A DNA stretch of 64,000 nucleotides. It comes from Candidatus Binatia bacterium. Lineage in GTDB: Bacteria; Desulfobacterota; Binatia; Bin18. The notes below the pieces were generated by a model that ran no database searches, had not been told where the DNA came from, and was given only the letters and a program-made list of their open reading frames with translations. Where the stretch lies: the NCBI GenBank assembly GCA_965231775.1, contig OZ246888.1, positions 338,853 to 402,852 on the forward strand. Direction: 5' to 3'. Positions within the stretch are counted from its first letter, which is position 1. Every line of letters starts with the position of its first letter. Shown in pieces: positions 1 through 64,000 of this stretch. A program made the position numbers and the translations under genes.

Positions 1-613
1 CAAGTCCCGGAATTTCCTCTAAATGCGGCAAGGGACGGCCCAGCACATCGGAGAACAGGGTCAGCACACGCAAGGTGATACCCCAGATCATCTGGTCCTG
101 AAAACGGATCGCCGGATAGTACAGTGTCTTGCCGTCCGCAGACAATTTCAGGTGGGTGGCGTTCTCGGCCTGCCAGGGATGTGCCAACGGCATCCAGTAG
201 GCTTCGGCGACCTCGTGATTCAGCGTTAATGCCGGGATGGCCGGCCCCAGGTAATAGACCGCAGCAAAAAGGTCCAAGGGCTGGTCCCGTCCGCTCAGCC
301 GGATGGATACCGGGGCGAGCGAGCCCAGACGGTGGGCCGGGTCCAGGCGCAGGCCCACTTCTTCGTGGGTTTCGCGCTCGGCCGTGACCTGAAGATCGGC
401 ATCCTCGGGAGAAAAGCGCCCGCCCGGAAGGGCCATATGGCCCGACCACGGATCGCCCGATTTTTCAGCCCGCCGGATCATACATAGTCTTAGGTTGTCT
501 TCCCGCCCCACGAGTATCATGGCTACAGCGGCACAACCGCGATGGGCATTGAGACGATTAAGAGCAGGCTGATGGGCGGTCAGGGCGTTCCGGATTGCTT
601 CAACGCTCAACAC
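1..613 (-). CDS. NUDIX hydrolase, CoA pyrophosphatase-like (5' part; runs off window start)
   Basis: Manual translation of the minus strand gives a Nudix box, GGRFSPEDADLQVTAERETHEEVGL (GX5EX7REUXEEXGU pattern). GTG start at 611-613. Not in the ORF track because it is truncated at the window edge. Confidence 0.7.
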   Translation of the reverse strand, partial: MLSVEAIRNALTAHQPALNRLNAHRGCAAVAMILVGREDNLRLCMIRRAEKSGDPWSGHMALPGGRFSPEDADLQVTAERETHEEVGLRLDPAHRLGSLAPVSIRLSGRDQPLDLFAAVYYLGPAIPALTLNHEVAEAYWMPLAHPWQAENATHLKLSADGKTLYYPAIRFQDQMIWGITLRVLTLFSDVLGRPLPHLEEIPGL

Positions 614-659
614 AATCGACCTCCAGGGCTGTGCATCATCAGCCTAAAGCATCCTGAGC

Positions 660-1661
660 CTAGAACACTGCCAACGGATTGAGCGGCGAGCCCGTTCCGC
701 CAGGGACGCGCAAGGGCGCAGCCACAAAGAGGAAGGTCCAGCGTTTGCGTGCCTGCGCTTCACGGGCCAGGTCTTCGAGGTTTAGGTTATCCAGCAGCGG
801 CATGCCTAGGGCGACCACGGCCAGCCGGTGAATCGGAAACGGCATCCCTTCGATCCCGGACGGGAAGACTTCATTCGTGCCGTCAGAACCAACCGTTGCT
901 ACGTCGCGCGCCTTGAGCCAGGCTGCGACCGCAGCGTGCAGGCCCGAGGCCCGCTGGGTGAAATCCCAGGAGCCGACCTCCTGGTGTCGTTTGTACAGCC
1001 CGGTGCGGACCAGCAGCACATCGCCGCTTGTTATGTGTATGCCGGTCTTTTGTTCCCAGGCCTCCAGGTCTTCGACCCGGACTGCGGTGCCCGGTTCGAG
1101 ATAGGGCACGTCCTTTAACCAGGGCATATCCACCAGGATGCCGCGGGTAAAAATACCCTGGTGCATGGCCTGCACGCCGAGTTGCTCCGCGCCGTCGGGT
1201 TTTACCGCCGAGCGCGGGAAGCCGTTATACATCTTGCCCTGATGAAAAATATGACACAGCGCGTCCACATGCGAATGGGCAAAGCCGTGATATCGGATCG
1301 TATAGGTATCCTCGGCAAAGACGCCACCATCGTTCTCGTGCACCCGGAGGCTATGCTCAAGCGGAAACTCGTTATTGGTGCTGGCCTCTTTCGCCAAGTC
1401 AAAGGCCACAGAAACCGAGACGCCCTCGGTCACCAGCGCGGCCGCCTGACGCCGCTTCTCGGGGGTAATCAGATTGAGCGTGCCGAGTTCGTCGTCTTCT
1501 CCCCAGCGGCCCCAATTCGAGAGGCTGGACATCCACTGCTCCAGCGTCGCTGGCGTGAGCGGGGGGAGGGCGTCTGCCGCCTGAGCGACGTGTGGACGTT
1601 CCAGCATGAGAGCAGTCACCAGGATGATGCTCACCGGCAATACCATGGATCGATATCTCAT
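660..1661 (-). CDS. cyclase-family protein (kynurenine formamidase-like), secreted
   Basis: The 486-aa track ORF is over-extended at its 5' end. The real start is MRYRSMVLPVSIILVTALMLERPHVAQA (signal peptide) at 1661. The HxGTHxD-like motif YHGFAHSHVDALCH is typical of the cyclase family. Confidence 0.7.
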   Translation of the reverse strand: MRYRSMVLPVSIILVTALMLERPHVAQAADALPPLTPATLEQWMSSLSNWGRWGEDDELGTLNLITPEKRRQAAALVTEGVSVSVAFDLAKEASTNNEFPLEHSLRVHENDGGVFAEDTYTIRYHGFAHSHVDALCHIFHQGKMYNGFPRSAVKPDGAEQLGVQAMHQGIFTRGILVDMPWLKDVPYLEPGTAVRVEDLEAWEQKTGIHITSGDVLLVRTGLYKRHQEVGSWDFTQRASGLHAAVAAWLKARDVATVGSDGTNEVFPSGIEGMPFPIHRLAVVALGMPLLDNLNLEDLAREAQARKRWTFLFVAAPLRVPGGTGSPLNPLAVF

Positions 1662-1833
1662 CACTCCCCTCCTCGCTGGAATGTGTACTCGGGATGAGGC
1701 TGAAGAGCAAGCCAAGACAGGAACGCGCGCGGCGGGTTCCGTCGCCGCTGGAGTCTTTTGCAGCGGCCCGGCCACAGGTAAGCTGTCCCGGTATGGACGG
1801 GATGGATGCGAGGGACAAAAGGAGCCACAACAC

Positions 1834-2631
1834 ATGCCACGCCTGAGCAAGCTGAGTCGATCAATCACAGGGAAAATTGCGTTGGTGACCGGGGCCGCAA
1901 GCGGTATGGGACGGGCAACCGCCCATCTCTTTGCCGACGAAGAGGCCCAGGTTGCCGTGCTGGACAGAAATGCGGACGGCGTCGCCCGCGTCGTCGAGGA
2001 GATTACCCAAGCCGGCGGTACGGCCACGGGCTGGACCCTGGACCTTGCCAACGCTGTGGAGATCGAACCGACGCTGGCCCGGATTGTCGAACATTTCGGC
2101 GGACTCGACATTCTGGTCAATAATGCCGGTATCGATGCCTCCGCCCGTATTCAGAGCAGCAAATACGAAGAGGTCTGGGAGCGCTGTTTCAGCGTGAATC
2201 TGACGGCCCACCAGCGTCTCATTCGCGCGGCTCTGCCCTATCTCACAAAAAGCGGAGCCGGACGGATCGTGAATATCGCTTCGACCGAAGCGGTCGGCGG
2301 CAGCGCCTTTGCCAGCCCCTATACCGCAGCCAAGCACGGCGTTATGGGCCTCACCCGGGCGCTGGCGGTGGAACTGGCCACCCATGGCGTCACCGTCAAC
2401 TGCATTTGTCCGGGCGCAATTCATACCGGCCTGACCGCCACCATCCCGGAGAAAGCAAAAAACATCTTTGCCCGGCGGCGCGTGCCGCTCAAACGCTACG
2501 GCGACCCCGAAGAAGTCGCCCACGCGACGCTCAGCCTCGTCCTGCCGGCCGCGTCGTATATCAACGGCGCCACGCTGGTCGTCGACGGCGGCTTTACGAT
2601 TCAAAATAACGGTGGTGCGTTGAGCCGGTGA
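1834..2631 (+). CDS. SDR-family oxidoreductase
   Basis: TGAASGMG Rossmann motif, NNAG and the YxxxK-type catalytic region. RBS ggagcc precedes the ATG at 1834. The upstream part of the track ORF overlaps the cyclase gene. Confidence 0.85.
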   Translation: MPRLSKLSRSITGKIALVTGAASGMGRATAHLFADEEAQVAVLDRNADGVARVVEEITQAGGTATGWTLDLANAVEIEPTLARIVEHFGGLDILVNNAGIDASARIQSSKYEEVWERCFSVNLTAHQRLIRAALPYLTKSGAGRIVNIASTEAVGGSAFASPYTAAKHGVMGLTRALAVELATHGVTVNCICPGAIHTGLTATIPEKAKNIFARRRVPLKRYGDPEEVAHATLSLVLPAASYINGATLVVDGGFTIQNNGGALSR

Positions 2632-2709
2632 AGTACGCTCTCGCTCCCCCGACCGATGGTCCACGTCCTCACCTATCATTTGGATAGCCAAGGTCGGGAA
2701 GGCAAAGAC

Positions 2710-2928
2710 CTACGGGGCCCACTTCATGCGGAGTTTGCGTTCATTCATGGCACAGTCACGCAGGTATAAATTAATGAGGCTCTGGTATGGAATGCCTGTT
2801 TCCTCGGCCAGAGACTTAAAGTAGGCAATCGTGTCCCGGTCCAGGCGCATGGTCACTGGCTGTTTGAGATGCTTGAGGTAGGGGTTTTTCCGCCCCTTCA
2901 TCTTTGAGAAGTCATAATGGTCTCTCAT
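2710..2928 (-). CDS. BrnA-family (COG3514-like) ribbon-helix-helix antitoxin-like protein; no adjacent toxin
   Basis: The C-terminal 72 aa, MRDHYDF...VTMRLDRDTIAYFKSLAEETGIPYQSLINLYLRDCA, match the BrnA antitoxin pattern. The upstream extension in the track ORF is out of frame with the MFS gene 3' end. Confidence 0.55.
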   Translation of the reverse strand: MRDHYDFSKMKGRKNPYLKHLKQPVTMRLDRDTIAYFKSLAEETGIPYQSLINLYLRDCAMNERKLRMKWAP

Positions 2929-4276
2929 GTTTGTTGCCTCCAGTAATGTCGCTCCTCTCCGCCAGAGCCCGCCGCGCGGCCAGGCGCTCCACTTGGCCGG
3001 CCACCACGCGCACCTTGCGCGGACCGGCCAGCCACATGCTGCCAATGGACACGAAGGCAAACGTCAGCGCAATCCAGAAGGCAGCCGTATAACTGCCGGT
3101 GCGGTCAAAGAGCAGGCCGGTCACCCAGGGGCCGGTCCCGCCGCCCAGACTGCCGGCAATGCTCAGCGTGCCGTAGATACGGCCGTACTGTTTGCCCTGA
3201 AAAATCTCCGCCGGGATGGCGCCGAACACCGAGACTGTGCCGTAGCCCAACATGCCCTGGGCCGCAACCATGGCGTATAACAGCACCAGACTGGGCTGCT
3301 CGGGCATACCGAGCAGGATGACGTAACACAAGACAAAGCCCATCATGCTGATGGTCCAGACCCACTCGCGTCCAATCCGGTCGGAAAGCATGCCCAGCCC
3401 AATCTGGCCGCCGCAGGCGGTCAGCCCAACCAACCCGAGGGCAAAGGCCGCCACCTCGGGTGAAAAGCCGCTATCGGTCAGGTATTTGGTCTGATGCACC
3501 TGGATGGCGTACCAGGCGTACAGACTGCTGAAAAAAGAGAGACCCAACCACCAGAAACGGGAGGTGCGTATGGCGCGCGCCAGGGTCCAGTCGGTCGCGG
3601 CCCAGGCGTGGTCCACGACATTATCGGCCGGGCGCTGTCCACTGTGAATGCTGCTTGGGGCGAGGTCTCCGTCGGGCGCCAAGCCGAGGTCCTCGGGTCG
3701 CCGGCGTTGCAGGATCGCGTTCAACGGCAACACGATCACCACCAAGGTCCCGGCCACCACCCAACACGCCTCCCGCCAGCCGGCCTGATCAATAATGCTT
3801 TGGATCCACGGAAAGAGCAGGATGGAGCCAACGCCCACGCCGGAAAAGGCAAGCCCCAGGGCCAGCCCGCGGCGGCGCACAAACCAGTAGGGTAAAAACA
3901 GGGAGTGACCGAGATAGCTGATGGAGGTACTCGCACCGCCGACCAGGATGCCGAAGGTGACATACAGATGCCACGGCTGAGAGACCAGAGTAATCGAGAC
4001 CATGCCGATGCTGACCAGTACCGCGCCCAGCGGGATGACCACGCGTGGCCCCCAGCGATCCATGAGCATGCCGACCAGGGGGGCGTACACGGTGGCCGCC
4101 AGAAAACCGCAAGAAAAGGCCGCGGCCGTACTGCCCCGGTCCCAACCGAATTCCGCCAGAATGGGCGGAAACAACAAGGAGAAGGTCGTGCGCGTGTTCA
4201 CGCCGATCGCCAGGGTGACAAAGGCCACGGCCACGACCGCCCAGCCATAATAAAAGGGGAATTCTTTTCGCCGCAT
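2912..4276 (-). CDS. MFS transporter
   Basis: 12-TM hydrophobic profile with MFS-like loops. Start taken at MRRKEFPFYYGWAVVA (4276) rather than at the upstream track start. Confidence 0.8.
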   Translation of the reverse strand: MRRKEFPFYYGWAVVAVAFVTLAIGVNTRTTFSLLFPPILAEFGWDRGSTAAAFSCGFLAATVYAPLVGMLMDRWGPRVVIPLGAVLVSIGMVSITLVSQPWHLYVTFGILVGGASTSISYLGHSLFLPYWFVRRRGLALGLAFSGVGVGSILLFPWIQSIIDQAGWREACWVVAGTLVVIVLPLNAILQRRRPEDLGLAPDGDLAPSSIHSGQRPADNVVDHAWAATDWTLARAIRTSRFWWLGLSFFSSLYAWYAIQVHQTKYLTDSGFSPEVAAFALGLVGLTACGGQIGLGMLSDRIGREWVWTISMMGFVLCYVILLGMPEQPSLVLLYAMVAAQGMLGYGTVSVFGAIPAEIFQGKQYGRIYGTLSIAGSLGGGTGPWVTGLLFDRTGSYTAAFWIALTFAFVSIGSMWLAGPRKVRVVAGQVERLAARRALAERSDITGGNKHERPL

Positions 4277-4433
4277 CGGATAGCGTCGTGATGAAGGAGT
4301 AGACGCGCACCTTACACAAAGTCGGCGGCTTTGTCTGTGGCCGACCCGCCCATTGTCTTCCTTCCTCGGAGCGATTACCCTCGCCCCATCAGGCTGCTGT
4401 TCACCTGAGCGGCCGCACACAAGGAGGGAGCGT

Positions 4434-5288
4434 ATGGAATTTGAAACCTTGGCCAGCGGCTACGGACTCGTCGAGGGACCCCGGACCGACGAGCAGAATC
4501 GGCTCTATTATAGCGATGTGCGCGGTGGCGGGGTCTTCCGGCGCAGCCCCGACGGGGAGATTGAAACCTTGCTGGCGGACCGCAAGTTTGTTGGCGGCAT
4601 CGGCTTGAATGCCGGCGGCGGCATCTTGGTGACGGGCCTGTCGCTGGCGCACTGGGACGAGGCGTCCGGCGCGCTGCGGGATATCTTCGCCGAATGGCAG
4701 GGGAAGCCCCTGTTCGGCCTGAACGACCTCACCATGGATGACCAGGGCAGTATTTGGGTCGGTTCGTTTGGCTGCAATATCCATGAGTTCGATTTTAAGA
4801 GCACGCCACCACCGGGCTCGCTCTTCCGCATCGATCCACCGGGCCAGGTGACGCACCTCTGGGAGGGGGTGGAGGTGACCAACGGCCTGGGCTTCAGTCC
4901 GGACCGTAAATTGCTCTACCACTGTGATTCAACCACCAAGGCCGTCTGGGCCTATGGGGTGCGGGCCGACCGCACCGTCAGCGACCGGCAACTGTTCGCG
5001 CAGCTACCCGAGGGCATGCCCGACGGCATGACCGTTGATGTCGAAGGCGGGGTGTGGGTCGCCACGGTGGCCGGGCGGGGTGAGATCGTGCGTTTCAAAC
5101 CGGACGGCACGGTCGACCGGCGCATCAAGGTGCCGGCCAAAACGGTCACCAGCGTGGCCTTTGGCGGCCCCGACATGTCGGACCTGTACGTGGTCACCGC
5201 CAACAACGATCAACGCGAGCTCAAGGGCAGCGTCTTTCGGGCGCGTTCGGATATTCCTGGGCTGCCCGTACCCCAGGCACGCTTCTAA
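4434..5288 (+). CDS. SMP-30/gluconolactonase/LRE-family protein
   Basis: Beta-propeller lactonase-like sequence (YYSDV..GGV.R, NGLGFSPD, DGMTVD). RBS aaggaggg lies 6 nt upstream of the ATG at 4434. Confidence 0.8.
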   Translation: MEFETLASGYGLVEGPRTDEQNRLYYSDVRGGGVFRRSPDGEIETLLADRKFVGGIGLNAGGGILVTGLSLAHWDEASGALRDIFAEWQGKPLFGLNDLTMDDQGSIWVGSFGCNIHEFDFKSTPPPGSLFRIDPPGQVTHLWEGVEVTNGLGFSPDRKLLYHCDSTTKAVWAYGVRADRTVSDRQLFAQLPEGMPDGMTVDVEGGVWVATVAGRGEIVRFKPDGTVDRRIKVPAKTVTSVAFGGPDMSDLYVVTANNDQRELKGSVFRARSDIPGLPVPQARF

Positions 5289-5299
5289 GGAGGGAACCA

Positions 5300-5967
5300 T
5301 GTTAAAGTTTATGGCCGCTGTTCGGCGTCTGGATCATATTTCGCACGATGAGCTGGTCCACGCCTGGGAACACATTCACGCCCCGCATGTCGTTTCGCTG
5401 GTCAAGCCGGAACGCTATCGCATCACCTTCTTCGACCCGCCCTCGGACAGCGCCGATGCGGACAGCCGTCCACCGGACGGTATGGCCGAGCTGTGGTTCC
5501 GGGATAGAGAGCATTTTGAGACCACGATCGGACGGCAGGCCCCGCCCAATATAGACGCCGACAAATTCAGTACCTATGCCGCCATCCAACCGGGCTGCAA
5601 TCTGTTTGTGACCGAGCATCTCAACGTTGATGGGCCGACGACCCGCGACACCACCAAGCTCACCTTCTTTATCAAGAGACGCCAGGGAATCGAGCGCGCC
5701 CACCTGGACGACTACTGGCTGAAGGTCCATGTGCCGAACGTTGTTGCGGCCATCAATAATACGCCGGACGCGGTACGCTATTCCGTGGACTTGGTGGATC
5801 AGGCCGAGTCTGAGCGAGAGCGCACCTACGACGGCGTGGCCCAAATCTGCATCGACCATGCCAACGCCACCTTCGCCGACATCCAGGGCTATGAGCCGGA
5901 CGGTTTCGGCGAGCTGGTCGAACCCATGCTGGTGGTTAGTGGGCACGAGGTGCGTATTGTGGGCTGA
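5300..5967 (+). CDS. tandem EthD-like / dimeric alpha+beta-barrel protein
   Basis: Two internal repeats, each with the EthD-like pattern (HxxxH..P, W..VHVP). RBS aaggaggg precedes the ATG at 5300. Its last ~58 codons have a divergent second copy at 10859-11032. Confidence 0.6.
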
Positions 5968-5970
5968 CTG

Positions 5971-6243
5971 GTGTCGGGAACGACAATGAACGGGAACGAA
6001 CGCTCTATACCCCGAGATTTTGATCGAGATACGGCACCAGACCTGTCTAGGGACGGCTGGCCGGAGAAGTTCGCCAAGGCGACTGTCCGCCGTGGCCGGC
6101 TACCGGTCGCCAAACCGAAAGTGTCAACGACCATCCGTCTGTCACAGGACGTGATCGATCACTTCAAGGCCGGCGGTCGCGGCTGGCAGACGCGAATCGA
6201 TAAGGCGCTCCGCGAGTGGATCTGGAAACATAACGCCGCGTGA
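5971..6243 (+). CDS. BrnA-family ribbon-helix-helix protein (orphan)
   Basis: C-terminus KVSTTIRLSQDVIDHFKAGGRGWQTRIDKALREWI matches the BrnA/COG3514 signature (TIRLDxDVLDWFKAQGKGYQTRINAVLRAY). Starts 4 nt after the EthD stop. No BrnT-like ORF is adjacent. Confidence 0.6.
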   Translation: MSGTTMNGNERSIPRDFDRDTAPDLSRDGWPEKFAKATVRRGRLPVAKPKVSTTIRLSQDVIDHFKAGGRGWQTRIDKALREWIWKHNAA

Positions 6244-6268
6244 TGATGGATCGGCTGCGTGACCTTAC

Positions 6269-6519
6269 TCAGCTTCCATCCGCGAGAAGTGCCTTGAGCT
6301 TGGCTTCCGTCAAGCCGTTCGTGGATGCCTCCTCGCCCAAGGCATCCATCGTCATTGTCAGGCGTTCCCAGGCAGCGCCACGAAGTTGCTCATAGTGTTC
6401 ACCGACATCATCACGCCGACCACCCTGCCTTTCTTGGTCACACGCACGGGGGCGCGCTGCACAGCGTCAAGCAAATAGCCGAAGCGATTCTTGGCATCCC
6501 TGGCGGTAATTTCTTTCAT
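6269..6519 (-). pseudogene. Phd/YefM-family antitoxin, frameshifted (1-nt deletion near 6392)
   Basis: Manual translation: MKEITARDAKNRFGYLLDAVQRAPVRVTKKGRVVGVMMS, then a frame break. The next frame continues EHYEQLRGAAWERLTMTMDALGEEASTNGLTEAKLKALLADGS. Rejoined, this gives a typical ~83-aa Phd/YefM antitoxin. No cognate toxin gene is present. Confidence 0.55.
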
Positions 6520-6559
6520 GGGGGATGTAATAGCTACTATGCTCTCTTCTCACAATGAG

Positions 6560-6632
6560 AGATCACATCTTATAACTACAAATTATATGTATAATAAGGC
6601 ACGCCGTTATTTTCTTAAAGGCATAGAGTGAA
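6560..6632 (+). promoter_or_regulatory. AT-rich putative promoter region upstream of the STAND gene
   Basis: AT-rich stretch ...tacaaattatatgtataataaggcacg... containing a TATAAT-like hexamer, in an otherwise GC-rich context and immediately 5' of the 6633 ATG. Confidence 0.35.
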
Positions 6633-9600
6633 ATGTTTGACATCTCCAAGGATCAACTGCGCCAACTCAACGATGTGGATTTACGAGAATTGGTCGCTCG
6701 TTTGTGTGAAGCGGAATTGAGTCGCGCAGGGGCACCAGTCAGCGCGGTGAGATGGGGTGGTGCTCAGACCGCTCCCGATGGGGGCTTAGATGTTGAAATC
6801 CTAGTCAAAGACCAAGAGTTTGCAGGCGACTTCGTACCCCGTACTTGGACCGGAATTCAGGTCAAGAAATCAAACATGCCGGCTAGCAAGATCGCCGAGG
6901 AAATGTCTCCCAAAGGAGTTCTGAGACCCATCTTCCCGGAGCTTGCGAGACATAACGGCTGCTACATCATCGTTAGCCTGGCCGATGATCCCGCTGGCAC
7001 CAATCTTGGTGATCGAGAGAAGGCAATGCAGACGCAGATCGAGCCGGTCAAGGACCAGGGAGACCTGCGAGTAGAGTTTTACGGATGCGGCCGTCTTGCC
7101 GACCGGCTGCGTCAGCATCCTGGTGTCCAGCTTTGGGTGTGCGAAAAGCTGGGCTTGCCGTTGAGTGGATGGAGGCCGTTCGGGAGGTGGAGTACGACAC
7201 CGCCGGGCGTTGAGGACGACCTGATCTGCGAAGCGGGTGTTACTATTGCGCTTCCGGGAGGGAGGGACAAGTTAGATATCGCGCAAGGAATAGATGGAAT
7301 CCGAGAACTTATAAGAAGCTCAGGCAAAACGGTGCGGATTGTCGGTCTATCCGGGGTTGGTAAATCCCGAATCGTCCAAGCTTTGTTTGAAGAAACCGTC
7401 GGAGACAGACCCCTCGACAGACACCGTGCGATATACGCGGACCTTGGTGAGGTACCGGACCCGCCACCCCGAACGGTTCTTGGGCGTCTTGCTGCTGAAA
7501 AACATCTAGCAATCATAGTATTGGACAACTGTTCGTCCGATGTACACAACCGAATTGCTAGCCAAGCTGCTTCCTCGTCAAACCTTCGCCTTGTCACGGT
7601 CGAATACGACATCCGAGAGGACAAGCCCGAAGAGACCAGGGTTGTTCGGATTGATGCCGAAGGCCCCGAAATAGCTGAAACGCTAATTAAAAGACGGCAC
7701 CCTGACCTCGGTCCAGTCAATGCACAACGGGTCGCCGAGTTCTCGGGCGGCAACGCCCGGGTCGCGCTCGCGCTTGCAGACACGGCAAGTGAGGAGAAAG
7801 AAAGCCTTTTAAGTTTCTCCCCTGCACAACTCTTCGACAGGCTATTCTATCAGCGAGGTGCACCCGACGCAGACCTGCTCAAGGCTGCTGAGGTTTTGGC
7901 GCTCGTATACTCGTTTTCCATTAGCGCCAATGAAGGCGGTGTGGATGAACTCGCCACGCTTGCCGGATTGCTGGATCAGAATCGACGTGCACTACACAGG
8001 GAGGCACAAACGCTTGTTGAGCGACAGCTCGCGCAGAAGCGAGGAGCTTGGCGTGCAGTTTTGCCACATGCACTGTCCAATCGGCTTGCTAAAAGGGCAC
8101 TCGAAAATATCCCCGTTGACGACATCCTCAATACTTTTCAAGGGCTATCAAATCCTCGCCTGCTGAAGTCGTTCGGAAAACGTCTTGGATATCTCCATGA
8201 TCACGAGATCTCACAGGATATCGTCAAATCCTGGCTATCACCCGGTGGACTATTGCACGACCTGTATCTGCTTGATGAAGATGGTATCCAACTCCTTCTG
8301 AATGTGGCTCCGGTAGCTCCAGAAGATGTCTTGAACGCCATTGAGGCTCAGGATACAGGCGGAACAACTGAAATATCCTTCTCTAGGGGAAGTCTACGCC
8401 TCAGGGGAAACTCGCGCCTCTCTACATTTGCGGATCTCTTAGTCGCGATCGCATATGACCCCGATCTCTTCGAAAGATGCGTCGTCCGCCTAGCCAAGTT
8501 TGCTCTGATGGAAACAGAAGAAGAGGGGGAAAATGTCAGTGGTATACGGGGCCGTCTCTATGGTCTGTTTTCATTGTATTTTTCGGAGACCGAGGCTGGC
8601 CCAGACGCTCGTGAGCATGTTGCTCGCCGTTTTTTGTCAAGTGGAGACCGAAACGAACAGAGGCTTGGCTTGGGGATGCTCAGGGCAGCGTTGCGGGGTA
8701 CAAATCAGTTCTTGGCTGGGACTGTCGAATTCGGTGCTCGACTAAGGTTCTACGGTTACCATCCCCAGACTCACGAAGAACACGACCAGTGGTTTATACG
8801 GTTTGTTGCGCTAGCGTGGAAGATAGCCACTGGCGAAGATGTATATCTTTCGACTCAAGTGCGCGCTCTACTCGCGAGCGAGTTACGGGGGCTCTGGGAC
8901 CATTCGGGACTGCGCGAAGCGCTAGTGGATTTAGCGATGGCCCTCAATGAGCAGCGGCCTTGGCTGGAAGGTTGGCGGGCTGTCCGACAAATCAAGCACT
9001 ACGACTATCGCAGGACCCGTGGTACCAAATTATTAGATAAGCTCGATGAGATGCCAGAGTCAGAGCGACCGTCCGATAAAGAAACCAAAACCTATGTTCT
9101 CAGCGCACGATTATTAGATAAGCTGGATGAGACGCTGAAACCAAGAGGACTTGCCGATGAGGTCAGAACCTATGTTCTCAGAGCAGATCACGAACTGTCT
9201 ACCTTGGATGAAGAGTTCGACTTCGATGACAATCAGAGCTGGCAGGAGGCAAACAAACGCGCGGCTGCAAGGGCCTACGACCTTGGTACAGTCGTGGCAG
9301 ATGAGTCGAACGTCCTGAATGAGCTATCGGAGGAGCTCTTCACGGCTCAGAACGGCTATCTCTTTGAATTTGGGAAGGGTGTAGCGTCGAAGTGTAATGA
9401 CCTACAAGGTCTTTGGGAGCGTCTTATTGAGTGGCTCGAACTCGCTGGCGATCAGGCGTGCCATGGTGGTGTCTTGAATGGCGTCCTTAAGGTTACTCAC
9501 GAGCGCGATGAACCGTTAGCACAGAAAATCCTTGATGAAGCGGTACAAAAACGCATTCTCAGAAAATTCATTGTCAGCCTCCAGGTATCGGTTCCATTAG

Positions 9601-10559
9601 GTGATACAGGCGTTTACCGTCTTCACAGGTCACTCGACTTCGAAGATACGCCACTGCGACAATTCGGCAACCTTGCTTGGCATCGTCCGCTCAACACGCT
9701 AAGCGAAGCAGATATTCGGGACCTGATGCTAAAGATGTTGGGCAGGCCTGAAGGCGCTGAAGTCGTCCTTGATGGCTTGAGTATGCGACTGCACGTGTTG
9801 AAAAATGACAACCTCACCTTGGGCCCTGACCTCAAAGGAGCAGGCATACTTGCCTCCGCCGCACTGCTACGCCATAGAGCGGATTATTACGATGGTGGCT
9901 CAATCGATCTTCACCTGTCGGAAGTCTTGAAGTCCTGCATGGACGAAGTCGAGTTTCCCACAGAGACCGGTGAAGTCTTCGATGCGTTTCTCACCAGATT
10001 GAGAGCGTCGTATGGCTACGTGAGTGGTATAGAGAAGGCAGTAGCGGTTCTGGCGGAGAAGACAACATTTCGATTCCTCGATGGCATCTTCCTTGATGCT
10101 GCGCTTAAGGACTATCGCCACACGATTTTTCGGGTAGGGCGTGACGAGGAAAACCCGCTTTCTGGTGTCTCCGTTACGACACTATTAGATTGGTGTGGGC
10201 AAGACGACTTTCAGGAACGGCTGATCATGCTCTCGGAAGCGATTTATCCGTTTGAAAAAGAGCCAGAGGGTGATGGCATCGTATTGTCAGAACAAGCATA
10301 TGCCATTATAGACGCAACACAGGACCCCTCTACAGTTCTGAGAAATTTCTGCTCTTCTGCGAGGCCTAATGGATGGTCGGGGAGTTTGGCGAACATCATC
10401 GCGAAGCGAGGCCAGGCTTTTATGACATTGTTAGAGCATGGCCAATCCGATATCCGCGATGCGGCCGCAGCACAAATCGCTCAAATCAATCAGTGGGAAG
10501 AACAGCAGCGAAGCTACGAGCGGGCCGGGGATGAACAACGTGAGCAGCGTTTTGAGTAA
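6633..10559 (+). CDS. Avs/AVAST-like antiviral STAND NTPase with N-terminal Mrr-like PD-(D/E)xK nuclease domain
   Basis: N-terminus (aa 15-125) matches the Mrr_cat pattern: LRELVARLCEAEL...PDGGLDVEI...GIQVKK...CYIIVSLA (D...QxK). Walker A GLSGVGKS is at aa 238-245 (nt 7344-7367). Walker B is LAIIVLDNC. About 850 aa of helical-repeat C-terminus follow. Compositionally lower GC than the flanks. Confidence 0.65.
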   Translation: MFDISKDQLRQLNDVDLRELVARLCEAELSRAGAPVSAVRWGGAQTAPDGGLDVEILVKDQEFAGDFVPRTWTGIQVKKSNMPASKIAEEMSPKGVLRPIFPELARHNGCYIIVSLADDPAGTNLGDREKAMQTQIEPVKDQGDLRVEFYGCGRLADRLRQHPGVQLWVCEKLGLPLSGWRPFGRWSTTPPGVEDDLICEAGVTIALPGGRDKLDIAQGIDGIRELIRSSGKTVRIVGLSGVGKSRIVQALFEETVGDRPLDRHRAIYADLGEVPDPPPRTVLGRLAAEKHLAIIVLDNCSSDVHNRIASQAASSSNLRLVTVEYDIREDKPEETRVVRIDAEGPEIAETLIKRRHPDLGPVNAQRVAEFSGGNARVALALADTASEEKESLLSFSPAQLFDRLFYQRGAPDADLLKAAEVLALVYSFSISANEGGVDELATLAGLLDQNRRALHREAQTLVERQLAQKRGAWRAVLPHALSNRLAKRALENIPVDDILNTFQGLSNPRLLKSFGKRLGYLHDHEISQDIVKSWLSPGGLLHDLYLLDEDGIQLLLNVAPVAPEDVLNAIEAQDTGGTTEISFSRGSLRLRGNSRLSTFADLLVAIAYDPDLFERCVVRLAKFALMETEEEGENVSGIRGRLYGLFSLYFSETEAGPDAREHVARRFLSSGDRNEQRLGLGMLRAALRGTNQFLAGTVEFGARLRFYGYHPQTHEEHDQWFIRFVALAWKIATGEDVYLSTQVRALLASELRGLWDHSGLREALVDLAMALNEQRPWLEGWRAVRQIKHYDYRRTRGTKLLDKLDEMPESERPSDKETKTYVLSARLLDKLDETLKPRGLADEVRTYVLRADHELSTLDEEFDFDDNQSWQEANKRAAARAYDLGTVVADESNVLNELSEELFTAQNGYLFEFGKGVASKCNDLQGLWERLIEWLELAGDQACHGGVLNGVLKVTHERDEPLAQKILDEAVQKRILRKFIVSLQVSVPLGDTGVYRLHRSLDFEDTPLRQFGNLAWHRPLNTLSEADIRDLMLKMLGRPEGAEVVLDGLSMRLHVLKNDNLTLGPDLKGAGILASAALLRHRADYYDGGSIDLHLSEVLKSCMDEVEFPTETGEVFDAFLTRLRASYGYVSGIEKAVAVLAEKTTFRFLDGIFLDAALKDYRHTIFRVGRDEENPLSGVSVTTLLDWCGQDDFQERLIMLSEAIYPFEKEPEGDGIVLSEQAYAIIDATQDPSTVLRNFCSSARPNGWSGSLANIIAKRGQAFMTLLEHGQSDIRDAAAAQIAQINQWEEQQRSYERAGDEQREQRFE
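9030..9191 (+). repeat. in-frame tandem duplication (2 x 81 nt) inside the STAND gene C-terminal region
   Basis: ttattagataagctcgatgag...aaaacctatgttctcagcgcacga is directly followed by ttattagataagctggatgag...agaacctatgttctcagagcagat. The peptide repeat is LLDKLDEMPESERPSDKETKTYVLSA / LLDKLDETLKPRGLADEVRTYVLRA. Confidence 0.8.
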
Positions 10560-10608
10560 CTGTACGGAGCGCAAATATCCGAACGGTTGAGGGAAAGGTA
10601 GGCTTATC

Positions 10609-10869
10609 ATGAGTGGATACGATAAACCCCTCACCCCCAGACAGATCGCGACCACGAAGGACGAGAGCATCGATTTCAGCGATATTCCTGAGTTGGATGA
10701 GACCTTCTGGCAGCAGGCGGAACTCGTCGAACCCGACCTCACCGACCAGATTACCCTGCGTGTCAAACGGTCCGTGTTGGCCTATTTCAAGGCTCCGGGA
10801 AAGGGCTACCAGACGCGGATCAACCAGGTGCTCGAAAGCTACGTGCGGTCGCAACGCGGACCTGGTTGA
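10609..10869 (+). CDS. BrnA-family ribbon-helix-helix protein (orphan)
   Basis: ELDETFWQQAELVEP...ITLRVKRSVLAYFKAPGKGYQTRINQVLESYV is the BrnA/COG3514 signature. It starts 49 nt after the STAND gene stop. Its last 11 nt overlap the start of the EthD-like fragment. Confidence 0.6.
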   Translation: MSGYDKPLTPRQIATTKDESIDFSDIPELDETFWQQAELVEPDLTDQITLRVKRSVLAYFKAPGKGYQTRINQVLESYVRSQRGPG

Positions 10870-11032
10870 TCTGACCGATTCTGAGCGTGCTTACGGTGGC
10901 GTCGTACAAATCTGTATCGATCATCCCAACGCCACATTCGCGGATATTCAGGGCTATGAGCCAGACGGTTTTGGTGAGTCGGTCAAACCCATGCTGGTAA
11001 TCAGTAGGCATGAGGTTCATATTGTGAGTTGA
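10859..11032 (+). pseudogene. 3'-terminal fragment (~57 codons) of an EthD-like gene, divergent copy of 5788-5967
   Basis: DLVDLTDSERAYGGVVQICIDHPNATFADIQGYEPDGFGESVKPMLVISRHEVHIVS* aligns with DLVDQAESERERTYDGVAQICIDHANATFADIQGYEPDGFGELVEPMLVVSGHEVRIVG* of the intact gene. No start codon or N-terminal half. Third codon positions are AT-shifted relative to the intact copy. Confidence 0.75.
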
Positions 11033-11068
11033 TATAGGGGAGGCGGGGAAACCCATAGGGAAATCTAC

Positions 11069-12274
11069 ATGAGGCAGAGCATAGGCAAACATTCTGGCGT
11101 ATTGCTCTGTCTTCTCCTCTCCCATCTTCTGCTTGCTCCTTCGCTCTCTTCCGCGCAGGACACAGACGACCAGACGCGCGGGTTGCAACTCGACGGGTGG
11201 CAGGGAACGCGGCCAGCGCCACAACAAACTCCCCGGCCCTCTTCCCCGCAGCGCTATGCCCCCGCCCGGCCCCAAGTCCTGGAACTGCCGTCGGTCTCGC
11301 AACCGTCTATGCAGACCCTTCCGCGTCAACAGGACATTCCGCCTACGCATCTCCAAAAACGGACTCCAAGACCCACCCAACTCCTCACTGTCACTGTGAC
11401 AGATCAGAACGGTCAATATATCAACGGTCTGACCCCCGAGGATTTTATCATCTACGAAGGGGGCCAGTCTCAGCTCATTACCTATTTTAATACTGGCCAA
11501 CAGGAGCCGGTCAGTCTGGGCCTCCTGGTTGACATGAGTGAAAGCATGCACGGCAAACGGCGCCGGGCCGTCCTTGCCCTGCGGAGTTTTGCTCAAGCGA
11601 TTAAACCCGGCGATGAGGTTTTTCTTCTAGGGTTTAATCACCAGCTCACGATCTTACAGGACTTTACCGACAGTCCCAGCCTGTTGACGCAGGCTACGGC
11701 CGGTCTCCAGCCGAGCGGCGAGACGGCCCTGTACGACGCCGTGTTGGGCGGTCTGCAACGCATCCAACGCGGCCAGCGTCAGAAGAAAGCCCTCATCCTC
11801 ATGAGTGATGGCCTGGATACCTCAAGCACGGCCTCACGTGAAGACGCTTTTCGGGCGGCGCGGGAAGCCAACCTTCTCATATACACCATCGGTATCGGTA
11901 ATCTCAGCCAAGGTGTCCGAAGCCAGCGGATGCCCATGTGGGGGATGGGCGGGATGGGACGAATGGGCGGGATGGGTGGTCCCTTCATGCCCAGTCGGGG
12001 CCGGCCCAATCTTGGCTCGGTGGATGTTGACCTGCTGCAATCGCTGAGTGACACGACCGGTGCCCAACATTTTTTTCTGAATACGAAAGATATTCTGGGG
12101 AGCCATACAGTACTCGAACAAGCAACCCAGACCATTGCCCACGAACTTCGCCAGCAATACAGCATCGGCTACCTCTCGCCCCTCAAGGGAGATGTCTACC
12201 GCGACGTTCAAGTCGAGACGCGACATCCACAACATCAAGGACTCATCGTGCGGACGCATAAGGGGACGGGGTAG
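11069..12274 (+). CDS. secreted von Willebrand factor A (VWA) domain protein
   Basis: Signal peptide (LLCLLLSHLLLAPSLSSA) and a Pro/Gln-rich linker. VWA/MIDAS-like region DMSESM...SDGLDTSS. Gly-Met repeat MGGMGRMGGMGG. Confidence 0.65.
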   Translation: MRQSIGKHSGVLLCLLLSHLLLAPSLSSAQDTDDQTRGLQLDGWQGTRPAPQQTPRPSSPQRYAPARPQVLELPSVSQPSMQTLPRQQDIPPTHLQKRTPRPTQLLTVTVTDQNGQYINGLTPEDFIIYEGGQSQLITYFNTGQQEPVSLGLLVDMSESMHGKRRRAVLALRSFAQAIKPGDEVFLLGFNHQLTILQDFTDSPSLLTQATAGLQPSGETALYDAVLGGLQRIQRGQRQKKALILMSDGLDTSSTASREDAFRAAREANLLIYTIGIGNLSQGVRSQRMPMWGMGGMGRMGGMGGPFMPSRGRPNLGSVDVDLLQSLSDTTGAQHFFLNTKDILGSHTVLEQATQTIAHELRQQYSIGYLSPLKGDVYRDVQVETRHPQHQGLIVRTHKGTG

Positions 12275-12355
12275 CCCGCGTTTCCCCTTGCCTCCGCCGC
12301 CCGTCTCTTATATTTCTGGTTTTTTCACAGCAGTTTCACAGCAGGAGGACAGACT

Positions 12356-13705
12356 ATGCATTTCATGTGGTTCACGGAACGTGCGTATCACTACGACCCG
12401 GAAGAACATCCGGAGCAATACCGCGACCTCGAAAACGAGATTATTCGCAAACGCAGCTTTTTCGGGACGCCAAACCGCTATTTTGATCGCCAGCACGGCG
12501 CGCGGCTGCTCAATCAGTATCTCGACGAGAAGATCTATACCGACCAGGAGCTGATGAACTTTGACGGCATTATGCTCAACGAGCACCATGCCAACCCCTT
12601 CTGCCTGGGCGCGGTCATGGATGTCGAAGCCTCGGTCCTGGCCAAGGCGACCAGCCGGGTCAGAATGGCGCTGCTCGGCAACCCGGTTCCGACCGTATCG
12701 AACGCGCTCCGGCTGGCCGAAGAGCTGGCCATGATCGACCTGATCTCCAACGGCCGCCTGATCTCCGGCTGGGTGCGTGGCGCGGGCAGCGAACAGCTCG
12801 CCAATAATGCCAACCCGGCCTTTAATCGCGAATATTTTGAAGAGGGCATCGACTTTATCATCAAGTCGTGGACCAAACCCGGCCCGTTTCGGTATGAGGG
12901 CAAGCACTTCCACTTCCGGCACGTCAATCCCTGGGTGCTGCCCGTCCAAGAGCCGCATCCGCCCTTCTGGATTCCCGGTCTCATCAGCCCCGAAACGGTC
13001 GCGTGGTGCGCCAAGAATCGCTATCCCTACGTGGCCCTGGCCACCCGACTCGAACCGACCCTGGAGCTGTGGGATTTCTACAATACAGCCGCAGCCCGTG
13101 AAGGCTATCAGGCCGGGCCGGAGAATTTTGGCTATCTGCAACCCGTCATGGTCGCGGATACGCAGGAACGCGCGGAAGAAATGGGCAAGCGCATTCTGTA
13201 CGGTGGCGCCTTTGCGCATTTCGCCCGGCCCGAATGGATGTTCCCGCCGGGCTATAACTCGAAAGCGGCCACCCGCCGGCTGGCCCGGACGAACTTCGGC
13301 GTGAATGCCTCTGCCGGGCCGCTGTACGGTGAGGGCGGGGAAACGACGGTCGAAGAGATCGAGGCCGTCAAAAAGACTATTTACGATAGCTATCCCGGTG
13401 TCCTCAAAGATATGGTCATGATCGCGGGTACGCCGGACAACGTGATTCCGAAGCTCAAGAAAATCCAGGATATCCTGCGTCCGGGCATCTTCTCCTTCTG
13501 GCTGGACGGCCCGGTGCCGGCCAAGGACCGGATGCGCTGTCTGGAACTGCTCAACCGCGACGTCATTCCGGTCATGCGCGAGCACGGCAAGACGCTGGGG
13601 CTGGTTGACCCGTTTGAGCAAAAACCCGGCTCCCGGCCGCTGGCCAACGGCCGGCCCGAGCCCGTCAGCGATGCCGAGGCTTTGGCCGAGTTGATGGCCG
13701 CCTAA
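12356..13705 (+). CDS. LLM-class flavin-dependent oxidoreductase (luciferase-like monooxygenase)
   Basis: Luciferase-like TIM-barrel pattern (NEHHANPF, LISNGRL..GW). RBS aggagg precedes the ATG. Paralog of 57139-58479. Confidence 0.8.
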   Translation: MHFMWFTERAYHYDPEEHPEQYRDLENEIIRKRSFFGTPNRYFDRQHGARLLNQYLDEKIYTDQELMNFDGIMLNEHHANPFCLGAVMDVEASVLAKATSRVRMALLGNPVPTVSNALRLAEELAMIDLISNGRLISGWVRGAGSEQLANNANPAFNREYFEEGIDFIIKSWTKPGPFRYEGKHFHFRHVNPWVLPVQEPHPPFWIPGLISPETVAWCAKNRYPYVALATRLEPTLELWDFYNTAAAREGYQAGPENFGYLQPVMVADTQERAEEMGKRILYGGAFAHFARPEWMFPPGYNSKAATRRLARTNFGVNASAGPLYGEGGETTVEEIEAVKKTIYDSYPGVLKDMVMIAGTPDNVIPKLKKIQDILRPGIFSFWLDGPVPAKDRMRCLELLNRDVIPVMREHGKTLGLVDPFEQKPGSRPLANGRPEPVSDAEALAELMAA

Positions 13706-13718
13706 GGTTCATCTTGTT

Positions 13719-13746
13719 GACCGGCTCCTGCAAGCGGGAGCCGGTC
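13719..13746 (+). terminator. GC-rich hairpin downstream of the LLM gene (terminator-like)
   Basis: gaccggctcc-tgcaagc-gggagccggtc forms a 10-bp perfect stem. No U-tract follows. Confidence 0.35.
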
Positions 13747-13798
13747 AGTCTATCTCCCAACCCCAACTGCATCCTTCCGCGATGAGGGGAGAACAGCA

Positions 13799-14608
13799 AT
13801 GAGCGATATCGATCCAACCCAGCGCGGCTTTGTCAGCTATATCGACAAATCGCGCGAATACTACTTGGCGAAGGGCTACGGCAATCCCTACCGCTGGGCG
13901 TCCAACCCGGACGCGCCGTTTACGCCGCTAACCAAGCCGCTGGCTGAAAGCCGGGTCGCTCTGGTCACTACCGCGGCCCCGGACTTGCAAGGCGGACGGA
14001 AGCGCAGCCGCTATGCCGCGGCCACCCGACCTGCCCCCGAGGCGCTCTACACCCGGCACCTGTCGTGGCACAAAACGGCGACCCATACCGACGATGTCGA
14101 AACCTTCCTGCCGGTCCGCCGCTTAACCGAGTACGTGACCGAAGGCCGGCTGGGCAGCCTGTCGCCGCGCTTTTACGGCGTGCCCACGGTCTATAGTGCG
14201 CGCCAGACAGTTCAGGAGGATGCCCCGGCCGTGCTCGACTTCTGTCGTGAGGATAGGGTCGATATTGCCCTGCTGGTCGCCCTGTGACCGGTGTGTCACC
14301 AGACCGTGAGTCTGGTCGCCCGACATCTGGAGACGCAGGGTATTCCCACGGTCGTCCTCGGCTCGGCGCGCGATATTGTCGAGCAGTGTGGCGTGCCGCG
14401 CTTTGTCTTTACCGACTTTCCGCTCGGCAATCCGTGCGGCAAGCCCGACGACACGGCTATGCAGCGGGCTATCGTCGGCATGGCGCTCGACCTGCTTGAG
14501 ACCGCCCGCTATCCGCGCACGACGCTGCAAACGCCCTTTCAGTGGGACGAAACCGGCGAGTGGCGCGCAACGTATATGGAGCTTGCTGAGGACACGCAAG
14601 CGGCGTAG
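13799..14608 (+). CDS. selenoprotein, glycine/sarcosine/betaine/D-proline reductase protein B (GrdB/PrdB) family; selenocysteine encoded by TGA at 14285-14287
   Basis: The track ORFs 13799-14287 and 14291-14608 are in the same frame, separated only by TGA. Read-through gives ...ALLVAL-U-PVCHQTVSL, a UxxC redox motif. A stem-loop ccagac-cgtga-gtctgg starts about 14 nt after the UGA with GU in its loop (bacterial SECIS-like). The N-terminus resembles selenoprotein B family proteins, from recollection. Confidence 0.6.
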
Positions 14609-14649
14609 GGCAATTCATTATTCCGTATAGCCTGCCGGCCCCTGCCGTC

Positions 14650-14716
14650 ATTCCGGCGGAAGCCGGAATCCAGGCTTTCGACCCCTGACCTCTGGATGCC
14701 GGATCAAGTCCGGCAT
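14650..14716. terminator. two hairpins between convergent genes (bidirectional terminator-like)
   Basis: attccggc-ggaa-gccggaat (14650-14669) and atgccgga-tcaag-tccggcat (14696-14716). They lie between the selenoprotein stop and the stop of the minus-strand LLM gene. Confidence 0.35.
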
Positions 14717-14771
14717 GACGAGAGCGGAATGGCAGCCGCGCAGGTCGGGTTAGCCGTAGGCGTAATCCGAC

Positions 14772-16076
14772 CTACTGACTCTGGCCGCACAGATGCTCGC
14801 GCAGGGTCGTGCCCGTGTAGTCGTCCCGATACACTCCGCGTTTCTGGAGTTCCGGGACGAGGAGGTTCACCAGGTCTTCATAATAGTCGGGAGCATAGAA
14901 CGGCGGCGTAATCTGAAAGCCGTTGCCGCCGCCCGCTTCGAGGAAGTGCTGCATGGCGTCCGCCACCTGCGACGGAGTGCCGACCAAGGGATTGGTGTCG
15001 CTGCCAGCCAGATAGGTTTTGGCGATATCACGCAGCGTGATGTTGGCGTCGTATTTTTGATACATCTCGAACAGGCCCCTGGTGCCGGGCACGTCCAAGT
15101 CCTGGACCGGCACGTCAAGGTCAAACCGAGACAGGTCGAGATTGAAGTGCATCGACATCTGGGCCAAGGAGGCTTCGAGCGGAATCCGGGCGCGAATGGC
15201 GGCAAAGCGTTCACGCGCCTCGGCCCCACTCTCCGCCACCAGCGGCTGACCGGCCCACATGATGGGAATGTCGTCCGGATTGCGGCCCAGGCGTTCCGCC
15301 CGGCTGGCGATGTCCTCACAAAACGCCCGCATCTGCTTGACGCCGCGGGCGGCGCTGAATATGCCCTCGGCGTGCTGGGCGGCAAAGGCCCGACCCCGGT
15401 CCGACTGGCCGGCCTGAAACAGAAACGGCCGGCGGCGAACCGAGGGCATGACCGTAAACGGCCCCTGGACTTGGTACCACTGGCCCTGAAAATCGACGCG
15501 GTGAACCTTGGACGGGTCGGCAAAGACCTTGTGCTCCATGTCCATTTGGACGGCATCCGGGTCCCAACTGTTCCACAGGCCGTAACAGACCTGCATATAC
15601 TCGTCGGCGCGCTCATAGCGGTCGTCGTGGGCCGGCAGGCTCTCCAGCCCGAAGTTTCTCGCCTCGGCCGTCGAGGTCGAAGACACGATGTTCCAGCCAA
15701 TCCGACCCTGGGTCAGATGATCGAGCGTCGATAAGGTCCGGGCCAGCAGAAACGGCGGGTAAAACGTGGTGGACATGGTGACGGCGAAACCGAGTTTTTT
15801 GGCCACCGCCGAGAGATAGGTTATCAGCGAGACCGGGTCGTGGCTGGGGAATTGGATGGCGTAGCGCACCTGGTCGGGCTGGGTGCCGCCCGCCAGGCTG
15901 TCCGCGAAGAACAGCATGTCGAACTTGCCGCGCTCCAGGGTGCGGACCACGGCTTCCCAGTACTCGCCCTCATACCATTTGTGGCGAATTTTCTCGCGCG
16001 GATAGATCCACGACAGCGGCATATGCGGAGCCGGGGTAAAGAGGGCGAAGCCGGCGAGATGAATTTGCTTGGACAT
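14772..16076 (-). CDS. LLM-class flavin-dependent monooxygenase (NtaA/SnaA/DszA-like)
   Basis: Start MSKQIHLAGFALF, preceded by gaggatac. Family-typical motifs. Several antisense ORFs in the track overlap it and are spurious. Confidence 0.8.
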   Translation of the reverse strand: MSKQIHLAGFALFTPAPHMPLSWIYPREKIRHKWYEGEYWEAVVRTLERGKFDMLFFADSLAGGTQPDQVRYAIQFPSHDPVSLITYLSAVAKKLGFAVTMSTTFYPPFLLARTLSTLDHLTQGRIGWNIVSSTSTAEARNFGLESLPAHDDRYERADEYMQVCYGLWNSWDPDAVQMDMEHKVFADPSKVHRVDFQGQWYQVQGPFTVMPSVRRRPFLFQAGQSDRGRAFAAQHAEGIFSAARGVKQMRAFCEDIASRAERLGRNPDDIPIMWAGQPLVAESGAEARERFAAIRARIPLEASLAQMSMHFNLDLSRFDLDVPVQDLDVPGTRGLFEMYQKYDANITLRDIAKTYLAGSDTNPLVGTPSQVADAMQHFLEAGGGNGFQITPPFYAPDYYEDLVNLLVPELQKRGVYRDDYTGTTLREHLCGQSQ

Positions 16077-16199
16077 GGCCGTATCCTCATGAACGATCAA
16101 CGCAGGCGCGGACCATACCTAGCCTACTGCGTTCAGGGCCGCCTTGTCGAGCGTCTGGCAACGCTTGCTCTGAACACCGGACCGTTTTATGCTGAGCGC

Positions 16200-16571
16200 A
16201 TGGCACGTAAAAGACTCCCAAGGCGCATTCAACGCAAACGCACCAAAGACTGGAAGATGCCGAAAAACGCGGTCTATGTCGGACGGCCCGGTAAGTGGGG
16301 CAATCCGTTCTTTCGGCTCAAGGAAAACCCCGACATGACCGTTGACCGGGGCTTTCTGGTTGCGGTGTACAAGCTGTGGCTGAATGACCAGTTGGTCCCA
16401 GGGCTGGCCGCGCTTTTTACGAGCGGTGACACGCTCCCGCCTCCGCCCTCAGCCGAGACCATTCAGCAACACTTCAAAGGAAAGAACCTGGCCTGCTGGT
16501 GTCCGCTGGATGACGACTGTCACGCGGATGTGCTGCTCGCTATCGCAAACGAAGCGGGCCAGGAAGGCTAG
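16200..16571 (+). CDS. DUF4326 domain protein
   Basis: VYVGRPGKWGNPF...LACWCPLDDDCHADVLLAIANE matches the DUF4326 pattern. Start uncertain (16200 or 16257). The upstream part of the track ORF is antisense overlap with the LLM gene. Confidence 0.5.
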   Translation: MARKRLPRRIQRKRTKDWKMPKNAVYVGRPGKWGNPFFRLKENPDMTVDRGFLVAVYKLWLNDQLVPGLAALFTSGDTLPPPPSAETIQQHFKGKNLACWCPLDDDCHADVLLAIANEAGQEG

Positions 16572-16592
16572 GGGTCCTGCCCGCAGGCTGGC

Positions 16593-16859
16593 CTACCACC
16601 AGCCCAGCTCAAACGTATGCAGGGCGCGGCGCTTATAGTCGTACAGGGACGTGCCGCAGAACCCGCATTTAAGCGAGGACCACACCGAGCGCGGGCGAAT
16701 CGCCGCGTGGAGCGGCTTCATATAGTGCTGGTTGTCTTCCAGCAAATCCTGGGTGAGCGCCCAGCGCGTGATCTCGTACAGTGCATAGCCGCACTTCGGC
16801 TCCGGGCAGGTCAGGACCATCCCGGCGATAAAGGGTCGATTCGATATGGCGCGGGCCAC
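16593..16859 (-). CDS. hypothetical 4-Cys (zinc-ribbon-like) small protein
   Basis: CPEPKCG...CGFCG motif. Abuts the acyl-CoA dehydrogenase stop, giving an operon position. No recognised family. Confidence 0.35.
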   Translation of the reverse strand: MARAISNRPFIAGMVLTCPEPKCGYALYEITRWALTQDLLEDNQHYMKPLHAAIRPRSVWSSLKCGFCGTSLYDYKRRALHTFELGWW

Positions 16860-18080
16860 TTAGCGCACTCCTTTGGCATCGCGCTGAGTCCAGCGACCTA
16901 ATTGTGACATATGGACCTCGTCCGGCCCGTCGGCGATGCGGCAGAAGCGGCTGGTCAAAAACACGTGCTGGATCGGCGTGTCCTGACTGACCCCCTTGCC
17001 GCCGAAGGCCTGCGTGGCCCGGTCGGCCACGGTCTGGCACATCTGCGGGGCGACGATTTTGACCATGGAAATGAAATCGCGCGCACCCTTCGGTCCCTCG
17101 CGGTCCATCTTGTCTGCCGCCGCAAGCACCAGCAGCCGGCACTGCTCGATGTCACACCGGGAGCGGGCGATGTCATGTTGGATGCTGGTCTTTTTGCTGA
17201 GGGTCTCGCCAAATGCCACCCGGTCGCCCACCCGCTGGCACATGAGCTCAAGACAGCGCTGGGCCATGCCGACAAACATCATGGCGTACTGAAAGCGGCC
17301 CGGCCCCAATCGGCCCTGGGCAATCTCAAACCCGCGGCCTTCGCCCAGAATGAGGTTCTCTCTGGGGACGCGGACATCCTCAAATACAAGCTCGCCTTCT
17401 CCGCCGGGAGAGTGGTAGCTGCCAAAGGCCCTGAGTGGCCGGACAATCCGAAAGCCCGGCGTGTCAACCGGGACCAGGATGGTCGAGTGCTGGGAATGAC
17501 GCTCCGCCTCGGGATTCGACCTGCCCATGACCAACATGACCTGGCAGCGCTCGCTCAACACCCCGGTGATCCACCACTTGCGCCCGTTGAGCACATAGTG
17601 GTCCCCATCGCGCACGATAGACAGCTCCATATTCGTCGCGTCCGAGGAGGCAACCTGGGGTTCGGTCATGGCATAGGCCGACCGAATCTCCCCGTTCAGT
17701 AAGGGCTTGAGCCACTGCTCCTGCTGGGCCGGCGTCCCGTATTTTGCCAGGACCTCCATATTGCCCCGGTCCGGCGCGCTACAGTTGAAGACTTCCTGCG
17801 CCCAGAACACCTTGGCCATCACCTCCATGAGCGGCGCGAACTCCAGATTGGACAGGCCCGGACTCCAGGGCTCATATTCACGCGGCAGGAACCAGTTCCA
17901 GATACCGGCCGCCTTTGCCTTGCGCTTGAGGTCTTCAAAGAAGGGCGGATATTTCCACAGATTGTTCTGATCCTCGACAAACTCGTAATAGGCGGGCTCG
18001 ACCGGATAGATATGCTCGTCCATGAAGCGCTCAAGTTGTGCTCGCATGGCCAGGATCTTGTCGCTCGGGGCAAAGCTCAT
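16860..18080 (-). CDS. acyl-CoA dehydrogenase family protein
   Basis: ACAD fold motifs (YAMTEP, GRKWWITG, C-terminal FGG.G). 4-bp overlap with the upstream SDR gene. Confidence 0.85.
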   Translation of the reverse strand: MSFAPSDKILAMRAQLERFMDEHIYPVEPAYYEFVEDQNNLWKYPPFFEDLKRKAKAAGIWNWFLPREYEPWSPGLSNLEFAPLMEVMAKVFWAQEVFNCSAPDRGNMEVLAKYGTPAQQEQWLKPLLNGEIRSAYAMTEPQVASSDATNMELSIVRDGDHYVLNGRKWWITGVLSERCQVMLVMGRSNPEAERHSQHSTILVPVDTPGFRIVRPLRAFGSYHSPGGEGELVFEDVRVPRENLILGEGRGFEIAQGRLGPGRFQYAMMFVGMAQRCLELMCQRVGDRVAFGETLSKKTSIQHDIARSRCDIEQCRLLVLAAADKMDREGPKGARDFISMVKIVAPQMCQTVADRATQAFGGKGVSQDTPIQHVFLTSRFCRIADGPDEVHMSQLGRWTQRDAKGVR

Positions 18081-18868
18081 GGCAGGTCCTGCTCTTCCTT
18101 GGCCGCACCCAGGCGTTCCTGCAAACGGTTCATGCCCCTCAGCCAGCGATCATAGTCGCCGGTTTTGCGTTGCATATACTCCAGGACCTGGGGATGCGGC
18201 AAAATAAGGAAACGCTCGGCCCGCAGGCCCTCGACGACCACCTCGGCCAACTCCTCCGGCTCCATCAGGCCGTCAACACTCGCCGCGCGGCTGCTCTCAT
18301 TGTTCTCCAGCATGGGCGTTCTGACCGCTTGGGGACACAGCAGTGAAACCTTGATGCCCTGGTGCGCGTGTGTCAGCGCCAACCACTCCCCAAAGCCGAC
18401 CGTGGCATGTTTGGTCACACCATAGGAGGCCGAACCGATCTGATTGAGCAAGCCCGCGGCCGAGGCGGTATTCAGCAGATAGCCTCCACCCCGGGCAATC
18501 ATGCGCGGCACCAGCGTGCGGGCGGCATAGATATGCGACATGACGTTGACATCCCAACTCTTCTGCCAGACCTCGTCCGAGGTTTCCAGGCCACCGGTCA
18601 GCGCAATGCCGGCGTTGGAACAGAACAGATCGATCGGGCCGATGTCGCGCTCGGTGTGGTCAATCACCCGCACCACGTCAGCCTCTGTGGATACATCCGC
18701 CGTCATGGCGACCGCGCCAATCTCGGCCGCGACCTCAGCCGCCCCGGTCGCGTTCAGGTCCACCACCACGACCGACCGCGCGCCCTCGGCCGTAAAGCGC
18801 CGACACAGCGCTCTGCCGATGCCACTCGCCCCACCGGTGACGACGATGATTTTCTCCTTGAGTTCCAC
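18077..18868 (-). CDS. SDR-family oxidoreductase (GTG start)
   Basis: VVTGGASGIGRA motif. Strong RBS gaggagg lies 7 nt upstream of the GTG at 18868. The track's longer N-terminus lacks support. Confidence 0.75.
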   Translation of the reverse strand: MELKEKIIVVTGGASGIGRALCRRFTAEGARSVVVVDLNATGAAEVAAEIGAVAMTADVSTEADVVRVIDHTERDIGPIDLFCSNAGIALTGGLETSDEVWQKSWDVNVMSHIYAARTLVPRMIARGGGYLLNTASAAGLLNQIGSASYGVTKHATVGFGEWLALTHAHQGIKVSLLCPQAVRTPMLENNESSRAASVDGLMEPEELAEVVVEGLRAERFLILPHPQVLEYMQRKTGDYDRWLRGMNRLQERLGAAKEEQDLP

Positions 18869-18879
18869 CCTCAACCTCC

Positions 18880-20004
18880 TCAGCCCAACTGATACACCCG
18901 GGCGGCATTGCCGCCGACAATTTTGGCCCACTCTTCTTCGGTGCAGTCGGCCAGCAGGTCGCCGAGAAACTCCTGGCTCTTGGGAAAGGTCGATTCGAAA
19001 TGGGGGTAGTCGGAGCCCCACAACAGGCTGTCCACGCCAATGATATCCCGGTCACGAATCCCCAGCCCGTCTTCCTGAAAACTCAAAAAGACGTGGCGAT
19101 GAAAGAACTCGCTCGGCATAATGTCCTCTTTGAAGCGTTCCCCGGCAATCTCCCGTGCGCGCTGGGTATAATTATAGTCCAGACGGTCCAGGAAGTGGGG
19201 CACCCAGGACAGTTCCATTTCGACCGAACCGACCTGGAGTTTGGGATAGCGTTCAAACACGCCGCTGAAAATCATGTCGGTCAGACACACCCGCGGCCAG
19301 TGATCCAGATTGACGAAAAAGGACGGCTTGGCCGCGTCCAGCAGGAGGGCGCTCGGGTCGTCCGGGTCGGGCCGGTTGGTGGTGACGTGCAGGCTGATGG
19401 GTAGGGCCAAGTCCTGGGCTGCGGCCCACACGGGTTCGTACTCCGGCCTATCGTAGCTCATACCGCCCAGGGGCTGAATGGTAATCATAATGCCGCGATG
19501 GCCCAGCTTGGCGCAGTGTTCCATTTCCTCGATCCCCGACGGGATATCGTCGAGGTTAATCATGGCGATACCCCGCAGACGATCCGGAAAGGTGTCGCAG
19601 AACTCGGCCAGCCAGTCGTTATAGACCCGGAACAGGACGGTCAGCAGCTCGCTGTCCTGAATGCGCTGGTAGAGTTGCAGCCCGACGGTTGGATACACCA
19701 GCCCCATGTCGATGCCATCGGCATCCATGTCCTTGATATGCTCTTCCGGGATATAGGCGCCGGGTCGGACATTCTCTATCTTATCCTGAAAGCTCAGTCT
19801 GTCCGGGTCCTCGAAGCGCAGGCCGGCCTGCGCGGCGGCCGCCGCGGTCTGGACTTTAATGCCCTCGCAATACCACCAGTCGCCGTCCTCAGCCGGGATC
19901 ACTCGCGGGGCGCGGTCGCGAAATTTTTTATCCAGCCGCGTCGTCCACAGGTCGAGCGGTTCAAAAATATGATCGTCCGACGAAATGACCTTGTGCTTTT
20001 GCAT
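18880..20004 (-). CDS. amidohydrolase-2 family protein (ACMSD-like metal-dependent hydrolase)
   Basis: MQKHKVISSDDHIFEP...GSDYPH pattern of PF04909-type amidohydrolases. Paralog at 50147-51304. Confidence 0.75.
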   Translation of the reverse strand: MQKHKVISSDDHIFEPLDLWTTRLDKKFRDRAPRVIPAEDGDWWYCEGIKVQTAAAAAQAGLRFEDPDRLSFQDKIENVRPGAYIPEEHIKDMDADGIDMGLVYPTVGLQLYQRIQDSELLTVLFRVYNDWLAEFCDTFPDRLRGIAMINLDDIPSGIEEMEHCAKLGHRGIMITIQPLGGMSYDRPEYEPVWAAAQDLALPISLHVTTNRPDPDDPSALLLDAAKPSFFVNLDHWPRVCLTDMIFSGVFERYPKLQVGSVEMELSWVPHFLDRLDYNYTQRAREIAGERFKEDIMPSEFFHRHVFLSFQEDGLGIRDRDIIGVDSLLWGSDYPHFESTFPKSQEFLGDLLADCTEEEWAKIVGGNAARVYQLG

Positions 20005-20175
20005 ACGATCCCCTCCTATGGAAAGCGCTGTCTTATGGAAAGAACGGTTGTGCCCGCATTATCCGTCTGGAGGCGCAATTTTGTCAATCGAAACTGAGTA
20101 TTTCTGCATTGACCCGTCCGTTCTTTGGCGCTACAGGGAATCTCAGGCATCAATAGTATTGGCAGGAGGGACGAT

Positions 20176-20538
20176 ATGGAACTCAAAGTGACCCGTTGGA
20201 ACAGGCCCGAACCACCCACCCAGTCAGAACTGGTCCGCGCCCTGGAGGCCGAAGGGCTGGCCGCCTATATCGAGGACGACGAACCCAACCATTCCTATGA
20301 GGCGCATACCCACCCGAACGACGAGGTGCTGGTTGCCGTCCTGGGAGAGATCACCCTGGGCGTCGGCGACCAGAAGTGGGTGCTCAAACCCGGCGACCGG
20401 CTCGACCTGCCGGCCAATACGCTGCACTGGGCCGAAACCCCGTCGACCGGTCCCATCCGGCTGTTGGGCGTAAGCATCGGGGATGAATACGATCCGACCC
20501 GCGCAGACCGCTCCGAAGAAACCCGCGCACATCCGTAG
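20176..20538 (+). CDS. cupin domain protein
   Basis: RBS aggagg then ATG at 20176 (MELKV...). Cupin motifs (HTHPNDEVLVAV...G). Confidence 0.7.
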   Translation: MELKVTRWNRPEPPTQSELVRALEAEGLAAYIEDDEPNHSYEAHTHPNDEVLVAVLGEITLGVGDQKWVLKPGDRLDLPANTLHWAETPSTGPIRLLGVSIGDEYDPTRADRSEETRAHP

Positions 20539-20561
20539 GACAGCGCGGAGAAAGAACGCCT

Positions 20562-20963
20562 ATGCCGGCCCGAACCCCCAAGGAAGTAGAAGACCTCTTC
20601 CCCAGGGCGATGAACGCCCGCGATATTGACGCGATGCTGGCGCTCTATGAGCCGGACACGGTGTTCGTGCCTGAACCGGGGCAGGCTCCGGTCCAAGGCG
20701 AGCAGGCTCTCCGCGCGCACTTGCGCACGTTTACCGACGCGCAGCCTGAGCTCTCGACTGAGGTCAGACACGTTGTGCAGGCTGGAGATATCGCCCTGTC
20801 CTGGATTCCCTGGAGTATGAAGCGCACGAGAGCCGACGGCACGGAAGAAACCATCTCCGGCCGGGCGGTCAATGTCGTGCGCCGCCAGCCCGACGGCACC
20901 TGGCGCACGCTGATCGACAATCCATTCTTCGAGGAATACTGGGAAACACCAGCAGAGTCGTAG
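20562..20963 (+). CDS. NTF2-like (SnoaL/DUF4440-like) protein
   Basis: ARDIDAMLALYEPDTVF... is the ketosteroid-isomerase-like fold pattern. Confidence 0.6.
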   Translation: MPARTPKEVEDLFPRAMNARDIDAMLALYEPDTVFVPEPGQAPVQGEQALRAHLRTFTDAQPELSTEVRHVVQAGDIALSWIPWSMKRTRADGTEETISGRAVNVVRRQPDGTWRTLIDNPFFEEYWETPAES

Positions 20964-20972
20964 ATAGCCGGG

Positions 20973-22166
20973 CTACTTCATCGGCGGCGGAATCTCGTGC
21001 GGATCAAGACCCAGTTCTAGCGACCCGAGGCTGGACAGGCAGAAATCGCTGGGCGGAAACTGAATGGCGCCGACCGTACCATCCCGGAACAGCCGTTCCA
21101 GCGGCGAAGTCTTAAACAGGGTGTGCGCGCCGCCGAGGGTCAGGGCGTTGCGCCCGATGCGCGCCGCGGCTTCCCCGACCAGATATTTGGCCCGATACAG
21201 GGCGGCGATGGCGTTCTGCGTCGGGCCTTCGGTGTCGCTCAGCCAGGCCGAGTGATACACGCTCAGCCGTGCCGATTCGAGGTCGGCGTTCATCTCGGCA
21301 ATCTTTCGGCGCACGTCGGGATGATAGGCCATGGCTTGGGTAAAGCCCTTCGGCACCCGCGCCTGCACGACCTTCAGGATTTCGGCGTAAATCGCCGCGG
21401 CCACGCCCAAATAGACCGCCGTATACGAGGCCCAGAACCAGTTTGCCCCGCGGGCAATGGAAGGAAAGAAATTATCGGTGTCAAATACGACCGATTCTTC
21501 AGGCACAAAGCAGTTTTCTAGGAGCAGGCAGTCGCTCCGGGTACCGCGCATCCCCAGGACATCCCAGACCTCCTCAATCGTCTGACCGGGGGCGTCCCGC
21601 GGAACCAGAAAAACGATCGCCGCGCTGGGGGCGGTGGCGTCCTCACGACGGGCCGGGACCGCCCGGAAATCCGCCGCCCCAACCATGGACGAAAAAAACT
21701 TCTTGCCGTCTATGACATAGCCGCCGTCCACCGGTCTCGCCTGGGTGGCCGGGGCGTACGACGCCAGCAGGGCCGAGGTGCTCGCCTCGGACGTCGAGCC
21801 GGCAACCAGATTGTTGCCCTTGACCACCCAGTCTGCCACGCGCCGCTTCACGTCGGGTGTAATCTCGATATTTTCCATCAGATAGCCGACCCAGGCCAGG
21901 TGCATATTGAAGGACAGCGCCGTGGCCGGGCAGCCCAGGGCGAGCTGTTCCAGGGCGAGCGAGTGGCCGAACAGTTGTTCTCCCCAGCCGCCCAGCTCTG
22001 TGGGGATGTTGAGCGTGTGAAACCCGGCCTCGCGCAGCAGGGCATAGTTCTCGACCGGATTGCTCGCCTCGCGGTCGTGCTCGGCCGCCCTGGTGGCAAA
22101 GTCTGTGGCCAGCTCCCGGCACTGGGCCTGAATGCGCTTGTGTTGGGTCGTCAGCTCGAAATTCAT
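20973..22166 (-). CDS. acyl-CoA dehydrogenase family protein
   Basis: ACAD-like domains. Many small antisense and overlapping ORFs in the track are spurious. Confidence 0.75.
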   Translation of the reverse strand: MNFELTTQHKRIQAQCRELATDFATRAAEHDREASNPVENYALLREAGFHTLNIPTELGGWGEQLFGHSLALEQLALGCPATALSFNMHLAWVGYLMENIEITPDVKRRVADWVVKGNNLVAGSTSEASTSALLASYAPATQARPVDGGYVIDGKKFFSSMVGAADFRAVPARREDATAPSAAIVFLVPRDAPGQTIEEVWDVLGMRGTRSDCLLLENCFVPEESVVFDTDNFFPSIARGANWFWASYTAVYLGVAAAIYAEILKVVQARVPKGFTQAMAYHPDVRRKIAEMNADLESARLSVYHSAWLSDTEGPTQNAIAALYRAKYLVGEAAARIGRNALTLGGAHTLFKTSPLERLFRDGTVGAIQFPPSDFCLSSLGSLELGLDPHEIPPPMK

Positions 22167-22296
22167 ACCGCCCCCTTTGCTCTGCCCGGATGCTAGTCTT
22201 CGTTAGGCCGCAGAGTCAAGAGAAAAATACTTTGGCTCTCATCCCCAGTCGTGGTAAGAGACAGGAACGCAGGCGATGATCGCACAGGAGGAGCGT

Positions 22297-23115
22297 ATGG
22301 CTATCGTTGATTTTTCTTTGGATGGCAAAGTCGCCATTGTGACCGGTGGCTCCAAAGGCATCGGCCGGGCGATTGCCCTGGCCTTTGCCGAGCATGGCGC
22401 GGACCTGGTGCTGGCCGCGCGTAGACCGGAAGCCCTGGAGCGGGCCAAACAGGATGTCGCGGCGACCGGTCGCCGCGTTTTGACGGTACAGGCCGATATG
22501 TCGATCAGCGCGGACTGCGACAAGCTGTATCAGGCAACGCTTGAGGAATTCGGCGGCGTCGATATCCTGGTCAATAACGCCGCCGGCGTTTCACTGGTGA
22601 CCCTGGCTGAGGAAAACGAAGCGGATTTCCTCAGAGTCATGAAGACCAATGTCTGGACTCCGCTGCATTTGGCACGGCTGTGTCGGGAGTCCATGCGCCA
22701 GCGCGGCGGCGGCGCGGTGATTAACATCACCTCGAATGAGGGCGTCCGGCCGTCCATGGGTATCGGCACCTATGCCCTGTCCAAGGCGGCCCTGATCAAT
22801 ATGGCCCAACTCCTGGGCAAGGAGTGGGCGGCCGATAAAATTCGGGTGACCTGTATCGCGCCGGGTCTGATCCGGACCGACCTGGCAAAGGATTTGGTCG
22901 AGGCGGTTGAGACCAGCGGCTCGCCGATCAATCCGCAGAAGCGGGTGGGCGAACCCTACGAAATCGCCGGTCTGGCCTTATTCCTGGCCAGCCCGGCCGG
23001 GACGTTTGCGACCAGCATGACCTATGTGGTCGACGGTGGCGAGGTCAGCGCCGGGCCGGGCGACGTGGTGGTCATGACCGCCGAGGAAACGGTCCAGGCG
23101 CAGAAGCAGGACTGA
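22297..23115 (+). CDS. SDR-family oxidoreductase
   Basis: RBS aggagg then ATG at 22297. VTGGSKGIGRA and NNAA motifs. Confidence 0.85.
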   Translation: MAIVDFSLDGKVAIVTGGSKGIGRAIALAFAEHGADLVLAARRPEALERAKQDVAATGRRVLTVQADMSISADCDKLYQATLEEFGGVDILVNNAAGVSLVTLAEENEADFLRVMKTNVWTPLHLARLCRESMRQRGGGAVINITSNEGVRPSMGIGTYALSKAALINMAQLLGKEWAADKIRVTCIAPGLIRTDLAKDLVEAVETSGSPINPQKRVGEPYEIAGLALFLASPAGTFATSMTYVVDGGEVSAGPGDVVVMTAEETVQAQKQD

Positions 23116-23178
23116 AGAACGGATAGTATTCCCAGCGTCTGTTGTGACCCGCGATCCCTGTTGTATAAAGGCCGCCGG

Positions 23179-23415
23179 CTAACCCAGCGTCTGCCGGATG
23201 ATCGCGGCCACACGCTCCTGTTCTTGCGGCACCTCCGGGGGTTCAACCGGAATGGGCAAGCGGTCCAGCTCGTCCTTGACGACGCCGGTGAGCACCTCCG
23301 CCTCGTGGGTTGAGAGCTGCCACTGGGCAACGATGTCCTCGGGGCTCCACTGCACGATCTGTCGAAAGCCGTAATCCGCCACCGCTTTATTGCTAATCTC
23401 GATGAGCTTTTCCAT
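23179..23415 (-). CDS. hypothetical small protein (78 aa), co-transcribed with the SDR
   Basis: RBS aaggggga precedes the ATG. Lies immediately downstream of the SDR gene. No recognised domain. Confidence 0.45.
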   Translation of the reverse strand: MEKLIEISNKAVADYGFRQIVQWSPEDIVAQWQLSTHEAEVLTGVVKDELDRLPIPVEPPEVPQEQERVAAIIRQTLG

Positions 23416-23424
23416 AGTTCCCCC

Positions 23425-24195
23425 TTAGAGCCGACTGGCAACCGACCACGCGCCTCCGTCCACAATAAAGGTCGAACCGCTGATGTAGGAAGACTCGTCC
23501 GATGCCAGAAAGAGAATCGTGTTCGCAATCTCCTCGGGCCGACCAATCCGCCCCAGGGGATGGTAGCGGGCCGCTTTCTCGATGGCTTCCGTACTCTGGG
23601 TGCTGCCACGCGCCTGCGGCGTATCCACAAAACCGGGGGCGATGCAGTTCAGCCGAATGCCCTGAGACGTATATTGGCTGGCGGCTACCGAGTTGAGATG
23701 GATGATGCCGGCCTTACTGACGGCATAGGGTAGGGACTGACCATAGGCCTGGACACCGGCCATGGAGGCAATGTTGACGATGGAGCCGCCGCCGTTTTGC
23801 AGCATGGCCGGGATGGCGGCTTTGCAGCAAAAGAAGAGCCCTTTGAGATTGGTGGACATCATCAGGTCCCAGTGCCGTTCGTCCACTTCGGCTAGCGGTG
23901 GTGTCAGGATCAGGACCCCGGCCGCGTTGACCAGGACGTCCAGGCGACCGAAGCGCTCAACTGTGGCGTCAACCATCTGCGTGACCTGGTCCAGCTTGGA
24001 CACGTCTACGGTCACGGTCTCGATATCCGGGCCGATCTTTTGCGCCAGGCTTTTGGTCTGCTCCAGACCGCCCGGGTTGCGGTCGGCGGCCATGACCGCC
24101 GCCCCTTCTTCGGCGAAGCGGAGCACCGTCGCCCGCCCAATCCCTGAAGCGCCACCGGTCACAAGAGCGATTTTGTCCGTCAGTCTACCGGCCAT
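23425..24195 (-). CDS. SDR-family oxidoreductase
   Basis: LVTGGASGIGRA. Catalytic YxxxK region. Confidence 0.85.
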   Translation of the reverse strand: MAGRLTDKIALVTGGASGIGRATVLRFAEEGAAVMAADRNPGGLEQTKSLAQKIGPDIETVTVDVSKLDQVTQMVDATVERFGRLDVLVNAAGVLILTPPLAEVDERHWDLMMSTNLKGLFFCCKAAIPAMLQNGGGSIVNIASMAGVQAYGQSLPYAVSKAGIIHLNSVAASQYTSQGIRLNCIAPGFVDTPQARGSTQSTEAIEKAARYHPLGRIGRPEEIANTILFLASDESSYISGSTFIVDGGAWSVASRL

Positions 24196-24255
24196 ATTTT
24201 GCCTCCTCTGTTAGATGTAGACCTGCGCGGGTCCTCTTCCGAGATATTCCGGCGT

Positions 24256-25298
24256 TCACACCGGCGCGCCCCAGGTCAGCACGCGCCGCGGATTCTCCAC
24301 GATCAAGGTGTCGATCTGTTCGGTACTCAGGCCGCTGCGACTCAGCATGGGGACGACGTTCTTGACTAGGTGGGCGTAGCCCCAGCCGCCGTAGCGGGTG
24401 AGTTGGACCTTCATCGCAATATCGTGGGACAGGAGCAGCCGCTCCAAAAAACCCGCGTCGATCAGGCGTTTCAGCGCGACGACACTCCCGGCATCCGAGC
24501 CCGTGTAGCGGCCCACGCTGTCCACGTAGTATTCCATGCCAAAGAAGTCGTACTCAACATACGCGCCGCGCTTGGCCAAGGTCGTATGATAGGCCAAGTC
24601 ATCGCCCGTCGGGCTGAGATGGCACAGTATGACCTGATGCGGATTTGCGCCTTCGCCTTCGAGAATATCGAGGACTTCGATGCCGTTTTTCTGCCACGGC
24701 AGCAGATGGACACTGATCGGCGCTCCGGTGCGTCGCTGCGCACGAGCGGCGGCGCGTAAGACCTTCTGCTCGTTCTCGCGCACCTTGAAGCTGGTGCCGA
24801 TCTCGCCGATGAGGCCGGAGCGCACCCCGGTATCGGCAACGCCCTGCATGAGATCGGATTCAATCTCGTCGGCTATCATCTCAACGGACCGATCTACCAT
24901 GTCGTAGGGGTGAGAGCGGCCGATATAATAGCCTGAGCCCATAACGATGTTGATCTCGGTCGCCTGGGCAATTTTTGCTAAGGCCAGCGGTGTGCGTCCC
25001 AGGCCATTATTCGTACAGTCCACCACGCTACCGCCGCCGGCAGTCTTAAACCGGCGCAATTCCTCAATAGCCAGGGCGGTGTCATCCAGGACGCAGTTAT
25101 CCAGATTGCCGAATGGTTCGCGGCGAATTGCGCGAGCGTCGCCATTTCTACCGGCGCATGCACAAATGCCTTTTGCTCCTCGTCTTCGGACTCTTCGCAC
25201 CACACCCGGAGATCGATGAGCAGATGTTCATGCGTCAGGGTAATCCCCAGGGCCTCGGGCTCAATCGGGCCGAGAACGGTCATCACTTTGCCTTGCAT
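24256..25298 (-). pseudogene. phosphotriesterase-related (PTE/Php family) gene, frameshifted
   Basis: The N-terminus MQGKVMTVLGPIEPEALGITLTHEHL (track ORF 24978-25394) is in one frame. The remainder, ...VVDCTNNGLGRTPLAL...GSGYY...HLLPWQ..., is in another (track ORF 24256-25203). The frames switch near 25125-25145. RBS ggaggaagag precedes the ATG at 25298. Confidence 0.6.
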
Positions 25299-25455
25299 TG
25301 CTCTTCCTCCGCCGGAGTCATATTGAGGGAATACGCTATCGAGGCAGATGCAGGCTATACCAACTCTCATTTCAAAGAAAAGAGCGCCGAGCAAATTCTC
25401 GCTGTCTTATTCGGACGGAGGGCTGATCGCGCTCGAATTACAGGAGGCAGCCACC

Positions 25456-26013
25456 ATGCCGAACAGCACGCGACGCATCGTGACCGGACACGACATACAT
25501 GGGCGGGCAACTGTCCTGTCCGACACTCCAGCGCCGGTATTCCACCCAAAGAACCGGCCGGGGGTTGAGGTCACCAATCTATGGGTGACAACCGAGACGC
25601 CCGCCAGCCTGACCGACGCAACCGACCGGACACAGGGGTCGGTCGCCCTGATTCCTCCCGTACACGGTACGGTCTTGCGGATTGTCGAGTTTTCGCCGGA
25701 AAAGGACTGGATCGAGCAGCTAGACCGCAAGGCCGCGCGGGAGAGCTTCGCCTCGTTCGGAGCGGAGCAGGCCCTGGATGACTCGGAGCAGCCCCGGCAT
25801 CCGCTTATGCACAAGACCGAAACGATTGATTACGCGCTCGTGCTTTCGGGTGAATGCCATATGGTCCTGGACGACTCGGAGGTACTGGTCACAGCCGGTG
25901 ACGTGATTATCCAACGCGGCACCAATCACGCCTGGAGCAACCGCTCGGACCGGCCGTGTCGGATTGCCTTTGTGCTGATCGACGGAACAGGGGAGAAACC
26001 GGAGCAGGTCTGA
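25456..26013 (+). CDS. cupin domain protein
   Basis: RBS aggagg then ATG at 25456. C-terminal cupin barrel motifs. Confidence 0.65.
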   Translation: MPNSTRRIVTGHDIHGRATVLSDTPAPVFHPKNRPGVEVTNLWVTTETPASLTDATDRTQGSVALIPPVHGTVLRIVEFSPEKDWIEQLDRKAARESFASFGAEQALDDSEQPRHPLMHKTETIDYALVLSGECHMVLDDSEVLVTAGDVIIQRGTNHAWSNRSDRPCRIAFVLIDGTGEKPEQV

Positions 26014-26113
26014 CAGAGATACCCTTCCGCCCTACCGTCCTTTACGGAGGACTTACCCAGCTCTGCTATTCCGCTGCATTGTCCCAGATCCGTTACCAGA
26101 GTACTCTCTTGGC

Positions 26114-26377
26114 ATGGCTATCGCCCGATCACGCCTGACGGCACAGGGGCAGATTTCCATCCCGGCCGAGATCCGACGCCGACTCGGGATAGGGCCCGGC
26201 GCTGTACTTGAATGGGACCAGGTCGGGGAACAGATCGTCGTCAGAAGGGCCGAACAGTTTACTTCCGAAGATATTCATCGTGCCCTGTTTCCTCAGGGTC
26301 GTCCGAAGAGAGGAACACCTACGGAGATGAAAGAAGGCATAAAACAACACAGCAGAGACCGGTATGGACGCGGTTGA
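26114..26377 (+). CDS. AbrB/MazE/SpoVT-family antitoxin (VapB-like)
   Basis: QISIPAEIRRRLGIGPGAVLEW is the swapped-hairpin AbrB-type antitoxin signature. Confidence 0.65.
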   Translation: MAIARSRLTAQGQISIPAEIRRRLGIGPGAVLEWDQVGEQIVVRRAEQFTSEDIHRALFPQGRPKRGTPTEMKEGIKQHSRDRYGRG

Positions 26378-26504
26378 TATCAATCTCCTGGTCCGGTTGG
26401 TCCCGTGGGCTGGCCCCTTCAGCTCTTTCCTCCGTTTCCCCCTATCCCCCAGGCCGTCCTCTTGCCGTAACTGCGCAAGTTGCTTAGGCTTACGCCTCAG
26501 ATGA
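26364..26504 (+). pseudogene. possible truncated PIN/VapC toxin remnant (46 codons)
   Basis: Overlaps the antitoxin stop in ATGA fashion. It begins MDAVDINLLVRLV (compare the VapC N-terminal LDTNVL region), then runs into low-complexity sequence and the HlyD start. Confidence 0.25.
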
Positions 26505-27571
26505 AGAAACGCCTGCCATTTATTCTGCTCGGCCTGATCGCCATTGGGGCCGGTCTGTTTCTGTACACGAGAGCCGAGAAGAGCGAGCAACTCTCGTTCA
26601 CCGGTTTTGTTGAGGGCGAGGAGAAAGTCATCAAGAGTGAGATTAGCGGCCGGGTTGAGACCGTAGCGTTTACCGACGGCAGTCAGGTTGAGCAGGGCGA
26701 CCTGCTGGCCGAGATAGACGCGCGGGAATATCGCTCGCAGGTGGTCCAACAGGAGCTCAGCCTGGAACTCCGTAAAGCGAAAATCCGTCAGTTGGAGACC
26801 CAACTCGCCCTTGCCCAAGACACCCATCCGATCCAGCTTCGGACGGCGAAAGCCAATATTGCCAAGGCACGCTCGGACGTCAGCTTTGCCGAAAAAGAAC
26901 TGACGCGGCGGCAGGACCTGCTCGATACGGAATATCTGAGCCAACAGTCCTACGACCGAGCCGAAAATCAACTGGAGACGGCCCAGGCCGTGCTGGCCCG
27001 TGAGCAGGCGGCCCTGGCGCGGGCGGAAGCCAATCTGCGTCAAATAGAACTGGCTGAAAACGCGCTCGAAGTCCAAAAACAGGAACTGGCCGTGGATACC
27101 GAAAAGCTGGGGCAGATGCGTATCATCCTGGACAAATATACGATTCGCGCTCCGTGTGCCTGTACGGTGCAGACCCGTTTGATCCGCGCCGGCGAGTACG
27201 TCAATCCGGGCACGGGCGTTGCGACCCTGCTGGACCCACTCGATAAATATGTTCGCGTCTACGTTCCCGTACCCGACCTGGGCAAAGTCCATATTGGCGA
27301 CACGGTCAGCGTTGAACCCGATGCCCTGCCCGGTGTGTTGATTCCCGGTGAGATCAGCTTCATCCAAGACATCGCCCAGTTCACGCCCAAGAATATTGAA
27401 ATCAAGAGTGACCGCATGACCCAGGTGTTTGCGACCAAAGTGCGCATTTTAGACCAACTCGAACGCCTGAAACCGGGCATGGAAGGCACCGTGTACCTGA
27501 ACGGCGCGCGTCAGCCCGCGCAGCCGGACGAGCCGGCGGAGCGTCCCCAAGAGGCGCAGTCCTCGCCATGA
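26501..27571 (+). CDS. HlyD-family efflux periplasmic adaptor
   Basis: N-terminal TM then long coiled-coil. HlyD-like beta-barrel region. First gene of the ABC cluster. Confidence 0.8.
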   Translation: MKKRLPFILLGLIAIGAGLFLYTRAEKSEQLSFTGFVEGEEKVIKSEISGRVETVAFTDGSQVEQGDLLAEIDAREYRSQVVQQELSLELRKAKIRQLETQLALAQDTHPIQLRTAKANIAKARSDVSFAEKELTRRQDLLDTEYLSQQSYDRAENQLETAQAVLAREQAALARAEANLRQIELAENALEVQKQELAVDTEKLGQMRIILDKYTIRAPCACTVQTRLIRAGEYVNPGTGVATLLDPLDKYVRVYVPVPDLGKVHIGDTVSVEPDALPGVLIPGEISFIQDIAQFTPKNIEIKSDRMTQVFATKVRILDQLERLKPGMEGTVYLNGARQPAQPDEPAERPQEAQSSP

Positions 27572-28500
27572 CAGCACCGGTTGTCAGCCTGACGCAGCTC
27601 CATAAGCAGTTCGATGCCAGCGTCGCTCTGGACGGGATTGATCTCGTCATTGAGCGGCCGTGCATCTTTGGTGTGGTCGGCCCGGATGGCGCGGGCAAGA
27701 CCACCCTGTTGCGCTCTCTGGTTGGGCTGCTGGAGTTTGAGGCCGCCCAGGCCCACGTCTTGGGCTATGATGTCGTGCGCGAACCGCACCGCATCCGAGA
27801 ACATCTCGGCTATGTGCCGCAGGCGTTTGGGCTCTACCCTGAACTCAGCGTGCTGCATAACCTCAGGTTCTTTGCCGATATCCACGGCATTGCGGCTGCC
27901 ACGTTTCAGCAGCGCGCAGACGAGTTGCTGACGATTGCCGGGCTCAAGGATTTTCACACCCGCCTGACCGGCGATCTGTCGGGCGGGATGAAACAAAAGC
28001 TGGCGGTGATCTGTGCGTTGATCCATCGCCCCGAACTCTTGATCTTAGACGAGCCGAACAACGGCGTGGATGTCATCGCCCGGGCTGAGGTGTGGGAAAT
28101 TCTGCGCCACTTGCCGGACGTGACCATCATCATGTCCACCGGCTATCTTGACGAGGCCGAGCGGTGCGACGAGCTGATCTATCTGTATGAGGGCCGTATC
28201 CGTACCCGTGGCACGCCGGATGCCATTCGGTCGAACTACCCGTATCGGGCCTATCGGCTGGTCGGCAGGAACGTGGAGGCGGCGCTCGCCGCCCTCCAGC
28301 CCGCGGCCTGGCTCGTCCGAACGCAAACGCTGGCCGGCAGCGTCGTGCTGGAGGCAACGGCCGAGATTGCCCAAGTCCGCGCCGGGCTGCACGAGCTGGG
28401 CACGGCGGAGGTGTGGGTCGAGCCGCTGCCGCCGACCCTGGAGTTGGTCTTCACGCATCTGACCCACGAGGCCCAGGCCGATGACGCAGGCGGCCACTAG
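27568..28500 (+). CDS. ABC transporter ATP-binding protein
   Basis: Walker A GPDGAGKTT. LSGGMKQKL signature. Walker B LILDEP. Confidence 0.9.
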   Translation: MTAPVVSLTQLHKQFDASVALDGIDLVIERPCIFGVVGPDGAGKTTLLRSLVGLLEFEAAQAHVLGYDVVREPHRIREHLGYVPQAFGLYPELSVLHNLRFFADIHGIAAATFQQRADELLTIAGLKDFHTRLTGDLSGGMKQKLAVICALIHRPELLILDEPNNGVDVIARAEVWEILRHLPDVTIIMSTGYLDEAERCDELIYLYEGRIRTRGTPDAIRSNYPYRAYRLVGRNVEAALAALQPAAWLVRTQTLAGSVVLEATAEIAQVRAGLHELGTAEVWVEPLPPTLELVFTHLTHEAQADDAGGH

Positions 28501-29443
28501 CGCAGACGCGGTTCTTATCGCCGAAGACCTGACGCGGCGCTTTGGCGATTTTACGGCGGTCGACCGCGTCAGCTTTCAGGTGCGGCGGGGTGAGGTTTTC
28601 GGCTTCCTGGGCTCCAATGGGGGCGGCAAGTCCACCACGATTCGGATGTTCTGCGGCTTATTGGCCCCAACCGAGGGGACGGCCCGGGTTGCGGGCCTGG
28701 ATATTCAGACCCAGGCCGAAGCCGTGCGCGCGCGTATCGGCTATATGTCCCAGAAAGTTTCCCTCTATGCCAATCTGACCGTGGCGGAAAACCTCCGGTT
28801 TTTTTCCGGCCTGTACGGGGTGCCGAGTCAAAAAGTCGAACACCAGAAGCAGCACTTCTATCCCCGTCTGGGTCTGGAGGGGCTCGACCGGTCTTTTGTG
28901 CACTCCCTGCCGAGCGGCATCAAGCATCGGATCGCCCTGGTCTGCTCTCTGCTGCACGACCCGGACATCATCTTTCTGGACGAGCCGACGGCCGGGGTGG
29001 ACGTTGTCAATCGCCAGGTCTTCTGGCGATTGATCCGCGAGTTGGCCCAGGAGGGCCGGACGCTGTTTGTCACCACCCATTACCTGGACGAGATGGAGTA
29101 CACCGACCGGATGGGCTTTATTGATCGCGGCGAGTTGATCGGTCTGGATACCCCGACCGGCCTCAAAATCCAGTTCGCCGGCGGCTATCGGGTGCGCCTG
29201 GTCCATACGGATCAAACCGTTGCGCACAACGCGGCCCAACGCCTGGCCGAAACCCATCATATTCGGCGGCCTGAGGCGCAGGCCGCCTTGCTCCTCCTGC
29301 CTGATGACGCGGCACAGACGCTTCAACAGCTCCGCCAGGCGTTGATGGCGATCGATCCCGGACTGGGCTTCGCCCCGGCCCTGCCTTCCATTGAAGAGGT
29401 GTTTGCCGGCATGATACGCCAACGCCAGGAGGCGCATTCATGA
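28481..29443 (+). CDS. ABC transporter ATP-binding protein
   Basis: GSNGGGKSTT. LPSGIKHRI. IFLDEPT. Confidence 0.9.
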   Translation: MTQAATSADAVLIAEDLTRRFGDFTAVDRVSFQVRRGEVFGFLGSNGGGKSTTIRMFCGLLAPTEGTARVAGLDIQTQAEAVRARIGYMSQKVSLYANLTVAENLRFFSGLYGVPSQKVEHQKQHFYPRLGLEGLDRSFVHSLPSGIKHRIALVCSLLHDPDIIFLDEPTAGVDVVNRQVFWRLIRELAQEGRTLFVTTHYLDEMEYTDRMGFIDRGELIGLDTPTGLKIQFAGGYRVRLVHTDQTVAHNAAQRLAETHHIRRPEAQAALLLLPDDAAQTLQQLRQALMAIDPGLGFAPALPSIEEVFAGMIRQRQEAHS

Positions 29444-30585
29444 GCCGCTTACGGGTCAAGCTGGCACGCCTGCTGACCTTGCTGTGGCGCGAATCACTGG
29501 AACTGCGCCGTGACCGTTTTACGCTGGGCGTCCTGTTTCTGATGCCGGTCCTGCAACTGGTGCTGTTCTCCTACATCATTACCACTGACTTCGATCATCT
29601 GCCCTTGGGTGTCCTGGATCAGTCCCGGACCCGTCACAGTCGAGCCTTGCTGGAAGCCATCGAATCCACCGGCTATTTCAGCGTTTTGCCGCTGCGTGAC
29701 CTGGACGAAATCCATCACATGTTCGGCCGGGAACAGAGCCGGGCCGCTTTGGTCATCCCGTCGAACTTCAGCGAGACCATCGTCAACGGCAAAGAGGTGA
29801 GACTGGGGCTCCTGCTGGACGGCTCAGACACGACCCTGAGTACCAGTACCGAAGGGTTTCTGACGGCTATTGCGAGGACCTATTACACCCAGAGCCGGCT
29901 GGAGCGCAGCCCGCCCACGGAACGCAATCTCCGACCGGTCGGGCAGGTGACGACGACCCGGCGGGTGCTGTTCAACCCGAGCCTGTCGGGCACGGCCTAT
30001 ATGATCCCCGGCCTGCTGGGGTTGATCACCCTTTTTGTGACCGTGCTGAACACCACCCTGGCCATGGTCCGTGAGCGCGATGCCGGTACGCTCGAACAAC
30101 TCCTGGTCACCCCGGTGACGTCAACCGAGGTGGTGTTCGGGAAGATTCTGCCCTTTGGCGGGGTCGCCCTGGTGGCGGCGATGCTCATCGTGGTGGTGGG
30201 CTGGCTGTTCTTTGGCGTGATTCCCAAGGGCAGCCTGCTGCTGCTGCTGGCGGTGACGCCCATCTTTTTGCTGATCGGCCTGTCCATCGGCCTGCTCATC
30301 TCAAACTCGGCCACCTCGTCCGGGGAAGCCGTCGAACGCTCGGTCTTAACCATGGTGCCTCAGTTGATGCTCTCAGACGCCATTTTTCCGCTGTCGCTCA
30401 TGGCGACGCCCTTCCAGATCATTGGGGAGATCATCCCCCTGACCCACTATATACGGATTACGCGGGGGATTTATCTCAAGGGCCAGGGGCTGGATGAACT
30501 CTGGATCGAAATCGCCTTTTTGGTCGGCTTTCTGGTGTTGCTGCTGGTGCGCGCGGCCAAGGGGATTCAGAAGCAGGCGGCATAA
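29440..30585 (+). CDS. ABC-2 family transporter permease
   Basis: N-terminal TM, large periplasmic loop, then a cluster of C-terminal TMs. Confidence 0.8.
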   Translation: MSRLRVKLARLLTLLWRESLELRRDRFTLGVLFLMPVLQLVLFSYIITTDFDHLPLGVLDQSRTRHSRALLEAIESTGYFSVLPLRDLDEIHHMFGREQSRAALVIPSNFSETIVNGKEVRLGLLLDGSDTTLSTSTEGFLTAIARTYYTQSRLERSPPTERNLRPVGQVTTTRRVLFNPSLSGTAYMIPGLLGLITLFVTVLNTTLAMVRERDAGTLEQLLVTPVTSTEVVFGKILPFGGVALVAAMLIVVVGWLFFGVIPKGSLLLLLAVTPIFLLIGLSIGLLISNSATSSGEAVERSVLTMVPQLMLSDAIFPLSLMATPFQIIGEIIPLTHYIRITRGIYLKGQGLDELWIEIAFLVGFLVLLLVRAAKGIQKQAA

Positions 30586-30597
30586 GGATTGAGGCGT

Positions 30598-31725
30598 ATG
30601 CGTTTCCGCAATGTTTTGGCCATGGTCCGCAAAGAGGGCCGGACCATGTTGCACGATCATGCCCTGCTGGCCGCCATCCTGGCCCAGCCGGTGCTGTATC
30701 TCATCCTGTTTGGTCTGGCGATCACCAACGACGTCAATGATGCCCCCTGGATCGTGTACGACCAGTCGCAGTCGGTCATCTCGCGCCGGCTCATTCGTGA
30801 TCTGTCTTCCATGACGGCTCTCCAGCCGCCGGCGTTGGCCTCAAGCGAGGGCGCGGTCGTCGACTTCCTGCGTCGGCAGGACGGTATGGTCGGCGTGGTG
30901 GTTCCCTGGAACTTCGACGACAAACTCCAGCGCGGCGAGCCCGCTCCCATCCAGGTCTTGATTAATGGCGCCAAGCCCACCAGCGCCCTGCGCCTGACCA
31001 ATTATATCAACCAGGCGGCCGGCGCGTTTTCTCTCAGCCAGCTCCCCAGCCGCGACCGCGCCGAACGGCGCGTGACGAACGCCGCCATCTCTATCGAAAA
31101 ACGCTATTGGTACAACCCCGGTATTCAGGATCGCTACGGCTTCCTGTCCGCCATGCCGGCCAATATGCTGACCCAGATTCTGTTTATGATCGCCGCGATC
31201 TCGCTGGTCCGCGAACGCGAACGCGGCACCTTTGAGCAGTTGTTGTCTACGCCGCTGTCGCTCACCGAGATTATGGTCGGCAAAATGTTGCCCTATGTGG
31301 GCGTGGGCTATCTGGGCTTGTGCATTATGCTGACCGGTAGCTATCTCTGCTTCGGTATCAGCGTGCAGGGCAGTCTGCCGCTGCTGTTTGCGGTCGCCTT
31401 GGTGTTTATGCTGGCGACGCTGGCGTTTGGCATTTTCTGCTCGGCCTGGGCGGATAACCAGCAGCAGGCGATTTTTCTGAGCTTCTTTGTGATGTTTCCT
31501 TCGGTGATTATCACCGGCATCCTGGTCCCGACCGAGAATTATCCACCCTTCGTCAGCTTCCTGTCCCACTGCCTGCCCGCCCGCTATTTCGCCCATGCGC
31601 TGCGCTCCATTATTCTGAAAGGGGGCGACTTTGCCGCCGTCGCTCAGGATTTCATTTTTCTGACGAGCTTTTTTCTGGTCGCGTTGTGGGCCGCGGTCAA
31701 GGTCACCAAGCCCAAGCTGGGCTGA
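30598..31725 (+). CDS. ABC-2 family transporter permease
   Basis: Same architecture as the preceding gene. ATG at 30598. Confidence 0.8.
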   Translation: MRFRNVLAMVRKEGRTMLHDHALLAAILAQPVLYLILFGLAITNDVNDAPWIVYDQSQSVISRRLIRDLSSMTALQPPALASSEGAVVDFLRRQDGMVGVVVPWNFDDKLQRGEPAPIQVLINGAKPTSALRLTNYINQAAGAFSLSQLPSRDRAERRVTNAAISIEKRYWYNPGIQDRYGFLSAMPANMLTQILFMIAAISLVRERERGTFEQLLSTPLSLTEIMVGKMLPYVGVGYLGLCIMLTGSYLCFGISVQGSLPLLFAVALVFMLATLAFGIFCSAWADNQQQAIFLSFFVMFPSVIITGILVPTENYPPFVSFLSHCLPARYFAHALRSIILKGGDFAAVAQDFIFLTSFFLVALWAAVKVTKPKLG

Positions 31726-31842
31726 TCGCCGCTACAGGAGGGCGGGTTCAACATCTGCCCCTACTCACCGGACAGTACTCGTGCTATGGCGCAAAAAGAC
31801 CGCAGGACCGAAACCCACCCCGAGCTGGAGGAGAGGCAGGCC

Positions 31843-33339
31843 ATGTCATTCAAGCTGGAAGAAACGACTATCGCACAGATTCACACCGCCCTGCGCGCCG
31901 GTGAAATAACCTGCGTCGATCTTGTAAACGGCTATCTTGCCCGAATTGAGGCATACGACCGGCGCGGCCCGACAATTAATTCCATCGTGACCGTGAATCC
32001 GCACGCTCGGGACGAGGCCGCCCGGCTTGATGCCCAGCTCGCAACGTCCGGCCAGTTGTCAGGCCCGTTGCACGGCATCCCCGTTGTGGTGAAGGATCAG
32101 GCGGAAACGGCCGGGATTATGACCTGCTTTGGCTCGATAGCCTTGGACGGTTATATTCCCACCAAAGATGCGACCGCGATAGCCAAGCTCCATGCCGCCG
32201 GAGCGATCATTCTGGCCAAGACGGCCATGCCGGACTTTGCCACCTCCTGGTTCGGCTACTCGTCCAAGTCCGGCACAACCAGGAACCCGTATGAGCTGGC
32301 GCACGACCCGGGCGGCTCCAGCGGCGGCACCGGTGCGGCGGTGGCCGCTAATCTGGGGGCTATTGGGTTGGGTGAGGACACCGGCGGCTCGATCCGTCTG
32401 CCGTCTTCGTTCGATAATCTGGTCGGCCTCAAGGTCACACCCGGCCTCATCAGTCGGGCCGGCATGTCGCCGCTGGTGGTCTTTCAGGATTCTGCCGGAC
32501 CCATGTGTCGCACCGTGACGGATACGGCAAAAATGCTTGAGGTATTAGTTGGATTTGACCCGGCCGACCCATACACGGCGACGGCTGCTATTGCGGGCGC
32601 CGTCAAATATTCGGAACGGCTCGACAAGGCCGCCCTCTCGGCTGCCCGGATCGGTGTGGTCCGCCAGGTATTTGGGGATGCTTCCGACCCGCAGGCCGCC
32701 GAGGTCAATGCGGTCATCGAAGCGGCACTGGCAGCGATGGTCACCGCAGGCGCAACTCCGGTTGATATCGCGATCCCCGATCTACAGCACTATATCGAAT
32801 TATCTTCGATGTACGTTACGCATTCGCGCCACGATATCGACGGCTTTTTGGCAGCCCGCCCTCAACTGCCGCTGAAAACGTTGAAAGACATCGTCGATGC
32901 TAAAAAATACCACCCCAAATGCGACCTCATTGATGCCCTGGTCGAAGGCCCCGAAGACCCCTACTCCGACCCTGAGTACTATCAGCGCTATACCGCCCGC
33001 GAACAGTTCCAGCGGGTCGTGATCAACGAGATGGCAAAGGTCGGGGCAACAGCGCTCGTCTTTCCCACCACGCAAGTGCCCTCGCCGTCGAGGGCGGAGC
33101 TTGATGCGGGTAAATGGCCTCTGTTGGATTTCCCGACCAATACGCTCATCGCCGCCCAGACCTGGATGCCCGCCGTGAGCGTGCCGGCGGGCTTTACACC
33201 CAACGGTCTGCCCGTGGGTCTGGAGATCGTCGGCTTCCCGTATCGTGAAGCCGAGCTCCTTTCGTTGGCCTACGCGTATGAACAGCTCACCCGGCACCGC
33301 ACACCGTCCGTCCACGTTCCTGAGTTGACGGGGCAATAG
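31843..33339 (+). CDS. amidase (amidase-signature family)
   Basis: GGSSGGTGAAVAANLGAIGLGEDTGGSIRLPSS is the AS-family signature. RBS ggaggag precedes the ATG at 31843. Confidence 0.85.
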   Translation: MSFKLEETTIAQIHTALRAGEITCVDLVNGYLARIEAYDRRGPTINSIVTVNPHARDEAARLDAQLATSGQLSGPLHGIPVVVKDQAETAGIMTCFGSIALDGYIPTKDATAIAKLHAAGAIILAKTAMPDFATSWFGYSSKSGTTRNPYELAHDPGGSSGGTGAAVAANLGAIGLGEDTGGSIRLPSSFDNLVGLKVTPGLISRAGMSPLVVFQDSAGPMCRTVTDTAKMLEVLVGFDPADPYTATAAIAGAVKYSERLDKAALSAARIGVVRQVFGDASDPQAAEVNAVIEAALAAMVTAGATPVDIAIPDLQHYIELSSMYVTHSRHDIDGFLAARPQLPLKTLKDIVDAKKYHPKCDLIDALVEGPEDPYSDPEYYQRYTAREQFQRVVINEMAKVGATALVFPTTQVPSPSRAELDAGKWPLLDFPTNTLIAAQTWMPAVSVPAGFTPNGLPVGLEIVGFPYREAELLSLAYAYEQLTRHRTPSVHVPELTGQ

Positions 33340-33342
33340 GAT

Positions 33343-34632
33343 TCAGACCCGCTCCGTATCGAAGAAGCGCAGCAATATCCGGTGCAGATGAAACGCGTCG
33401 GCGGTCCCCGCGACCTCCCGAATAGAATGCATCGCCCACTGCGGGACGCCGACATCTATGGTGCGCACCCCAATCTCAGCCGCGGTCAGTGGTCCGATGG
33501 TGCTGCCACAGGCCATGTCGCTCCGTACGACAAATGCCTGGACCGGTACGTCCCTGTCCGCGGCCAGTTTGTGCAGGATGGCGCTGGTTTCGCTGTTGCT
33601 CGCATAGCGTTGGTTGGCATTGAGTTTGATGACCACGCCGTGATTCAGGCGGGGGCCGTGGTTGTCGTCGTGCCGGTCGGAAAAATTCGGATGCACGCCG
33701 TGGGCATTATCGGTCGAGATCAGCATGGAGCGGGCCAGGGCGCGTCCGCGCTCTTCCGCGTCCGGCATGACGCGTTCCAGCATGTGTTTCAGCATGGGTC
33801 CACACGCACCGGATGCCGACGTGCTGCCAACCTCTTCGTGATCGTTGCACACCAGCAACGCGCCGTGTTCGCTAGCGCTCGTCGTCAGGGCCTGGAGGCC
33901 GACAAAACAGCTTAATAAGTTGTCCAGGCGGGCCGAGGTGATGAACTCGTTTGCCAGGCCGACAAGCTGCGGCGGCTGGGTGTCATAAAAAAACAATTCG
34001 TAGTCCAGTACCCGAAGGACATCGGTGACGCCGTCCGCTGCGAGTCGCTTCTGCAGGAGCGCCTTGAAATCCGGCTTCTCACCAGCTTGACCGACGATGG
34101 GTGGCAGATAGGTCTGGGCGTTGATGGAGCGGCTCTTATTCGCCTCGCGGTCGAGATGAATGGCCAGGCTGGGAATAACGGCCATCGCTTGAGCGAAATC
34201 GAACAGCGCGTGGGCTACCTCGTTCCGCTGATTCAGATAACTGACCCGCCCGGCAATCGATAAATCGCGATCAAACCACGGGTTGAGCAGCGCGCCGCCA
34301 TAGACCTCGACCCCGAGTTGCAGATAGCCGTGGCGATGCAGTTCGGGCTGAGGCTTGACCTTCAGGCATGGCGAATCCGTGTGGGCGCCGACCAGGCGAA
34401 AGCCACTCTCGGCCAGGGGGCAGCGCGCCGGCATCCTCCAGGCAATAAGGGCCGAGTCGTTGCGGCTGAGCCAATAGCGACCGCCTGGGACGAGTTGCCA
34501 CGCCTCGGCCTCGTCCAGGTGCTCAAAGCCCGCGTCCGACAGCCGCGCGGTCATCTGGGCGACCGCGTGGAACGGAGTTGGCGATGATGCTAAGAATTCG
34601 ATCAGAGCCTGGTTGAACTGGTGTTGATCCAT
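33343..34632 (-). CDS. M18-family aminopeptidase
   Basis: Overall similarity pattern to aspartyl aminopeptidase (HTDSPCLKVKP..., HEEVGS). Confidence 0.75.
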   Translation of the reverse strand: MDQHQFNQALIEFLASSPTPFHAVAQMTARLSDAGFEHLDEAEAWQLVPGGRYWLSRNDSALIAWRMPARCPLAESGFRLVGAHTDSPCLKVKPQPELHRHGYLQLGVEVYGGALLNPWFDRDLSIAGRVSYLNQRNEVAHALFDFAQAMAVIPSLAIHLDREANKSRSINAQTYLPPIVGQAGEKPDFKALLQKRLAADGVTDVLRVLDYELFFYDTQPPQLVGLANEFITSARLDNLLSCFVGLQALTTSASEHGALLVCNDHEEVGSTSASGACGPMLKHMLERVMPDAEERGRALARSMLISTDNAHGVHPNFSDRHDDNHGPRLNHGVVIKLNANQRYASNSETSAILHKLAADRDVPVQAFVVRSDMACGSTIGPLTAAEIGVRTIDVGVPQWAMHSIREVAGTADAFHLHRILLRFFDTERV

Positions 34633-34757
34633 TGCTCCCTCCGCTCGTCACCGGGTGTGTAGATACGTAGATTTTCCAATACCACGAAGCGTCCAATGCG
34701 AGCCACGGCCATGAACGGAACGGCTATGAAAAGAAAACTGGGCGCGGGGAGGCTGAT

Positions 34758-34984
34758 ATGCACGGCATCACACTAGCACTGATCGCGTGGGCGCTTCTCC
34801 TTCCGTGGCTGCTACCGTCTTGGGCCTATGCTCATAGGGGCTTCGGACCGGCGGAGTTGGGCCTGCCGCTCGGAGCAACGGTGGGGCTCGGCGTTGTGTG
34901 CTATTGGGTCGTGATGCTCTGGCCCGCGTCGAAGAAGAAAGACTCCTCGGTACGGTCGGGGCGACGCATGCATCGCCCCGACTC

Positions 34985-34988
<4 letters not shown>
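34758..34988 (+). CDS. hypothetical small membrane protein
   Basis: RBS ggggagg precedes the ATG. Two hydrophobic helices. No recognised family. Confidence 0.3.
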
Positions 34989-37075
<2,087 letters not shown>

Positions 37076-37156
37076 AGTGCCACCTTCCTTCACTCCTGGT
37101 TCTCTCTTCCGCTGGGTTTGATGTCGAGTTCTTCCGTGCTGGCCAGCCTGTGACTC

Positions 37157-39223
37157 CTACAGCTCGCGACCACATTGCTCACCGTCAAAAATGGCCGCCG
37201 TCACATCTCGCGGGGCAGCTACATCGCCGATTCTGACGACTTCCGGGAAAGAATCTTTGGCCGCAACATAGAGTGCATCGTTGGGCGCGCGAAGAATCGA
37301 CATCACCACGCTATCGATCCGCTCTCGGGTTTCCAGTACTTCCGGCCCGACCCAGATATCATACACGTCGACTTCGCCAGGACGGATCGCTTCGACAAAA
37401 TATTGCTGGGTAATCCGTACGCCCAGCTGCTTCAGCCTCGGAAAGATATACATGATATCCAGGTTGCGAAAGAGGCGTTCGCCGGCAAACATGCGCGGGC
37501 TGAGGATTTCGACCTCCACCCCTGCTTTGGCCAGCACCTGGGCCAGGGCAAAAGGCAAATGGCTGCCCGTTTCATCCAGGATGAGCACGCGTGAGCCGAG
37601 TGCCTGGGTGTCTTCGAGGGCTCGCTTGGTTGCCGTGCCAACATCAAGCACGTGGGGGAGATCAGTTCCGGGAATGGCTTGGCGCTCAGGACGATAGAGG
37701 CTCTCACCAGTGCATTCGTAAGAGGCGCCGGTTGCAACCACAACGCTGGAGGCCTCGATATCCCGCAGGGATTGCCGGGTGACCTCAAGGCCGCAGCGGA
37801 CATCGACTCTCGCATTCTCGACCTCTCGCTCCAGGTTGTCGATCGCAATCGACCAGTCTGCCATTCCTGGCAGTTGTTCAAGCACGCGCAAATGGCCGCC
37901 TAGCTTGTCAGCGCGTTCAAGCAAGGTGACTGCGTGACCGCGCTTGGCCGCAACCGCGGCGGCTTTCATCCCAGCGGGCCCGCCACCGATGACCACAATA
38001 TGCTTTTGGTCCGCCTCCGGGACGCTCTTGAGCGAACCCTCTCCCCAGTAGGCTTCTCTGCCGCTGACCGGATTCAGGGTGCAGACGAGTTCACGGTGTT
38101 CAAACAGCCGCGCCCCGCATTCATTACATCGGTTGCAGCGGATGATCTCGTGTTCGCGGCCTTCGCGCGTCTTTTTCACCGTAAAGGGATCGGTCAGGAG
38201 CTGTCTGGCCAAGGCGACCATGTCTGCGGCGTCGCTTGCCAAGATGGCTTCCGCCGTGTGCAGATCACGGACCTTCCCCACAACAAAGACCTTGCCACGG
38301 TCGCCAACGATTTCTTTGGCGCGTTTACTGAACGGCGCCAGCCAGCCATCCGGCTCGTCCCCTTCCATACTGGGCAGCGCCAGATGGAGGGTGTGGTAGC
38401 CACCAGCCGAGATGTTGAAGAAGTCAAACAAGCCGGTCGCCGCCAGCACCTCGACCTGTTCTTCCGCCTGCTCCGGGGTAATCCCGCCCGCGGGGCCCAG
38501 GAATTCATCCCACGACAGCCGCACCCCTACCACAAAATCGGCCCCAACCCGCTTCCGTACCTGCTCGGCGCATTCGATGAGCAGTTGACAGCGCTTGGCC
38601 GGTGTCCCGCCGTAGGCGTCGTCGCGCTTATTATAGGTCGGGCTCATAAACTGGCCCAGGCCGTAGCTATGCGCGCCGTGCAACTCGACCCCGTCAAGTC
38701 CGGCTCGCTTGACGTTGGCCGCCGACTGCCCGAAGTCGCGGGTTAATTCCGCGATTTCGTCGGTCCCCATCACCAGGGGGATTTCGTTGTGGACGACCGA
38801 GGGGATACGTGACGCACCCCAGATGGGTTTGTTGCGGTCGATGAACATCCGGCCACGATCGTGGACACCCATGGAGGCGAGCTGGACAAAGATGCTGGTG
38901 TCATGCTGATGCACGGCGGCGGCCAGCTTGCTCATGGAGGGAATACAACCTTCATTCCAGACATCAACGATATGGAAAAACGAACCCAGCGCGCTCCGGG
39001 CTGCCGCCACGGTTTCGGTAATGCACAGCGCAACACCACCTTTGGCGCGCTCGCGAAAATAGGCGATCTGTCGGTCAGAGAACACATGGTCGCGCGGGTC
39101 GCCGTGCTGCGAGCTATGGGCCGGTTGCAGAATACGATTCCGCAGGGTGAGAGTGCCGAGTTGCAGCGGCTCCCACACGCGTGACAGATCGGAACTTTGT
39201 GGTTGCTGTGCCGACGTGCTCAT
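37157..39223 (-). CDS. 2,4-dienoyl-CoA reductase-like (OYE TIM barrel fused to FAD/NAD-binding oxidoreductase)
   Basis: N-terminal old-yellow-enzyme-like barrel. C-terminal GGGPAGMKAA dinucleotide-binding motif. Confidence 0.75.
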   Translation of the reverse strand: MSTSAQQPQSSDLSRVWEPLQLGTLTLRNRILQPAHSSQHGDPRDHVFSDRQIAYFRERAKGGVALCITETVAAARSALGSFFHIVDVWNEGCIPSMSKLAAAVHQHDTSIFVQLASMGVHDRGRMFIDRNKPIWGASRIPSVVHNEIPLVMGTDEIAELTRDFGQSAANVKRAGLDGVELHGAHSYGLGQFMSPTYNKRDDAYGGTPAKRCQLLIECAEQVRKRVGADFVVGVRLSWDEFLGPAGGITPEQAEEQVEVLAATGLFDFFNISAGGYHTLHLALPSMEGDEPDGWLAPFSKRAKEIVGDRGKVFVVGKVRDLHTAEAILASDAADMVALARQLLTDPFTVKKTREGREHEIIRCNRCNECGARLFEHRELVCTLNPVSGREAYWGEGSLKSVPEADQKHIVVIGGGPAGMKAAAVAAKRGHAVTLLERADKLGGHLRVLEQLPGMADWSIAIDNLEREVENARVDVRCGLEVTRQSLRDIEASSVVVATGASYECTGESLYRPERQAIPGTDLPHVLDVGTATKRALEDTQALGSRVLILDETGSHLPFALAQVLAKAGVEVEILSPRMFAGERLFRNLDIMYIFPRLKQLGVRITQQYFVEAIRPGEVDVYDIWVGPEVLETRERIDSVVMSILRAPNDALYVAAKDSFPEVVRIGDVAAPRDVTAAIFDGEQCGREL

Positions 39224-41412
39224 CTGCTTCCTCCTTTTTGGGACAACGGCTCGGGAGCGTCTCTCTGCTCAGGCTCCCCGGATTCAGGTAGAGCGAAGGG
39301 CAGGGGATCGGCAAAGCGGCGTACCACATTGGCCGTAATCTGGGCGATATCGTTGTCATAGCCATTGCGGGCAAGCGACCCAAACCACGAAATCGAGCCC
39401 ACTGAAAACACGGCCCCACCGGCCGGTGTCTCAAAAAACACCAAGTCTGCCCGGACAACCGGGTCAGGGGAGGGCACGACGGTCGATGCATGGATCTCTT
39501 CCTTGGTCCGGGTCATGTCGGGCCCAAACTCGGTTGCGGAAGCGAGGATAAGCGCGTGGGCGGGGGAACCGAGCGTTTGGCTATAGCGATCAACCTCCTG
39601 ACCGGCCGCCCCGCCACCGAGCCCTGAGGTGCCGATCTCTTCAGCCGGCACGCCTGCAAACATCCAGGCGGCACGAGAGGTATAGCTTGCCGCACTACGC
39701 CGATAGCCGATGGCCCGTTCAAAGCCCTGAGCGGCAAACCCCACTCCGACGAGGGTATTCGGCGCCCGACCTAAACGCCGCCACAAGCCGCCGTACTCAC
39801 CGGTAAAGGCGTGGTAAGACTCGCCCGGCTCGGTTTGCCAGTTGCGCACGCCGTCCTCAGCCCGCCGTAATTCGACTGCCCCAGGCCAGGCATCGCTCAG
39901 CGCCACCCGCCAATAAAATCCGTTACCGCCGAGATACATCAACCGCCCCCCCCGCCGCAGCCAGACTTCAAGAGTGTCGAGCATCTGGGTTGACCAATAC
40001 TCTGGGTGGGTGCCGGTCACAATGACTCGGTACGGAGCCAGCGCGGCTATCCCTTCGGCATGGACATCTTCGTCGGCGAGAATATCGTGACCAACCCGGA
40101 GATGGTCGAGGAAGGCGTTAATGTCCGTATCCGGTGTGAAATTCCAACCGTCCGCACCAGGCCGGAGTTGGAGCACCGGGCGGCGTCGAGAGCTGAACAT
40201 GACGCCACTGCCATCCGTGTGTTTCTCATACGTGGAGCGCCCAACTTCAGGATGATGGCGCAGATATTCGTGCTCAGGCCGCAGGCGGGAGCGCGTGGCG
40301 ATAAAGTCTGCGCCTTCAAACAGCATGCGGTGATTGGCGTAGGCCATATAGGTGCAGGAGGACATAAGCAGGGCGACGGCGGCCGTTGGCGCCTGCCGGG
40401 CGGGACGAACGAAAAACGGTATCCGATCCTGGCCCTGAGCGGTTCGGAGGCGAAAGGCATAGATGCCGCTCGCAAGATCAACTGGCAAGGTCAGCTCTGC
40501 GATGGCCGGCCAACCGGCGTCATAGACATCGTCAGTATGAAAATGAATGGCGTCATAATGTGAGGGCATCGCTGTCCAGGCTTGATGGCTGCCGTCCCAA
40601 GCGGGACCGGTGACCGCCCGAGCGGGAAGCTGGTGGAGGAGGCCGTGGCGTTCATGGCCGCTGACCTCAACGATCTGCCTGCCTCCCATGTCTTTGGAGA
40701 AGTCCCATTCCAGGGTCGTCGCATCAAGTGTCAGCACGGGTCTGGCAAGGCGACCGTCGAAGCGAGCGCCGTCAGCGGAAGCCGCGAACAAACAGCACTG
40801 GAGCGGTCCCGTTGGGATTTCGCTGAGTGAGGTGCGAGCGATGTGGGGCTCGAATCGCTCAAAGATGTCCTGGCCAGGTGAACGGCTGGGCTGGGGGGTG
40901 AGTGTTCCGGTAACAACTCCGTCCTTCAGGTCCGCCGTGATTTCGACTTGGTACCAGCGCTTGGCCTGGAGGGGTTGCTCTCGGAGCAGCAGCTCGGTCT
41001 TCCCCATGCGCGTAACAAGACGCCTCTTTGACAGCGCAAGTACCAGAATCGGTCCGGATTCAGCGACGACCGAAAACAGGGTCTGATCTTGGTCTGGGCG
41101 CGTCGCGAAGACGTGCACCTTGAATTTTATCTGTCGCGTTACCGAGAAACCCGACAGATCAACTGCGCCGTAAGAGCCGGGCTGTACACACTGCTCATGC
41201 AGCCCGACCTCGGTGGGGAGATCGCTCGGCACTTCGATTTCCTTGAAACCAGGTCCGCTCCGGGTCGGGTCGCCACAGATAATACGGACGAGATCGAGTC
41301 GGGCAGGGCCGGGCGTGTGGCTGGAGGCCATACAGCGGATCGATTCCCCGGCGCGGAGTGAAAGGGGTTCACAGTAGCCGGTAATGGTCTTTGTGTTCTG
41401 GGGATCGTCCAT
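39220..41412 (-). CDS. hypothetical protein, N,N-dimethylformamidase large-subunit (DmfA2)-like
   Basis: Large protein. Resemblance to the DmfA2-like family is from recollection only. Confidence 0.35.
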   Translation of the reverse strand: MDDPQNTKTITGYCEPLSLRAGESIRCMASSHTPGPARLDLVRIICGDPTRSGPGFKEIEVPSDLPTEVGLHEQCVQPGSYGAVDLSGFSVTRQIKFKVHVFATRPDQDQTLFSVVAESGPILVLALSKRRLVTRMGKTELLLREQPLQAKRWYQVEITADLKDGVVTGTLTPQPSRSPGQDIFERFEPHIARTSLSEIPTGPLQCCLFAASADGARFDGRLARPVLTLDATTLEWDFSKDMGGRQIVEVSGHERHGLLHQLPARAVTGPAWDGSHQAWTAMPSHYDAIHFHTDDVYDAGWPAIAELTLPVDLASGIYAFRLRTAQGQDRIPFFVRPARQAPTAAVALLMSSCTYMAYANHRMLFEGADFIATRSRLRPEHEYLRHHPEVGRSTYEKHTDGSGVMFSSRRRPVLQLRPGADGWNFTPDTDINAFLDHLRVGHDILADEDVHAEGIAALAPYRVIVTGTHPEYWSTQMLDTLEVWLRRGGRLMYLGGNGFYWRVALSDAWPGAVELRRAEDGVRNWQTEPGESYHAFTGEYGGLWRRLGRAPNTLVGVGFAAQGFERAIGYRRSAASYTSRAAWMFAGVPAEEIGTSGLGGGAAGQEVDRYSQTLGSPAHALILASATEFGPDMTRTKEEIHASTVVPSPDPVVRADLVFFETPAGGAVFSVGSISWFGSLARNGYDNDIAQITANVVRRFADPLPFALPESGEPEQRDAPEPLSQKGGSR

Positions 41413-41994
41413 TTACCGAACTTTGCCTGCTTGTGTTGCTTCGGGCACCTCTTCAAGCCTGCCCGTTTTGACGTCGTAGATATAACCGTAGATGGGGATA
41501 TCGCCGGGAACCAAGGGATGATTGCGGATGCGCGTTACGTCTTCGACCAGACTTTGTGCGCTGTCGGAGATCGTCAGCCAATCGACATAGCTGCCCTCTG
41601 TCGAACCGGGCCCCTGACCCGAGTCCTGCCAGCCGGAATCACCTATACTGGCGGTCCGCAGGCTGCTGGCCAGGAGATTGCGCATCACCTCATCGGTGAA
41701 GGTTTCCATGCCGCACTGGGTGTGATGAATCACAAACCATTCCCGCGTCCCCAGGAGTTTATACGAAATCACCAAGGAGCGGATGGCGTCATCACTCGCC
41801 CGTCCACCCGCGTTGCGGATCACATGCGCGTCGCCCTCCGCCAAGCCGGCGTATTGGGCGGGATCGAGCCGGGCGTCCATACAGGTCAGAATGGCAAAAC
41901 GTCTGCCGGGCGGGGCTGGCAGGTCGGCCTTCTTGCCAAAATCTTTCGCGTAGGCGGCGTTGGCCGCAAGGACTTCATCTCGAATCTGACTCAT
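41413..41994 (-). CDS. beta-class carbonic anhydrase
   Basis: [10 protein letters not shown] (CxDxR) and HTQCG motifs. Confidence 0.8.
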
Positions 41995-42135
41995 CAGGCG
42001 TCTCCTTTGCTGACACGTTGGTATACCGGATTATCGGGTCGCTGTCGTAGGCCCGCGTATGGGTGTGCCACCCGGCAGACGTTAGCCGTATAAACTGATA
42101 TGCCTCGACGAAAAGTAACGGAAAGGAAATCACGC

Positions 42136-42750
42136 ATGGCAAAACCTAAGCTGTACGGAATTTCGGGCTCGCGGGCGATACGTTCGCTCTGGGCTATTGA
42201 GGAGGTGGGCATCGAGTATGAGCACGTCTCGGTCAATTTCATGGACGAGTCGAAGAAGCCGGAGTATCTGGCGGTGAATCCGAACGGTCGTATTCCGGCC
42301 CTACAAGACGGCGAGGTGACCCTGTTTGAGTCCATGGCGATCAATCTCTATCTGGCCAAAACCTACGGCGGTGATCTCTATCCCCGTAATCCTGCCAATG
42401 AAGCCCTGGTTTGGCAATGGAGTGTGTGGGTCATGACCGAGATCGAGTCGGCGCAGATGGACATCGTGGTCCAAAAGTTTTTTACGCCCGAGGAAAAGCG
42501 CGACGCGGCTGTCCTCGTCGCTGCCGAGAAAACCCTGGCCCGACCCTTGAAGGTGCTTGACGACACCTTGGCCAATAAAGACTGGCTGCTTGGGGATGCC
42601 TTCAGCATCGCCGATCTCAACGTCTCCGGGGTGATGCTGATTTTAGCGATGGTGAAATTCGATTCCTCGGCCTACGCCAACGTGCAGCGCTGGACGGAGG
42701 CGTGCTATGCCCGGCCCTCGCTTGATCGGGCCAAGGCGGTGGGCAAGTAG
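42136..42750 (+). CDS. glutathione S-transferase
   Basis: N-terminal thioredoxin-like GST fold (KLYG...RIPALQDG..LFES). Confidence 0.75.
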   Translation: MAKPKLYGISGSRAIRSLWAIEEVGIEYEHVSVNFMDESKKPEYLAVNPNGRIPALQDGEVTLFESMAINLYLAKTYGGDLYPRNPANEALVWQWSVWVMTEIESAQMDIVVQKFFTPEEKRDAAVLVAAEKTLARPLKVLDDTLANKDWLLGDAFSIADLNVSGVMLILAMVKFDSSAYANVQRWTEACYARPSLDRAKAVGK

Positions 42751-42777
42751 GCTGCCGGAGACGCTCCGGTTCTCTTT

Positions 42778-43731
42778 TTACAGGCCGCGTAAAAAGCGCA
42801 GGATACAGGCGGTTGTTTCCTGCGGCTTTTCCGCCTGCACCCAATGCCCGGCGCCGTCAATGATTTCGAGCATGCGCAGGTCTTCAAACGCAGCTGGAAA
42901 CGTGGCGCGCCAGTCGGGATCGTAGAGCAGGACATCATCCGCCGCCCCGGCCACAAAGGCCGCCGGCTGGGAGAATTTTTTGCCTTCGAGCTCGGGCGTA
43001 ATGCCGTTATTCGTCGGGATATTGCGGTACCAGTTGACCGGCCCTCTGAAACCGCTCGTCCGGTACTGCTCGACGTAATAGTCGAGGTCTTCCCGTGTGA
43101 GCCAGCCTGGAAGTTGTTTTGGCTCGGGCAGCGCGTCCAGCAGGCCGCTCGACCGGGGGTGCTCCAGTTGCTTCATCCAACTCTGCACCGGCGCGTCGGC
43201 GCAGAGCCCGTAGTAGAGAATGCGCAGGCTGCGTTCCAGATCCTTTTCAAGCTCGGCTTCAACCCGGCCTTCTTCCTGAAAATAGCGCATATACCAGAAC
43301 TGGTCGTCCATGCCCGGCGGATTCAGCGCGGCATCCGTCATCCGCCAAAAGGGAACGGACAGGCCCATCACGGCCGTACAGCTATCCTCGTGCAGCAGGG
43401 CGGTATTCCAGGCCACAACACAGCCCCAATCATGGCCGATGAGGGTGAATTCATCATAGCCCAGGGCTGGAGCGATGCCAGCCACATCGGCGGCCAGCGT
43501 ACGAATATTGTAATCCGAAATATCGGGCGGACACTCACTGCCGCCATAGCCGCGTTGGTCGGGTACGGCGACGCGATAGCCCGCCGCCACGAGCGGGTCA
43601 ATCTGGTGTCGCCACAGATACCAGCACTGCGGCCAACCGTGGAGCAGAATCACCAGCGGTCCATCGCCCTCCACAACAGTCCGCAGCCGGACTCCGTTGG
43701 TTTGAATCATCTCAAAATTGCGATCGATCAT
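42778..43731 (-). CDS. alpha/beta hydrolase (epoxide hydrolase-like)
   Basis: HGWP motif and GHDWG nucleophile elbow. Confidence 0.75.
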   Translation of the reverse strand: MIDRNFEMIQTNGVRLRTVVEGDGPLVILLHGWPQCWYLWRHQIDPLVAAGYRVAVPDQRGYGGSECPPDISDYNIRTLAADVAGIAPALGYDEFTLIGHDWGCVVAWNTALLHEDSCTAVMGLSVPFWRMTDAALNPPGMDDQFWYMRYFQEEGRVEAELEKDLERSLRILYYGLCADAPVQSWMKQLEHPRSSGLLDALPEPKQLPGWLTREDLDYYVEQYRTSGFRGPVNWYRNIPTNNGITPELEGKKFSQPAAFVAGAADDVLLYDPDWRATFPAAFEDLRMLEIIDGAGHWVQAEKPQETTACILRFLRGL

Positions 43732-44660
43732 AGATTCCCCTTGTCTGCGGCGTCCGCGCTCGCCGCTCCGGTCAGGCCGGTCGCGGTTTGGATTTCCCGG
43801 CGCAGCTCCGCGCTGCCCAGGCCTTCTCCGTCTTGCTCACGGCCCAGGGCGTATTGTGGTCCGATGGACTCGGGGCCTTCTCCCGGTGGCAGTGGCGGCG
43901 TGTAATAGCCCAGGGCGTAACTCCCCAGCGTATAGCCGAGCAGGTCCTGCAATTCTGTTGATAGGGTTTTTGCAATCTCGGGCGGACAGGACAGGTACTG
44001 GTTTTCCTCCTGGCGTAGCCAGGCCAGCGAGTAGGTGATGTTCAGGCCGATACGGTCGTCGTCCGAGTCATTCGTGCCTGCGGCGTGCAAGACCGAGCCG
44101 GTATACAGCAGCACCGAGCCTCGCGTCATCTCGGCCTGAGCAATTTCGTCCTTGTCCGCCCGACGCCCGTCCGGCCAGTCCGGACTGCCCGGAATAACCC
44201 GCGTTGCGCCGTTTTTACGGGTAAAATCCGTCAGTGCCCACATGGTGTTGAACTGGGGCTCGATGCCTTTCAGATACGTTCCCCAGGCCCAGCGGTCCCG
44301 GTGGATCGCCTGCTTGGGTTGGCCGGGTCGGATGCGAATAATCTGGCCGAGATGAAGTTGAATGCGGGAGCAGTAGGGTGCCAGAAAGGTCCGGGCAGCT
44401 TTCAACACTGATTGATTGGTCACCAGGTCGCAGCACGCCGGCGAGCGGGCCACCAGCGCGCCTGTGCGTGTGGTCCGAAGGCCAACGAAAGGGTCCTGGC
44501 CGTTGCGCGTGGCGTCAATATACGGTCCGGTTTCGTTCAGAACCTGATCGACCCCGGCAGGGGTGAGCATATCCTTCAGGATAACCGCTCCGTCCCTTTC
44601 AATGATCGGGAGAATGTCCGTGGTGTCTGCCGTTGCCGGAAGGGTTGTCAGGTGTGCCAT
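43728..44660 (-). CDS. phytanoyl-CoA dioxygenase (PhyH) family protein
   Basis: Fe/2OG dioxygenase-like pattern. Moderate certainty. Confidence 0.5.
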   Translation of the reverse strand: MAHLTTLPATADTTDILPIIERDGAVILKDMLTPAGVDQVLNETGPYIDATRNGQDPFVGLRTTRTGALVARSPACCDLVTNQSVLKAARTFLAPYCSRIQLHLGQIIRIRPGQPKQAIHRDRWAWGTYLKGIEPQFNTMWALTDFTRKNGATRVIPGSPDWPDGRRADKDEIAQAEMTRGSVLLYTGSVLHAAGTNDSDDDRIGLNITYSLAWLRQEENQYLSCPPEIAKTLSTELQDLLGYTLGSYALGYYTPPLPPGEGPESIGPQYALGREQDGEGLGSAELRREIQTATGLTGAASADAADKGNL

Positions 44661-44694
44661 GATGCTCTCCTTCTAAATTTCTCCTGATCCATCG

Positions 44695-46314
44695 TTATGA
44701 GCTGCACGACAGCATGGAACAGCCGGGACGCTGGCGGGCCCAGTCGGGCCGTTTTTGGGCGTAGGCTTCTTGGTCCGGCTGCTCACCATAGGGATGGCGG
44801 AGGAGTTCCAGCAAGTCGTGCACCATGGAGGGGTCGCCCTGCTCGGCCTTGTCGATAGCGAGCTGGGCGAGATAGTTGCGGAGCACATATTTTGGGTTGA
44901 CGGCGTTCATCCGTTTTCGGCGCGTCTCGTTATCCGTTCCATCTTCCCTCACCCGGTCGTGATAGCGGCGTAGCCACGCGGCGATGCGGGTCGTTGTCTC
45001 CGGGGTTAGCTGTTCCGGGACGTAATAGGCGTCGAACAGGGGTTGTATGAAAGTGGCATCGTCGATCTGGTCTACAGGTTTGGCACCGAGCTCAAGGCTC
45101 GCCAGCCGTCGATAGAAGATAGTCATATCGGTCTCGGCCAGTTGCAAAATATCCAGCAGGCCGGCGACCAAGATGTCGTCCAGGTCGGGCTTGAAGGCTT
45201 GAAGGCCCAGTTTGTGGGCCATCATGGCTTGCCAGCACGACTCAAATTCCTGGCCGTAACTCTTCAGCGCTTTTTCCAGCGGTTCCGTCTGTTCAATCAG
45301 GGGGTAAATCGCGTTGGCAAGCTGAACCAGGTTCCAATGGGCAATCTGGGGCTGTTTGCCAAAGGCGTAGCGATGACCCGCGGCATCGGTGGTATTGGGC
45401 GTCCAGTTGGAGTCATAGTTTTCCAGCCAGCCGTACGGGCCGTAGTCTATCGTCAACCCCAGGATGGACATATTATCCGTGTTCATGACCCCGTGGACAA
45501 AGCCGACCCGCAGCCAGTGTACGATCATCTGGGCGGTTGTCCGGCAGACCTCCTCGAACCAAGCCAGATAGGTCGCCTGGGACGGCTCGCCCAGGTGAGG
45601 AAAGTCGGTGCGGATTGTGTAGTCTACCAACTGTTGTAATACGTCGATTTCCCCTCGGGCGGCAAAGATCTGAAAATTGCCAAAGCGCACAAAAGACGGT
45701 GCGACCCGACACACCACGGCTCCCGGCTCGGGTTTGGGGTTGCCATCGTAAAACATATCGCGGACGACGTGTTCACCCGTTGAGACCAGGCTGAGCGCCC
45801 GAGTGGTCGGGACACCGAGGTGGTACATGGCTTCGCTGCACAAGAACTCGCGGATGGACGAGCGCAGGACGGCCAGTCCGTCCGCGCTGCGCGAATAGGG
45901 CGTCAGGCCAGCACCCTTGAGCTGGACCGCCCAGTGTTTTCCGGTCGGACCGACGATCTCGCCCAGGTTAATGGCCCGGCCATCCCCGAGTTGCCCGGCC
46001 CAGTTGCCAAACTGATGACCGCCGTAACACATTGCGTAGGGGTCCATGCTGTCCAACACCCGATTCCCAGAGAAGATGTGTGGAAAATCGTCCGACTCGC
46101 AAAACGCGCGGGAAAGGCCCAATTCCTCGGCCACTTCCCAGGCGTAGGCAACCAACTGGGGTTGAGCGACCTGCGTCGGTTGGACACGGGAATAACACGC
46201 CCGCGTGACCTGACGGCGGGCGGTTCCGGTTTGAGGGTCGGCGGGCAATTCCCGCGTAAAGCGATTGTCGAAGGTGAGCGTCTCGTGCGGCTGGTATTCC
46301 TGTTGGGCATTCAT
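44695..46314 (-). CDS. selO: protein adenylyltransferase SelO (YdiU/UPF0061)
   Basis: Characteristic SelO kinase-like motifs (HGVMNTDNMSILGLTIDYGP). Confidence 0.8.
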   Translation of the reverse strand: MNAQQEYQPHETLTFDNRFTRELPADPQTGTARRQVTRACYSRVQPTQVAQPQLVAYAWEVAEELGLSRAFCESDDFPHIFSGNRVLDSMDPYAMCYGGHQFGNWAGQLGDGRAINLGEIVGPTGKHWAVQLKGAGLTPYSRSADGLAVLRSSIREFLCSEAMYHLGVPTTRALSLVSTGEHVVRDMFYDGNPKPEPGAVVCRVAPSFVRFGNFQIFAARGEIDVLQQLVDYTIRTDFPHLGEPSQATYLAWFEEVCRTTAQMIVHWLRVGFVHGVMNTDNMSILGLTIDYGPYGWLENYDSNWTPNTTDAAGHRYAFGKQPQIAHWNLVQLANAIYPLIEQTEPLEKALKSYGQEFESCWQAMMAHKLGLQAFKPDLDDILVAGLLDILQLAETDMTIFYRRLASLELGAKPVDQIDDATFIQPLFDAYYVPEQLTPETTTRIAAWLRRYHDRVREDGTDNETRRKRMNAVNPKYVLRNYLAQLAIDKAEQGDPSMVHDLLELLRHPYGEQPDQEAYAQKRPDWARQRPGCSMLSCSS

Positions 46315-46323
46315 GCCGACACG

Positions 46324-46434
46324 TTAGCCCAGCGTGGGAGAGCGCTCAAGGCGTGTAGAGCCGGGGATTCTCTTGTCAGACGACCTATACGGGGGGATGA
46401 ACGGCGTTACATGGGTGTCGAGCAGCAGAGTCAC
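46324..46434 (-). pseudogene. truncated PIN/VapC toxin stub (36 codons)
   Basis: GTG overlaps the antitoxin stop (GTGA). Begins VTLLLDTHV, the VapC N-terminal motif, then terminates. SelO starts 10 nt further on. Confidence 0.4.
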
Positions 46435-46664
46435 GCCAACATGTCCCAGTCGTCGGTCGAGTCAGTGTAGACGAGGTCGCCGTGAATAGTCATCTGGCCC
46501 TTCAGCCCACCGAGTTGTTTGCCCGCAGGAAGTTCTGCGAACGGCTGGATGGCCACAAGGGGTTTTCCACGCAGCGTCACGATCATGGGCTCGCGGGAAC
46601 ACTGGACTTCCTTGAGTACAGCTATGCACTTTGCTTTGAATTCAGACACGAGCATTGTCTTCAT
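46431..46664 (-). CDS. Phd/YefM-type antitoxin (VapB-like)
   Basis: MKTMLVSEFKAKCIAVLKEV...PMIVTLRGKPLVAIQP is a typical prevent-host-death family antitoxin. Confidence 0.65.
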   Translation of the reverse strand: MKTMLVSEFKAKCIAVLKEVQCSREPMIVTLRGKPLVAIQPFAELPAGKQLGGLKGQMTIHGDLVYTDSTDDWDMLA

Positions 46665-46806
46665 GGGAAAATCCTAATCGGGTCAAGTTGAAGTGAAGTG
46701 TCGACGAACGTCATTCTTTAGTATGTCAGACCTTCTCTCTTCTTGAGATGCGTGCAAAATTGAGGGGCTGTGTTGTCAGCCTGTTCGAGTGTAAGCCGCG
46801 GGCTTT

Positions 46807-47301
46807 TTACGGCGTCTCCGATTCTCCATAGAGCGGTTCCGCTACTGGCTCCGTGTCATACTTGCGCATTAACTCGAGGAGGGCGCGTTGGTCCGGCGGT
46901 TTTCCGTCTTTGGTGAGTTCGGCCAGACCCTCGAAATATTTCTCGCGCGAGTCGGCCGGACAAAACATGATCAACAATACTGAGCGCTGCGCGCCTGGGT
47001 TGGAGAAGGCGTGTATCGCTTCCTTGGGGACGAGGGCGGTCGTTCCGGCCTGGGCCGTCATCTTCTCGTCCCCGACGAGGAGTTCGATTGCGCCCTCGAC
47101 CACGTAGAATATTTCCGCCATCTGGCGGTGAATATGGCGGCGCGGTCCCTCAGTCCCAGGTTCCATCGTATACTCGAACAGACCGAAATGACCCTCGGTG
47201 TCTTTTCCCCTCACCTTAAAGGTACACCGGGTGCCGGTCCCAATGGCTACCGAGTCGCCCTCTCCCCGCTGAAGCACGATGGCAGAATCAGGCAGTGTCA
47301 T
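46807..47301 (-). CDS. cupin domain protein
   Basis: RBS aaggagag precedes the ATG at 47301. Cupin motifs. Confidence 0.65.
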   Translation of the reverse strand: MTLPDSAIVLQRGEGDSVAIGTGTRCTFKVRGKDTEGHFGLFEYTMEPGTEGPRRHIHRQMAEIFYVVEGAIELLVGDEKMTAQAGTTALVPKEAIHAFSNPGAQRSVLLIMFCPADSREKYFEGLAELTKDGKPPDQRALLELMRKYDTEPVAEPLYGESETP

Positions 47302-47311
47302 CCCGCTCTCC

Positions 47312-48472
47312 TTACACGACCCCAAAGACCTGCTCGACCGCAGCCTGAATAGGCTTGAAGGTCACCGTGGGATTATGGACCATGCGGTTGTGACAGATCG
47401 CCACCGCTAGGCGCGCGTCCGGGTCGGCCCAGGCAATCGCTCCGCCGGCACCCGGATGAAACACTGTATGTGGATTCAAACCTGCCAGGCGAAACGGATA
47501 TTTGGGATCTTTCACCCCACCGACCCACAGCCCGGCGGTCCCCATGCGGATCGCCATGCCCAGCACCGTGTCCGGCTGATCGGTATCGGGACGTGGGGTG
47601 CTGAACGTCTTCACCCGATCTTCGGACAGTAAGCGCACGCCGTCCAGTTCTCCGCCATTGGCCAGCATGGCAAATAGCCGGGCTGAGCTGCGGGCGTTCA
47701 TAATGCCGTGGGCACCCGGAATGCAGCCGCGTCGCATATCGGAACGGCCGAAGACCTCCTCAGTCGCTCCGACCTGAGGCGGCATGGCACGCAGGATCGG
47801 CGCATCTGCCGGTAAGGGCAGTGGAGGCGCGTTCTTCAGCCGAGCCACGTGCGGTTCGGCTTCTTCAGGAATCCCGATCCAGAGATCCGTCATGCCAAGC
47901 GGCGCACATATCTCTTCCTGTACGAACGTGCTGTATGGCCGATGTTTGGGATCGGTCCGGCGCACGCACTCGGCAATGACCCAGCCGAAGGTGTAACACA
48001 TATAGGCATTCTGCGTGCCGGCCGCAAAGATCGGCTTCATATTAGCCAGTTGATCGACCATCCAGTCATAATTGCTCATGAGTTCGGGCGTGACGCCCTC
48101 GGGCATATACGGAATGCCCAGGCGGTGGCTCAGCGCATCCCGGACGGTGGCGGTGTCTTTGCCGTGCGCCGCGAACTCGGGCCAGTAGTGCGCAATCGGC
48201 GTGTCATACTCAATCAAGCCCCGTTCGGCCTGGAGGTGGAGCGCAGTTGCCGTGGTCGCCTTGATGACAGAGAAGGAGGGGAAGAGCGTATCCCCATCGA
48301 CTGCTCGTCCAGTGGTCTCGTCGGCAATACCACCCCAGACATCCACGACTTGCTCGCCATCGAGATACACGGCAACTTGCATCCCAAGCTCACCGTTCTC
48401 CTGGAGCGTGGTTGCAACGGCCTGTTGAAAAATGCTGTTTGCCTCTGGTTTACGTTCCGCCGTCGCTGGCAT
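47312..48472 (-). CDS. serine hydrolase (beta-lactamase/esterase family)
   Basis: SVIK (SxxK) active-site motif. RBS aagggggg precedes the ATG. Confidence 0.75.
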   Translation of the reverse strand: MPATAERKPEANSIFQQAVATTLQENGELGMQVAVYLDGEQVVDVWGGIADETTGRAVDGDTLFPSFSVIKATTATALHLQAERGLIEYDTPIAHYWPEFAAHGKDTATVRDALSHRLGIPYMPEGVTPELMSNYDWMVDQLANMKPIFAAGTQNAYMCYTFGWVIAECVRRTDPKHRPYSTFVQEEICAPLGMTDLWIGIPEEAEPHVARLKNAPPLPLPADAPILRAMPPQVGATEEVFGRSDMRRGCIPGAHGIMNARSSARLFAMLANGGELDGVRLLSEDRVKTFSTPRPDTDQPDTVLGMAIRMGTAGLWVGGVKDPKYPFRLAGLNPHTVFHPGAGGAIAWADPDARLAVAICHNRMVHNPTVTFKPIQAAVEQVFGVV

Positions 48473-48517
48473 GGATTGTTCCCCCCTTTTCTCTGACGTA
48501 CACGTCTTACTGCTGGT

Positions 48518-48631
48518 TTGACTCTTCCTCCTGAGCGGCCTCGTCTCGTATCCGGTCTGCCCGTTGGGCGAGCAGGCCGACCAGAACCAAAGCGATAAGA
48601 AAGAACGCGGTTATCGCAAGGATGGTAGTCA
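48518..48631 (-). CDS. possible 37-aa single-TM peptide
   Basis: Strong RBS gaaggaggg lies 5 nt upstream of the ATG. Translates as MTTILAITAFFLIALVLVGLLAQRADRIRDEAAQEEESNQQ. Below the ORF-track size cut-off. Confidence 0.3.
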
Positions 48632-48713
48632 TGAAACCCTCCTTCACTCAGTCTCTTCTTTACCTCTCTACTCCTTCTCACTACTGGAAATCAACGCTTT
48701 CGAGCGAGTTTTG

Positions 48714-49991
48714 TCACGGCCGCGCGGCATCTCCGCCATGCCGGTTAGGATCGAGGACTTCGGTTTTGATCGTCACGATCGAGGTGAACCACTGCTCCAT
48801 GCTCGTCGCGTCCATGTGCGACCAGTCGGGAATTTCCAGGACGAGCGCGCGTCCGAGCTGATTGCCAAATCTCACCAAGTCGTTGTTGGTGTCGGTCCGG
48901 GTTGTGTCCCACTGGTTGAGAGCCGCTTCGAATGAGCTATGAGTCGTGAGTGCTTCGCCCAGGGCGATGGCATCGTTAATCCCTTTGAGTGCGCCGGCAG
49001 CGGTGTGTGGGCGGGCGAAGGCCCCGGCGTCGCCGACCAAACAGACCCGGCCTTTGCGATAGGCTGGGACTTCACAATCATAAATGGCGTAGGCAAAGGT
49101 GTCCCGGCAGGTAGCGACGATCTCGGCATAATAGTCGGGTAGCCGTTCGGAGGCGCGCCGTTTCAACTCGGCTTCCGTGGCCAAGGGCATACCACCGGGG
49201 GGGAGCGATCCCGAGTGTACGTGGCCGTCTTTGTCAGTCAGAAAATCCGTCAGCCGGGAGGCGGCAACCGGGACATACATCCCCCAATTTACCAGACGCT
49301 TGCCCGGCGCAACCGCTCCGTCCAAGCCTGGCACAAAGTAAAAAATGCCGTGCCCGCCCGGATAGCCCAAACAGCGTACGCCGCTTGCGAGCGGCTGTGA
49401 TTCTTCAAGTTCCTCCTCAAGCAGGAAGCCCCGCCACAAGACATAGCCGGCATACCGCAGGGCGATATCGGGGAAGAGGGTACGCCGGCCCAGCGAGGTG
49501 TAGCCATCCGCACAGACCACCAGATCAAATACAGCCGTGGACCCATCGGCCAACTCCACCCGGACCGTCCCATCGGGTCGCTGGTGCAAGGCCACGGCTT
49601 GCTGCCCTGAGCGATATACCCTGTCCGGAACGCGTTTGCGCAGGTTTCTATACAACCCGCCCCAGTTGAGCAAGGCCAGATTTGCGGGCTGGTCCCAGGC
49701 AAGATAGCCGTAGCGGCGCTCTTTTTCTGTGCGCCAGATACGCGTGAAGGCATGACCGGCGAAGAAGGGGGTATCGGCGTCAACCAGGTCACGCTCAATG
49801 AAGGTGTCCATGACCGAGGGCGGAACGCCGATACCCGCCCCTCTATCCTTCAAGGTGTCGCCCGTGCGCTCTAAAAGCGTGACCTCGCAGCCTGCCCGCA
49901 GCAGTTCGATCGCCGCAGTACAGCCGGCAATTGACCCGCCGATAATGCCGACTCGGAGTCCTTGTGTGAGTGTACTGTTTGTTGCTGGCAT
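48714..49991 (-). CDS. FAD-dependent monooxygenase
   Basis: VGIIGGSIAGCTAA dinucleotide-binding motif. RBS gaggaggggg precedes the ATG at 49991. Confidence 0.75.
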   Translation of the reverse strand: MPATNSTLTQGLRVGIIGGSIAGCTAAIELLRAGCEVTLLERTGDTLKDRGAGIGVPPSVMDTFIERDLVDADTPFFAGHAFTRIWRTEKERRYGYLAWDQPANLALLNWGGLYRNLRKRVPDRVYRSGQQAVALHQRPDGTVRVELADGSTAVFDLVVCADGYTSLGRRTLFPDIALRYAGYVLWRGFLLEEELEESQPLASGVRCLGYPGGHGIFYFVPGLDGAVAPGKRLVNWGMYVPVAASRLTDFLTDKDGHVHSGSLPPGGMPLATEAELKRRASERLPDYYAEIVATCRDTFAYAIYDCEVPAYRKGRVCLVGDAGAFARPHTAAGALKGINDAIALGEALTTHSSFEAALNQWDTTRTDTNNDLVRFGNQLGRALVLEIPDWSHMDATSMEQWFTSIVTIKTEVLDPNRHGGDAARP

Positions 49992-50146
49992 GGCCCCCTC
50001 CTCTGACGTTGTGTCCCCCCTACCACAAGTCCCTATAGAAATCACTGTTTCGCCTGCTTTCTTGAAAAGAGAGAGAGCTTTCCGTACTCTGGGCCGCAAG
50101 CGTTTGTATGTAATCCTCGATCCGATCTGGAACGGAGAGCAACAGA

Positions 50147-51304
50147 ATGATGCAAGAGATACCAGCGGGAATCATTTCATCGGACGGCCATGTGTGTGAG
50201 CCGGCCAATTGTTATATCGACTATATTGAACCAAAATACCGGGATGTCGCGCCGCGCATCGTGGAACAACCGGACGGCACGGACGCCTTTGTCGTCCACG
50301 GCATGAAGCGGCCGATTCCCCTGGGATTCATTGATGGCGCCGGCTTCACGGTCACGGAGCGCAATAAACGCGCAAAAAAAGCCAAGTTCTCGGATATCCG
50401 TGAGGGAGCCTACGGCGGCCATGCACGGATTCCGTATATGGACCAGGATGGGATTGCGGCTGAAGTCATCTACGCTTCTATTGGGATGGGCCTGTGCATG
50501 CACCGCGACCCCGATTATAAAAACGCCTGCATGTTAGCCTATAACCGTTGGCTGCAAGCCATGTGCGGCGAAGCGCCGAACCGCATCCTGGGTCTGGCCC
50601 AGACGGCGGTCTTGAGCGTGGACAGTGCGATTGAGGATTTCCGGCGCGCCAAGGACATGGGTATGGTCGGCATGATGATGCCCGGTCGGCCCATCTACGA
50701 AGACTATGATCACGCCGACTACGACGCCCTGTGGGAGTGCGCAACGGACCTCGGTCTGCCGATCTGTTTTCATATTCTGACCTCGCGCGACGGCAGCCTG
50801 AACATGCCGCACCGCGGCCATGAGATGAATAATTTTCTGGGCATTATCCGGGCCGTCCAGGATGTTGTCGGCCTCCTGGTCCTGGGTGGCGTCTTCGAGC
50901 GTCATCCGCAATTGAAACTGGTGTGTGCCGAGGGCGACGCCGGCTGGATGCCGCACTATATGTACCGCATGGACCACGCCGCCAAAATTAACGCCGAGGG
51001 CGGAATCATGGACGGCCTGTCACAACTGCCCAGCGCATATATCAAACGCAACGTATGGATGACGTTCCAGGACGACCCGACGGCGTTTCATGCGGTCGAT
51101 ATCATGCCGCACCAGCAACTGCTGTGGGCCAGCGATTTTCCGCATACGGATTCCACCTGGCCGCGCTCCCAGCAATTACTGGCCGACCACGCGGCCCATA
51201 TCACCGAAGAGCAACGCCAGGACATCATGCGCGAGAATGCCGCCAAGCTGTTTAATCTGCCGGCGGGAAAGAAGTCGTGGCGGATGCATGAGGCCCCTGT
51301 GTAG
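50147..51304 (+). CDS. amidohydrolase-2 family protein
   Basis: Paralog of 18880-20004 (ASDFPH motif). Confidence 0.75.
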   Translation: MMQEIPAGIISSDGHVCEPANCYIDYIEPKYRDVAPRIVEQPDGTDAFVVHGMKRPIPLGFIDGAGFTVTERNKRAKKAKFSDIREGAYGGHARIPYMDQDGIAAEVIYASIGMGLCMHRDPDYKNACMLAYNRWLQAMCGEAPNRILGLAQTAVLSVDSAIEDFRRAKDMGMVGMMMPGRPIYEDYDHADYDALWECATDLGLPICFHILTSRDGSLNMPHRGHEMNNFLGIIRAVQDVVGLLVLGGVFERHPQLKLVCAEGDAGWMPHYMYRMDHAAKINAEGGIMDGLSQLPSAYIKRNVWMTFQDDPTAFHAVDIMPHQQLLWASDFPHTDSTWPRSQQLLADHAAHITEEQRQDIMRENAAKLFNLPAGKKSWRMHEAPV

Positions 51305-51308
51305 GGAA

Positions 51309-51345
51309 ACCCTCACCCTGGCCCTCTCCCAGAGGGAGAAGGGAA
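51309..51345. repeat. partial copy of the GC-rich inverted-repeat element found complete at 57037-57132
   Basis: ccctcaccctggccctctcccagagggagaaggg contains the hairpin ccctctccc-aga-gggagaaggg. The first ~37 nt are near-identical to 57040-57076. The second hairpin and the closing outer stem are lacking. Confidence 0.6.
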
Positions 51346-51352
51346 ATGCACT

Positions 51353-51514
51353 TTACGAACTCGGCTGCATGCCAAGGTCCTTTAACGGCGTGCGGTCCAC
51401 GATCGGCAGGCGGCGTGTCCTCGGCGTGAGTTTGACCGAGCCCGGTACGCGGCTGAACTGATCGACCAGGTCGATTTCCTTGGCGTATGTTGCGGGGCTG
51501 GTGAAGTTGCTCAT
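51353..51514 (-). pseudogene. 3' fragment (~50 codons) of an LLM monooxygenase; copy of the 3' end of 57139-58479
   Basis: Minus-strand translation ...YAKEIDLVDQFSRVPGSVKLTPRTRRLPIVDRTPLKDLGMQPSS* aligns with YAKEIELVDQFTRVPGSVKLTPGTRRLPIVDRTPLKDLGLQPKA*. High nucleotide identity over ~150 nt. No N-terminal body. Confidence 0.7.
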
Positions 51515-51573
51515 TGGGTCATCTTAGTATTACGTCTGATGGGTTTATCAATGATTACCCGTCCTCTAATACT

Positions 51574-52206
51574 CTACTTTGAGCGCTCCCATATCCTGCC
51601 GAAATACTCTAAGGTTCTATCGCCGAAGAATAAGAGTGTGATGACAAGGATACCAAAACAGGCACTTGCCCATAACGGCGCGCAAAGCCACTCTGCCCTC
51701 ACAAGGACAAGAAGCGTCCCGAAGACCAAAAACAAAGCGATCGCGGTGAATCCGCTACGCTGGCATCGATTGAGCCAGAAAAGCTTCTCTGTGTTCGGCT
51801 GAACCGCTTGACGACATTCCCACAGTATAGCCGTGATTTCTTCCCGCAGTGCATCTTCATGTGATAGCTCCTGGAAATCATACACGGTTTCCAGCGCCAC
51901 CCGATATGGTTTCCTGACACTCAATACTTTGATCGCATAGAACAACCCTTTTCCTAGGAAAAGGACGCTGGCTAGAAAAGCAACCAGAAGAAGCCACCTG
52001 CTATCCCCGGCGATCTTTACGAGGGATTCAATTCTCGGAACGATGAGGCTAGCAAGGACGCCGAGTATTGCTAGCATCGCCGTGGCGCGGGTCTCAGCAG
52101 CTTTACCACGTTCTACCTCTTGTACCGCACGCTGTTTGACGAATGTGAGTGACTGCTCCAAAACTTTGACATCGTTTGACGTGATACAGTTCCGTATATC
52201 AAGCAT
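51574..52206 (-). CDS. 4-TM membrane protein (last gene of the ATP-grasp operon)
   Basis: Four hydrophobic segments with a ~60-aa soluble insert. Its ATG overlaps the ATP-grasp stop (ATGCTTGA). Low-GC sequence. Confidence 0.5.
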   Translation of the reverse strand: MLDIRNCITSNDVKVLEQSLTFVKQRAVQEVERGKAAETRATAMLAILGVLASLIVPRIESLVKIAGDSRWLLLVAFLASVLFLGKGLFYAIKVLSVRKPYRVALETVYDFQELSHEDALREEITAILWECRQAVQPNTEKLFWLNRCQRSGFTAIALFLVFGTLLVLVRAEWLCAPLWASACFGILVITLLFFGDRTLEYFGRIWERSK

Positions 52207-53182
52207 GAATCTCTTCCCGCACATTGAGACAGTCAATAATCGCGTCTCTGATCGGATACCCAACCTTTCGCTCTATCCACGCCCACTGCCCATTCGGATT
52301 CAATTCGAGAAAGTAGAATTCATTGTCAGTGCCCTTCACGAGGTCAATTGCTGAGTACTTTAAGCCAAAGTGACGCGTAATAGCGCGACACCTACACGCT
52401 ATCGGGTTCGGCAACTGGATCGCCTCGTGCTTCAGGTCAAACGCATTAACATCCCACAAACGCCAGTCAACTTCAGTTTCAGAGTAATCCTGCGAATGGA
52501 TCGCAGTGGCAAAAACCTGATCCCCGACAACCGTCACCCTGATATCAAACAGCTTTGGAATTTCTCGCTGGTAGATCATCGGTACTGGCGCATACTTATC
52601 GAAGTCGCTCAGAAATTGCTGATCGACTCTTTTCGTAGGTGCTACGGTTACGATATTCTCCCCCCGAGTAAATCCGTGCTTCACGGCCTTACAGACAACG
52701 CGTCCACCATGCATTCTATGAAAGGCACGCACCCGTGCCCCTGTCATGGTTACGCAAGTCTCAGGGATCAAGTAACCGAGGCCACGGGCTACTGAAAGCT
52801 GCTCTATTTTGTTGGAAGCTAACCACAGATCGCGCGGATGATTTAGCCATATATCCCGATCAATCAGCCGCCAAAGGCTCCTGAGAGCTTCCTTCAACTC
52901 TCGATGTACGAAGGGGCGGTCAGCGCATGCTACAGTGTCTGGAACACTTGGCGAAATCGGCTGCCGGAAATAAACTGCTGAAACTGACGAATTCGAGATT
53001 GTCTGGCCGTCCGCCTTGGTGAGACGAAAATCAGACGAAGATGCGCTGAGCTCAACCTCCAGATCAAAACGGATACCAAAATCCTCAGTATTCAGTCGCG
53101 TAAAGGGAATGCCACGTTCTTTGAGACGTAAGATAAGGTAATCGCACGCTAGGTCCGTTTTATTGGTGACAATTAGTAACAT
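52199..53182 (-). CDS. MvdD-family ATP-grasp ribosomal peptide maturase (graspetide ligase)
   Basis: MLLIVTNKTDLACDYLILRLKERGIPFTRLNTEDF, DIRVTVVGDQVFATAIHSQDY..VDWR and YSAIDLVKGTDNEFYFLELNPNGQWAWIE align along their length with microviridin ligase MvdD (recollected). Confidence 0.7.
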   Translation of the reverse strand: MLLIVTNKTDLACDYLILRLKERGIPFTRLNTEDFGIRFDLEVELSASSSDFRLTKADGQTISNSSVSAVYFRQPISPSVPDTVACADRPFVHRELKEALRSLWRLIDRDIWLNHPRDLWLASNKIEQLSVARGLGYLIPETCVTMTGARVRAFHRMHGGRVVCKAVKHGFTRGENIVTVAPTKRVDQQFLSDFDKYAPVPMIYQREIPKLFDIRVTVVGDQVFATAIHSQDYSETEVDWRLWDVNAFDLKHEAIQLPNPIACRCRAITRHFGLKYSAIDLVKGTDNEFYFLELNPNGQWAWIERKVGYPIRDAIIDCLNVREEIHA

Positions 53183-53412
53183 CCCTCATCCTCGGGATCA
53201 GGATCATCGTCACCGGGGGCTGCGAAAGTCTTAGACTCAGTCCTAATAGAATCCTCTTTAGAAACCAGGGGAGACCTCGTTCCATCCCGGGTTACGATAT
53301 TGATCTGTTGGTCTTCATCATAGTGAACGACTACATCTTCCAACTCGTACTGTTTTGCAGTCACAAGAAGGTACGCACGTTTTCCAGTCACTAGACCCCT
53401 CCTATCCTCCAT
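53173..53412 (-). CDS. small acidic protein; candidate graspetide precursor peptide
   Basis: 79 aa. Its stop overlaps the ATP-grasp start by 10 nt. The C-terminal region TRDGTRSPLVSKEDSIRTESKTFAAPGDDDPDPEDEGCY is rich in Thr/Ser/Lys donors and Asp/Glu acceptors. Confidence 0.4.
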   Translation of the reverse strand: MEDRRGLVTGKRAYLLVTAKQYELEDVVVHYDEDQQINIVTRDGTRSPLVSKEDSIRTESKTFAAPGDDDPDPEDEGCY

Positions 53413-53496
53413 GGACGTTATCTTCTGGCATGTCCCGAATGGCTCCCTTAAACGGACTCCAATAATAGCCGAAGGGGAGACTTGAAGAATATTCCT

Positions 53497-56334
53497 TCAG
53501 CGACGTTCCGACAAGTTAAGCATCAGTAACTCCCGAAGAACCTCGTCATCGCTCACATCCGCGTTCCAGCCGTAAGCTGCCGCCACGGCGGCATCAAGGG
53601 CAGTGTGTGCATCAGTCAACCATTGCGGGCGGGTGTTGTAGAGATTGGTCAGGGTGCGTTTCTTGAGTGCTTTCGCTACGTCCTCGTTGCGGGGAACCGG
53701 GCGTTTGGGATAGCCGGGGACCGGCTCGTCTACCCACTCCACCCATTCCGGCGGGTTGAGCCAATTATCACGCAACTCGACCTGCCGCCGGGCGGCCTCA
53801 GCAATGGCAATGGCGCGGGGGTCCTTGGCGTAATCGGATGCGGGGATATCGGGCGACAGTCCATCTGGAAACGGGAACGTCTCAAATGTTGTGGTCGGCG
53901 TGTAGCGCGGGCGGTCTTCCAAGGTGGTGCCGAGCCGGAGCGACCATATTTCATGAAACCGACTATGCAAAATGCCGAAGGTCGTGTCATCGTCGCGGGC
54001 GACGACAACCAACAGATTCTCGGGGTAGATTGCCGGATCGCGCCAGACAAACAATCGGTATTTTGCTGTCATCGACGTTGCGATGTAGCGGGAAACGGTT
54101 TTAATTTTCCTGAACATGGCCTGTCCAGAACGGTCATGCCGCCACCAGTTTTTCCGCAAATCAGTGCGCCGATTGAGGTCCCTTTCGGGCTTTACATGCT
54201 TTTGAACATAGGCGAACGGCGCTTCGTAAAGTGCCGCGTCGGCTTCGCTCATTTCGTGCCCGAAGTCGATGACCCATTTGTCGGCTGGCCGCCGGGTAAC
54301 ATCCATACCGTTGATCCACGGCTTGAGAACATCCGCGTTGGGTCTGCCGTTCGGGTTCGTGGGCAGACAGAGCCATTCACGAGCCAGATCGCCCGGAATG
54401 TCGAAACTTCCCCTTTTGTATCCTCCCCGGAAAGCCGTCTGTCTATTTCGTTCTTGCTCTCGGGCTTCCGTAAGATCGACAATTCCGCCCGTCAGGTCAG
54501 CGTTGATTTGCGGAGCGGCGTTCCCATTGAGGCGAACGGGCAGCTTGGCCGCTTTGTCGGTAAAGCAAACCAGAGACACGCGGACAGCGGCGCCATCAAT
54601 CACCCATGGCTCATCCGACCAAGCATCGTAAATCGTCGAATGCCCAACAATCCGGCTCAGCACGGTGCGATTCTTTCCGTCGCGGATCGAATTCGTCGCG
54701 ACCAAACCAGCGCGGGCGAGCTTGCGATCGGCTACCAGACGAGTAGCCTTGTCGAACCAGTAGCAAACGAGATCGGCGAAGGCTGGTACCAATCCCTTTC
54801 GGGATCGATAAAGGTTTTCCGTATAGGCGTCGCCAAGCACTTGGCGCATCCTCTTGTTCCCCAAAAACGGTGGATTGCCGATCACGACATCGGCCTTGGG
54901 CCAGTCGGATTCACTACCCTCTGGCGTCAGGATGGCGTCCCGGCATTCGATGGTGTCAAGCGGTTTGAGAATCGGGTCGCGAGATTCGTTGAATCCGTTG
55001 CGCCGCATCCATTGGATTTCGCCAATCCACACCGACACACGGGCTAACTCCGCAGCGTAGGCGTTAATCTCGATGCCCTTGACGTTGGCCGGGCCGATAG
55101 CAGGGAATTCTCTCTCTAAGCCCAGCGCTTCGGCCTCCAACTGTACACGATGCTCCAAGTCCTTGAGGGCATGCAGCGCCAGATAAAGGAAGTTGCCCGA
55201 GCCGCAGGCCGGGTCAAGCACGGTGAAGCTCCGCAGCCGGTGGAGAAACGCGCTCAACAGGCGCTCGGCTTCGGCCTGTCGGCGCGTGCGCGTGGCCGTG
55301 GATTTGGCGGTCTCCGCTTTTTCCAGGACAGCAGCGATCTCGGCCTTGGCCGTCTCCCACTCGGTCAACCAGGGGCGAATGATTACCGGCGCGACAATCA
55401 GCATGATCTTGTCGCGGTCGGTGTAATGCGCGCCCAGTTGCGAGCGCTTGTCAGGGTCAAGCCCGCGCTCGAACAGCGTACCGAGAATTGAGGGATCAAT
55501 CTCCGACCAGTCGAGGGCCGCAGCCGCGAGTACGGTATCAATGTCGGTTTTCTCCAGTGGTAGGGTCGTATCGTCGTTAAACAACCCACCGTTGAACCAC
55601 GCCACCGGCTCAAAGCCGACCAGGCCGCCTCTGGCCATCGCCCCGAACAGGGCACGGGCCATCGTGGCGAACTCTTCAGGCCGCTTGTGGGCCTCCTCCA
55701 GCATCCGCGTGAACATGTTGTTCGGCAGCAGGCCCACGTCTTCGGCGAACATGCAGAACACAAGCCGGTTCACGAAATGCGCTACAACGTGACTCTCGTG
55801 GCGGCGTTCCCGTAATGCCTGCGCCAGGGTGGCAAAAGTGGTGGCTGCGCGTTCGGTGACGGTTTGGCGCGTTTCGCCGGGCCGGAGCCGTTCGGGCTCG
55901 GCCATCGCCCATTTTAAGATATTGCGCGTGGCTGCGTCCGCGAGATCGTCCAGCGTAAACTCGTGGGTCTCGCTGACGCTGTTGGTCCAGTTGGTGCGGA
56001 TACGGAACCGCGCCATGTCCGAGACGATCAACAGTGGCGGATTCTCCAGTGCCAGGGCGTACTGCCGTAACTGATTGAAGGCCGCGTCCAGATTCTTGTG
56101 TTTGCCCTTGTACTCCCAGGCAAAGTGATATCGCTTCCACACATCGGCCCAGCCCTTGCCGCCGGTGTCTTTACGCGCGCCACGCTCGAAGCAGTAATGG
56201 TCGCCGGTGGGGTCGGCTTGGGCCGGCGTGGATTCACCGAGCAGACGACACAGGTCAATGAAATGCTCTTGCGACGCCGAACGCTCTTTTAGCTCCGAGG
56301 CGCGCCACTTGGTAATGAATTCGCTTGGCGTCAT
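53497..56334 (-). CDS. MmeI-like type IIL restriction-modification enzyme (single-chain endonuclease + gamma-class N6-adenine methyltransferase + TRD)
   Basis: The N-terminus aligns with the MmeI nuclease domain (D...EYK in DTGGKGWADVWKRYHFAWEYKGK, then PPLLIVSDMARFRIRTNW). Motif I is VLDPACGSGNFL. Motif IV is VVIGNPPF. The 945-aa length matches the family. Confidence 0.7.
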   Translation of the reverse strand: MTPSEFITKWRASELKERSASQEHFIDLCRLLGESTPAQADPTGDHYCFERGARKDTGGKGWADVWKRYHFAWEYKGKHKNLDAAFNQLRQYALALENPPLLIVSDMARFRIRTNWTNSVSETHEFTLDDLADAATRNILKWAMAEPERLRPGETRQTVTERAATTFATLAQALRERRHESHVVAHFVNRLVFCMFAEDVGLLPNNMFTRMLEEAHKRPEEFATMARALFGAMARGGLVGFEPVAWFNGGLFNDDTTLPLEKTDIDTVLAAAALDWSEIDPSILGTLFERGLDPDKRSQLGAHYTDRDKIMLIVAPVIIRPWLTEWETAKAEIAAVLEKAETAKSTATRTRRQAEAERLLSAFLHRLRSFTVLDPACGSGNFLYLALHALKDLEHRVQLEAEALGLEREFPAIGPANVKGIEINAYAAELARVSVWIGEIQWMRRNGFNESRDPILKPLDTIECRDAILTPEGSESDWPKADVVIGNPPFLGNKRMRQVLGDAYTENLYRSRKGLVPAFADLVCYWFDKATRLVADRKLARAGLVATNSIRDGKNRTVLSRIVGHSTIYDAWSDEPWVIDGAAVRVSLVCFTDKAAKLPVRLNGNAAPQINADLTGGIVDLTEAREQERNRQTAFRGGYKRGSFDIPGDLAREWLCLPTNPNGRPNADVLKPWINGMDVTRRPADKWVIDFGHEMSEADAALYEAPFAYVQKHVKPERDLNRRTDLRKNWWRHDRSGQAMFRKIKTVSRYIATSMTAKYRLFVWRDPAIYPENLLVVVARDDDTTFGILHSRFHEIWSLRLGTTLEDRPRYTPTTTFETFPFPDGLSPDIPASDYAKDPRAIAIAEAARRQVELRDNWLNPPEWVEWVDEPVPGYPKRPVPRNEDVAKALKKRTLTNLYNTRPQWLTDAHTALDAAVAAAYGWNADVSDDEVLRELLMLNLSERR

Positions 56335-56455
56335 GGCGTTATTATTTTGGAGTGCCTGTGCATGGATGACGTTCCAAGACGATCCAAAATCGTTTCATCT
56401 TTGGAAAAGGGGGAAGAGATGTTGGGGAAGTTAGATTGAGGGGGCTCCGTGTAGT

Positions 56456-56797
56456 TTAGCCACCAAGAATATCATGCAATAATTCTTGGAGAGTCTTTTG
56501 ATCCTGCTCCCCTAAGCGGCCCAGCTTCTTGAGAATAAGCGTTTTTTCGATAGTGGCCAGTACTGGTTTGATGGTAGACGGTTTCAAAAGGCCGGCTGCT
56601 TTCCAGCCCACAATATGGGCCTCCCCCCGTGTGGATGTTGGTCTGGCCTGACTGGTGATTGCAATAATGATGAGGTCAAGGCGACCTCGGTTATAAGCAG
56701 ACGAACTCACTACCGCTGCCGGGCGCTGTTTACTTGTGGTCTGGTCCGTAAAAGGAAAGGGCGCGAGGACGATGTCTCCAAACTCATAGCTGGTCAT
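56456..56797 (-). CDS. MazF/PemK-family toxin
   Basis: MTSYEFGDIVLAPFPFTD...KQRPAAVVSS...DLIIIAITS is the PemK/MazF signature. Start chosen at 56797. Confidence 0.65.
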   Translation of the reverse strand: MTSYEFGDIVLAPFPFTDQTTSKQRPAAVVSSSAYNRGRLDLIIIAITSQARPTSTRGEAHIVGWKAAGLLKPSTIKPVLATIEKTLILKKLGRLGEQDQKTLQELLHDILGG

Positions 56798-56999
56798 AGT
56801 CGGCATCGTCCGGATTATCCCAGACGCGAGCAAAGGCCGACTCGGACAACTTGGTCGCTGCCTGGCTTAGGCGACGGTCGGCGTCACGCTGACAGAGAAA
56901 ATCGACAAAGTCTTCAACCTCGGAGACTTTAGCCGGTGGCAGGAGCCGGATTTTTTCGATCAGCTCCCGGACATGTGTATCATCAGTAGCCATTCTCAC
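56784..56999 (-). CDS. putative antitoxin of the MazF-like toxin
   Basis: 71-aa acidic protein immediately upstream of the toxin and overlapping it. LPPAKVSEVEDFVDFL is the antitoxin-like motif. Confidence 0.5.
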   Translation of the reverse strand: MRMATDDTHVRELIEKIRLLPPAKVSEVEDFVDFLCQRDADRRLSQAATKLSESAFARVWDNPDDADYDQL

Positions 57000-57036
57000 C
57001 TCTGTATTGTGTCGATAGGCTTTTTAATAATACCTC

Positions 57037-57132
57037 AAGGAACCCTCACCCCGGCCCTCTCCCAGCGGGAGAGGGGATAAAAGGTAGGGGCAACCCCCTG
57101 TGGTTGCCCGGTCCCCCGTCGGTGAGGGAAAA
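57037..57132. repeat. structured GC-rich element with nested inverted repeats, 3' of the LLM gene (terminator or REP-like)
   Basis: The outer stem cctcacc...ggtgagg encloses two hairpins: ccctctccc-agc-gggagaggg and gggcaacc-ccctgt-ggttgccc. A partial copy lies at 51309-51345. Confidence 0.6.
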
Positions 57133-57138
57133 CCCAAC

Positions 57139-58479
57139 CTACGCCTTCGGTTGCAGGCCAAGGTCCTTCAAGGGTGTGCGGTCCACGATCGGCAGGCGGC
57201 GTGTCCCCGGCGTGAGTTTGACCGAACCCGGTACGCGGGTGAACTGATCGACCAGCTCGATTTCCTTGGCGTATTCTTTGACCGCAGGAATGACCTCCTG
57301 GCCCATCAGGCGGATGCTGTTCAGCCGGTCTTCGTTGCCGACTGGCCCTTGAACCTGGAAGCAGGCGAACGTCCCTGGCCGCAGCACGCGGATCATGGTC
57401 TTGATCTTTTCAATCACGGTCTTGGGCGAGCCGACGATCATCAGGTAGTCGTCCTGGGCGCGCTTATACGACTTCTCCAGCTTACGACGGACCTCACCCA
57501 GGTCCGTACTCCTCTTTTTCCGGCCCTGCTGGGCCTCCTTGAGCCGGTCCGAATCAACCCCGACCCAGCCGCCGCTCGGACGCTGGGCCAGCAGGCGAAT
57601 GGCGTTTTTGGAATTATAGCCCGGCGGTAAGGTGTGTTCCGGTCTGGAGAAGGAACTCGCTCCACCGCCCCACACAAACCCTTTGCCCAGCTCCTGAGCC
57701 TTTTCATCCGTGTCCGCGCAGAACACCCCAATCAAATAGGCAAAATTTTCCGTGCCGGCCTGATAGCCGTTTTCGGCCGCGGTATCGGCGTAATAGTCCA
57801 GCAGGTCGCAGGTTGGACTCAGGGCGGTCACCAGGGCCAGATAGGGATAGTTATGCTGGGCCGCCCAGTGCACCGTCTCGGGGCTCAACACGCCGGGAAT
57901 CCACATTTGCGGATGCGGCTTCTGGTAGGGTAGCGCCCACGGATTGACATGGCGGTAGTGAAAATGCTTGCCCTCGTAGCGCCACGGGCCGGGCTTGGTC
58001 CACGCCTGGATAATGAAGTCGTGGGCTTCGTTGAACATCTCGCGGTTATAGGCCGGGTTGGCATTATTGAAGAACTGCTCGCTGCCCGCCCCGCGCACCC
58101 AGCCGGTGACGAGACGCCCGCGTGAGATCAGATCGATCTCGGCCAGCTCTTCGGCCATGCGCAGCGGATGCTTCAGCACCGGCAACGGATTGCCGATCAG
58201 GACGATCTTGGCCTTGCTGGTAATACGCGCCAGGATGGCGGCTTCGACATTCATGACGCTGCCCATACAGAAGGGGTTGCCGTGGTGCTCGTTCAGCATG
58301 AGCGCATCAAAACCGACCTCTTCGGCATAGCAATATTCATCTAGAAAAAAGTTATAATCGTCGGCCGCCTTTTCGCGGTCAAAGCGCGCGTTGGGCAGGG
58401 CAAAGAAACCCCGGTGTTCAAGCACTTCGTCTTCGTCGACCCAGCGATACGGTCGCTCAGTAAAATAGCCAAATAGCAT
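57139..58479 (-). CDS. LLM-class flavin-dependent oxidoreductase
   Basis: Paralog of 12356-13705 (NEHHGNPFC, LISRGRLVTGWVRGAGSEQ). Confidence 0.8.
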   Translation of the reverse strand: MLFGYFTERPYRWVDEDEVLEHRGFFALPNARFDREKAADDYNFFLDEYCYAEEVGFDALMLNEHHGNPFCMGSVMNVEAAILARITSKAKIVLIGNPLPVLKHPLRMAEELAEIDLISRGRLVTGWVRGAGSEQFFNNANPAYNREMFNEAHDFIIQAWTKPGPWRYEGKHFHYRHVNPWALPYQKPHPQMWIPGVLSPETVHWAAQHNYPYLALVTALSPTCDLLDYYADTAAENGYQAGTENFAYLIGVFCADTDEKAQELGKGFVWGGGASSFSRPEHTLPPGYNSKNAIRLLAQRPSGGWVGVDSDRLKEAQQGRKKRSTDLGEVRRKLEKSYKRAQDDYLMIVGSPKTVIEKIKTMIRVLRPGTFACFQVQGPVGNEDRLNSIRLMGQEVIPAVKEYAKEIELVDQFTRVPGSVKLTPGTRRLPIVDRTPLKDLGLQPKA

Positions 58480-58562
58480 ATCCGTCTCTCCTTTTTGTCA
58501 GTGTCCTGAAATGAGTAAACGTGCCAACATCTGCCTATCTATTCTATTAAGCGCGCGTTGAC

Positions 58563-59348
58563 TCATTTGAATACAGGCTTCCGTTTTTCCACAAACGCCC
58601 GGGCCGCCTCTTTGGCATCCTCGCTCCCCGTCAGCTCGTGCGTCATATTTTGCTCAAAGCGGTAGCCATCGCGCAGCTCCATGAATTCAATCGCATTCAT
58701 AGCATGTTTGGCAAGCCGGATGGCCAGCGGACTCTTGTCGGCAATCACTTGGGCCTGGGCGCGGGCTTCGTCCATGAGTTGCTCCGGCGGAACAACTTTT
58801 TCCACAATGCCCCGACGGTATAGCTCCTGCGCGTCGAGCCGTTCTCCCGTGTACATCATCTTGCGGGCTTTATAGACACCAAAGAGGCGCTGGGTATGGC
58901 GACCGCCGCCCAACAGACCAACGTCGATTTCGGGCAGACCGAGCAGCGCCCGTTCCGACGCAATCAGCATATCGCACGATGCCACCAGGGCCAGCCCTCC
59001 ACCCAGAGCCGGGCCATTGATCGCGCCGATGACCGGGACGGAACATTCCAGAATAGAATGAAAAGCTTCGCGGGCGGCCCGCGAGTGGGCCCACATGGCT
59101 CCGTGACGCGGCTGTTGTGCGCCGTCATCCAGCGAGCGCGAACGCGCCTTCATATCCGCGCCAGCACAAAAACATTTTCCCGCCCCGGTAAAGATGGCCA
59201 CCCGGACATCGGCACGATTATTCAGGGCATCGAAGGCGGCTTGAATCTCGTCAAACATCTGCCGGTTCATGGCATTCACGGGCGGGCGATCGATCGTGAC
59301 CGTGGCAATATAGTCTCTGATATCGGTTTTAATGCTTGCGGTGTCCAT
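58563..59348 (-). CDS. enoyl-CoA hydratase/isomerase family protein
   Basis: Crotonase fold motifs (AFCAGADMK, GGGLALV). Confidence 0.85.
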   Translation of the reverse strand: MDTASIKTDIRDYIATVTIDRPPVNAMNRQMFDEIQAAFDALNNRADVRVAIFTGAGKCFCAGADMKARSRSLDDGAQQPRHGAMWAHSRAAREAFHSILECSVPVIGAINGPALGGGLALVASCDMLIASERALLGLPEIDVGLLGGGRHTQRLFGVYKARKMMYTGERLDAQELYRRGIVEKVVPPEQLMDEARAQAQVIADKSPLAIRLAKHAMNAIEFMELRDGYRFEQNMTHELTGSEDAKEAARAFVEKRKPVFK

Positions 59349-59418
59349 TATACACCTCTTGAGTCTTGAAGCGCACTGTACGGGAAGTTCGGGGAGATGT
59401 CGATAATTCCCAGGCCGG

Positions 59419-59784
59419 CTAGCGCAGTGTTCTTTTACTCTGCTCGTTGGCTTTCCGGGTCTGCCGGGGCAGAGAAAAGAGATCGACCCACCACCATACC
59501 CCGATAACGGGCAGGGCCAGCAGCCCGCTCACCAGGGGCAGGCTTGGCGAGGGGATGGTGAACACAAGATTCTGCCACAGCCTCGACAATGCCAGTCCAA
59601 TGACAATCGGGATACTCGGCGAAGGAAGAATGAGCACCTGGGTAAGTGCCCAGAGTCCGGCCCAGGTCGCAAGCAAAAAAAAGACCCCCTTCCGTGGCTT
59701 TCCCAAGTAGATCGTATGCAGGCCAGCAAGTCCAAAAAGACTCAGAGCAAAGAAGAGGTAGGCCCAGCCAAGCGACTTTTTCAT
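59419..59784 (-). CDS. TM2 domain membrane protein
   Basis: GLHTIYLGKPRKG TM2-domain motif plus hydrophobic helices. Confidence 0.55.
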   Translation of the reverse strand: MKKSLGWAYLFFALSLFGLAGLHTIYLGKPRKGVFFLLATWAGLWALTQVLILPSPSIPIVIGLALSRLWQNLVFTIPSPSLPLVSGLLALPVIGVWWWVDLFSLPRQTRKANEQSKRTLR

Positions 59785-59944
59785 CTTTGTTCGTCCAGAG
59801 ACGGATAGTGAACTTATCGTAATCGGTCAGCGGATAAAGGCCAAGGCGTAGCCGCGTGTGGTGCTTCTCGCCGGGTTCTGTTAGAGCACAATTCTGTTAG
59901 AGAGCAGGACAGTCGCAGAGTCAGTCGAATGAGGAGAGATGCTT

Positions 59945-60712
59945 ATGCCAGGACGATTAGCGGATAAGGTCGTATTAATTACAGGCTCCGGCGGTGGACA
60001 GGGACGCGCCGCTGCGCTGATGTTCGCCCAGGAAGGCGCAAAAGTCGTTGTCACAGACATTAAAGTCGAGGGTGGCAACGAGACGGTCGAGCTGGTCAAA
60101 GCAGCCGGGGGAGACGCGGTGTTTCAAGAGACCGACGTCTCAAATGCAGCCAATATCAAAACGGCGGTTGACTGTGCGGTCGAGACGTACGGGGGTTTAC
60201 ACATCATGTATAACAACGCGGCTGTCCTGCATAAGCACGACACGACCGTCACCAACCTTGAAGAGGAGATGTGGGATTTCGTTCTGAATGTGAATCTCAA
60301 GAGCGTCTACTTGGGCTGTAAATATGCGATTCCCGAAATGACTAAGGTCGGGGGTGGATCGATTATCAACGTTTCTTCGTTGGCCGGGATCCTGGGCGTT
60401 GGTAATGTCCATGCGTATACTGCGGCCAAAGGGGGCGTGGTTTCGCTCACCAAGGCGATTGCGACGGCCTATGCTTCCAAGAACATTCGTTGCAATGTCA
60501 TGTGTCCCGGCGCTGTGGATACGCCGATGATGGCCCATGTTCTGCATAGTTCCAATCCCAAACGCCTGGAACGTGTGGCCAAGAGCCACCCGCTTGGTCG
60601 TGTGGGCACGCCAGAAGACGTTGCATCCATGGGGCTCTTTCTGGCCTCGGATGAGTCGTCATGGGTCACTGGTTCGGTGTTCACGGTTGACGGGGGATAT
60701 GCAGCCCAATAG
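59945..60712 (+). CDS. SDR-family oxidoreductase
   Basis: ITGSGGGQGRA motif and NNAA. RBS gaggagag is spaced better for the ATG at 59945 than for 59939. Confidence 0.85.
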   Translation: MPGRLADKVVLITGSGGGQGRAAALMFAQEGAKVVVTDIKVEGGNETVELVKAAGGDAVFQETDVSNAANIKTAVDCAVETYGGLHIMYNNAAVLHKHDTTVTNLEEEMWDFVLNVNLKSVYLGCKYAIPEMTKVGGGSIINVSSLAGILGVGNVHAYTAAKGGVVSLTKAIATAYASKNIRCNVMCPGAVDTPMMAHVLHSSNPKRLERVAKSHPLGRVGTPEDVASMGLFLASDESSWVTGSVFTVDGGYAAQ

Positions 60713-60747
60713 GTCATGGGTGTTACGAAATCGAAAGGAGAGGCTGG

Positions 60748-62136
60748 ATGCGGAGCGAGCCTGGACGGATTAAACATCTTCTCGACCTGAGCGTAGGACT
60801 CATCGGCCTGCTTGGTTGCAGTCTCGTTTTTTACGCGCAGCCCCTCTGGGCCGTGGAAGACCAGAACGGGCGACCGGAGAAAACCTGGAAGAAGCTGGCC
60901 GAGCTCTCCGAAGAAGAGCGGAGCGCCATCGATATGGCGCAGGACACGCCGCGCGATGCGACCATCCCGTATCTGCCGGCCGAAGCCTATCCGTTTCGTG
61001 CTCCCTACACAGCTGAGGAAATGGGCTTTCGCGCTATGGAATTCCCGCATATGCCGCGCTGGAACTGCGTTCAGGTCGAGGATATGGGGCTGCTGACTCC
61101 CAGCGGCTCCCTGTCCAGTTCACAAATTCTCGTCCTGGTGCATTATCGAAAACCCGAGGGTCTGATTGGACACCTGACCGCGCAACCGGGGGAACTGTTG
61201 ACGCACTGGCTGACGCAGGGTCTCTCTCCACCTGAAAATTACGGCAATCAAATGCTCTTCATGACCTACCGGACCGACCAGGAAAAGCGCACCAAGGCCG
61301 ACCTGTTCGGCTACTCGCCGGCCATCCGTCGGGTGCGCCGCTTCCCGCAACCCCAGCGCGAAGACAAAATGGCCACCTGGCCGATGACATTCGATGATTC
61401 GCTCGGGCGCGACGCCTGGGAGTTTTCGTGGCGCGTACTCGGAACCGATACCCTGACCGAGACGGTCCGCTTCCCGAAAACGCGCCCGATCATTACTCTG
61501 GCGACCGCGGAGGGAAGCTTTACCGACGTTCCGGTCCAGGACCTGAAAATCATGGGGGACGACTATCCACACTATCAGCCGGACGGGGGCGTGCGCACCT
61601 ACGTCCTGGAATCCCGTCCAAAGTCGGACTGGTTGCCAGATTATTACGCCACTAAGGTCCTGTATTGGTTAGAGCAGTACTATTTCTATCCGCTGCGGAT
61701 AGAGGTCTACGGGCAGCAGGACGAGCTTATCTTTGTTGAGGAGCGGATGACCCAAATGATGAATCCGAACCTCGGGGAGCGTGGCTATCACAACCTGATT
61801 GCGGTCTGGTGGGACGCCCAGGCCGACTATTATGGCTACACCCTGCACGACGCCATGCAGGTCAAAGACTGGTCACAGAAAGATGTGGATGTGTTCTTCT
61901 CACCCGACTTTATGCGGCGCGGCTGGTTCCCCGCACCTCTAAAAACTCAAGCGATCATCAGAACTCCGGAAGAATTCTTTTTACGTCCGCACTTATACAA
62001 GGACAAGTTTCCTGAGGAGCGCAACTTGCAGTTATCGCCTACAATCGAAGCGCGTATTCGCGCCCAGGATGCGGCCGGCCAGATTGTCTTTGGGGAAGAG
62101 CCGGAACTCGTCAAGACGAATACCGCACCGAACTGA
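60748..62136 (+). CDS. secreted hypothetical protein (DUF1329/LolA-like fold suspected)
   Basis: N-terminal signal/TM. No catalytic motif recognised. Family assignment is from weak recollection. Confidence 0.4.
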   Translation: MRSEPGRIKHLLDLSVGLIGLLGCSLVFYAQPLWAVEDQNGRPEKTWKKLAELSEEERSAIDMAQDTPRDATIPYLPAEAYPFRAPYTAEEMGFRAMEFPHMPRWNCVQVEDMGLLTPSGSLSSSQILVLVHYRKPEGLIGHLTAQPGELLTHWLTQGLSPPENYGNQMLFMTYRTDQEKRTKADLFGYSPAIRRVRRFPQPQREDKMATWPMTFDDSLGRDAWEFSWRVLGTDTLTETVRFPKTRPIITLATAEGSFTDVPVQDLKIMGDDYPHYQPDGGVRTYVLESRPKSDWLPDYYATKVLYWLEQYYFYPLRIEVYGQQDELIFVEERMTQMMNPNLGERGYHNLIAVWWDAQADYYGYTLHDAMQVKDWSQKDVDVFFSPDFMRRGWFPAPLKTQAIIRTPEEFFLRPHLYKDKFPEERNLQLSPTIEARIRAQDAAGQIVFGEEPELVKTNTAPN

Positions 62137-62144
62137 AGCGCGCC

Positions 62145-62891
62145 CTAATCCGCCAGGGGCTTGAAGCCGCCAAAAATCGCAAAATTCAGAAACTTCCAAT
62201 AGCAGTCCACAATAGTGAAGCCGGCCTCTCGCCACCAGTTTAGCTGAGGTTCCAGTGGAGCAATATGGCTACTCTGCCCCTTGGGACGCTGCATGGCGGT
62301 CCGCACCTGGCGAATTTCTTCGAGCGAGTGCAGCTCTCCTGTCTGCTCCTGGACCTGCTGCTGGATAACCCGATCCGCCAAGGGGGTGAACTGGTCGCGT
62401 AACGCAGGCTCCCCGGCAACCACGTCATTGTTGAGGAACAGGCCGCCAGGCTGGAGCAGACCGAACACCTCAGCACAAAGCGTTCGCTTGCGCTCATCGG
62501 TCAGGTGATGCAGCGCAATGGCTGAGACTGCGGCATGAAACGGTCCGGGCAGATCGGCGTGCCAGGTGGGATCGGCCAGATCGCGCAGAAAAAGTTCGAC
62601 TTGCACGCCATACTTGCTGAGGCGGGGCTCGGCATGCTCGTGCATGGCGGTCGAGCCGTCAACCCAGGTGACTGTTGCGTGTGGATAATAGGAGAGAATC
62701 GTCTCTGTGACCGCCCCATAGCCCGCGCCTAAATCGAGCACACGGATCGGTTCATCAGCCGACCAAGGGAAGAGGTCGAGCAAGGTATTGAGTTGCTCAA
62801 GGCGCTTCGGAATCAAAAACGCGCTCCGCTGTACAAAATAGTCAACTTTGTCTTGATCTCCCCAGCCACACAGGGTATCCGGCTCGGCCAT
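62145..62891 (-). CDS. class I SAM-dependent methyltransferase
   Basis: VLDLGAGYGAVT motif I. Small-molecule MTase size. Confidence 0.7.
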   Translation of the reverse strand: MAEPDTLCGWGDQDKVDYFVQRSAFLIPKRLEQLNTLLDLFPWSADEPIRVLDLGAGYGAVTETILSYYPHATVTWVDGSTAMHEHAEPRLSKYGVQVELFLRDLADPTWHADLPGPFHAAVSAIALHHLTDERKRTLCAEVFGLLQPGGLFLNNDVVAGEPALRDQFTPLADRVIQQQVQEQTGELHSLEEIRQVRTAMQRPKGQSSHIAPLEPQLNWWREAGFTIVDCYWKFLNFAIFGGFKPLAD

Positions 62892-63050
62892 GAGTCTCCC
62901 TCCCGTATAATCTCGATTCTGTCATCAATGCGTAAGAACGGTCTGCGCAGGCTCCTCCCTCATAAAGGTTCCGTTGCTCTGGGGTCAATCCTCTAGCTAA
63001 TGTATCGCGTGAATCATTGAAGTGGTATGACGCATACCAAGGAGGGAGCC

Positions 63051-64000
63051 ATGATCGTCCCAGCGCGCAAACAATACAAAGTCACCACCGAAGAGAATGT
63101 GCCGATGACAACCCGGGATGGGATCACGCTGTACGCCGACGTGGTCCGGCCGGACTCGGACGAGCGTTTTCCCGTCCTGCTGAGCCGGACGCCCTATGGC
63201 AAAAAGGGCTCCGCCGACCCCAACGGTCTCAATGCCTCGTATGCGCAGTATGGCTATGTCTGTATGACCCAGGACTGTCGCGGCCGTTTTGCGTCCGAAG
63301 GAGAATACGACACCATCTTTCAGGAGGCTGCCGACGGCTACGATGCCGTGGAATGGGCCGCCCGCCTGCCGTGGTCGAACGGTCGGGTAGGGACGACCGG
63401 CCAGTCCTATTTGGGGCTGACGCAGTATCTGATTGCCTGTAACGACCCCATGCCGCCGTCCCTCCAGTGCATGGCGCCGGTTTCCGCTTCGGCCGACTAT
63501 CATGCCAGTTGGATCTATCAGACCGGCGGGGTGTCAAAATGGGGCTGGATGGTGCCGTATGCCATCTTCAAGGGCCTCGACACACTCAAGCGCCAGGGCC
63601 GCAGAGACCTGATGGAAAAGATGAAGGAGTATGTCGAAGGCGGCAAGTTAGCCGGCGTGCGGACGACCCGCTGGGGCTTGAACGCCTTCACCCCCCTGAC
63701 AGACGAATGGTATCGCCACCTGCCGATCAAAGACTGGGGTGAACTGCTCAAAGAAACCGCTCCGTATATGGCCGAGCACATCGCCCATGCCGATGACGGA
63801 GAATATTGGGACCGGGCCAATGTGAACCGTTTTGCTGAGACGATCAGCACGCCGATGCTGCATGTCACCTCGTGGTACGATACGTTTGCCGAGGGTGGAC
63901 CGGCCGCCTATCAGAGCATCACTCGTAGAAGTCAGTTTGAGGTAGCCCGAACCGGCCAACGGCTGATCATCGGACCGTGGGGCCATCTCTTACCCTATAC
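63051..64000 (+). CDS. CocE/NonD-family (S15 X-Pro dipeptidyl-peptidase-like) hydrolase, 3' truncated by window end
   Basis: RBS aaggaggg precedes the ATG at 63051. GQSYLG nucleophile motif. Not in the track because it has no stop within the window. Confidence 0.7.
   Translation, partial: MIVPARKQYKVTTEENVPMTTRDGITLYADVVRPDSDERFPVLLSRTPYGKKGSADPNGLNASYAQYGYVCMTQDCRGRFASEGEYDTIFQEAADGYDAVEWAARLPWSNGRVGTTGQSYLGLTQYLIACNDPMPPSLQCMAPVSASADYHASWIYQTGGVSKWGWMVPYAIFKGLDTLKRQGRRDLMEKMKEYVEGGKLAGVRTTRWGLNAFTPLTDEWYRHLPIKDWGELLKETAPYMAEHIAHADDGEYWDRANVNRFAETISTPMLHVTSWYDTFAEGGPAAYQSITRRSQFEVARTGQRLIIGPWGHLLPY

What the first reader, a model, noticed from the sequence alone, without database searches (positions are those of the whole stretch)
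53497..56334. Single-polypeptide MmeI-family (type IIL) restriction-modification enzyme
- The N-terminal 120 aa align with the MmeI endonuclease domain, including the D...ExK catalytic triad context (GWADVWKRYHFAWEYKGK).
- The centre carries motif I VLDPACGSGNFLY and motif IV GNPPF of gamma-class N6-adenine methyltransferases.
- About 350 aa of probable target-recognition domain follow.
- MmeI-family enzymes cut at a distance and methylate one strand. They are prized because their specificity can be re-engineered.
- This copy sits on a horizontally acquired segment beside a toxin-antitoxin pair.
Basis: partly seen in the sequence, partly recalled or inferred. Interest (0 to 1): 0.55.

Follow-up and report, generated by a model that had tools for sequence, protein, structure and literature searches.

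The report
Ordinary MmeI-family restriction-modification enzyme gene
This gene encodes one large protein that, by sequence, both marks the cell's own DNA with a methyl group and cuts unmarked foreign DNA; it is an intact but ordinary member of the well-studied MmeI family, which has thousands of close relatives in public data.

Summary
The ORF at 53497-56334 (minus strand, 945 aa) is real and every quoted motif is present. Four of the five MmeI Pfam domains pass their cut-offs in the MmeI order; MmeI_C falls just short. The only sequence match among solved structures is MmeI (5HR4), which is also the top fold match. BREX PglX models score 22-31 bits against cut-offs of 400-900. The nuclease triad D64-X9-E74-X-K76, motif I DPACGSGNF and motif IV NPPF are invariant in 73 aligned copies, and the TRD ends in the family's FPFP motif.

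No second DNA methyltransferase and no BREX or DISARM gene lies within about 10 kb. No neighbour is conserved across 80 related loci.

Corrections:
- The TRD is about 250 aa plus a 120-aa C-terminal helical domain, not 350 aa.
- The gene has host-like GC and sits at the same site in three related genomes. Only its flanks (a MazF pair and an ATP-grasp cassette) look recently acquired.

At positions aligned to MmeI's specificity residues, the enzyme has N773, L774, E806, R808 and R810. By the published MmeI code this predicts a site ending in G-A-C. The clade toggles E..R/G..D at 806/808.

This is a new member of a known kind, of low interest. Activity is untested.

The parts
53497..56334 (-). 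Complete gene for the 945-aa MmeI-family (type IIL) restriction-modification enzyme, stop codon included
   Evidence: ORF list and translation. Pfam MmeI_N, MmeI_hel, MmeI_Mtase, MmeI_TRD and MmeI_C in MmeI order. PADLOC REase_MTase_IIG E 3.7e-300. 5HR4 MmeI E 2.9e-44. The start matches full-length homologues.
55807..56334 (-). N-terminal PD-(D/E)XK endonuclease domain (aa 1-176)
   Evidence: Pfam MmeI_N covers aa 2-176, E 3.6e-13. It aligns to MmeI 14-155. E17 aligns to MmeI E25; E17 and E50 are invariant in the clade.
56107..56145 (-). Catalytic motif D64-X9-E74-X-K76 (DVWKRYHFAWEYK)
   Evidence: Aligned to MmeI D70, E80 and K82. All three residues are 73/73 conserved. Mutating these residues abolishes MmeI cleavage, as reported in PMC2731913. 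Coordinates verified.
55435..55806 (-). Helical spacer ('arm') between nuclease and methyltransferase (aa 177-300), including the conserved Trp in LDW276S
   Evidence: Pfam MmeI_hel covers aa 182-252, E 3.6e-14. The AF2 model is all-helical here with pLDDT 74-91. LDWS aligns to the LDWS of MmeI. Its length is within about 10 aa of MmeI's 156-300 spacer.
54604..55434 (-). [quoted passage not shown]
   Evidence: Pfam MmeI_Mtase covers aa 354-577, E 5.5e-31. Eco57I and N6_Mtase give weaker overlapping hits. The profile aligns to MmeI 341-596.
55183..55221 (-). AdoMet-binding motif I, VLDPACGSGNFLY (aa 372-384)
   Evidence: Read directly. DPACGSGNF is 73/73 conserved. It aligns to FFDPACGCGNFL of MmeI.
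54865..54879 (-). Catalytic motif IV, GNPPF (aa 486-490)
   Evidence: Read directly. NPPF is 73/73 conserved. It aligns to GNPPF of MmeI.
53860..54603 (-). Target recognition domain (aa 578-825): a divergent N-terminal half (578-752) and an MmeI-like C-terminal half (753-825) ending in FPFP
   Evidence: Pfam MmeI_TRD covers aa 753-824 against profile positions 135-206 of 207. Ungapped profile alignment to MmeI 764-824. FPFP lies at 820-823, nt 53866-53877, and is the family hallmark. TRD-N is the most divergent domain, median identity 57% against 71-81% elsewhere. It is not confidently modelled, pLDDT below 50.
53905..54018 (-). Predicted specificity-determining residues: N773-L774 (nt 54013-54018) and E806-D-R808-P-R810 (nt 53905-53919)
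   Evidence: The numbering matches MmeI N773, A774, E806, R808 and R810 in the ungapped alignment. The published code reads ExR as C at position 6, R810 plus a bulky residue 774 as G at position 4, and position 5 as the methylated A. In the clade, 806/808 is a coupled switch: E..R in 42 copies, G..D in 25.
53497..53859 (-). C-terminal helical domain (aa 826-945) plus stop codon
   Evidence: Pfam MmeI_C covers aa 889-939 at 25.5 bits, just under the cut-off of 27. There is a weak alignment to MmeI 850-884. The AF2 model is mostly helical, pLDDT about 43-79.

Best explanation
The gene encodes a stand-alone type IIL (MmeI-family) restriction-modification enzyme.

Shown by sequence:
- One polypeptide carries five domains in MmeI order: a PD-(D/E)XK nuclease (D64/E74/K76), a helical arm, a gamma-class N6-adenine methyltransferase (DPACGSGNF, NPPF), a fused target recognition domain ending in FPFP, and a C-terminal helical domain.
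- No partner gene is present.

Inferred from characterised family members (PMC2731913, PMC2731914, PMC4833311):
- The TRD and MTase domains clamp an asymmetric 6-7 bp site. The adenine at position 5 is flipped out and N6-methylated on one strand only, which protects host DNA.
- On unmethylated DNA, with AdoMet bound and two sites occupied, the arm places the nuclease about two helical turns downstream. It cuts about 20/18 nt away and leaves a 2-nt 3' overhang.
- One TRD directs both activities, so a mutation in it changes methylation and restriction specificity together.

Inferred for this enzyme:
- Residues N773, L774, E806, R808 and R810 match the engineered MmeI A774L pattern. The site is therefore predicted to end in G-A-C at positions 4-6.
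- Position 3 may be C or Y. Positions 1-2 cannot be predicted.
For: - Domains: four of the five MmeI Pfam domains pass their cut-offs in the MmeI order; MmeI_C is 1.5 bits short.
- Profiles: PADLOC REase_MTase_IIG E 3.7e-300.
- Structures: MmeI 5HR4 is the only sequence match among solved structures, E 2.9e-44 for the single sequence and 1.8e-59 for the profile. It is also the top Foldseek match, E 6.7e-19, ahead of the type IIG enzyme BpuSI at 2.7e-07.
- Motifs: D64/E74/K76, E17, E50, DPACGSGNF and NPPF are invariant, and FPFP is present in 72 of 73 aligned copies.
- Spacer: its length is within about 10 aa of MmeI's.
- Context: no second DNA methyltransferase and no BREX or DISARM gene lies within about 10 kb. 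The neighbours are metabolic genes, a TA pair and an ATP-grasp cassette.
- Partners: no neighbour is conserved across 80 related loci, the best being 8 of 80. This matches the family description.
- Specificity: the clade varies at exactly the positions that set MmeI specificity, with a coupled E806..R808 versus G806..D808 switch. TRD-N is its most divergent domain.
- Annotation: plasmid homologues at 52-58% identity are annotated as type IIL MmeI enzymes.
Against: - No activity data exist for this protein or, as far as could be checked here, for any close member of its 65-95% identity clade. REBASE could not be queried.
- Identity to MmeI itself is low, 20-21% over the fold alignment. Sequence alignment is good only for aa 5-559 and 764-824.
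- TRD-N (578-752) is about 50 aa longer than MmeI's. It is not covered by the Pfam TRD model and was modelled at pLDDT below 50.
- MmeI_C is just below its Pfam cut-off.
- No convincing promoter or Shine-Dalgarno sequence was seen upstream, so expression is unproven.
- The specificity prediction transfers a code derived from much closer MmeI relatives.
Confidence: 0.85

Rival explanations
1. It is an MmeI-family protein that now acts only as a methyltransferase. It would be an orphan or domesticated epigenetic enzyme whose nuclease is silent or regulated off, so it gives no restriction.
For: The gene has host-like GC and has stayed at one chromosomal site in several related genomes. This fits a long-term resident rather than a selfish invader. 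Restriction in native hosts has not been explicitly shown even for characterised family members. Several copies in other genomes are split or truncated.
Against: D64, E74 and K76 and the accessory acidic residues E17 and E50 are invariant in 73 copies. The nuclease domain is the best-conserved domain, median 81% identity. That argues for selection on cleavage. This copy is intact.
Confidence: 0.08
2. It is another kind of type IIG/IIC enzyme (BpuSI-, Eco57I- or TaqII-like) that differs from MmeI in cut distance or in strand modification.
For: The Pfam Eco57I methylase domain scores 32 bits. BpuSI is the second fold match. TRD-N is not recognisably MmeI-like.
Against: MmeI-specific models outscore Eco57I on the same stretch, 108 against 32 bits. 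Nuclease motif spacing, spacer length, TRD-C, FPFP and the specificity positions all align to MmeI. No companion methyltransferase gene is nearby.
Confidence: 0.05
3. It is the methyltransferase and specificity subunit of a multi-gene defence system, such as BREX PglX, DISARM DrmMI or MADS, rather than a self-contained enzyme.
For: PADLOC DrmMI models match aa 482-824, best E 2.1e-75. A mad2 model matches aa 67-315, and PglX models match the MTase core.
Against: NCBIfam PglX models score 22-31 bits against cut-offs of 400-900. The DrmMI, mad2 and PglX matches cover only shared sub-domains. The protein has its own conserved nuclease. No PglZ, BrxC, BrxL or DrmA/B/C-like gene lies within about 10 kb. 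No partner is conserved in 80 loci.
Confidence: 0.02

Closest known systems
MmeI (Methylophilus methylotrophus; PDB 5HR4), founder of the type IIL family, site TCCRAC(20/18)
   Same: - Same five-domain order.
- Same D-X9-E-X-K nuclease motif, motif I DPACG.GNF and motif IV NPPF.
- Conserved Trp in LDWS, and spacer length within about 10 aa.
- TRD-C aligns without gaps, with identical residues at N773, E806, R808 and R810.
- No partner gene.
   Different: - Only about 20% identity over the fold alignment.
- TRD-N is about 50 aa longer and not alignable by sequence.
- L774 replaces A774, which predicts G rather than R at position 4.
- FPFP replaces MmeI's FPWI.
- The residue before the conserved Thr (MmeI E751 position) appears to be Ala. 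The recognition sequence is therefore predicted to differ.
Characterised MmeI-family enzymes such as NmeAIII (GCCGAG) and the engineered MmeI A774L (TCCGAC) (PMC2731913, PMC2731914)
   Same: The N773+L774+R810 combination equals NmeAIII N783/L784 and MmeI A774L (G at position 4). E806..R808 equals the 'C at position 6' state. The clade's alternative G806..D808 state equals the 'G at position 6' state, seen in one characterised enzyme with Gly plus Asp.
   Different: None of the 20 characterised enzymes could be aligned directly here because no sequences were available. The relation rests on MmeI numbering only.
[quoted passage not shown]
   Same: Full-length collinear matches at 52-58% identity, and 65% to an unannotated Tistrella mobilis plasmid record. 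PDLC03627 scores 996 bits.
   Different: These are predicted, not characterised. The window protein belongs to a tighter 65-95% identity clade found mostly in uncultured MAGs.
BREX PglX and DISARM DrmMI methyltransferases
   Same: They share the gamma-class MTase core and, for DrmMI, a related C-terminal MTase/TRD region at aa 482-824.
   Different: No PD-(D/E)XK nuclease is expected in those proteins, whereas one is present here. Scores are far below family cut-offs. No companion BREX or DISARM genes are present.

Membership tests
MmeI family (type IIL R-M enzymes) | Single polypeptide with an N-terminal PD-(D/E)XK endonuclease domain carrying D-X9-E-X-K | tested here: met
   Pfam MmeI_N E 3.6e-13. 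D64/E74/K76 align to MmeI D70/E80/K82 and are invariant in 73/73 copies.
MmeI family (type IIL R-M enzymes) | Helical spacer of about 145 aa between nuclease and MTase, with the conserved Trp (MmeI W287) | tested here: met
   Pfam MmeI_hel E 3.6e-14. LDW276S aligns to LDWS of MmeI, and W276 is invariant. The model is helical with pLDDT 74-91.
MmeI family (type IIL R-M enzymes) | Gamma-class N6-adenine MTase domain with motif I before motif IV (NPPF/Y) | tested here: met
   Pfam MmeI_Mtase E 5.5e-31. DPACGSGNF (374-382) precedes NPPF (487-490), both invariant.
MmeI family (type IIL R-M enzymes) | Fused TRD directly after the MTase domain, ending at the FPFP motif: C-terminal subdomain with the specificity positions | tested here: met
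   Pfam MmeI_TRD covers aa 753-824, E 7.3e-08. Ungapped alignment to MmeI 764-824. FPFP lies at 820-823. A coupled 806/808 switch is seen in the clade.
MmeI family (type IIL R-M enzymes) | TRD N-terminal subdomain (MmeI 621-745) of the same fold | tested here: inconclusive
   There is no Pfam coverage of TRD profile positions 1-134. AF2 pLDDT is below 50 across 611-819 with the shallow alignment available. The region is alignable within the clade and to the PADLOC IIG model PDLC03599 and DrmMI models.
MmeI family (type IIL R-M enzymes) | C-terminal helical bundle after the TRD | tested here: inconclusive
   Pfam MmeI_C scores 25.5 bits against a cut-off of 27. Helices are predicted at 839-859, 904-920 and 929-942.
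MmeI family (type IIL R-M enzymes) | No second DNA methyltransferase gene and no conserved partner gene nearby | tested here: met
   Neighbours within about 10 kb are metabolic genes, a TA pair and an ATP-grasp cassette. The only other methyltransferase (62145-62891) is a generic small Methyltransf_25 type. No neighbour is shared by more than 8 of 80 loci. The criterion comes from PMC2731913.
MmeI family (type IIL R-M enzymes) | m6A on one strand only; AdoMet-dependent cleavage 20(+/-1)/18 nt downstream; two sites needed | not testable with these tools
   This is biochemistry. It needs a methylome or purified enzyme.
BREX PglX | Reaches the NCBIfam PglX family score; has no own nuclease domain; encoded with PglZ, BrxC and BrxL | tested here: not met
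   NF033452 scores 30.7 bits against 500, NF033455 23.9 against 900 and NF033451 22.4 against 400. A nuclease domain is present. No BREX genes are nearby.
DISARM DrmMI | Full-length match to DrmMI models and co-location with DrmA, DrmB and DrmC | tested here: not met
   DrmMI models match only aa 482-824, a sub-region of profiles of 792-1347 positions. No Drm-like genes are in the neighbourhood.

The most novel reading that the evidence does not exclude
The window's enzyme may belong to an unusually tight clade of MmeI-type enzymes. Members are all about 945 aa and 65-95% identical to it.
- The clade has spread across more than ten bacterial phyla, apparently within marine-sponge symbiont communities, often with two copies per genome.
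- It may be retargeted in place by swapping the TRD and by toggling the canonical specificity residues (E806..R808 against G806..D808), while the nuclease, arm and MTase scaffold stays fixed.
- If so, it would be a natural community-wide example of the MmeI engineering logic, and a ready panel of new specificities.
- The phyletic spread and the residue switch are observed. The sponge origin, the recency of transfer and any difference in recognition sequences are not verified.
Probability: 0.3. Interest if true: 0.4.

Novelty: new member of a known kind. Interest (0 to 1): 0.15.

Why it matters
- For annotation: it fixes the call as a type IIL R-M enzyme, not a plain 'N-6 DNA methylase' as some sources name close relatives.
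- For the host methylome: it gives a testable prediction of a one-strand m6A motif ending in G-A-C.
- For enzyme discovery: MmeI-family enzymes are useful because specificity can be read from, and rewritten at, a few residues. This clade shows natural variation at exactly those residues, so it could supply new specificities.
- For biology at large: nothing here challenges current understanding. It is an expected defence gene at a variable locus.

Tried and rejected
- Exact-sequence look-up of the window protein found no record. The same look-up for P0007 also failed.
- Structure prediction used the only alignment allowed, 39 sequences at 73-95% identity. It gave mean pLDDT 60 with the TRD below 50. 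It could confirm MmeI as the top fold match but not the TRD-N fold. A second, deeper run was judged not worth two more whole-database searches.
- Partner genes: I clustered ORFs within 3 kb of 80 homologous loci. Nothing was shared by more than 8 loci.
- Operon link to the 79-aa ORF and the ATP-grasp gene was considered and rejected. The cassette is absent from all three syntenic genomes and has much lower GC.
- Integrase or tRNA-bounded island was rejected. No tRNA is in the window and no integrase lies between the repeats.
- The promoter and terminator scan was uninformative. Promoter-like sites were below the shuffled expectation.
- Positions 1-2 of the recognition site were not predicted, because TRD-N cannot be aligned to MmeI.
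- REBASE is not among the tools.
Full report
**1. Observation**

- The ORF list gives 53497..56334 on the minus strand, ATG start, 945 aa.
- GWADVWKRYHFAWEYKGK is aa 61-78, VLDPACGSGNFLY is aa 372-384 and GNPPF is aa 486-490. Coordinates were re-checked by translation.
- Homologues start at the same Met and have the same length, so the gene is intact.

**2. Identity**

- Pfam places five MmeI-specific domains in the MmeI order:

| Domain | Residues | E-value |
|---|---|---|
| MmeI_N | 2-176 | 3.6e-13 |
| MmeI_hel | 182-252 | 3.6e-14 |
| MmeI_Mtase | 354-577 | 5.5e-31 |
| MmeI_TRD | 753-824 | 7.3e-08 |
| MmeI_C | 889-939 | 25.5 bits, cut-off 27 |

- PADLOC's best model is REase_MTase_IIG, E 3.7e-300.
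NCBIfam BREX PglX models reach 22-31 bits against cut-offs of 400-900. PADLOC PglX, DrmMI and mad2 models match only shared sub-domains.
- Among solved structures, the only sequence match for the single protein is MmeI (5HR4), E 2.9e-44. A family profile gives 1.8e-59; its only other matches are two weak ones (E 5.7e-05 and 1e-04) to 8cws/8cwy chains of unclear relevance.
- The AlphaFold model from the allowed, shallow alignment is mediocre: mean pLDDT 60, TRD below 50. Foldseek still ranks MmeI first (E 6.7e-19) and the type IIG enzyme BpuSI second at 2.7e-07.

**3. Catalytic and hallmark residues**

- The HMMER alignment puts D64, E74 and K76 on MmeI D70, E80 and K82, and E17 on MmeI E25. 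PMC2731913 names these as the conserved PD-ExK residues.
- I aligned the query with 72 full-length copies from public genomes. D64, E74, K76, E17, E50, DPACGSGNF and NPPF are invariant. The TRD-terminal FPFP motif is present in 72 of 73.
- The Trp in LDWS (W276) aligns to the LDWS of MmeI, which I take to hold the W287 that PMC2731913 singles out. It is invariant in the 39-sequence alignment.
- The helical spacer is within about 10 aa of MmeI's length. The family cut distance of about 20/18 nt is therefore the expectation. This is an inference.

**4. Context**

- Neighbours within about 10 kb are metabolic genes: SelO, a beta-lactamase-fold protein, an FAD monooxygenase, an amidohydrolase, a luciferase-like (LLM) oxidoreductase, an enoyl-CoA hydratase and an SDR. 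There is also a MazF/antitoxin pair and an ATP-grasp cassette.
- There is no second DNA methyltransferase and no BREX or DISARM gene.
- Across 80 related loci, no neighbouring ORF family occurs in more than 8. The MmeI family paper reports the same absence of partners. The enzyme is self-contained.

**5. Is it on an acquired segment?**

- Three related genomes carry a homologue at the same site, between the LLM gene and the amidohydrolase gene. They are L001 (an ENA metagenome contig), L007 (Ca. Binatia OY761159.2) and L009 (Ca. Binatia OZ220487.1).
- The gene's GC (0.593, GC3 0.70) equals that of its neighbours. It is therefore not a recent arrival.
- The flanks are recent. The MazF pair (GC 0.52-0.55) is absent from L001 and L009 and partly deleted in L007.
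- The ATP-grasp cassette at 51574-53412 (GC 0.48-0.50) is absent from all three.
- A diverged direct repeat brackets the locus: 51308-51488 against 57041-57274, 86-92% identical, including a duplicated 3' end of the LLM gene. Fragments of the amidohydrolase gene recur at 56343-56398. Both point to past rearrangement.
- No tRNA is in the window, and no integrase lies between the repeats.

**6. Evolution of the enzyme at this site**

- Against L007, the flanking proteins are 91-99% identical. The enzyme is 75% identical overall, and its TRD N-terminal half only 56%.
- Against L009, the TRD N-terminal half is 51% identical.
- A copy in an unrelated context (L002) is 87% identical. An alphaproteobacterial copy (L010) has a closer TRD-N (72%) than the syntenic Binatia copies.
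- Across the clade, TRD-N is the most divergent domain and the nuclease the most conserved: median identity 57% against 81%.
- This is the pattern expected for an R-M enzyme whose specificity domain is exchanged or evolves quickly. It is in line with PMC2731913.

**7. Specificity prediction (inference)**

- The family profile aligns without gaps to MmeI 764-824. Query N773, L774, E806, R808 and R810 therefore correspond to MmeI N773, A774, E806, R808 and R810.
- The published code and crystal structure say three things:
  - E806..R808 reads C at position 6, while Lys (Gly in one characterised enzyme) at 806 with D808 reads G.
  - R810 reads a purine at position 4, narrowed to G by a bulky residue at 774, as in MmeI A774L.
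  - Position 5 is the methylated adenine.
- The predicted site therefore ends in G-A-C.
- N773, with a small non-charged residue (A752) before the conserved Thr, suggests C or Y at position 3. This is weak. Positions 1-2 depend on TRD-N and cannot be read.
- In the clade, 806/808 is a strictly coupled two-state switch: E..R in 42 copies and G..D in 25, with rarer G..T or G..A. Positions 773/774 take many combinations.
- The syntenic L007 and L009 copies carry G806/T808 and different 773/774 pairs. They probably recognise different sites.

**8. How common it is**

The top 120 hits are all 73-95% identical and of the same length.
- The genome scan found 594 loci. The best 80 (64-78% identity) come from Binatia, Latescibacterota, Alphaproteobacteria, Dehalococcoidia, Caldilineaceae, Acidimicrobiia, Vicinamibacterales, Bryobacterales, Gemmatimonadota and others. 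Several genomes hold two copies.
- Plasmid homologues at 52-58% identity are already annotated as type IIL MmeI enzymes.
- Many MAG names suggest marine-sponge symbionts (Ca. Poriferisodalis, and names ending in _bin_). Sponge projects do report Binatia and Latescibacteria MAGs, and enrichment of R-M systems in sponge microbiomes is known. I did not verify the origin of these records.

**9. Verdict**

- This is an intact, probably active, stand-alone MmeI-family type IIL enzyme. It is a new member of a large, already annotated kind.
- Activity, cut distance, one-strand methylation and the recognition site remain untested.
- Interest is low.

Noticed in passing
window 51574-53412 (minus strand): 53173-53412 (79 aa), 52199-53182 (327 aa), 51574-52263 (229 aa): This is a low-GC (0.48-0.50) three-gene cassette directly downstream of the enzyme gene. 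The 327-aa protein is an MvdC/MvdD-type ATP-grasp ribosomal-peptide maturase: TIGR04187 scores 226 bits and MvdC 202 bits, both below their cut-offs. It overlaps a 79-aa ORF with no family match, whose acidic, Thr/Ser/Lys-containing C-terminus (TESKTFAAPGDDDPDPEDEGCY) looks like a graspetide precursor. A 229-aa membrane protein follows. The cassette is absent from all three syntenic genomes, so it is probably a separately acquired, divergent graspetide (RiPP) cluster.
   Followed up: partly
window 56456-56999 (minus strand): A PemK/MazF toxin (125 aa) overlaps a DUF2281/VapB-like antitoxin (71 aa) by 50 nt, just upstream of the enzyme gene. The pair is absent from L001 and L009. In L007 the antitoxin is intact (96%) but only 68 of 125 toxin residues remain. 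The pair is therefore a variable add-on, not a fixed partner of the enzyme.
   Followed up: partly
window 51308-51488 and 57041-57274; also 56343-56398: A diverged direct repeat (86-92% identical) brackets the whole locus. It consists of a GC-rich hairpin element (CCCTCTCCCAGAGGGAGAAGGG; two copies in the window, none expected by chance) and a duplicated 3' end of the LLM oxidoreductase gene. Short remnants of the amidohydrolase gene (50147-51304) lie just upstream of the enzyme's start codon. These are signs of old rearrangement or recombination at this site. No integrase or tRNA is present.
   Followed up: partly
L003-L082, P0001-P0120: The clade is tight: members are about 945 aa and 64-95% identical to the window protein. 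Yet it is spread over more than ten phyla of uncultured bacteria, and several genomes hold two copies (for example OY761159.2, OZ220487.1, OY761475.2). Many MAG names suggest marine-sponge symbionts, but this origin was not verified.
   Followed up: partly
L007 8001-10850 and L009 8001-10871, compared with window 53497-56334: At the same chromosomal site, with flanking proteins 91-99% identical in L007, the enzyme is only 73-75% identical and its TRD N-terminal half 51-56%. Residues differ at the MmeI specificity positions: window NL/E.R, L007 SQ/G.T, L009 HQ/G.T. This looks like allele replacement or rapid retargeting at a fixed locus.
   Followed up: yes
L056 10834-12033 and 7 other loci: In 8 of 80 related loci, a roughly 399-aa ORF of one family starts right at the end of the enzyme gene on the same strand. 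It is not present in the window and was not characterised.
   Followed up: no
L012, L021, L035, L039, L059, L075, L077, L082: Some copies in other genomes are split into two ORFs or truncated. They may be pseudogenes or long-read assembly frameshifts. This is relevant to how often these enzymes are inactivated.
   Followed up: no
window 46431-46664 (minus strand): This is a 77-aa Phd/YefM-type antitoxin ORF (29.3 bits, just under the cut-off of 29.8) with no obvious toxin next to it in the window. The syntenic contig L001 has extra genes beside it (DUF4096, a PIN-domain protein and a 66-aa ORF). This marks a second small variable spot.
   Followed up: no
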